DNA of 35,613 nucleotides, taken from a virus. The stretch is from the IMG/VR virus record IMGVR_UViG_3300045988_062966, positions 1 to 35,613 of that record, one strand, 5' to 3'. Positions 1 through 35,613 of the stretch are shown here, piece by piece; within the stretch, counting starts at the first letter, position 1; the number at the start of each line of letters is the position of its first letter. A program made the translations under genes and the position numbers. The notes under the pieces are model-generated. The model was given only the letters and a program-made list of their open reading frames with translations. It ran no database searches and was not told where the DNA came from.

Positions 1-122
1 CAAATATTGATGGATCAAATATTGATGGATCAAATATTGATGGATCAAATATTGACGACCATGGGTCAAATTTTGACGACCATGGGTCAATTTCTGACCT
101 GTTGATGGGTCAACCATTGACC
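1..122 (+). repeat. Iteron array, right-hand part: 15-bp units GATCAAATATTGATG (1-57) followed by three ~21-bp units containing GGGTCAA-N5/6-TGAC (58-122), all inside the replication gene
   Basis: Tandem direct repeats are read directly. They are in frame and translate as NIDGS repeats followed by DDHGSNF/DDHGSIS. The same 15-mer array ends the window. Confidence 0.85.
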
Positions 123-710
123 CCTAACAAAGAAATAGAACAAAGAATTAACAAAGAAGCTAACAGTACTTCTATGCGCACTTCCGGAAATTCGTCGGCT
201 ATCGCCGCCGTCGCATCTGCGCAAGCGAAGATGCCCTATCCGGACGACTTCGACAAGTCTCTTTTCGACGAAGCTGAGAGAGAAGCACGCTCCTTTCCCG
301 AACCGCTTCCGGAACCCCCGGCACTGCCTCCCGTTGAACAGCCTGCCTCAACCCCGGCAAGGCCCAAGATGGCCTACCCGCCGTGCCAGTACGATAAGGT
401 AGTCGAGCTCTATCACGCCAACTGCAAGGGCCTCCGCCGCGTCATGGCTCTTACCGATGCTCGGAAACGCACCATCAACGCCCGCTGGCGTGAGTTCTGC
501 AAGGAAGACGATCTCAAGACCACGGCTGAAGCCCTCGAGAGCTTCGAGTGGTACTTCCAAGAGGTCTCTAAAAGCCGCTTCCTTATGGGCTACTCCACGC
601 CCGGCCCCGGACGTGACCGACCTTTTAAGGCCGATTTCGACTGGCTCATGTGCCCTACAAATTTCTTAAAAGTCTGCGAAGGAAAATATTCAAATGGCCC
701 TAAGAACTAA
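1..710 (+). CDS. Replication initiator, repeat linker plus C-terminal domain (5-prime partial; continues from 35270..35613)
   Basis: The frame of ORF 102..710 is open back to position 3 with no stop. The C-terminus ...RPFKADFDWLMCPTNFLKVCEGKYSN resembles the conserved phage replication-protein C-terminal domain. Confidence 0.75.
   Translation, partial: NIDGSNIDGSNIDGSNIDDHGSNFDDHGSISDLLMGQPLTPNKEIEQRINKEANSTSMRTSGNSSAIAAVASAQAKMPYPDDFDKSLFDEAEREARSFPEPLPEPPALPPVEQPASTPARPKMAYPPCQYDKVVELYHANCKGLRRVMALTDARKRTINARWREFCKEDDLKTTAEALESFEWYFQEVSKSRFLMGYSTPGPGRDRPFKADFDWLMCPTNFLKVCEGKYSNGPKN
123..170 (+). promoter_or_regulatory. A-rich tract with 3 copies of AACAAAGAA (126-134, 139-147, 150-158) next to the iterons; candidate DNA-unwinding element of the origin
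   Basis: The composition and the 11-13 bp spaced repeats are visible directly. By analogy, the lambda ori has iterons plus an AT-rich region inside the O gene. Confidence 0.4.
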
Positions 711-1422
711 GTTCCGCCCAACTGACGACGGCCCGGCCGAAGGCTCCATGATGGGCCCGGAGGATCCGGCTACCCTCCCGACAGTCAATCAGTTCAACGC
801 GCGCGCCTGCTCGGACGGCATTTATCGCAATCGATGGGGGTGCCACTACTGCAGCGTCGAGGGCTGCGGCCTCGTCTCCGACATGGTTCTGGGCGGTAAA
901 GAAGTCTGCGTATTCCACGCGGCGGCTCAACGCTGCCCGACCGAGATGACCGAAGTGCTCCACAAGTACCAGCCTCTGATCATCCTCGCGAAGGCTTACG
1001 ACAAAACGTCGGATGTCGATCGCTCTGCCGCTGACGGGGAGAAGCCTTTCAACGCGGCGTCCGAACTCTTCGAGCAGTTCCGCACCCTCGTTGAGCAGTC
1101 CCGGTTCAACCTCATCCCATACTACGTCTCGGACGATGAGGGCTATCGCTATGAGCGCTTCAAGGACGTGCCCTTGCCTCTGCGCCGCTCCGACCTGAAG
1201 GAGGGGCAGCAGTTCGTGTCGCCCATCACCTACGTGCATCTCGTCTGCCTGATGCACGCCACGGCCATCTACGAAGAGAAAAAGGCCCAGAGAGAAAAGC
1301 TCCCGCGCGACGCCAACCCCGAAAAGACGAAGCTCGCGAAGCTCAGCGCCCGCATCAAGTCTCTGGGCGCGACGTGGGAAAAGAAGAAGACCAAATACGA
1401 CGCCGCAGGAGAGTGGTTCTAA
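694..1422 (+). CDS. Hypothetical early protein with a Cys/His cluster (CHYCSVEGCG...CVFH); position corresponds to a helicase-loader/P-like slot
   Basis: 242-aa ORF whose start overlaps the stop region of the initiator gene. The composition looks coding. No family was recognised. Confidence 0.55.
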   Translation: MALRTKFRPTDDGPAEGSMMGPEDPATLPTVNQFNARACSDGIYRNRWGCHYCSVEGCGLVSDMVLGGKEVCVFHAAAQRCPTEMTEVLHKYQPLIILAKAYDKTSDVDRSAADGEKPFNAASELFEQFRTLVEQSRFNLIPYYVSDDEGYRYERFKDVPLPLRRSDLKEGQQFVSPITYVHLVCLMHATAIYEEKKAQREKLPRDANPEKTKLAKLSARIKSLGATWEKKKTKYDAAGEWF

Positions 1423-1907
1423 TGCGCCGCACCAGAGAGTTCGAGCCTTTCGAGGCCCTTGTGCGCTCCATCGTCAAGCGCCTCGGATTCTCCCTTCGCG
1501 GCATCGCCGATCACCTCGGCATGTGCGGGGGAGCTATATCCGGAGCTTTCGCCTCCGGCGTCAAGACTTCTCGCACCGGCCCGACCTACATCACGCGCCG
1601 CCAGATCATCGGCACGCTCTTCAAGTACGGTGCGACGCCAGAAGAAAGGGAAGCCCTTTGCCGCACCTACCTCCGCGAACATTCCGACTACGGCCTGCTC
1701 CGCGTCATCTGCCCGGAACTCGAAAAGGACATCGCCGACTACATCGTGCACCGCATGAAGCTTCACAACGTCTTTCAGGCCGAGCCGCGCAAAGCGCCTC
1801 CGGAGCTTTTCAGCCGCTTCGGTGAACGAGGCCACAAAAAGCGCTTCAAGCCGTCAGAAAAACCGAAGGAGGAAACCCTCATCGAGCGGAGGCATGGCAA
1901 TGGCTGA
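1422..1907 (+). CDS. Hypothetical protein
   Basis: The ATG overlaps the upstream TAA (TAATG) and lies in frame inside tracked ORF 1374..1907. Confidence 0.5.
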   Translation: MRRTREFEPFEALVRSIVKRLGFSLRGIADHLGMCGGAISGAFASGVKTSRTGPTYITRRQIIGTLFKYGATPEEREALCRTYLREHSDYGLLRVICPELEKDIADYIVHRMKLHNVFQAEPRKAPPELFSRFGERGHKKRFKPSEKPKEETLIERRHGNG

Positions 1908-2211
1908 ATGTCTTCGCTGCCGCAACTGCGCACCGCTCGAGCCGCTGCCGAAGGGCGATCCCCGACGGCTCCAACGCGGTCAGTGGGGAATGCTCGCTCG
2001 AGGCCTCGTCTACTGCCAACTCCTTGGGCCTTCCGGCTATCACCGCTTCCGCTCCGTCGAATCGAAAGACGAGTGCAAGTACTTCGAGCCGGAGCCCGAC
2101 CAATACCGCATAGCCCGCCGCTTTGAAACCGTCAAGATTCTCCGCGCCGCCTTCGACAAATCGCGCATCGATAAGCAACTCAAGGCCAAACAAGCAAAGG
2201 GCAAAAAATGA
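1894..2211 (+). CDS. Hypothetical small Cys-rich protein (CLRCRNC)
   Basis: GGAGG lies upstream of the ATG at 1894, which is in frame within tracked ORF 1822..2211. Confidence 0.5.
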   Translation: MAMAECLRCRNCAPLEPLPKGDPRRLQRGQWGMLARGLVYCQLLGPSGYHRFRSVESKDECKYFEPEPDQYRIARRFETVKILRAAFDKSRIDKQLKAKQAKGKK

Positions 2212-2522
2212 CGCTCAAGAAAGTCTCTCGTCTCATGCCCATCGATCCGCCTTCCATGGAACACGCGCCGAAGCGCCTGCCGTTCACTTTCACCGAGGTG
2301 GATATCGACGACATCGAAACATACCCGCCTGAGGGAGCCCCTCTCTTTTTCATCCTGAAGGAGGGGCTCTGGGATCGCTTCTACGGCGAACGTCGAGGCT
2401 TCACCGTCTTCTCCGATCTCTACGGGCTCACTTTCAAGCTCGACCAGATCAAGGCATGGTCTCCCGCAGGCTTTACATCCTCTGAGAGCTATCAGCGTGA
2501 GTTGAGGAAGATCCGTGGTTAA
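2208..2522 (+). CDS. Hypothetical protein
   Basis: 104-aa ORF with an ATGA overlap with the upstream gene. Confidence 0.5.
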   Translation: MTLKKVSRLMPIDPPSMEHAPKRLPFTFTEVDIDDIETYPPEGAPLFFILKEGLWDRFYGERRGFTVFSDLYGLTFKLDQIKAWSPAGFTSSESYQRELRKIRG

Positions 2523-2922
2523 GCTCACTATCCCCGGCACACCACAAGGCAAGGCACGCCCGCGCTTCTCTCGAACCGGGCACGCCTACACGCCGGACGC
2601 TACCCGCCGCTACGAAGCCCGCGTATCGGTCTACGGCAAGTACGCCATGTGCAACGAAGACATTTTTCGCGGAGCCGTCAAGGTCTCGATCCTGGCCGCT
2701 TTCCCCGTGCCCGCTTCGTACTCTCAGAAGCGCCGCGCAGCATGTCTGCAGGGCAGCGAGCGCCCGGCCAAGAAGCCCGACATGGACAACATCATCAAGA
2801 TCATCTGCGACGGCCTGAACGGCATCGCGTGGAAGGATGACGCTCAAGTCGTCGAGGTCACCGCCTCCAAGACCTATGCCGAACTTCCTTCCGTCACCGT
2901 CTACATCGAGGAGCTTGAATGA
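2515..2922 (+). CDS. rusA: RusA-family Holliday junction resolvase
   Basis: Signature motifs LTIPGTPQGKARPRF ... KKPDMDNIIKIICDGLNGIAWKDDAQV. GTG start overlapping the upstream stop. Confidence 0.85.
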   Translation: MVKLTIPGTPQGKARPRFSRTGHAYTPDATRRYEARVSVYGKYAMCNEDIFRGAVKVSILAAFPVPASYSQKRRAACLQGSERPAKKPDMDNIIKIICDGLNGIAWKDDAQVVEVTASKTYAELPSVTVYIEELE

Positions 2923-3317
2923 TCGACCCATACTTCGAACGCCGCCTCGCCAACTGGTCGAGGTACATCCGAGGCGGCAACGGCCCGGCAGGCATCTCGT
3001 CAATGGCTCAAGCGATGGAGGCGCTTCGGCTCTACGGCCCCAACAAGCCGGCAGAGGAAGAGGGCACCGGAGCAAGCCCCTCCAGAAAGATTGACGTGCG
3101 CGACGCTGAAAAACTTTGCCTCGCTTACGGCGGCCCGTGGCTTACGCCGAACGAGAAGAAGACTCTGCGACTCAAGTACGGCATTGGACTCTCTGACATG
3201 ACCTGCGCACGCCGACTGCGCGTCGGCTATCGGTTCTTTCTGAAACAACTCGACAGCCTTCTGTGGAAGTTTCAGCACATCGTCGAAACAAACTTCGACG
3301 AATCCGATGTATACTGA
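2919..3317 (+). CDS. Putative late-gene regulator (Q-type antiterminator-like)
   Basis: It is the last early gene before the late operon. N-terminal RLANWSRY and central DVRDAEKL ... LRLKYGIGLS ... ARRLRV recall small Q antiterminators. It is followed by a hairpin and terminator. Confidence 0.45.
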   Translation: MIDPYFERRLANWSRYIRGGNGPAGISSMAQAMEALRLYGPNKPAEEEGTGASPSRKIDVRDAEKLCLAYGGPWLTPNEKKTLRLKYGIGLSDMTCARRLRVGYRFFLKQLDSLLWKFQHIVETNFDESDVY

Positions 3318-3355
3318 CGTCACAGTTATAACACCGCTACTTCTTCGTACGCGAG

Positions 3356-3381
3356 ACAATGATCCCGGTTGGGATCATTGT
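3356..3381 (+). promoter_or_regulatory. Perfect 11-bp stem hairpin ACAATGATCCC-GGTT-GGGATCATTGT downstream of the Q-like gene
   Basis: Inverted repeat read directly. Confidence 0.6.
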
Positions 3382-3403
3382 TGCACCCGGAAGAAACAAC
3401 CAC

Positions 3404-3427
3404 GCCCGACATGTGCGGGCTTTTTAT
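3404..3427 (+). terminator. Candidate intrinsic terminator (tR-prime-like): GCCCG-N7-CGGGC then TTTTTAT
   Basis: A short GC stem plus a T-run lies between the Q-like gene and the late genes. Confidence 0.45.
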
Positions 3428-3441
3428 TGCCCGTCCACCCC

Positions 3442-3651
3442 ATGGGAAAGCTCGCAGTTACATACCGGAAGGTCGACGACCTCATTGGAGGCTCTGGGAC
3501 GACATTGATCGCAGGTGAAGGAACTGGTCGCGTCGCTTACCTGATGGAACTCGATCCCGTTTACGTTGATGTGATAATCAAGAGGTGGCAGGGAATGACG
3601 GGGCTTGAAGCCGTTCGCGATGACGGCAAAACCTACAACTCGCTGATTTGA
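3442..3651 (+). pseudogene. Internally deleted DNA methyltransferase remnant (ParB-like N-terminus fused in frame to the C-terminal AdoMet motif region)
   Basis: The 69-aa product is MGKLAVTYRKVDDLI|GGSGTTLIAGEGTGRVAYLMELDPVYVDVIIKRWQGMTG. The first 15 aa look like the start of ParB-domain methylases. The rest looks like the (F)GGSGTT motif-I end of N6/N4 methylases. The catalytic middle is absent. Confidence 0.6.
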
Positions 3652-3654
3652 AAC

Positions 3655-3689
3655 CTCTCGGAGGGGGGACCCAGTAACCGAGAGTTTTT
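3655..3689 (+). terminator. Intrinsic terminator CTCTCGG-N16-CCGAGAG-TTTTT
   Basis: 7-bp stem plus T5, read directly. Confidence 0.55.
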
Positions 3690-3759
3690 CAACCCTGTTT
3701 GAAGGATTGTCTTAACTCGGCGATATCGGAACTGCCCCGTACCTCCCGAGAGTATTCAT

Positions 3760-4125
3760 ATGAAGACGAAACCGCGAATTCAGATCGATCTGCGTAAGGT
3801 TGAAGAATACGCACAGGTCTGCGACAACGAAGAGGAGATCGCCAATGCCTTGGGTATCTCCTACTCCACCCTGCAATCTCGAAAAAGAGAAAGCGAAGAA
3901 TTTAGGATCGCTATAAAAAGGGGGAAAGCGAAGGCTAACGTCTTCGTTGGCGGAAAGCTCATGGAAAAGATCAAGAGCGGGGATACCGCCTCGATCATCT
4001 TCTACATGAAGTCCCGATGCGGATGGAAGGAAACGCAGCGCCTCGAAGGCGAAATGACGACGACCAAGAAACCGCCCGAGGGCTTGCAGGGCATTTATAA
4101 CGCGCTGGCCCGAGGTAAAAAGTAA
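3760..4125 (+). CDS. terS: Terminase small subunit
   Basis: 121 aa with the HTH-like segment EEIANALGISYSTLQSRKRESEEF. It lies immediately upstream of TerL with an ATGA-type overlap. Confidence 0.7.
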   Translation: MKTKPRIQIDLRKVEEYAQVCDNEEEIANALGISYSTLQSRKRESEEFRIAIKRGKAKANVFVGGKLMEKIKSGDTASIIFYMKSRCGWKETQRLEGEMTTTKKPPEGLQGIYNALARGKK

Positions 4126-6287
4126 TGACAACCAATAGCGCCGACCCATTCGCGGAACTGTATAGGCCGCACCGATACAAGGTGTTTTACGGTGGTCGAG
4201 GCAGTGGCAAGAGCTGGGCAGTTGCGCGCGCGCTAATCGCCATGGCTGATTTCGGGCGGGTGCGCATATTGTGTTGCCGCGAGGTGCAGAACTCTATCCG
4301 CGATTCGTCGTATCAGACGCTGAAAGACACGGCGGAGCGCATTGGCCTGTTTGACCGGTTCGACTTCAAAGAGTCGGAGATAGAGCATAAGCGCACCGGG
4401 AGCCGCTTTATCTTCTCGGGCCTCTTGCGTAATGAGAACTCGATTAGGTCAAAGGAAGGCATTGACATCTGTTGGATTGAAGAGGCGTCATCCGTTTCGC
4501 GAAAGTCGTGGGACGTGCTGATTCCGACCATCCGCAGGCCTGGATCAGAATTGTGGCTAACGTTCAACCCGCTCACCGTCGACGACCCAACGAATGATTT
4601 CCTAGAGGCACCCCCGCCTGGCGCCTACGTTCGCAAGGTCAATTACACTGATAACCCGTATTTTCCCGAAGTCTTGCGCGAGCAGATGGAATGGGACAAG
4701 GCGAACGATTACGAGAAGTATCTGCATATTTGGGAGGGCTTCCCGCTCACGATCAGCGAGGCGCAGATTTTCCGCGGCAAGTACGTCGTTGAGGCGATTC
4801 CGGACGATCTTTGGCAACAGGCTGACCGACTGTTTTTCGGCGCCGACTTTGGTTTTTCGCGTGACCCGTCGACGCTGGTTCGATGCTTTATCTTGGATAA
4901 TCGCCTGTATATTGACCATGAGGCTTACGGCGTCGGGGTTGAAATCGACGAATTGCCTCAGCTGTATCGCTCGGTGCCGGAGTCGACGAAATGGCCAATT
5001 AAGGCGGACTGCGCTCGGCCTGAGACAATCAGCTATCTTAAGCGCCACGGGTTCAACATCGAGGGTGCTGAGAAATGGCCTGAGAGCATCGAGGAAGGCA
5101 TTAGCTTTATTCGAAGCTTTGACAAGGTCGTTATCGATCCGCGATGTGTGCACACGGCGGACGAGTTCAGGCTGTACTCGTACAAAACAGACAGACTGAC
5201 TGGCGAGGTTCTGCCAGTCGTCTTAGACAAAAACAATCACTGCATAGCGGAAGGGGCTTTAATTAGGACTAGCAACGGCGATATCCCTATTGAAAGAATC
5301 AATGTCGGCGACTTGGTTTTGACAAGGAAGGGATTTAAGCGGGTTTTGGCCAGTGCGATTACTGGCGAAAACAGAGAAGTCCTAGAAATAACAACAGGTT
5401 CAGAAACGTTAAAATGTACCGCAGAGCATCGAATCTTTACAAAGAATCGAGGCTTTGTTGAGGCGCAAAATTTAACTACTGAGGACGTGTTGTTATGTCT
5501 AAAACAGAAACCATTATTTACGACGGGAAGCGCTGGAACAGATAACCGGAATCAAAAAGACGAAGCGACAGGGTCTATTTCAAACGGTCTGTTACTGGTG
5601 GGTCAATATGGTTGCACAGATATATTTGTGAGAAAGCTAACGGCGCGATCCCGAAAGGCGCGCATATCCATCACAAAGATGGGGACACGCTTAACAACGA
5701 TCTGTCAAACCTTGAATGCCTTACGCCGCGCGCTCACCACAAAGAACATCCCCTTGTTGGCGAAGCTCTCGAAAGACAGCTTAAGCATCTCAATGAGATC
5801 AGAGGGAAAACAAAAGAGTGGCACGCTTCGAAGGAAGGCCACGAATGGCACAAGGCTCACGCTAAAGCCCACCACTGGGGGGTTTTTGACTTGCCGGAAA
5901 AAAAGTGCGCCCAATGTGGAAAAACATTTAAGCCTAAAACATATCGCGGAAAGTTCTGCTCAAACGCTTGTAAATCGGCGTGGCGGAGAGATCAAGGACT
6001 TGATAACGTCGAAGGGATTTGCGCTCAATGCGGAAAGGTTTTTACCTGCAACAAGTACAGCAAACAGCGTTTTTGTTCTAAAAGCTGTGCGAGGTGTTAC
6101 GAAGGTATGCAAAAAAGAAAAACGGGTTTATGACCTAACAATAGAAGGTCAGCCGGAGTTTTTCGCAAACGGTATTTTGGTTCACAACTGCATCGATGGA
6201 ATCAGGTATTCCCTGGTAGATTACATAAAGGCACGAGGCTATGGCTTCAAAATCTCGGAAGACGAAACGCCAGACCTCTGGATTTGA
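4125..6287 (+). CDS. terL: Terminase large subunit precursor (PBSX/TerL type) interrupted by a 316-codon intein; exteins 4125..5240 and 6189..6287
   Basis: Walker A GGRGSGKS, Walker B IDICWIEEA and nuclease motifs FGADFGFSRDPS are present. The motif ...DKNNH is split from CIDGIRYSLVDY by the intein. Confidence 0.9.
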   Translation: MTTNSADPFAELYRPHRYKVFYGGRGSGKSWAVARALIAMADFGRVRILCCREVQNSIRDSSYQTLKDTAERIGLFDRFDFKESEIEHKRTGSRFIFSGLLRNENSIRSKEGIDICWIEEASSVSRKSWDVLIPTIRRPGSELWLTFNPLTVDDPTNDFLEAPPPGAYVRKVNYTDNPYFPEVLREQMEWDKANDYEKYLHIWEGFPLTISEAQIFRGKYVVEAIPDDLWQQADRLFFGADFGFSRDPSTLVRCFILDNRLYIDHEAYGVGVEIDELPQLYRSVPESTKWPIKADCARPETISYLKRHGFNIEGAEKWPESIEEGISFIRSFDKVVIDPRCVHTADEFRLYSYKTDRLTGEVLPVVLDKNNHCIAEGALIRTSNGDIPIERINVGDLVLTRKGFKRVLASAITGENREVLEITTGSETLKCTAEHRIFTKNRGFVEAQNLTTEDVLLCLKQKPLFTTGSAGTDNRNQKDEATGSISNGLLLVGQYGCTDIFVRKLTARSRKARISITKMGTRLTTICQTLNALRRALTTKNIPLLAKLSKDSLSISMRSEGKQKSGTLRRKATNGTRLTLKPTTGGFLTCRKKSAPNVEKHLSLKHIAESSAQTLVNRRGGEIKDLITSKGFALNAERFLPATSTANSVFVLKAVRGVTKVCKKEKRVYDLTIEGQPEFFANGILVHNCIDGIRYSLVDYIKARGYGFKISEDETPDLWI
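5241..6188 (+). mobile_element. Class-1 intein inserted in the TerL nuclease motif
   Basis: Starts at Cys (CIAEGALIRTSNGD, block A) and contains LKCTAEHRIF (block B TxxH). Ends VYDLTIEGQPEFFANGILVHN followed by Cys+1. The segment is visibly more AT-rich than its flanks. Confidence 0.85.
5612..6133 (+). CDS. HNH endonuclease nested inside the intein in the +2 frame (HNH-like sequence extends upstream to ATG 5495 but is interrupted by TAA 5543-5545)
   Basis: LHRYICEKANGAIPKGAHIHHKDGDTLNNDLSNLECLTPRAHHKEH, plus two CxxCGK..F...FCSxxC zinc-ribbon repeats. The frame differs from TerL (4125 mod 3 = 0; 5612 mod 3 = 2). Confidence 0.8.
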   Translation: MHRYICEKANGAIPKGAHIHHKDGDTLNNDLSNLECLTPRAHHKEHPLVGEALERQLKHLNEIRGKTKEWHASKEGHEWHKAHAKAHHWGVFDLPEKKCAQCGKTFKPKTYRGKFCSNACKSAWRRDQGLDNVEGICAQCGKVFTCNKYSKQRFCSKSCARCYEGMQKRKTGL

Positions 6288-7728
6288 GGTCACCGGCGAA
6301 TACGACGGCACCACCACGGTTGTCGACGCTATCCCGCAAGAGAAGGACATTCGCGAACTACTCAAGCCCGCGCGTTCACTCGCAGGATCAAAAGCGCACT
6401 ACAAACAGCTTGATGGCGCCATGGACGCGGCTTTTGCTGGCGGCATCGTGCCTAAGTTCGAATGGTCTGCGATCTCAAGCCTTGTCAGCTTTGTGGGCTA
6501 CGGCGTTTTGCAACAGCTTTCGCAGGACGCGCTGATTCGCCTGTGCATTCAAACCCGCACCGATGAGATGCTGCGGGCGTGGATTGAAATCAAGTGTGAC
6601 GACAACGAGCGCAAGAAGGCACTAGAGGAAGAGATTGCCCGCATCGGCTTGCGCGATACCCTTTATAAGGCGCTCACGACAATGGGCCTGATGGGCGGCG
6701 CCTTCCTGTTTATCGACACGGGGCACGCCAAGCCGGATGAGGTGCTTAACAAGACAGCACGCTCGACTGAGCTTAAAGACCGCGTATCGTTTCGCGTGAT
6801 TGATCCGATCTTTACGACGCCGCAGAGCTTTAACGCGTCCGACCCGCTCAAAGAAGATTTTTACAAGCCCGCTGTGTTCTACATCATGGGAACGGCGGTG
6901 CATACGTCGCGCCTGATCCGCCTTGTGGAAAACGAGGTGCCGGACTTAATCAAGCCGTCGTATAACTTTTTCGGAATCGCTCAGGCTCAGTTGCTTTCGG
7001 ACTACGTGATGCACTTCCGCAAGAACCGCGAGGAAGTAAATACGCTTCTTACAAAGTTCTCGACGAGCTTCATTAAAACAGATTTGGGCGCTCAGCTCTT
7101 TGCTCGCAAGTCGTGGCAACCTGTTAGCGACCGCGTGAAGTTCTTTGCGAAGTTCCGCGACAATAACGGCGTCGGCCTCCTCGACAAGGACAAAGAAGAC
7201 TTTGTACAGGTCAACACGCCGATTACCGGCCTAACGGACATCGTGCGCCAGTCGCTTGAGTTCGTTGTGTCGGTCAACCAAAGCGGCGTGGTGAAGACGC
7301 TCGGGCAGTCGCCGTCGGGCTTTAACGCCACGGGCGAGAGCGACATAAAGCTACAGGCCGACTTAATCGCCACGCGGCAGGAGAAGATTCTGCGGCGCCC
7401 GCTTGAAGATATTCTGCGCATTCTGCAAATCAATCTCTTCGGTGACATTGATCCTAGTTTGAGCTTTGAATTCTGCTCACTCGACGAAGACGACGAGCGC
7501 ACGACGGCAGAGGTCAATAAGATGATGGCCGACACGGCCGCCGTCTACCTTGATCGCGGGGTGCTCTCAGAGGACGAAGTCCGCGCGGCGTTGAGTAATG
7601 CCAAGGACCATCCGTACGGTGATCTCGAAGGGGAAGCCCCGGGGGCGCCGGAAGACCCGTTCGGCCAAATGAGCAGCACGACCACGGAGGAGCGCGATGA
7701 CAACGACAAGGCTGGCGCAGTCTACTGA
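6241..7728 (+). CDS. Portal protein (DUF1073-like)
   Basis: 495 aa directly after TerL, with an acidic C-terminus. The order matches portal / Mu-F / protease modules. The start is uncertain because it overlaps TerL by 47 nt. Confidence 0.75.
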   Translation: MASKSRKTKRQTSGFEVTGEYDGTTTVVDAIPQEKDIRELLKPARSLAGSKAHYKQLDGAMDAAFAGGIVPKFEWSAISSLVSFVGYGVLQQLSQDALIRLCIQTRTDEMLRAWIEIKCDDNERKKALEEEIARIGLRDTLYKALTTMGLMGGAFLFIDTGHAKPDEVLNKTARSTELKDRVSFRVIDPIFTTPQSFNASDPLKEDFYKPAVFYIMGTAVHTSRLIRLVENEVPDLIKPSYNFFGIAQAQLLSDYVMHFRKNREEVNTLLTKFSTSFIKTDLGAQLFARKSWQPVSDRVKFFAKFRDNNGVGLLDKDKEDFVQVNTPITGLTDIVRQSLEFVVSVNQSGVVKTLGQSPSGFNATGESDIKLQADLIATRQEKILRRPLEDILRILQINLFGDIDPSLSFEFCSLDEDDERTTAEVNKMMADTAAVYLDRGVLSEDEVRAALSNAKDHPYGDLEGEAPGAPEDPFGQMSSTTTEERDDNDKAGAVY

Positions 7729-8536
7729 CGTACGTATCCGTGCCGTGCGTCCTAATGCAGGGATTCGGAAGGCGTACGCGGGCAAACTGCGCTCGCTCGT
7801 GCGTCAGATGGCGCAAGACGTCGCCAAAGAGCTTGAGGGGCTGTATCGCAAGGTCGAGCCGCGGATTGCGAAAGACGCACGGGGCGAATCCCCTGCCGAG
7901 CGCTTGCAAAAGATCATTGATCGAATGCGCAAGAAGTGGGAAGGATATTCGCGGGACTTTGCCGAAGACACGGCGGACTGGTTCGTAAGGAAGACGCGCG
8001 ACCACGTCGACCGGGCGCAGAACTCAGCGCTACGGGATTCGGGGTTTGAGGCGTTCGACCTGCGTTTTGACAAGGGGCAGATTTCTCAAGACGCTTTTGA
8101 CGCACTTGTGAACGCCAATACGTCGCTTATTAAGTCCATCAGCTCCCATTATCTTCAGGAGGTCGAGGGGCTTGTCATGCGGGCCGTGACTGACGGGCGA
8201 GACGTGGCAGGGCTTAAGTCAGAGCTATCCAAGCGCTACGGCATCACACAGCGCCGGGCGGACTTCATTGCTCGCGATCAGTGCAATAAAGCAACCGAAG
8301 CCCTGTGCCGCGCGAATGATCTTGAGGTTGGTGTTGAGCAGGGCGAATGGATTCACGTTCCCGGCAAGCACACGAGCCGAGAGACGCACAAGGCGATGGG
8401 CGGCAAAAAGTTCGACCTAAAAAAAGGGCTGTACGACAGCGACGTTGGGCGCTACGTACTTCCGGGGGAACTTTGTGCGTGCCAGTGTACGTATCGTCCA
8501 ATATTTAGTAGGAAGCTATGGGAAAAGAACTCTTAG
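7697..8536 (+). CDS. Head morphogenesis protein (Mu gpF / SPP1 gp7 family)
   Basis: YGITQRRADFIARDQCNKATEAL ... W.HVPGKHTSRETHKAMGGKKF resembles the Mu-F domain. GGAGGAG lies upstream. Confidence 0.75.
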   Translation: MTTTRLAQSTDVRIRAVRPNAGIRKAYAGKLRSLVRQMAQDVAKELEGLYRKVEPRIAKDARGESPAERLQKIIDRMRKKWEGYSRDFAEDTADWFVRKTRDHVDRAQNSALRDSGFEAFDLRFDKGQISQDAFDALVNANTSLIKSISSHYLQEVEGLVMRAVTDGRDVAGLKSELSKRYGITQRRADFIARDQCNKATEALCRANDLEVGVEQGEWIHVPGKHTSRETHKAMGGKKFDLKKGLYDSDVGRYVLPGELCACQCTYRPIFSRKLWEKNS

Positions 8537-9678
8537 CGCTTGACGAAAAAGTCGTTATGGAGTCTGCGCGGACGCGAGACAAAAACGGCTTTTTGCAGGT
8601 CAAGACATCGAATTTAACCCGCGACCACGTGGCGCCTTATTACGGGCGCGAGATTCCCGGCTGGGAAGAGCGGCAGTTAGACCCTGACCGGATTTACTAC
8701 GGATGGCGCAACCCTGACGAGCTTAAGGCGGCACTCGCGACATTCAACGGCGTGCCGCTTTTAATCGAACACAAGTTCGACAGTGCGGAGCACCCTAATA
8801 AAGAGCTTCGTGTTGGCACCGTTGGCACCAGCGCGAAGTGGGAGCCGCCGTACATCACCAACGCGCTTAGCGTATGGGATGAAAAAGCAATTTCAGCGAT
8901 TGAGGACGGCACATTGCGCGATCTCAGTTGCGGATACCGATATAAGCCCGATTTCACGCCCGGGGAGACTCCGGACGGGCTTGCTTATGACTTCGTGATG
9001 CGCGATCTCGCTTGCAATCACGTAGCACTTGTTCACGAGGGTAGAGCTCCCTACTGCTATGTCTCTGACGAAAAACCTAGAGGAATCACGATGAGTGAAG
9101 AAACAAAGGTGGATGGGGCGTGTGACGACTTCACGGAGTTTGCACGCAAGACTATCGACGAGTCAGGCGTTGAACTGACGCCCGAGCAGAAGGACGCACT
9201 TGTGCGCGCTTTTGCTGAATCTCACGCGAAGTTCGAAGAAAGCAAGGCCGATGAGGCCGAGCAGGAAACCGAAGGCACGCGAGATGAAGAGCCTGCCAAG
9301 CCCGAAGGCGTCGAAGACGCTGACGAGCCCAAGGACGAGGCCAAAGCCGAAGACGAAGACGCGGGCGAAGCCAAGCCCGAAGGCGGCGCCATGGACGCGG
9401 CCATGATTGCCAAGACGGTGCGCGGGCAGTTGTCTGCTCAGTACCGCGCGGCGACCGATGTCAAGTCCGTGCTGGGCAACGTCGACCCGATGGCCTACGA
9501 CAGCGCCGACGCGATCTATCTCGACGCCGTCAAGGCGATGGGCGTCAAGAACGTCCCGGCCAGCTCCGCCAAACACGTCTTTGCCGCTTTGCAGTCGGTC
9601 AAGACCGCCGCCCCGAGCGGGGCAATGGATTCGGCGCCCAAGAGCGACGAGGATTTTTTGAAGCAGTTCATTCGATAA
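8518..9678 (+). CDS. Prohead protease/scaffold protein (DUF2213-like N-domain, acidic linker, scaffold-like C-terminus)
   Basis: RDKNGFLQVKTSNLTRDHVAPYYGREIPG...PLLIEHK...LSCGYRY...CNHVALVHEGRA, followed by a D/E/K-rich region. Confidence 0.65.
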   Translation: MGKELLALDEKVVMESARTRDKNGFLQVKTSNLTRDHVAPYYGREIPGWEERQLDPDRIYYGWRNPDELKAALATFNGVPLLIEHKFDSAEHPNKELRVGTVGTSAKWEPPYITNALSVWDEKAISAIEDGTLRDLSCGYRYKPDFTPGETPDGLAYDFVMRDLACNHVALVHEGRAPYCYVSDEKPRGITMSEETKVDGACDDFTEFARKTIDESGVELTPEQKDALVRAFAESHAKFEESKADEAEQETEGTRDEEPAKPEGVEDADEPKDEAKAEDEDAGEAKPEGGAMDAAMIAKTVRGQLSAQYRAATDVKSVLGNVDPMAYDSADAIYLDAVKAMGVKNVPASSAKHVFAALQSVKTAAPSGAMDSAPKSDEDFLKQFIR

Positions 9679-9690
9679 GGAGATGGGCAA

Positions 9691-10206
9691 ATGGCTCTTC
9701 AGTCCAAAGTAAATGTGGGGCTTGCCCCCGCGATTGCGGGTATGCCAGCGAGCGTTGTCGAAACTCACTACACGGCGCAGACCTATCAGGCCGCCTCTGA
9801 TCTGACGGTCGGTAATTTCTGCTTTGCCGACGCTACTGCCGCAGGAACGAAGGTCAATAAGGCCGGCCCCGGCATCCTGCGCGGCATCGTCGTTTACACC
9901 CGCCAGTACATCACGGGCGAAGTGACTGCTGCGAATGCGATGGTTATTCCTAAAGGTGCCTTCGCGCAGATCGCCACGAACGGCAAGTTTTGGGTTGTCG
10001 CGCAGAATGCTAGCGCCAAGGTGGGCGATTACGTGCTCGCCTCTCAGGCTGACGGCTCTGTCACGACGCAGGCGGATAACGCCAAGCGGGAAGACTACAC
10101 GATGACGAATTTCGTCGTTGAAAAAGTGCTGGGCACGGAAGCGAAGCCCCTTGTGCTGATCAGCAACCAGCAGCCCAATGTCGTGCCTCCGATGGCTACG
10201 GCTTAA
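9691..10206 (+). CDS. Putative head decoration/cement protein
   Basis: 171 aa lying between the scaffold and major capsid genes, with a Gly/Ala/Val-rich beta-type sequence. Confidence 0.4.
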   Translation: MALQSKVNVGLAPAIAGMPASVVETHYTAQTYQAASDLTVGNFCFADATAAGTKVNKAGPGILRGIVVYTRQYITGEVTAANAMVIPKGAFAQIATNGKFWVVAQNASAKVGDYVLASQADGSVTTQADNAKREDYTMTNFVVEKVLGTEAKPLVLISNQQPNVVPPMATA

Positions 10207-10230
10207 TCTTTTTTGAAAGGTGGATTTGAA

Positions 10231-11253
10231 ATGGCACGAAGTGAAACCATGGAGCGCCTCGGCTTTGACCTTTGCAAGGGCAACGGGCGTTTTCTTCCGA
10301 CTCAGAACGGTACTGCCGATATCGCGATGGACGCTGCTTTGCAGACCGTCGCCAACGTGCAGACCCCTGCTCTGTTTGCAACGTACTATAGCCCTGAGAT
10401 TGTCGAAATCCTTCAGGCTCCCCGCAACTCTACGGAGATTTTCTCCGAAGAAAAGCGCGGCGACTGGAAGGACGTTCAGACGATGTTCCCGGCTGTCGAA
10501 TACGTTGGTCAGACGACGGCATACAGCGACTACGGTCGCGGCCTGCTGTCTGAAGCCAACATTGATCAGGTGACCCGCGAAACCTACAAGTTCCAGACCT
10601 TTATTCAGATCGGCGACTTGGAAGAAGACATCGCGACGGCTCAGAAGATCAACCTGCTTTCCGAAAAACAGCGCGCCGCGGCAACCGCGATCGAAATCGA
10701 CGCCAACAATTACAACCTGTATGGCGTGGACGGTATGTCCATCTATGGCCTTCTGAACGACCCGGCACTGCCTCCCGCCCTGTCGCCCGCTCCCGTCGGC
10801 ACGAAGAAAACGGCATGGGCCGACAAGGACGCGAACGAAATCTATAACGACATTCTCGCAATGTTCAATCAGATCGCCGCCGCGTCCAATGGCTACGTGA
10901 GCTTTAACAGCAAGCTTAAACTCGTGGTGCCGCCGTCCATCATGGGACAGCTCGCCAAGACGACGACCCTCGGCGTCGCGCCGGTTCTTCAGACTCTTAA
11001 AGGCTTCTTCCCGGGCCTTGAGATTATTTCTCTCCCGCAGCTTCAGGATGAATCGGGCGTCTGCAAAGCCATGCTGATCGCGACGGAAATCGCAGGACGG
11101 CCGACGGCTAAATTCGGCTTCCTTGAAAAACTGAAGACCTATCCGGTTCTCGTCGAGCACTCTTCCATGTCTCAGAAGTGGGCATCGTCTACTACCGGCT
11201 GTCTGCTGTTCCGTCCGTTCGCTGTTGCGACGATGGCGGGTATTCAGAAGTAG
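10231..11253 (+). CDS. Major capsid protein (DUF2184/encapsulin-like type)
   Basis: AAGGTGG lies upstream of ATG 10231. The 340-aa product is in the capsid position and is followed by strong hairpins. Confidence 0.75.
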   Translation: MARSETMERLGFDLCKGNGRFLPTQNGTADIAMDAALQTVANVQTPALFATYYSPEIVEILQAPRNSTEIFSEEKRGDWKDVQTMFPAVEYVGQTTAYSDYGRGLLSEANIDQVTRETYKFQTFIQIGDLEEDIATAQKINLLSEKQRAAATAIEIDANNYNLYGVDGMSIYGLLNDPALPPALSPAPVGTKKTAWADKDANEIYNDILAMFNQIAAASNGYVSFNSKLKLVVPPSIMGQLAKTTTLGVAPVLQTLKGFFPGLEIISLPQLQDESGVCKAMLIATEIAGRPTAKFGFLEKLKTYPVLVEHSSMSQKWASSTTGCLLFRPFAVATMAGIQK

Positions 11254-11263
11254 TAATGCCCGA

Positions 11264-11291
11264 ATCAATTTGACGATGCTGTCAAATTGAT
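11264..11291 (+). repeat. Perfect 11-bp inverted repeat ATCAATTTGAC-N6-GTCAAATTGAT
   Basis: Read directly. The half-site resembles the iteron core GTCAAAT(AT)TGAT. Confidence 0.7.
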
Positions 11292-11299
11292 AAAGCCCC

Positions 11300-11333
11300 C
11301 GGGGAGGGCTGACGCTCTCCCCGTTCAATTTTT
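11300..11333 (+). terminator. Intrinsic terminator/attenuator after the capsid gene: CGGGGAG-N10-CTCCCCG then TTCAATTTTT
   Basis: Stem plus a T-rich tail, read directly. Confidence 0.6.
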
Positions 11334-11348
11334 AAGGAAACACAAAAA

Positions 11349-11786
11349 ATGGCCAATCAGGAAACTAAAGTGAAGCGCGCTCCGAGTGCTCCGAAAGTCA
11401 AGGTAATCAGCGAAGACGGCGCCACGGTGAGCGTCGGCAACACTGCCAAGACGTCGGATACGGTCACGATCCTTTTCCGCTCCCGCATCTCTCAGAAATT
11501 CACGCTGAGTAACGGCAAGAGCGTCACCATCAACGGCAACGGCGTCTATCTCGCGAACGCCTCGGGCGGCGCACTGCCTGCCGGGGGTTACGGCGTGACG
11601 GTTGTCGATCGTGCGTTATGGGAGCAGGTGAAGGCCGAACTCGGTCAGGCTTATGGTCCGTGGTTCGCATCCGGGCGCATCAAGGAAAAGAAGAGCGAGG
11701 CGCAGGGCTTAAATTTCGCGATTGACCACGCCGATGAAAAGACGGGCGATGACCCGATGCCTCAAAAGAATTCACACAAGGAATAA
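11349..11786 (+). CDS. Hypothetical head-associated protein
   Basis: 145-aa ORF in the head module. No family was recognised. Confidence 0.5.
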   Translation: MANQETKVKRAPSAPKVKVISEDGATVSVGNTAKTSDTVTILFRSRISQKFTLSNGKSVTINGNGVYLANASGGALPAGGYGVTVVDRALWEQVKAELGQAYGPWFASGRIKEKKSEAQGLNFAIDHADEKTGDDPMPQKNSHKE

Positions 11787-11790
11787 CGCA

Positions 11791-12222
11791 ATGACTGCCG
11801 TCGTGTTTGATCCCGAGACCTTCCGAAAGGTATACCCCGCATTTAGCGACATCACGCGCTTTACTGATGAGATGCTTGAAGCGTGCTTTGATCAGGCGGT
11901 GGAGCTGATCGGCAACGACGACGACAGCGCGATTCCTTACGATCCCGACGCACAGCCGCCCATTAAAACGCGGGCGGTTGTTCTCACCCTCCTGACCTGC
12001 CACATTGCGACGCAGTCTTACATTTGGGGCGATCAGCAGGCGGGGCCTTTGCAGACTGCGGGCGAAGGCTCCGTGAGTGCCGGGTTTGGCGGCATGGTCG
12101 ACGCCTCCAATCCCGCGTGGTGGAACTCAACGAAGTGCGGGGCGCAGGCGTGGGTAATTCTCAAGCGTTACGCACAAGGGCCGCTGTATTTTGGCGTCCA
12201 GCCCATCTATATGGGGGGTTAA
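11791..12222 (+). CDS. Head-tail connector protein (DUF4054-like)
   Basis: Starts MTAVVFDPETFRKVYPAFSD... and contains LLTCHIAT. Its position follows the capsid genes. The internal ATG of tracked ORF 11722..12222 was chosen as the start. Confidence 0.5.
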   Translation: MTAVVFDPETFRKVYPAFSDITRFTDEMLEACFDQAVELIGNDDDSAIPYDPDAQPPIKTRAVVLTLLTCHIATQSYIWGDQQAGPLQTAGEGSVSAGFGGMVDASNPAWWNSTKCGAQAWVILKRYAQGPLYFGVQPIYMGG

Positions 12223-12687
12223 ATGCGCGTCAAGGTCGTCTACTCGAAGGGCGGATTAAAAGAGCTGGCGAAGGCCGCTCAGAACGCCAAGCTAGAAGCC
12301 GTGGCGGGGGTGCTTCGCGGCGCCACGAATTCCGACACAGGCGCGAGCGTGGCGGCCTACGGGCTGGCGCTTGAATACGGCACATCAAAGATGCCTGCGC
12401 GTCCATTCCTTCGGCAAACGGTCGAAGGACACAAAAAGGAGTGGCGCGAACAGCTCGCCATAGGTGTGAAGAGACGAGGCATTAGAAGGGCTGAGGAAGT
12501 GTTAGGCGTCGTTGGCCGCGTGATGCGTGCGGACATTATCGCAACGATTAAGCGCGGGGACTTTGAACCGCTTTCGCCCGAGACGATTAAAGCCAAGGAG
12601 CGCAAGCGCAGGGAGAACCCGGCGGCGCCCTTGATAGACACAACATCCCTGATCAGGTCGATTAGCAGCGAGGTTCGGAACAAATGA
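12223..12687 (+). CDS. HK97 gp10-like head-tail joining protein
   Basis: LALEYGTSKMPARPFLRQTVE matches the EfGT..mpa.PFl signature. Confidence 0.6.
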   Translation: MRVKVVYSKGGLKELAKAAQNAKLEAVAGVLRGATNSDTGASVAAYGLALEYGTSKMPARPFLRQTVEGHKKEWREQLAIGVKRRGIRRAEEVLGVVGRVMRADIIATIKRGDFEPLSPETIKAKERKRRENPAAPLIDTTSLIRSISSEVRNK

Positions 12688-13124
12688 ATTTGCACGCTGT
12701 TGTGCGGGGCGCGATAACCGCCGTCGCTCGCGATCTACCCGCCGAGCTTTACACGATGACGGGGGAGCAGGAGCGCGGAGAGCGCGGCGACTTACTTCCT
12801 GTGTTCGCTGGGCCGGTGCCGGTGCTTGGCCAATGGCAGAGCATCAAGGCCGACGAGATCATTCAGACCGAGCGCATCAACGAGGCGACGACCGTTCGCA
12901 GGGTATACCTTCGCGCGACGGATGACGCTTCTTCGCGCCCGTGGGCGTCGTGGCGCCTGCTCGGCAGGTCAGGGGATTTACTCAAGGACGATCGGGGAGC
13001 CTTTTGGCTGGTCGATGCCGTGATTGAGGATTTCACGCATGAAGGATGGGTATGCGTGCAGGCCGTTTTGCAGACGGTGCCGCCGCGCTTCAAAGTAAAG
13101 GAGCCAACCGATGGCGGCAGTTAA
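12684..13124 (+). CDS. Hypothetical neck/tail-completion protein
   Basis: 146-aa ORF with an ATGA overlap with the upstream gene. Confidence 0.5.
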   Translation: MNLHAVVRGAITAVARDLPAELYTMTGEQERGERGDLLPVFAGPVPVLGQWQSIKADEIIQTERINEATTVRRVYLRATDDASSRPWASWRLLGRSGDLLKDDRGAFWLVDAVIEDFTHEGWVCVQAVLQTVPPRFKVKEPTDGGS

Positions 13125-13662
13125 AGACATATCGCAGGCCGACATACTGAACGCGTGCATTAAGTTCTGCTACAACTTCGCGGCCCCAGCTCTCCCTGAC
13201 GAGATGCACATCCTTGACGGGTTCGGCAACAATAGAACGCTCCCGAAGGACGGTAACGACTTCTGTATCGTCACCCCTATTCGCCAGTCCCGAAGCGGCT
13301 CGAATATTGAGAGCTGGAAGCCTGACGGCGATGAGGTAATGGAGCTTGCCGAGTATGTCAATCTAGGCATTCAAATCGACGTCTATTCGACGAACATATT
13401 CGACGCATTGGAGCGTGCGCAGACCTATGAAACGGTCGCGCGTTCTGATTTCGGAGTGCAACACTTCTTAGCATTCGGCATTGACTGTTTATTTGCCGAA
13501 AACGTTCAGAACCTGACCGCCGTTATGGATTCCAAACAGTACGTGAGCCGGTGGACTCTCGTTCTGCACTTGGGCTATTGGAAGCGCGTGAAACTCGCGC
13601 AGGATTTTTTCAAAACCGCAATTGTCGATGTGATAAACGTCGACACGAAATACAAACCATGA
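13111..13662 (+). CDS. Hypothetical neck/tail-terminator-like protein
   Basis: 183-aa ORF immediately upstream of the sheath gene. Confidence 0.45.
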   Translation: MAAVKDISQADILNACIKFCYNFAAPALPDEMHILDGFGNNRTLPKDGNDFCIVTPIRQSRSGSNIESWKPDGDEVMELAEYVNLGIQIDVYSTNIFDALERAQTYETVARSDFGVQHFLAFGIDCLFAENVQNLTAVMDSKQYVSRWTLVLHLGYWKRVKLAQDFFKTAIVDVINVDTKYKP

Positions 13663-13670
13663 GGTAAAAA

Positions 13671-15173
13671 ATGTCAATTCCAGCTGGTTATCTTGTCGCG
13701 ATCACGCCGCGCACCATCAGCGCGGGCGCTTCCGACCTTGAAACGAACGGCATGGTGCTCACGAAGAGCGCTCTGCTGCCGACCGGTGCCCCGGCCGTCG
13801 CCTTCGCCTCGGCCTCCGCTGTGTCCGATTTCTTCGGTCCTGACTCCGACGAAGCTCGCTTTTCTCAGCAGTATTTCACGGGCCTGACGAATCAGCAGAA
13901 GGCACCGACTGCGCTCGTGATCGGGCGCCGCATCAATGAAGAGTGTGCGGCGTGGGTTCGAGGCGCCAGAGTTTCCGCCGACTTGGCCGCATTCAAGGGC
14001 ATTAAGGACGGCGCCATGAAGCTCACGATTGACGGCGCAGAAAAGACCGCCGCAACGGTTGATCTCTCGGACGTCACGTCTCTCTCGGCCGTCGCCACGA
14101 AGATCGCAGAGGCCCTGACCGGTTGCACGGGCTCTTACGATTCGAACACGCAGACATTCACGTTCACATCGACGACGAAGGGCGCCACGTCTACCGTGGG
14201 TTATGCCTCGGCGGGAGAAAGTGGTACTGACCTTTCTGCGAAACTCAACCTGACGCAGGCCGCGGGCGCCGTCCTTTCTCAGGGCGCTACGGCTCAGACC
14301 GAAGCGGCGACGCTCGATGCCGTCCGCTCCGTGACGTCCAACTGGGCGCAGTTCACGACCCTGTGGGAAGTCACTGACAAGGCTGAGGCCGAAGCCTATG
14401 CCGCATGGGCCGACATCGAAGACGACTTTGTATATGTCTTTTGGTCGAGCGACACGAAGATGACGAGCACCCTCACGCAGGAATCGACTATCGCCTACGC
14501 GATGAAGGATCGCTATAACTGCACCTTCCCGATCTACGCGCAGAACAACGTGACGGCGGCTTTTGCCGTTGCCTACCCTGCCACGATCAAATGGGATGCG
14601 ACGCAGGGCATGAAGGTTATTTTTGGCAAGACTGCGAGCGGCCTGACGCCGACGGTGACGACCGAGCAGGAAGCCCAAGCGCTTGACGCTCTTTCCGTTT
14701 CCTATATCGGCCAATTTGCCACGCGTAATGATCAGTTCCAGTTCACGAACCGCGGCGCCCTCTGCAACCCGGCTATGTACGGGTTTTATGACACGTTGAT
14801 CGGCTCTATTTGGCTTCGCTCCAAATTGCAGACCTCGATCATGAAGGGCTTCGCTACGGTCAACCGTGCGCCCTACAATGCGACGGGCTACACAATGCTC
14901 AAATCGTGGTGCCAAGACCCGATCACGCAGGCTTTGAATGCGGGCGTCATTGACGCCGGTATCAGCCTGAGCGACAGTCAGAAAGCTCAGATCATGCAGG
15001 AAACGGGCAACGAAGAGGCACCGCGTGAACTGCAAAGCAAGGGATATTTCTTGCAGGTGCTCGATCCGGGCGCGTCCGTTCGCGCTCAGCGCGGCGCCCC
15101 GATCTCGCAACTGTATTATGCGTACGGCTCCGGAATCCAACGCGTATCTTTACCAGTAGCCGCCGCCCTGTAA
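13671..15173 (+). CDS. Tail sheath protein (DUF3383-like)
   Basis: 500 aa, followed by the tube, chaperone and tape-measure genes. The family name is from memory and needs an HMM check. Confidence 0.7.
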   Translation: MSIPAGYLVAITPRTISAGASDLETNGMVLTKSALLPTGAPAVAFASASAVSDFFGPDSDEARFSQQYFTGLTNQQKAPTALVIGRRINEECAAWVRGARVSADLAAFKGIKDGAMKLTIDGAEKTAATVDLSDVTSLSAVATKIAEALTGCTGSYDSNTQTFTFTSTTKGATSTVGYASAGESGTDLSAKLNLTQAAGAVLSQGATAQTEAATLDAVRSVTSNWAQFTTLWEVTDKAEAEAYAAWADIEDDFVYVFWSSDTKMTSTLTQESTIAYAMKDRYNCTFPIYAQNNVTAAFAVAYPATIKWDATQGMKVIFGKTASGLTPTVTTEQEAQALDALSVSYIGQFATRNDQFQFTNRGALCNPAMYGFYDTLIGSIWLRSKLQTSIMKGFATVNRAPYNATGYTMLKSWCQDPITQALNAGVIDAGISLSDSQKAQIMQETGNEEAPRELQSKGYFLQVLDPGASVRAQRGAPISQLYYAYGSGIQRVSLPVAAAL

Positions 15174-15182
15174 ACGTCACAT

Positions 15183-15206
15183 GGCCGCTTTTCGGAGCGG
15201 CCTTTT
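15183..15206 (+). terminator. Hairpin GGCCGCT-N6-AGCGGCC + TTTT between the sheath and tube genes (attenuator)
   Basis: Read directly. Confidence 0.5.
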
Positions 15207-15218
15207 AGGAGCATATAA

Positions 15219-15644
15219 ATGCCGTTAAATAATAAGACCTCAGCGAACGTAGTCGCATGGCTCAAAATTGAAAACGTCTGCCAGTCAGGCATTCAGCTGT
15301 CTCAGTTCTCGACGGATGCCGGTATTGCCGCCGACGCCGTGCAGGAAGTGCAGGCGGACATGACGCTTGACGGCCATTTGGTCAAGGGCTACACGCCGAA
15401 TCCCTATGTCGTCAATCTGACGCTTCAGCCGACCGCCCCCGCAATCGCCTATCTGCGCGAGGCTCAGGCCCTGCAGAAGTCGCTTAAAACGCCGCTTGGC
15501 GTCGAACTGACGGTGTATTACCCGGCGACTGACCGAACCTATCAGTTCGTCAATGGCGTCTTTACTCAGATGATGCCGATGCCTGCCGCAAATCGCGTGC
15601 AAGACCCGGTGACGGTTCAAATGACGTTTGAGGACTGCCAGTAA
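15219..15644 (+). CDS. Tail tube protein (DUF3277-like)
   Basis: 141 aa directly after the sheath gene. Confidence 0.6.
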   Translation: MPLNNKTSANVVAWLKIENVCQSGIQLSQFSTDAGIAADAVQEVQADMTLDGHLVKGYTPNPYVVNLTLQPTAPAIAYLREAQALQKSLKTPLGVELTVYYPATDRTYQFVNGVFTQMMPMPAANRVQDPVTVQMTFEDCQ

Positions 15645-16057
15645 TGCGCGAGGCCAAAACCATCACACTCCAAGACGGAGAGCGCAAATTTACGTTCAAG
15701 ATTACGCCGATGTCCGCCCTTAAGGCAGAAAGTTGGCTGATCCGTGCGGCATTCGCGCTGGGCGGCGGCCTGTCGTCTTTGACGAAAGACGCCGACGCGA
15801 CGGAGATCGTCAAGGCGCTTTCCTCCGTAGACTATGACAAGGTTGCGCAGCTTTGGGATGAGCTGCTTTCGTGCTGTGAGATCGTGCATGGCGGGGCGAC
15901 CATTCCGGTTGATGCCGACACGCTTGACGGGAAGATTGACTACCCGACGACCGTTTTTCTTCTGAAGGCGGCGGCCGTACAGGCGAATTTCGGTTTTTTC
16001 GGCAAAGGCGGGTTCTCGAGCTTCCTCTCCACGATGCGTGGCGTTCTGACCTGTTAA
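15644..16057 (+). CDS. Tail assembly chaperone (gpG analogue)
   Basis: 137 aa between the tube and tape-measure genes. It contains the slippery heptamer T_TTT_TTC. Confidence 0.7.
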   Translation: MREAKTITLQDGERKFTFKITPMSALKAESWLIRAAFALGGGLSSLTKDADATEIVKALSSVDYDKVAQLWDELLSCCEIVHGGATIPVDADTLDGKIDYPTTVFLLKAAAVQANFGFFGKGGFSSFLSTMRGVLTC

Positions 16058-16239
16058 AGGTCAAAGGAACGGCGGCACTTGCGAATCTCCCGCCGGTTTG
16101 CGGTCGTGCCATTTCCTCGCGGCTCGCGAGCCTGCGGGAGGTTCAAACCTTTTACAGCCTGCAAGACGTCTACGACCTCGATGAGGTTTTGACCTTGCAG
16201 AACTATCACGAATGGCTTGCAAGCCGCAGGGATGATTGA
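15644..16239 (+). CDS. Frameshifted chaperone fusion (gpGT analogue): 15644..16000 then the -1 frame 16000..16239
   Basis: The -1 frame reads RQRRVLELPL...LASLREVQTFYSLQDVYDLDEVLTLQNYHEWLASRRDD. Its TGA (16237-16239) overlaps the tape-measure ATG (TGATG). Confidence 0.6.
15994..16000 (+). promoter_or_regulatory. Slippery heptamer T TTT TTC (zero-frame GGT TTT TTC) for a -1 programmed frameshift
   Basis: An X_XXY_YYZ motif sits in the correct phase. The -1 frame is open for 79 codons downstream. Confidence 0.65.
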
Positions 16240-17960
16240 TGTCTGTCATTGACGAATTACTGATTTCCATCGGGCTTGACGCGAAGGAGTTTGCCAATGG
16301 CGTCGATGCCGTTCGTGGGAAGGTCGAGGACTTTGCGACAAAGGCAAAGGAGCAATTTGAAGCGGTCGGCACGCAGTCGAAAGACACGGGCGCCGTTTCT
16401 GCGCTCTCTTTCTCGCGTGCTGGCGAACGCGTGCAGAAGCTCGGTGAAGCGTCGAAAGAAGCCGCCTCGGCTATCTCCGACTCCTTCAAGGGTGCTGCTC
16501 CCGCCATTGAGCTGGTGCGCTCGAAGCTCGGACTGTTGGGCGCGGCCTTCGGGCTGGTGGCCGGTGGAGCGCAGACATTCAGCAACTATATCGACAAATC
16601 GGAATCGCTCGGGACGCTGTCGACGCAACTCGGCGTATCGGTGCGCGAGCTTGACGCATTCGGGAAGGCCGCAGAGGCCGCCGGGGGTTCTGCCGAATCC
16701 ATCTTTTCCTCGATGAAGACTTACTTCCAGCAGACCGGGCGACCGGCTGAGGAAGTATTTCAGCTTGCGAGCAAAGTCGAGGGCATGAGCCGCGGGGCGG
16801 CTCAGCGCTTTTTGCAGGCGCAGGGCGTGGCGCTCGATGCCATTCCCATTTTCCTGCAAGGACAAAAGGCGCTCGATGCCTTAATGGCGAAGTACCGCAA
16901 GACGGCTTTTACCGCGCAGGATAGTCGCAACGCCCGCGCGTTCAAAGTCGCGTGGATGGATTTCAAGATTGCGGCGCAAGACGTCGGCAATGTCTTTGTG
17001 CGGCTGGTGCTTCCTGGCGTCACAAAGGTGCTTGACGGATTGAGTGGGCTGGTCGGGATTATCCGCGAGAACACCCGCGCCTTTGCCCTGCTCGCGGTCG
17101 GGTTCGGGCTTGTGTTTGGGCTTAAAAACCTGAATGCGATTAAGAACGCGATTCTTGCCGTGCGAACCTTCGGCGTGGCCGTCAAGATGGCGGCCCTTCC
17201 GGTGACGGTAATCGCGGCAGGCGTAGCGGCCCTGGTACTCGCTATTGACGACCTGATGGGCTTCGCCCAAGGTGCCGACAGTCTTATTGAGCGAATGCTT
17301 AAGAAGATGGGCGCTGGTGCCGCCGACATCGAAGAGTTGCGCGAGAGCCTGAAGACGCTCGGCGAGGGCTTTTCTTGGCTGTGGGACAAGGTCAAGCCGC
17401 TTTTGGGCGGCGCCCTGACGCTTGTTTTTAAGACCGTTTCGGGCGTTATCGTCGGGCTGGTAGCCGCCATCAACGGCGTCATTATCGGCTTTAACACGCT
17501 TTGGCGGACGGCGAAAAAGGTCGGCAAGGGCATCGCCTCAGTCTTTACGGCGATCCCGGACGCGATCATAGAGGCGCTGAAAACAGCATGGCAGACGCTT
17601 ACCGGGTGGTTCGATGACGCCGCCGATCTCATTAAAAAGAAGATTGGCGAACCCATTAAGGGGCTTTTTGGCGGCATCGGGGAATTCCTCGGTTTTAGCG
17701 GCGACAAGGCCGACGACGAGGAGAAGAAGAACCAGCCCACGAGCACCCGCGAGCGTGAGATTGTCGTTGTGAAGCAAGCGGCATATAAGGCCGCCGCCCC
17801 AAACGTCGTCACTAACGCGAGCATGAATGTCGTGAACAACATCGAGACAAGAGACAACGCGCAGGCGATCAGCCGGGCGATCGGCGCCACGGTCGCAGGC
17901 GGCTTCAACCGTCAGGCGGAACTTATCGGCCAGTCGACGCGCGGCGTCAATTTGAAGTGA
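16239..17960 (+). CDS. Tape measure protein
   Basis: 573 aa, Ala/Gly-rich with hydrophobic segments, lying after the chaperone pair. Confidence 0.85.
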   Translation: MSVIDELLISIGLDAKEFANGVDAVRGKVEDFATKAKEQFEAVGTQSKDTGAVSALSFSRAGERVQKLGEASKEAASAISDSFKGAAPAIELVRSKLGLLGAAFGLVAGGAQTFSNYIDKSESLGTLSTQLGVSVRELDAFGKAAEAAGGSAESIFSSMKTYFQQTGRPAEEVFQLASKVEGMSRGAAQRFLQAQGVALDAIPIFLQGQKALDALMAKYRKTAFTAQDSRNARAFKVAWMDFKIAAQDVGNVFVRLVLPGVTKVLDGLSGLVGIIRENTRAFALLAVGFGLVFGLKNLNAIKNAILAVRTFGVAVKMAALPVTVIAAGVAALVLAIDDLMGFAQGADSLIERMLKKMGAGAADIEELRESLKTLGEGFSWLWDKVKPLLGGALTLVFKTVSGVIVGLVAAINGVIIGFNTLWRTAKKVGKGIASVFTAIPDAIIEALKTAWQTLTGWFDDAADLIKKKIGEPIKGLFGGIGEFLGFSGDKADDEEKKNQPTSTREREIVVVKQAAYKAAAPNVVTNASMNVVNNIETRDNAQAISRAIGATVAGGFNRQAELIGQSTRGVNLK

Positions 17961-17968
17961 GGAACGGA

Positions 17969-18484
17969 ATGGCTCAAGACTTTTCAACGTGGGCGATTCT
18001 CAACGCTTCTGATCGACCTGTTTGCGATTACGTCGGCATTGTGTCCTGCTCGCTAGCCGAGGCCGCCCGCGTGCTTACGGAGCCTTTAGAGGGCGGCAAC
18101 CTTGCGGCCTATAACAAGATGCAGGCACCTGATGCCGTGTCGCTATCGCTTGCGCTTGACGGCGATCCGTCGATTCAGACGCAAGCCCTCAATGCGCTTC
18201 GGAGTCTGAAGCAGGCCATTGGCACCGACTCGCTTTGCAAGCTCGTAACGCCGTATTTCGTGGTTGAAAATCTCGCGCTTGAGACGATCAGCCAGTCGCG
18301 ATCGGTAACGCAAAATGCTAGCTCTCTGATCGTTGAACTGGGGTTTATCACGATACGAGCGGTTCAGACCGGCACACGCAAAGTCGTTTGGTCGCCGCAA
18401 AATCCGACGAGTTCGGACGAAGTGAGCGCCGGGAAGGTGCAACCGAAGACGCTGGCCGCAAAACTTGCCGAGGGCCTTTTATGA
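17969..18484 (+). CDS. Hypothetical tail/baseplate protein
   Basis: GAGGA lies 5 nt upstream of ATG 17969. Confidence 0.5.
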   Translation: MAQDFSTWAILNASDRPVCDYVGIVSCSLAEAARVLTEPLEGGNLAAYNKMQAPDAVSLSLALDGDPSIQTQALNALRSLKQAIGTDSLCKLVTPYFVVENLALETISQSRSVTQNASSLIVELGFITIRAVQTGTRKVVWSPQNPTSSDEVSAGKVQPKTLAAKLAEGLL

Positions 18485-18783
18485 GCTGGATGCAAATTCC
18501 TCTTTCCGCCGTTCCGTTTCAGACGGTTAGCGCTGTCGTCAACGGCCAGAACTACCGCGTCACTGTCCGCCAAAACGGGGCATTTATTTATACCTCGTTG
18601 ATGGTTGACGGCGTGCGGGTTGTCGATAACGCGCTGGCGGTTGCACGCGGGCGCGTGATCCCTTTCGCGCAGACCGTGGCGCGGACCAGGCTTTATTGGG
18701 TTGACACGCAGGGCAACGACCGCCCGCAGTACGGCGGACTAGGCGACCGGTGGATTTTGGTCTACGAGGCGGCCAATGAGTAG
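18481..18783 (+). CDS. Hypothetical tail protein
   Basis: ATGA overlap with the upstream gene. It is an internal start of tracked ORF 18388..18783. Confidence 0.5.
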   Translation: MSWMQIPLSAVPFQTVSAVVNGQNYRVTVRQNGAFIYTSLMVDGVRVVDNALAVARGRVIPFAQTVARTRLYWVDTQGNDRPQYGGLGDRWILVYEAANE

Positions 18784-19636
18784 CTACACGCGAAAGATTA
18801 TCCGCATCCGCATCACGATGGACGATGGCGGCGCCAGCGGCTCACAGATGACGTTCACGGAGAACGCGATAGCCGTTCGGATTCAGAAGCAAGGGGCGCC
18901 CGAACTTCCGAAGGCACAGGTTGCGATTTGGGGCCTGTCGCAGGATCAAATGACGCAGCTCACGATGCTGTCTTTTGATGCGCTGTCGTTGCGCCGGAAC
19001 GTGCTTGAGATTGCCGCAGGCGAAGAAGGACGCGAGTTAGCCGTTGTCTTTCAAGGCGAGATCATGAACGCGGCGCCGGACATGAATGCGGCACCGTCTC
19101 CCGTGATGCGGCTTGAAGCCATTTCAGCCGCCTATCCGAAGCTGATTCCCTCGCCTCCCGTGGCGGTCAAAGGGGAGCAGACTGTTGACAGCCTGATGCA
19201 GGCTTTTGCGGGCGAGGCTGGTTTGCAATACGAATCGGCAGGCATCACATCGAGCCTGACGAACTGCACGATTAACGGCGACCCGATCACGAAAAGCAAA
19301 TGGGTCGCGGACACAATCGGCGCCGATCTCGTTATTGACGATCAAAAGATGGTGCTGGTCGGCCCCGACAGTTCCCGCGGCGAGGCTGTGGCCATTGACG
19401 TCATCAACCCGCAAACCGGGGAGATCGGATATCCTAGCTTCGACTCGCTTGGCATTCGGGCGGTGTGCTTATTTAATCCCGTCCTGATGGTCTGCGGATT
19501 GTGCCGTATTGAAAGCTCTATGCCGCGCGCGACGGGTGTTTGGAAAATTTACAGCGTGACGCACGACATAGCCGCCAACCTCCCGAACGGAGGCGCGTGG
19601 CGTACAGAAATCGCAGGAACGTGGGTTGACAGATGA
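18776..19636 (+). CDS. Baseplate hub-like protein
   Basis: 286 aa between the tape-measure-proximal genes and the spike gene. Confidence 0.45.
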   Translation: MSSYTRKIIRIRITMDDGGASGSQMTFTENAIAVRIQKQGAPELPKAQVAIWGLSQDQMTQLTMLSFDALSLRRNVLEIAAGEEGRELAVVFQGEIMNAAPDMNAAPSPVMRLEAISAAYPKLIPSPPVAVKGEQTVDSLMQAFAGEAGLQYESAGITSSLTNCTINGDPITKSKWVADTIGADLVIDDQKMVLVGPDSSRGEAVAIDVINPQTGEIGYPSFDSLGIRAVCLFNPVLMVCGLCRIESSMPRATGVWKIYSVTHDIAANLPNGGAWRTEIAGTWVDR

Positions 19637-20475
19637 CTGAGCTTAAAACCAATGCGCGGGTATCGTCCTTAGGGTCGGAACTCAACGCACAGGAATTTTT
19701 CACGCGCTCCATCGTCAAACAGATGGTGAGCACGGCGATTCCCGTACGGGTTGACGTGGTTGAGCGTGCGGCCGACGGAAGCGGCGCCCTGTACGTTGAT
19801 GCGACGCCCCTTGTGTGTCAGACGGGTGCCGACGGCAATGTACTGGGACCCGTGAGCATCCCGCACCTGCCTTATTTCAGGCTTCAACACGGCACCGCCG
19901 CTGTGATTTGCGATCCGGTCGTGGGTGACATCGGGCTGGCGATTTTTGCTCAGCAGGATTGTTCACGACTGACGGGCGGCAATACGCCTGTGGCGCCGGG
20001 GACGTTTCGATGCTTTGATATGTCGGACGGCTTTTACATCGGCGGCTTTTGGGGGCAGGTGCCGAAAACCTTCATTCACATCGAAGAGAAGGGGACGATT
20101 CACGTTGTCGCACCGAAGCAGCACCATTTAGAAAGCCCGACGGTGATCGTGGATTGCGAAACCGTCACGGTGAATGCAAAGGACTCGGCCACAGTTGTGA
20201 CGAAGACCGCCAAAGTGAATGCATCGAGTTCGCTGACGGTTGACAGCCCTCAGAGCACGTTCACGGGAAACGTCGCGATCCAAAAGAATCTGACGGTCAC
20301 GGGCCACATCTCCGGCACGTCCGGCATGAGTATTACGGGCGGTACCGGGGGCGCGACTGCTACCTTTCAGGGTTCGATTAAGGTTTCTGATGATGTTACG
20401 GCGAGCGGCATTAGCCTCACGAGTCACACCCACACCGAGCAGGGGGATGGCAAAGAAACGTCAGGACCGCATTAA
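19633..20475 (+). CDS. Baseplate spike / assembly protein V-like
   Basis: An OB-like N-terminus is followed by a beta-helical repeat region (TVNAKDSATVVTKTAKVNASSSLTV...). The apex motif is LTSHTHTEQGDG. Confidence 0.7.
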   Translation: MTELKTNARVSSLGSELNAQEFFTRSIVKQMVSTAIPVRVDVVERAADGSGALYVDATPLVCQTGADGNVLGPVSIPHLPYFRLQHGTAAVICDPVVGDIGLAIFAQQDCSRLTGGNTPVAPGTFRCFDMSDGFYIGGFWGQVPKTFIHIEEKGTIHVVAPKQHHLESPTVIVDCETVTVNAKDSATVVTKTAKVNASSSLTVDSPQSTFTGNVAIQKNLTVTGHISGTSGMSITGGTGGATATFQGSIKVSDDVTASGISLTSHTHTEQGDGKETSGPH

Positions 20476-20484
20476 GAGGTTGAA

Positions 20485-20847
20485 ATGCACACTCAGAAGA
20501 CTTTGGGGCTTTCTTCAGGCTGGGACTTGGAATTTGACGCAAACGGCAATTTGAAGATGCTTGATAAAGCAGAGGCGATCTGTCAGAACGTCTGCAACGA
20601 ATGCCGGTTGTTCCTTCATGATGCATACTTTCGCTACGACGAGGGCATCGACTGGTTCACGGATCAGCTGGGACTCCCCCTGCAAGTTGCGATTGTCACC
20701 GACCGATTGCGTCGGGCCGCGCTGAGCGTGCCGGGCGTGCTGGCGGTGACGGCGATCAACCTTGAAGTGATGGACAAGAAATCGCGCACCCTGCGCGGGA
20801 CAATTGAAATCGAAACTGAGTACGGCCATGGCACAAGTTACATTTAA
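20485..20847 (+). CDS. Baseplate wedge protein (gpW/gp25-like position)
   Basis: 120 aa immediately upstream of the J-like gene. Confidence 0.45.
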   Translation: MHTQKTLGLSSGWDLEFDANGNLKMLDKAEAICQNVCNECRLFLHDAYFRYDEGIDWFTDQLGLPLQVAIVTDRLRRAALSVPGVLAVTAINLEVMDKKSRTLRGTIEIETEYGHGTSYI

Positions 20848-22036
20848 TCAGAAAACGGGCGTAGTCGTTCCGTCGACGCGAGAAGTGCGCGAGGATTTGG
20901 CACGGGCCGTGCAGGACGCGATGCCTGCGGCCGCCAACGGAGATCCCGTCAACGTCGATTCAACGTCGCCGCTCGGGCAGATCGTTGACCTGACGACGGC
21001 AGAGGTTGAGGCCAAGAATTCCGAAGTGGGATTTTTAGCGAACCAATACAATCCCGACGTTGCGCATGGCATCTTTCTCGACGCGCTGGCGAACCTTTAC
21101 GGGCTACAGCGCAATGTATCCGAGCCGACTGTTGTCGTCTGCACGTGCACGGGCCTGCGCGGAACGGTTATCCCGTACGGCGCAATCGTTGAGGATGCGA
21201 ACGGCAATAAGTTGCGCCACATTGCGGTTGCTGGCGCCGCCATCGGAGACGCGGGCACGCTGGAAACGACCTTCGCGACGGTTGAGCACGGGCCGATTGA
21301 AATTGGCCCGGAAACCGTGACGAAGATCGTGACCGTGGTCGCAGGGTGGGATACCGTCAACAATGCCGCCGCGGGCGCCACGGGCCGAGACATTGAGCCG
21401 GATGGCGAGTTGCGCAGCCGAATGAAAGAGTCCTACGCGATGAACGCAAACGGCACTGTGAGCAACATTCAGGCCAATTTGTCGCAGCTTGACGGCGTAC
21501 TTGATTGTGTCGTTTTGGAGAACTACACGAACTTAAAAAAGACACAGTACGCCCTTGAGCTTGAGCCTCATTCAATTGCTGTGTGCATCGTGGGCGGCGA
21601 AGATGCGGATATCGCTCGCGTGATCTTTGAACGCAAGTCGGGAGGGTGCGGAACGAACGGCGATACGGAAGTCAAGCACGTCGACAAAGAGCACTTTAAC
21701 GCCTTGTACACGTATCGCATCGTCCGCCCGACGGCAGTCGATTTCCGCGTTAAGGTCGAATTTTTCAGCGCAGACATGGATGCCGAGACGCAGGCCGCCG
21801 TCAAGGAGGCCATTGTTAAAGACTTCCTAGGCGAGCTTGATAACTCGCGCGTGACTCTCGCGAGTACGGTCTACGCCTCTCGCTTTTACAAATGCGTGCA
21901 GGCCGTTACGACGTCGCCGGTCAAGGCCATTACGGTTGGGTTGAACGAGGGCGCATTAGGGGCCTCGGTTGAGGTGCCTGCGACCGAGTCGCCTTCAATC
22001 TCGCCTGAAACGATTACGCTGACATTTGGAGGCTAG
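20828..22036 (+). CDS. Baseplate J-like protein
   Basis: 402 aa, assigned by position and size. Starts MAQVTFNQKTG. The segment ...GRDIEPDGELRSRMKES is typical of the J family. Confidence 0.75.
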   Translation: MAQVTFNQKTGVVVPSTREVREDLARAVQDAMPAAANGDPVNVDSTSPLGQIVDLTTAEVEAKNSEVGFLANQYNPDVAHGIFLDALANLYGLQRNVSEPTVVVCTCTGLRGTVIPYGAIVEDANGNKLRHIAVAGAAIGDAGTLETTFATVEHGPIEIGPETVTKIVTVVAGWDTVNNAAAGATGRDIEPDGELRSRMKESYAMNANGTVSNIQANLSQLDGVLDCVVLENYTNLKKTQYALELEPHSIAVCIVGGEDADIARVIFERKSGGCGTNGDTEVKHVDKEHFNALYTYRIVRPTAVDFRVKVEFFSADMDAETQAAVKEAIVKDFLGELDNSRVTLASTVYASRFYKCVQAVTTSPVKAITVGLNEGALGASVEVPATESPSISPETITLTFGG

Positions 22037-22038
22037 CC

Positions 22039-22674
22039 ATGAGCGATTCACAGACTTGGCAGAACTTTGAAGCTGCCGAAGACGTGCGCGAAATGGCCGA
22101 CGTGACAAGTCGCGCGTCTGTGGCCATGCAAAGCCAGTACGCTCACGCCCCGCGCATGAACGCCGTCGGAAAGATTTTGCAGGACGAGATTGACGCGACG
22201 GATCAGCTCGATGATATCGCGGGGCAGGTCGCCGACGTTCAGACGGCGAAGGGCGTTTTTCTCGACTGGTGGGGCAAGCGCATCGGCATCGACCGATACA
22301 TTAAAGTCAAAGACGAATATGTCCGATTCGATGACGACTATTTTCGTTTCCTGCTGATGTATCGCGCTGTCTGCAACGTTTCGGATTCGACGTGCGCAAC
22401 GATGAATCGGATGCTTTCCCTGCTCACGAGCACGCGGGTTTTTTGCGTTGACTACGGGGACATGACCCTCCAAAGCATCGTGGTCATTGGGTCTATCAGT
22501 GATTTACAGGCCATGATTTTGCAGACGTACGGGCTATTGAATCGCCCCGCAGGCGTGATGACCAATTTCCTGATCATCTATCCGGATGAGAAGATTTTTG
22601 GGTTTGAAGGGTCTGACCTGTTACCGTTTGATCAGGGCGTTTTCAATCCGGGCAGAACAATCAACGACTTCTAA
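22039..22674 (+). CDS. Baseplate/tail-fibre adaptor (DUF2612 / gpI-like)
   Basis: QSQYAHAPRMNAVGKIL ... DVQTAKGVFLDWWGKRIG matches the recalled DUF2612 pattern. Confidence 0.55.
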   Translation: MSDSQTWQNFEAAEDVREMADVTSRASVAMQSQYAHAPRMNAVGKILQDEIDATDQLDDIAGQVADVQTAKGVFLDWWGKRIGIDRYIKVKDEYVRFDDDYFRFLLMYRAVCNVSDSTCATMNRMLSLLTSTRVFCVDYGDMTLQSIVVIGSISDLQAMILQTYGLLNRPAGVMTNFLIIYPDEKIFGFEGSDLLPFDQGVFNPGRTINDF

Positions 22675-22676
22675 CG

Positions 22677-22698
22677 CCTCGCACGTGCGGGGTTTTTT
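22677..22698 (+). terminator. Intrinsic terminator CCTCGC-ACGT-GCGGGG-TTTTTT
   Basis: Read directly. Confidence 0.65.
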
Positions 22699-22710
22699 CA
22701 TGGGCCACAT

Positions 22711-23781
22711 ATGAGCAATTATCCGCAGTTTCTTTTGGCATCGGCCTTTGCGGCTGATGGGGACAAGACTATCCCTCCGGCTGACTCGCAGACGGCAGGC
22801 ACAGGGCGTTTTTCGCAGGCAAAGGGCTGGACTGACGTCAACTCCAAGCCGATCGGAGAGGGCGGAATTCCGCCACGTCGAGACGACATAAATGGAGCCT
22901 TTTATCTGCTCTCGACTTTCATCTGCTGGTTCCAGCAGGGCGGCGTAATGAAGTACGCCACCACGCTTGACTATGAGCCGGACAACGAGGTTTTCCACAA
23001 TGGCGTCAAGTACCGGTGCTTGATCGCAAATGGTACTGGTACCGAAAAAGGCGTTGTCGCGCCCGACTCTGACAAAACGGTGTGGAGCAATCGCGATCTT
23101 CCGAGCGTTCTTGCCGGTCAAGTCACGCCTTTCTACAACTGCAAGCTTGGCGGAAGTGACGGCAGAAGGCTGATCCCGTGGGGGTCGACCGATCCCGATG
23201 AAAGCTACGTGCTATGCGACGGCGGCAGTGACGGACTGGGTGGGAACGTCCCCAATCTGATGGATAAGTTCATCCTCCCGGGTACGGTTGAGCAATCCGG
23301 CCAGACTGGAGGACGCCTGACGTTGAGTGTGCCGGGTGTGACGGTGAGCGGCACTGTGGGTGAAACCGTTCTCACGGTGGATCAAATCCCGAGCCACACG
23401 CACACAGGAAGCACGGACAGCGCGGGCGCTCACACGCACACGCGCGGGACGATGGAGATCACGGGAACGCACGGCGGACACGCCTTCAAATATGGTAATC
23501 CGTCCCTTGCCGACGGGGCGTTTTACTTCCCGAACACCCAGAACGGCGGCGCTGGTGCAGCGACGAACTGCAACGTCTACAACATGGAATTTCAGGCGAG
23601 CCGAAACTGGACAGGCGCAACAAGCTCCAACGGAACGCACACGCACGCCATCACAATGGGCGCCACCGGCGGCGGCAAAGGACACACGCACACGATCACG
23701 TCTGAAAGCACGGCGCAGGAGCTCACGCTTGATCGTCCGCCTTTCTACCGCCTCGCCTTCTTCGTGAAACTTCCGGAATGA
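22711..23781 (+). CDS. Tail fibre protein with a tail-collar domain and HxH repeats
   Basis: YVLCDGG...NVPNLMDKFILPG...LTVDQIPSHTHTGS..GAHTHT..GTHTHAI..GHTHTI. Confidence 0.75.
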   Translation: MSNYPQFLLASAFAADGDKTIPPADSQTAGTGRFSQAKGWTDVNSKPIGEGGIPPRRDDINGAFYLLSTFICWFQQGGVMKYATTLDYEPDNEVFHNGVKYRCLIANGTGTEKGVVAPDSDKTVWSNRDLPSVLAGQVTPFYNCKLGGSDGRRLIPWGSTDPDESYVLCDGGSDGLGGNVPNLMDKFILPGTVEQSGQTGGRLTLSVPGVTVSGTVGETVLTVDQIPSHTHTGSTDSAGAHTHTRGTMEITGTHGGHAFKYGNPSLADGAFYFPNTQNGGAGAATNCNVYNMEFQASRNWTGATSSNGTHTHAITMGATGGGKGHTHTITSESTAQELTLDRPPFYRLAFFVKLPE

Positions 23782-23785
23782 ACAA

Positions 23786-24979
23786 ATGGCTAGTAAGAGA
23801 TTCCAATTCCATTTTGTAGCCACGCCGACGGGGACGATTTCAGGCGCATCAGTACTCAAGCAGACCGAAGACGCAATCAACGATTTAGGCGATTACGTCT
23901 ATTCGTCGTCGTTTGACGCATCGAACGCGCTTGCACAAGCCCAGCAGGCTGTGAACATCGCGAACGCTGCTCAGCAGAACGCAACAGCGGCGGCCAACAC
24001 TGCGAACTCGGCTCTTGCACAGGTGCAGACGCTGACCGTCACGGTCAACTCGTGGGATGGCCGCATCACGACGGCGGAAAGCAATGCCGCGACGGCAGTC
24101 AGCACGGCGAACTCCGCAAACTCGAAGTCTGATCAGGCTGTGGCCACTTCCGAAGCGGCAAACGCAAAGTCTGATCAGGCAGTGACTTCCGCGAATGCGG
24201 CAAGCGCAACGGCCACACAGGCAAGCCAATCTGCGACGAAAGCCGTCGGCACGGCAAACAGCGCCATGCAGACCGCCCAGCAGGCCGTCGAGACCGCTCA
24301 GCATGCTGTGACTGACACGGACGCAATTCGTGATGAAGTCAACGCCGACATGGAGACGATCAACGCGCAGGTAACGGAAGCCACGACGCAGGCGCAGAAC
24401 GCTCTCGGATCAGCATCGCAGGCGCAGAACTCCGCAGACAAGGCCGAGGCATGGGCAACGCAGACCGAAAACGTCGCGCAGGAAGGCGAGCCCGCTGATT
24501 ACACGGTCGACGGTGAAGGCTACAGCGCGAAGTGGCACGCACTCGAGGCCGAGGCTTGGGCTGTCAAGATGGACGGCCAAGTAACCGCGGGCAACCTTCC
24601 CGACGGCACTGCGGTCGACTACTCGGCGAAGTATTACGCGCAACAGGCAGGGATCTCGGCGACGGCTGCGGCTTCCTCAGCCAGCACCGCCGCAAGCAGC
24701 GAGGCGAATGCCAAGACATCCGAGACGAACGCGAAATCGAGCGCGACCGCAGCCAAGTCCTCGGAAACCAACGCGGCAAGTTCTGCCAGCGCCGCTCAGG
24801 CCGCTCAGACTGCGGCAGAAACGGCGCGAGATGAAGCTGTGGCGGCGGCGGGCGCGAACACGACTGCGGTTCTGTACACAGCGCAGACGCTTACGACTGA
24901 AGAGCAGTTGCAGGCTCGAACGAACATCGGAATGACGACATTAAGTAATTCCGAAATCGATGCCTTGTTTAGCGCCTAA
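23786..24979 (+). CDS. Tail fibre protein with an Ala/Ser/Thr/Asn/Gln-rich coiled-coil shaft
   Basis: Low-complexity repeats (SANSKSDQAVATSEAANAKSDQAVTSANA...; SETNAKSSATAAKSSETNAASSA). The C-terminus is YTAQTLTTEEQLQARTNIG. Confidence 0.65.
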   Translation: MASKRFQFHFVATPTGTISGASVLKQTEDAINDLGDYVYSSSFDASNALAQAQQAVNIANAAQQNATAAANTANSALAQVQTLTVTVNSWDGRITTAESNAATAVSTANSANSKSDQAVATSEAANAKSDQAVTSANAASATATQASQSATKAVGTANSAMQTAQQAVETAQHAVTDTDAIRDEVNADMETINAQVTEATTQAQNALGSASQAQNSADKAEAWATQTENVAQEGEPADYTVDGEGYSAKWHALEAEAWAVKMDGQVTAGNLPDGTAVDYSAKYYAQQAGISATAAASSASTAASSEANAKTSETNAKSSATAAKSSETNAASSASAAQAAQTAAETARDEAVAAAGANTTAVLYTAQTLTTEEQLQARTNIGMTTLSNSEIDALFSA

Positions 24980-25064
24980 GTTGAAGCTCACCCGTTTAAA
25001 AACGGAGGATTCACCATGTCAGATTGACGCGCTCTTTTCGTAATCGCTAAACGGTAAAAACAAT

Positions 25065-25094
25065 CCCCGGAGGTTGATTCTTCCGGGGCTTTTT
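25065..25094 (+). terminator. Intrinsic terminator CCCCGGA-N10-TCCGGGG-CTTTTT
   Basis: Read directly. Confidence 0.7.
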
Positions 25095-25108
25095 CAAGAG
25101 GAAAAGAC

Positions 25109-25714
25109 ATGGCTGGATATTTGGATGCATCGGGCCTCGAACATTTCAAGAGGAAAAACGACGCGGCATATCTTGGCAAGCGGGAGAAGGCGGCTTCAGC
25201 GGCGGTCGCAGACTCAGTTGATTGGGAGAACGTTTCCGGGAGACCGGATCTATCTGCAGTAATTCCGCCCGGCACCATCATCCACTACGCCGGGCGCACG
25301 GTCCCGAGCGGCTGGCTCATCTGCAACGGCTCGACTGCGAGCCGAACCGACTACGCGGCCCTTTTCGCGGCTATCGGCACGACCTACGGCGCTGGCAACG
25401 GGTCGACAACCTTCGGCCTGCCGAATATGAACGGTCGCTTCCTCGAGGGCACGACATCGACTTCTTTGGTCGGCATTTACTACTCAGCGGGGTTACCGAA
25501 CATCACGGGGTCTTTCACCTCTCACGGCAATACTGGCTCAATGGAAACCACCGGACCATTTACGAACGGGGGAACCGGGGTGCATTCAAACAGCGGGGGA
25601 GCGAGCGATGGCAGACACGTTTACATGGATGCCAATAGGTGTTCATATGTATACGGAGCGTCTAGTGGAGTTCAACCAGAGGCGCTGCTGACGCTAGTCC
25701 TCATGAAAACTTGA
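25109..25714 (+). CDS. Short tail fibre / receptor-binding protein with a tail-collar domain
   Basis: PSGWLICNGSTASRTDYAALFAAIGTTYGAGNGSTTFGLPNMNGRFLEG is a canonical collar motif. Confidence 0.7.
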   Translation: MAGYLDASGLEHFKRKNDAAYLGKREKAASAAVADSVDWENVSGRPDLSAVIPPGTIIHYAGRTVPSGWLICNGSTASRTDYAALFAAIGTTYGAGNGSTTFGLPNMNGRFLEGTTSTSLVGIYYSAGLPNITGSFTSHGNTGSMETTGPFTNGGTGVHSNSGGASDGRHVYMDANRCSYVYGASSGVQPEALLTLVLMKT

Positions 25715-25755
25715 TCAGGACTAAAGCCGACATCGCCGGGGGCTTAACCGTTGAG

Positions 25756-31893: not shown

Positions 31894-32598
31894 TTATAAC
31901 GGTGTTGGTGAGTTGTCTGCTTCTGCGGCCGCCTGCTTGCACTTCTCATGGAAGCCCGAGTCAACCAGTTGCTTCCTCTCGTGCTTCGTCAGCTTGCTCG
32001 AGAACCACTCCTTGTAAGGCTCGGTTCCTCTGCTTGCCGCCTCAGACGCTGCGGCCTCAAGCGCTGCGGTATCGGGATAGGTTCCTTCGATCGGTTCCTG
32101 AGCCGGGGCGGGAGCCGCCCGCGGAGCGGGACTTGCGGCGGGCTTTGCGGGAGCCTTCTGGTTGCTCCTGCCCTTCGGCTGAGACTTCTGCTTACCGTCG
32201 TCGAGGTTGCTGCCGTCGTTGTCGTCGTCAGCGGCGATTCCGAGGAAGGTCGAAAGGCTGTAGCGGCAGGCGTAGGTGCGCGTCGCGCCGATACCCTGAG
32301 CGGAAGAGGAAGAGGAGCCCAGTCTCACGACGGGCATCGTCAGCACGCCGGAGGAGAGGACTTCGCCGGTCTTGTATCCGAGGACTGTCTCGACGCTGAC
32401 GTTCACGCCGTCGCTTGTGACCTTCTGGAAGAGATAAATTCCGTGCGCATTGAGGGCCGGGCGAACGGCCGCAAGGATTTCGGCCAAGTCGGCGTACATG
32501 CCGTAGGCGGCCTTTTTAGTTTTGTTCGGCGCTTTGAATTCGGCCTGAGCGGCCGCAAGCGCCTCGAAAATGGAGGCGTGTTCAGTGTTGCCGGTCAT
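31894..32598 (-). CDS. erf: ERF-family single-strand annealing recombinase
   Basis: IFEALAAAQAEFKAPNKTKKA..YADLAEILAAVRPALNAHGIYLFQ...GATRTYACRYSLSTFLGIAADDDNDG. Confidence 0.8.
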   Translation of the reverse strand: MTGNTEHASIFEALAAAQAEFKAPNKTKKAAYGMYADLAEILAAVRPALNAHGIYLFQKVTSDGVNVSVETVLGYKTGEVLSSGVLTMPVVRLGSSSSSAQGIGATRTYACRYSLSTFLGIAADDDNDGSNLDDGKQKSQPKGRSNQKAPAKPAASPAPRAAPAPAQEPIEGTYPDTAALEAAASEAASRGTEPYKEWFSSKLTKHERKQLVDSGFHEKCKQAAAEADNSPTPL

Positions 32599-32614
32599 GT
32601 ATGATTCTCCGCAG

Positions 32615-32833
32615 TTAAAAGAAAAAGACTTCGCCGAAATCTTTCAGTTCCTCGGCGTTGTCTTCGTCTTGACCAGAGGTGTGGGCCGAAGCACGTTCTG
32701 CTTCCCACACCTCTTTTGCTTTCTGCTCGTCGTCCGGATCGAAGAAGTCCGGAGAGACCGAGAGGAGGTAGCTTTCGCCCTTCTGGGGGGCGAAGTCGCT
32801 AGCGGTAGCGGTAGCTGTTGCGGTTGCGTTCAT
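32615..32833 (-). CDS. Hypothetical small acidic protein
   Basis: AAAGGTGG lies upstream of ATG 32833. The N-terminus has an Ala-Thr repeat and the body is D/E-rich. Confidence 0.45.
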   Translation of the reverse strand: MNATATATATASDFAPQKGESYLLSVSPDFFDPDDEQKAKEVWEAERASAHTSGQDEDNAEELKDFGEVFFF

Positions 32834-32868
32834 TTGAACCACCTTTCTAGAAGGTATTTCAGGAAAGC

Positions 32869-32893
32869 AAAAAGCCCGCCTTGAGAGACGGGC
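32869..32893 (-). terminator. Intrinsic terminator (minus strand GCCCG-N10-CGGGC + TTTTT)
   Basis: Read directly. Confidence 0.55.
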
Positions 32894-32924
32894 CTTGCGG
32901 GTATTCTGTGAGGGTGAGCTGGGA

Positions 32925-33185
32925 TCATGCTACGGCCTCCTCATCGCGGTTGTAGTCGTTGTCTAGCACCCAATTCGTGAGGTCGCAGAGGCGAGCAATG
33001 GTCTTGTCGTCATAGCGCTCCCAGTCGCCTTTGAAGTAGGCCCGGAGCTTGCGATCAGCGTCGAGGACGACGCACCAATGCGGCGCGTGGATTTCCTCAG
33101 CGAGTTCGGTGCTGAGGTCAAGCATCCAGTCTGGATCCTCGTCGTAGTCTGGAGCACCCTCATAGTTTCCGGGATAGCTTTTCAT
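32925..33185 (-). CDS. Hypothetical small acidic protein
   Basis: 86-aa ORF, coupled to the upstream gene by an ATGA overlap. Confidence 0.5.
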   Translation of the reverse strand: MKSYPGNYEGAPDYDEDPDWMLDLSTELAEEIHAPHWCVVLDADRKLRAYFKGDWERYDDKTIARLCDLTNWVLDNDYNRDEEAVA

Positions 33186-33376
33186 TCTTCGTCCTCCGGG
33201 GCTTCTGAAAGAAGTTCGTCGATCCTGGCTCGCAGCTCTTCGTTCTCGCTCTCGAAGCCGGCGATATCGTCTTTGAGAGAGTCAATCTCACTTTGAGCGT
33301 CTTCAATGCGGCCTTCATTGCTCTCGATCTCTGATTCGAGATCGTCGATTTCTGCTTGGATTTCGTCTCTGGTCAT
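33182..33376 (-). CDS. Hypothetical acidic coiled-coil protein
   Basis: 64 aa containing EIDDLESEIESNEGRIEDAQSEIDSLKDDIAGFESENEELRARIDELL. Confidence 0.5.
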   Translation of the reverse strand: MTRDEIQAEIDDLESEIESNEGRIEDAQSEIDSLKDDIAGFESENEELRARIDELLSEAPEDEE

Positions 33377-33714
33377 GCTGCGTTATCCTCATCCTTGTCC
33401 TCGTCGTCCTGCTTTTCGAAGTCCTCGGCCACTTTGTCGGCCATGTGGAGCATCGAGATGATCCGGCCCTCGGCGCGGATGGCGTCATCCGTGCAGTCGA
33501 TCGGTCTGGCGCGTTCGAGAGCGCGCAGAAAGCCTTCCGGGTCGCGTGCGGCGCAGTCGGTGATGACGTCTGCGGTCATCGCGCTGAGGCGGATAAGGCC
33601 ATCCTTGACGCGTTTCCAGACGCAATTCTTTTCGACCATCAGGACGTAGAAGTCCTGCACTTCCTTCGGTTCACGCCGCAGGCAGCCCGGCGTGCGATAG
33701 CCGCTGTAATCCAT
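33373..33714 (-). CDS. Hypothetical protein
   Basis: AAGGAG lies upstream of ATG 33714 (internal start of tracked ORF 33373..33783). Confidence 0.5.
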   Translation of the reverse strand: MDYSGYRTPGCLRREPKEVQDFYVLMVEKNCVWKRVKDGLIRLSAMTADVITDCAARDPEGFLRALERARPIDCTDDAIRAEGRIISMLHMADKVAEDFEKQDDEDKDEDNAA

Positions 33715-33728
33715 TGTTTGGCTCCTTG

Positions 33729-33920
33729 TTAGTGCGTGGCGAAGTACGCCATCGCGTGAAAGATTCCTGTCATCAGCGCCCACCCCGCGACGACGGAGAT
33801 GAGGCCCCAGATGACCGCTTGAAGTTGTGCGAGGCGCTCGGCATTGAGATCGCGGCGGCTGAAGCCCTTGGCGGGGCTCCCGGTCAGCGTGTCGAGCAGG
33901 AATTCCGTGAACTTGGTCAT
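33729..33920 (-). CDS. Hypothetical small membrane protein
   Basis: GAGGAG lies upstream. The C-terminal TM is AVIWGLISVVAGWALMTGIF. Confidence 0.5.
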   Translation of the reverse strand: MTKFTEFLLDTLTGSPAKGFSRRDLNAERLAQLQAVIWGLISVVAGWALMTGIFHAMAYFATH

Positions 33921-34159
33921 CTGCGGCTCCTCATCTGGTGAGCAAGCGCAGCACCCGCCGCGAAGGCAAAGCCCTCGCGGGCTTCAATGTCCTCGTCAAT
34001 GTCGAGGAGCTGCTGAAGGTGCCCGCGCAGCAAGGTTTCGAGTTCGCAATCGGCCGTGTAGATCGCCTTATGGATCACACCGCGGAACCCCTTGCAGGCC
34101 TCCCACATGTCGGCGTGGTTGAACTGCCGGAAGTCCACCGGGGCTTTGTAGGTGCTCAT
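33917..34159 (-). CDS. Hypothetical protein, first gene of the early-left operon
   Basis: ATG 34159 (MSTYKAPVDF...) was chosen as the start. The longer tracked ORF (to 34333) would run through two terminators and has non-protein-like composition. Confidence 0.45.
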   Translation of the reverse strand: MSTYKAPVDFRQFNHADMWEACKGFRGVIHKAIYTADCELETLLRGHLQQLLDIDEDIEAREGFAFAAGAALAHQMRSRR

Positions 34160-34170
34160 GTCGTGCTCAA

Positions 34171-34202
34171 AGAAAAGCCCCCAGCGCGCGAAACGCTGAG
34201 GG
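34171..34202 (-). terminator. Intrinsic terminator T2 (minus strand CCCUCAGCG-N7-CGCUGGGGG + CUUUUCUUU)
   Basis: The 9-bp stem pairs fully only on the minus-strand RNA, because one position is G-U there and C-A on the plus strand. Confidence 0.6.
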
Positions 34203-34322
34203 CGTGAAAAGTGGTAGGTCAGGGTCAAGCCGCCTCCCGGAGCGTGCCTTGCATGGGGGCCGGCATTCTTGGAATAAATGCCGGGGAAGCGGCTTGAAGC
34301 TGAGCTCTCAGAGGAGAGCATG

Positions 34323-34366
34323 AAAAAGCCCACCTCAGCCCGCTCTTGAGAATGGGCTGAAGTTGG
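34323..34366 (-). terminator. Intrinsic terminator T1 (minus strand 13-bp stem CCAACUUCAGCCC/GGGCUGAGGUGGG, 12-nt loop, CUUUUU)
   Basis: Read directly. Confidence 0.7.
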
Positions 34367-34576
34367 CCCTCTCCCTCGCCGATGGTCTGAACCAACTCCC
34401 GGCGGGGGAGATTCACTGCTCAGGTCTGCCCGTGTGCGCTCTTACTCGCTCGGCGGGAGGTACTAGCTCCGCGCCTTGAAGGCTTTCCCTTCGCCCGTCT
34501 GACTAATCATCATCCGGTGCACCTCTCCGCCTTTCGGGCGGGGGTGGAGGCGTAAATCGTGCTTGGCGATTCACTA
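34367..34576 (-). ncRNA. Structured leader / candidate regulatory RNA between the PL-like promoter and T1, containing a 16-codon mini-ORF (34513..34463)
   Basis: Several GC-rich helices are read directly, for example CACC-C-CCGCC[CGAAA]GGCGG-AGA-GGUG, GAAGG[GAAAG]CCUUC and GGCG(C)GGAG[CUAGUAC]CUCCCGCC. The mini-ORF MMISQTGEGKAFKARS lies behind GGAGAGG. Confidence 0.4.
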
Positions 34577-34582
34577 TCCTCA

Positions 34583-34611
34583 ATGTTAAGCACACTTAGC
34601 ATTATTGGCAA
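34583..34611 (-). promoter_or_regulatory. PL-like promoter TTGCCA-N17-TAACAT with the operator repeat in its spacer
   Basis: The hexamers and 17-nt spacing are read on the minus strand. The spacer ATAATGCTAAGTGTGCT is repeated at 34980-34996. Confidence 0.6.
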
Positions 34612-34667
34612 GTGTTGCTTGGCTATCTGATTTGATGTGAATCAAGGATAGCAAAGTACGCTTAGTT

Positions 34668-34915
34668 TTAGAGGTCGTCTCGCGACACGTAGATCACGCG
34701 GCCATAGACGCGCAGTTGATCGCAGTCGTCGCCCGTGTATGCCTCTGGTTGATAGGCCGGGTTGTCTGATGACTCCGCTCTTGACCCATTGCGCAACGGC
34801 CGCAGTAGACACGCCGCAGTATCTGGCAAGCGCGGCTTGTGTCTTGCCCTTTGATCGATCCAAAGATCGCTACAAGGCGTTCTGCGATTGCCCTTGAATT
34901 GTCGCTTTCACTCAT
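34668..34915 (-). pseudogene. Degraded CI-type repressor: HTH split over two frames plus only the extreme C-terminus of an S24 peptidase domain in a third frame
   Basis: Frame A reads MSESDNSRAIAERLVAIFGSIKG, frame B reads KTQAALARYCGVSTAAVAQWVKSG, and frame C reads SSDNPAYQPEAYTGDDCDQLRVYGRVIYVSRDDL*. A strong SD (GAGGAGG) lies upstream of ATG 34915. Confidence 0.55.
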
Positions 34916-34946
34916 GATGAGTCCTCCTCTAAGCCAGACTAGCAAC

Positions 34947-34975
34947 TTGCACATTTTCCTCCGCTAAGGTATAAA
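34947..34975 (+). promoter_or_regulatory. PR-like promoter TTGCAC-N17-TATAAA
   Basis: Near-consensus sigma-70 hexamers with 17-nt spacing. The operator palindrome lies just downstream. Confidence 0.65.
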
Positions 34976-35002
34976 ATTAAGTACACTTAGCATTAACGCT
35001 AA
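34974..35002 (-). promoter_or_regulatory. PRM-like promoter TTAGCG-N17-TAATTT (its -10 overlaps the PR -10 on the opposite strand)
   Basis: The spacer TTAATGCTAAGTGTACT is near-identical to the PL-like spacer. Confidence 0.45.
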
Positions 35003-35003
35003 G
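34986..35003. promoter_or_regulatory. Operator palindrome CTTAGC-N6-GCTAAG
   Basis: Perfect 6-bp half-sites. Additional CTTAGC/GCTAAG-like half-sites occur at 34595, 34660, 34929, 34963 and 35020. Confidence 0.6.
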
Positions 35004-35028
35004 AAATAACATTCTTGGACTTAGGAAA

Positions 35029-35256
35029 ATGAAGAACACTTCACGGAGCAAGCCCCCTCGGCTCTCAGCGCCCGCGTCATCAGCCGTGATTGACGCACTC
35101 GGCGGCGTGACGGCTGTGAGCAAGGTGTGCGAGATTTCGACCGCTGCAGTTGCCCAGTGGAGGCGATGCGGCATCCCCAAAGCTCGGCTTCAGTACCTTC
35201 GCGAACGTTTTCGCGAAATGCCGATCATGCACACGAAAGAAGTTCGCTCCCTTTGA
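35029..35256 (+). CDS. Cro/YdaS-like HTH regulator
   Basis: VIDALGGVTAVSKVCEISTAAVAQWRRCGIPKARLQYL resembles YdaS/Cro-type HTH proteins. It is divergent from the CI remnant. Confidence 0.7.
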   Translation: MKNTSRSKPPRLSAPASSAVIDALGGVTAVSKVCEISTAAVAQWRRCGIPKARLQYLRERFREMPIMHTKEVRSL

Positions 35257-35269
35257 CGGGGGGTTGGCT

Positions 35270-35613
35270 ATGGGTATTCGTGCCATCAACTGGGCGACGA
35301 GGCAGAGGGTAGGCAACGCCACGGCGAAGCATGCTCTGCTTTGGCTTGCCTTCCATGCCAATGAGAAGTCTGGCGAGTGCTTCCCGTCCGTTGAGCTTCT
35401 GATGGAAGAAATGGAGGTCGGCTCCAAGAACACCGTCAAGGCGGCATTGAAGACCTTGATTGACGCTGGGCTGATTTATTCCAAGCGCGAGATGAGGGGA
35501 AATCGCGTGAGCCGTACTTTCTATTTTCTGAACGGCCATAGGTCAAATATTGATGGGTCAAATATTGATGGATCAAATATTGATGGATCAAATATTGATG
35601 GATCAAATATTGA
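35270..35613 (+). CDS. Replication initiator, N-terminal winged-HTH part (3-prime partial; continues at 1..710)
   Basis: INWATRQRVGNATAKHALLWLAFHANEKSGECFPSVELLMEEMEVGSKNTVKAALKTLIDAGLIYS. The ORF is open to the window end through the GSNID repeats. Confidence 0.8.
   Translation, partial: MGIRAINWATRQRVGNATAKHALLWLAFHANEKSGECFPSVELLMEEMEVGSKNTVKAALKTLIDAGLIYSKREMRGNRVSRTFYFLNGHRSNIDGSNIDGSNIDGSNIDGSNI
35541..35613 (+). repeat. Iteron array, left-hand part: 15-bp units GGTCAAATATTGATG x2 then GATCAAATATTGATG x2.9
   Basis: Tandem repeats read directly. The last 40 nt equal the first 40 nt of the window. Confidence 0.85.

Follow-up and report, generated by a model that had tools for sequence, protein, structure and literature searches.

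A putative HNH homing-endonuclease gene nested in the −1 frame of a terminase intein in a virus genome

We analysed a 35,613-nucleotide stretch of viral DNA (IMG/VR record IMGVR_UViG_3300045988_062966, hereafter the window) and found that the intein of its large-terminase gene (terL) contains an HNH nuclease gene, which is read from the intein's strand but in another frame. We consider it likely that the element is a class-1 terminase intein carrying a homing-endonuclease gene of the free-standing type in the −1 (+2) frame. The layout is of a kind known since 2025; it occurs here with a different nuclease family and is much commoner than the "rare" of its first description. The significance of the window genome alone is modest because its copy of the nuclease gene is broken.

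The terminase intein and the HNH gene in the window

The features of the locus, all on the plus strand, are as follows.

4125..6287, +, terL precursor ORF, 720 aa, frame 0 (N-extein, intein and C-extein), from the ORF list and Pfam
4125..5240, +, N-extein, 372 aa, with the ATPase and most of the nuclease domain, ending ...VVLDKNNH; colinear with intein-less terminases
5241..5510, +, N-terminal splicing region of the intein, residues 1-90, with Cys1 and block B T-A-E-H (Pfam Hint_2 and Intein_splicing)
5481..5485, +, GAGGA, resembling a Shine-Dalgarno motif and 9 nt ahead of the HNH ATG, made by intein Glu-Asp codons
5495..5545, +, 5′ end of HNH, translated in frame +2: ATG and 15 codons (MSKTETIIYDGKRWNR), then TAA at 5543-5545
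5511..6071, +, frame-0 linker, intein residues 91-277, which is the HNH gene read in the other frame; stop-free
5546..6133, +, HNH gene after the TAA, frame +2, with 195 codons and TGA at 6131-6133; 95% identical to the intact 212-aa homologue P0001
5609..5740, +, HNH catalytic motif (LHRYICEKANGAIPKGAHIHHKDGDTLNNDLSNLECLTPRAH); Pfam HNH_3, 4e-16, residues 22-65 of the protein read from 5546
5906..5971, +, zinc ribbon 1 (CAQCGK...FCSNAC); conserved Cys, weak treble-clef Pfam hits, YacG-like in the fold search
6020..6088, +, zinc ribbon 2 (CAQCGK...FCSKSC); invariant C176, C179, C194 and C198, and fold search
6072..6188, +, C-terminal splicing region of the intein, blocks F and G, VYDLTIEG...GILVHN (Pfam)
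6189..6287, +, C-extein, 32 aa, with Cys+1 and the CIDGIRY nuclease motif, plus the stop codon; aligned with intein-less terminases

The terL insert is a class-1 intein that interrupts the large terminase in its nuclease motif, in agreement with a sequence-only reading of the window. The 720-aa ORF matched the Pfam families Terminase_3 (5e-37) and Terminase_3C (3e-16), and the intein occupies exactly 316 codons (5241-6188) between ...VVLDKNNH and CIDGIRY.... Within it, Intein_splicing was detected at 5e-14 (52.8 bits, cut-off 35.8) together with Hint_2, and the class-1 residues are present as Cys1 (5241-5243), Thr-x-x-His in the form TAEH, the terminal His-Asn of ILVHN, and Cys+1. When the insert was removed, the resulting 404-aa terminase aligned in one piece across the junction (residues 6-389) with intein-less phage terminases at 50-53% identity. 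A DNA search with terL against phage records recovered extein similarity only, which stopped at the insertion site, and no close phage relative. The published terminase intein of Acinetobacter phage TaPaz uses another insertion site and was set aside as not relevant. The GC content of the intein is 45.6%, against 57.1% for the whole window, so that the AT-richness noticed by eye in the sequence-only reading was real.

That reading had also separated the two frames, describing a splicing domain without an endonuclease motif in frame 0 and an HNH enzyme with two zinc ribbons in the +2 frame. Separate profile searches agreed, giving Hint and Intein_splicing in frame 0 and HNH_3 in the +2 frame, where both ribbons have the pattern CxxC...C..C. 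AlphaFold2 modelled the N-terminal and C-terminal splicing regions of the frame-0 intein at pLDDT 93-98 and 95-98, respectively, and the linker between them at 30-69, mostly below 50; a Pfam search of the linker returned no domain, endonuclease or other. Frame 0 is continuous in the window, with no stop after the N-terminal intein part (IntN) and no start of its own for the C-terminal part (IntC). The HNH gene (5495-6133, positions with remainder 2 on division by 3) runs between block B and block F, enclosed by a contiguous splicing domain. It is an independent gene at the place where the endonuclease domain of an intein normally sits, as had been proposed, and its TGA lies within the Y-D codons of block F. 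Upstream, the HNH frame is closed by a TGA four codons before ATG 5495. RNA structure near this start, which could hide the ribosome-binding site, was indistinguishable from that of shuffled sequence (z = +0.87).

The claim that the HNH frame is open from 5495 did not survive. The sequence-only reading missed the TAA at 5543-5545, codon 17 of the gene, which closes the frame after 16 codons, so the 213 overlapped codons do not form one intact HNH ORF in the window genome. Past the TAA the frame is open from 5546, and its first start codon is TTG at 5612. A 96% identical relative, L001, has TAT (Tyr) at codon 17, differing there from the window by a single A/T at position 5545, and encodes an intact 212-aa HNH protein; the ORF is intact in another relative, L002, as well. 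Tyr17 belongs to the conserved RYP motif of the family. Over the overlap, the window and L001 differ by 11 nonsynonymous HNH changes (one of them the stop) and 9 synonymous ones, small numbers that indicate only moderate constraint on HNH. The TAA is read as a recent nonsense mutation of Tyr17 (TAT to TAA), the HNH protein of the window is probably inactive, and the element is probably an immobile intein that still splices.

The HNH protein is predicted to be an I-HmuI-like nuclease of the His-Me finger type. Pfam detected HNH_3 only, with no Endonuclease_7 at E values up to 0.1, and the closest solved structure was I-HmuI (PDB 1u3e; profile E 4e-5). The AlphaFold2 model of the intact P0001 protein (pLDDT 91) had 1u3e as its top Foldseek match at probability 0.84, but at a low global TM score of 0.22-0.26; the search gave nothing at E below 0.001 and, besides I-HmuI, just small zinc-ribbon proteins with weak scores. 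Across 30 homologues, residues H59, H60, D62, N67, N68, N72 and H85 of the HNH motif and C138, C141 and C155 of zinc ribbon 1 were invariant, with C159 conserved in at least 90%.

Relatives of the HNH gene and selection on the two frames

We surveyed 163 loci with a gene for an HNH homologue, taken from contigs of viruses and of bacterial and archaeal genomes. They comprised a first set of 83 (the window, L001, L002 and 80 viral-contig loci) and a second set of 80 genome-contig loci, and they are a sample of the 313 viral and 159 genomic matches in all. The overprinted layout is real and widespread and is no artefact: it was found in 104 loci (60 in the first set, 44 in the second), with HNH identities of 34-95%. 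In each of these, an intein-bearing ORF covers the whole HNH gene, and it is a terminase wherever the host gene could be typed. The spanning ORF is always in frame HNH+1, and the third frame is broken in every case. In all 60 overprinted loci of the first set, HNH has the Hint N- and C-terminal regions on its two sides in the host frame. Catalytic residues are retained in the homologous host ORFs: Cys1 in 59 of 60, the block-B Thr in 57, the block-B His in all 60 and the terminal Asn in 59, followed at +1 by Cys in 52 and Ser in 8. The hosts belong to two Pfam terminase families, Terminase_3 (32) and Terminase_6N (29), and the HNH loci span many bacterial phyla as well as archaea. In the 101 overprinted loci analysed for HNH integrity, the ORF was intact, with a median length of 214 aa and a minimum of 180; a truncated HNH ORF was seen in no overprinted locus but the window. 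It starts with ATG in 95 of these 101, and a Shine-Dalgarno-like motif precedes the start in only 55.

The same HNH family also lies between split-intein halves, in 41 of the 163 loci, and occurs where two intein profiles detected no intein, in 16. In most of the latter, coding sequence resembling a terminase N-extein stops 100-250 nt before HNH, so some of these seemingly free loci may be fractured genes whose split inteins escaped both profiles. HNH in frame with both splicing halves was seen in no sampled locus. This range of states bears out the proposal that the window layout is intermediate between canonical inteins and fractured genes. Terminases 69-72% identical to that of the window carry the same intein in the form of a 129-aa mini-intein lacking the HNH segment, and terminase alleles exist in three kinds: intein-less, with a mini-intein, and HNH-bearing, a presence/absence pattern that fits mobility. 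Two phages that have been isolated and deposited, Acinetobacter phage Highwayman and Tetrasphaera phage TJE1, have the overprinted layout within the CDS annotated as terL, which speaks for its viability and, indirectly, for splicing. The HNH homologue of Acinetobacter phage BP10 is a gene on its own, immediately before terS.

HNH-frame codons are used in a way that avoids stops in the host frame, and frame 0 is held open by selection. Across HNH, neither the window (213 codons, 5495-6133) nor any of the 104 overprinted loci has a host-frame stop, whereas 1.9 are expected once synonymous codons are permuted, and non-overprinted homologues have a mean of 7 stops in the corresponding frame. The sequence-only reading had called a stop-free frame 0 in the window very unlikely by chance. 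This held when the probability was computed from base composition (4e-6), from uniform synonymous codons (5e-5) or from the codon usage of the window (0.004), and was softened to 0.04 under the conservative null in which the gene's own synonymous codons are permuted; the selection that it had invoked is supported. The ratio of NTR to NTY codons is 506:1471 in overprinted HNH genes and 362:394 in other HNH genes, and in the window a pyrimidine follows all six NTR codons. Comparison by codon position, which that reading had put forward as a check, gave divergences of 0.47, 0.43 and 0.66 at HNH positions 1, 2 and 3. The most variable base of the overlap is accordingly the HNH third position, which is the second position of the host codon, and the HNH frame is therefore the one selected at the protein level. 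In a gene rich in K, R, E, D and N such as HNH, the −1 frame has about 7 removable stops, all at NTR codons, and the other frame about 21. The genetic code may thus be what sets the universal choice of the −1 frame; a single common origin, and not constraint, could also explain why the relative frame is constant.

Proposed mechanism and alternative explanations

We propose that translation in frame 0 would yield the 720-aa precursor, in which the HNH DNA is read as a disordered linker of about 190 residues rich in T, S, K and R. The Hint domain would fold around this linker and splice, releasing the 404-aa terminase with ...DKNNH-CIDGIRY... restored. The HNH protein would be made on its own, by internal initiation at ATG 5495 behind GAGGA, and would act as an I-HmuI-like nuclease with two zinc ribbons that cuts intein-less terL alleles; repair could then copy the intein-plus-HNH unit as a whole, resulting in homing. 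Since a frame-0 stop would truncate an essential protein, selection acts through the synonymous codons of the HNH frame, where NTR codons followed by a purine are avoided. Given the premature TAA, the step of HNH synthesis and homing is inoperable in the window genome as written. Overprinting may be a common and stable state of this HNH family in terminase inteins of bacterial and archaeal viruses and no rare transitional accident, a view that we hold tentatively and at slightly less than even chances. The family appears to switch repeatedly among overprinted, split-intein and free-standing states, which are interspersed on an unsupported neighbour-joining tree of HNH.

The TAA might instead be a base-call error, or HNH might restart downstream, for example at TTG 5612, leaving the nuclease active and the element mobile. 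In keeping with this, the gene has only one lesion, the remaining ORF keeps its 95% identity to P0001, and the A/T at 5545 is the sole difference from L001 at that codon. A restart at TTG 5612, however, would drop residues 1-39, including the conserved G..W.RYP...RSDR.YFKRS segment, which forms the beta strands before the HNH motif in the AlphaFold2 model, and the interval 5546-5612 offers neither ATG nor GTG. Readthrough would need a suppressor, and none is available from the window, in which a search for tRNA genes found none. We regard an active nuclease here as unlikely. Two compensating indels from sequencing or assembly could also mask an ordinary in-frame HNH intein; in-frame HNH inteins exist in the literature, and one genome alone cannot exclude such errors. 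This reading is effectively refuted by the identical frame offset in the 104 independently assembled and divergent loci and by its presence in the two isolated phages, with further evidence against it in the HNH gene's own ATG and stop, the TGA just before that ATG, and the lack of any sampled locus with HNH in frame with both splicing halves.

HNH shares the terL strand, is in the −1 frame and starts inside the host ORF, and these features would also fit programmed −1 ribosomal frameshifting off the terL frame, which would produce an N-extein-IntN-HNH fusion with no separate initiation. This is highly improbable: the ATG stands at the conserved N-terminus in nearly all HNH ORFs (95 of 101), the HNH frame of the window opens just four codons ahead of it, fractured relatives carry HNH as a plainly free-standing gene with its own start, and no stable RNA structure lies nearby. 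HNH proteins are encoded next to the terminase genes of HK97-like phages, and HNH could by analogy be a packaging cofactor of the terminase and no homing endonuclease. Its nearly constant association with terL and its place next to terS in phage BP10 are consistent with such a role, which we nevertheless judge very unlikely. HNH is located precisely where an intein has its endonuclease, the intein occurs without HNH in close terminases and many terminases have neither, the window genome tolerates a nonsense mutation in HNH, and the best relative in structure and sequence is the intron homing nuclease I-HmuI. Phage introns often carry HNH genes too, but a group I or group II intron in place of the intein has almost no probability, given that Rfam returned no match over 5000-6400 at E values up to 1, that the Hint and Intein_splicing domains were detected and their catalytic residues all share the reading frame of the exteins, and that frame 0 is kept open.

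Relation to known systems

The sequence-only reading knew of no description of this layout, but same-strand out-of-frame intein nucleases were first reported in 2025 by Gosselin, Arsenault and Gogarten (bioRxiv 10.1101/2025.01.02.630785), where antisense LAGLIDADG cases are cited back to Gorbalenya 1998; an out-of-frame nuclease in the cyanobacterial dnaX intein appeared in a 2026 preprint. The "non-canonical" actinobacteriophage inteins of Gosselin and colleagues resemble that of the window in being contiguous and, in some cases, in large terminases. Their nuclease gene is likewise enclosed by the splicing blocks and read from the intein's strand in the third frame (their reading frame 3), the in-frame reading has no recognisable fold, and the nuclease has relatives among the free-standing nucleases of phages. 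As to their origin, it was proposed that a free-standing nuclease gene invaded an intein (bioRxiv 10.1101/2025.01.02.630785). Their nuclease is endonuclease VII-like (IPR004211) and matches PDB 1E7D over residues 1-67, whereas the HNH protein of the window, compared with it by description, belongs to HNH_3 and has its catalytic motif in residues 40-85 and two zinc ribbons at the C-terminus, so that the domain order differs too. The hosts differ as well, being actinophages in their case and spread over bacteria and archaea for the HNH_3 loci, as does the frequency, given as rare in the preprint and as 104 of 163 sampled loci here.

In the fractured genes of Dassa et al. 2009 (PMC2677866), as here, a nuclease gene lies where the intein divides and runs at its 3′ end into the beginning of the IntC coding sequence. 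Exactly this arrangement is found in terL for 41 relatives of the window HNH. Fractured genes have a split intein, however, whereas that of the window is contiguous, without a stop after IntN or a separate IntC start, and the nucleases of that study are GIY-YIG and Vsr-like, not HNH; gene-breaking by an invading nuclease gene was the model proposed (PMC2677866). ShiLan-type phage DNA methylases (Arsenault et al. 2025, PMC11855218) likewise hide an HNH in an alternative frame of a stop-free host ORF, but their insertion has no detectable splicing domain, and the window HNH is flanked by a complete Hint domain. I-HmuI is an intron-encoded HNH nicking homing endonuclease from a group I intron of Bacillus phage SPO1, and its C-terminal DNA-binding modules differ from the two zinc ribbons found here. 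Canonical large inteins with an in-frame LAGLIDADG or HNH domain resemble the window intein in their splicing blocks and in the place of the nuclease DNA, after block B and before block F, but their nuclease is part of the intein polypeptide, and that of the window lies outside it.

The HNH_3 genes add a second nuclease family, seemingly far more abundant, to the inteins with out-of-frame homing endonucleases. With one family in overprinted, split-intein and intein-undetected states, the 2009 gene-breaking model becomes testable by comparison. If the overprinted state is indeed stable, the family would be a natural comparative system for the gain of nucleases by inteins and for the origin of split inteins. 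For annotation, gene callers give either the long terminase ORF or HNH, never both; the GenBank records of phages Highwayman and TJE1 list the terminase only.

The terL intein and its HNH gene

The features of the window on which the analysis centers are as follows.

4125..6287, + strand: terL, large terminase ORF of 720 aa (Pfam Terminase_3, 5e-37; Terminase_3C, 3e-16)
5241-6188, + strand: intein of exactly 316 codons between ...VVLDKNNH and CIDGIRY... (class-1 hallmarks and Pfam)
ATG 5495 to TGA 6131-6133, + strand, +2 frame: HNH_3 nuclease followed by two four-cysteine zinc ribbons (Pfam HNH_3, 4e-16)

The class-1 intein hallmarks were complete in the insert, including Cys1, T-A-E-H, VYDLTIEG...ILVHN, and Cys+1, and the Pfam Intein_splicing match scored 52.8 bits (cut-off, 35.8). 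When the 316 codons were taken out, the resulting 404-aa terminase aligned in one piece over the junction with intein-less phage terminases (50-53% identity), indicating that the intein boundaries are right. The GC content was 45.6% for the intein, compared with 57.1% for the window. The sequence-only reading had described this AT-richer class-1 intein and a +2-frame HNH enzyme with two zinc ribbons, and both were confirmed, the HNH stop codon falling within intein block F. At its 3′ end, terL is overlapped by 47 nt (6241-6287) in a different frame by the longest portal ORF (ATG 6241).

The AlphaFold2 model of P0001, an intact 212-aa HNH protein 95% identical to the window's HNH frame from 5546, had a mean pLDDT of 91 with 30 homologues aligned. 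Its best solved relative was the homing endonuclease I-HmuI (profile E 4e-5, Foldseek probability 0.84), and the zinc ribbons were YacG-like in the fold search. In the model of the frame-0 (terL-frame) intein, pLDDT was 93-98 at residues 1-90 and 278-316 and 30-69, mostly below 50, in the linker of roughly 190 residues; this prediction fits a mini-intein fold with a disordered loop where an endonuclease domain is usually inserted.

Arrangement of the HNH gene in relatives

More than 160 homologues of the HNH protein were present in the database, about 200-220 aa long and annotated only as HNH_3. The frame-0 intein as query matched two types of sequence, namely long terminase ORFs reading through a similar linker, and terminases (69-72% identical) in which the same intein lacks the HNH segment and is a mini-intein of 129 aa. 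We sampled loci that encode HNH homologues, 80 on viral contigs and 80 on genome contigs, the first set also containing the window, its close relative L001, and a further locus, L002, and classified them using our own scripts and two profiles made from the N- and C-terminal intein regions (IntN and IntC).

Arrangement of the HNH gene in the sampled loci (first set; genome-contig set; total)
Overprinted in a contiguous intein: 60/83; 44/80; 104
Fractured, between split-intein halves: 17/83; 24/80; 41
No intein detected: 6/83; 10/80; 16
Unresolved arrangement: 0/83; 2/80; 2

In the overprinted class, an ORF of 300-1190 codons spanned the whole HNH gene, without exception in frame HNH+1, with the Hint N- and C-terminal regions directly flanking HNH in that frame; the third frame was broken in every case. 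In fractured loci, a stop followed immediately past IntN, HNH began at an ATG of its own, and IntC was closely preceded by a start codon. The first 60 host ORFs, which were those typed with Pfam, were terminases of two families (Terminase_3 in 32, Terminase_6N in 29), and the relatives shared the window's insertion site in the nuclease motif, H|C...HN|C(I)DAxRY. Many bacterial phyla were represented among the genome contigs, as were archaea, among them Methanomethylophilaceae and a Thermoplasmatales MAG.

Two isolated and deposited phages, Acinetobacter phage vB_AbaM_Highwayman (OZ038341) and Tetrasphaera phage TJE1 (HQ225832), were both overprinted in terL; in each, the annotated terL CDS conceals an intact, unannotated HNH ORF (214-215 aa) in its -1 frame. 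Because the terminase is essential, splicing through the HNH-derived linker is presumably functional in these phages. Acinetobacter phage BP10 (L164, OP585104) carries a 45%-identical homologue (2507-3148) with an HNH endonuclease annotation; this free-standing gene immediately precedes terS and terL, and the terL has no intein.

Loci with no intein detected (e.g., L015, L020, L046, L048, L102, L131, and L142) mostly had terminase N-extein-like coding sequence ending 100-250 nt upstream of HNH; such terL genes may be fractured, their split inteins either divergent or absent. A second insertion point was apparent about four residues further (...HYIDA|C...HN|CRY... versus ...NNH|C...HN|CIDGIRY... 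in the window), carried by Highwayman (L163, 990-3281), L072, and L082. Some host terminase ORFs contained an additional upstream intein and appear doubly invaded: LAGLIDADG_3 matched in 3/60, and the longest host ORFs (L024, L044, and L064; 1109-1184 codons) had second IntN matches, weak in L024 (E 0.38). In two genome contigs (L090, 3703-4648; L156, 1728-2798), the host frame was interrupted or shifted from IntN to HNH, yet open over HNH; a transitional state, a pseudogene, or an assembly error could underlie either case.

Constraint on the two frames and the stop in the window

That the 213 stop-free codons of frame 0 were unlikely by chance, as proposed from the sequence alone, held to a degree that depended on the null: P was 4e-6 for base composition, 5e-5 when the HNH protein was recoded with synonymous codons at uniform frequency, 0.004 for recoding by the window's codon usage, and 0.04 for the conservative null in which the synonymous codons already present in the gene were permuted. 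Only an HNH codon NTR followed by a purine can create a host-frame stop, and the window's HNH gene has 6 NTR versus 27 NTY codons, with a pyrimidine after each NTR. Overprinted genes showed 0 host-frame stops versus 1.9 expected under synonymous permutation, and non-overprinted homologues a mean of 7 equivalent stops; the NTR:NTY ratios were 506:1471 and 362:394, respectively. The other alternative frame held 17-21 stops in both groups, which may be why the -1 frame is used exclusively, although a single common origin would also account for this. The three HNH codon positions, first to third, diverged pairwise by 0.47, 0.43, and 0.66 in overprinted genes, matching the pattern in non-overprinted homologues (0.45, 0.39, and 0.63) and thereby indicating that the HNH reading is the conserved protein. 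The host-frame linker is free to vary, apart from stop avoidance.

The HNH frame is not, as had been read, singly open from 5495. From its ATG, nine bases after a GAGGA motif, it runs 16 codons to an overlooked TAA (5543-5545). The codon is TAT (Tyr) in L001, the closest relative (41/1013 aligned bases differ), whose 212-aa HNH ORF is intact, and this Tyr belongs to the family's conserved RYP motif. No ATG or GTG lies in the window's HNH frame between the TAA and TTG 5612, and restart at that TTG would lose the conserved N-terminal 39 residues. HNH ORFs were at least 180 aa in all 101 overprinted loci analysed for length, and no other overprinted locus had a truncated one. No tRNA genes were found in the window. 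Barring a base-calling mistake for the A at 5545, the window's copy has most likely become a pseudogene recently. The HNH start codon sits in the intein's conserved L-L-C-L-K codons (TTA TGT CTA AAA, 5486-5503), and the GAGGA motif derives from conserved Glu-Asp codons; both LLCLK and ED are also kept in the mini-intein relatives.

Mechanism and known systems

Overprinting of HNH in the terL intein is well supported. Most likely, the terminase precursor would be translated through the linker and then spliced, while HNH translation would be initiated separately at the HNH start codon and its product would drive homing of intein and HNH as one unit into terL alleles lacking the intein. In the window's genome HNH is probably dead, and the intein still has to splice. 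Artefactual frameshifts are excluded by conservation of the arrangement in 104 independent loci. Fusion of HNH to the terL frame by programmed frameshifting is disfavoured, given the conserved ATG starts and the stop upstream in the HNH frame. Similarly, a role for HNH as a packaging cofactor is disfavoured by relatives that have the intein without HNH and by the nonsense mutation tolerated in the window; an intron ranks lower, as the insert had no Rfam match.

The earlier interpretation was largely right; it had missed that the HNH gene is broken, and its supposition that such an arrangement had not been described was wrong. Gosselin, Arsenault and Gogarten (bioRxiv 10.1101/2025.01.02.630785) reported inteins of actinophages, some of them terminase inteins, that contain an endonuclease VII-like enzyme encoded in reading frame 3, along with antisense LAGLIDADG and Vsr-like cases; they termed such architectures rare and proposed that free-standing nucleases invaded inteins. 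Out-of-frame HNH insertions without an intein (Arsenault et al. 2025, PMC11855218) and an out-of-frame nuclease in a dnaX intein (a 2026 preprint) have also been described, so the kind of arrangement is already known. Our fractured relatives are arranged as in Dassa et al. 2009 (PMC2677866). Within the literature searched, the new elements are an I-HmuI-like nuclease family of the HNH_3 type that bears two zinc ribbons, its breadth over bacterial and archaeal viruses, the frequency of its overprinting (104/163 sampled loci), and its co-occurrence with split-intein terL genes bearing the same nuclease. By description this family is set apart from the actinophage endonuclease VII-like nucleases, although a distant relationship is possible. 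The significance is moderate for the window alone and higher for the HNH family as a whole.

L001 also has a second intein of ~324 aa in a Mu F-like head gene (Phage_Mu_F and Intein_splicing, 2422-4233, + strand), with a 317-aa ORF bearing helix-turn-helix domains antisense within it (3220-4173, - strand). The Mu F gene of the window (7697-8536, 279 aa) has no intein, indicating a presence/absence polymorphism between near-identical phages.
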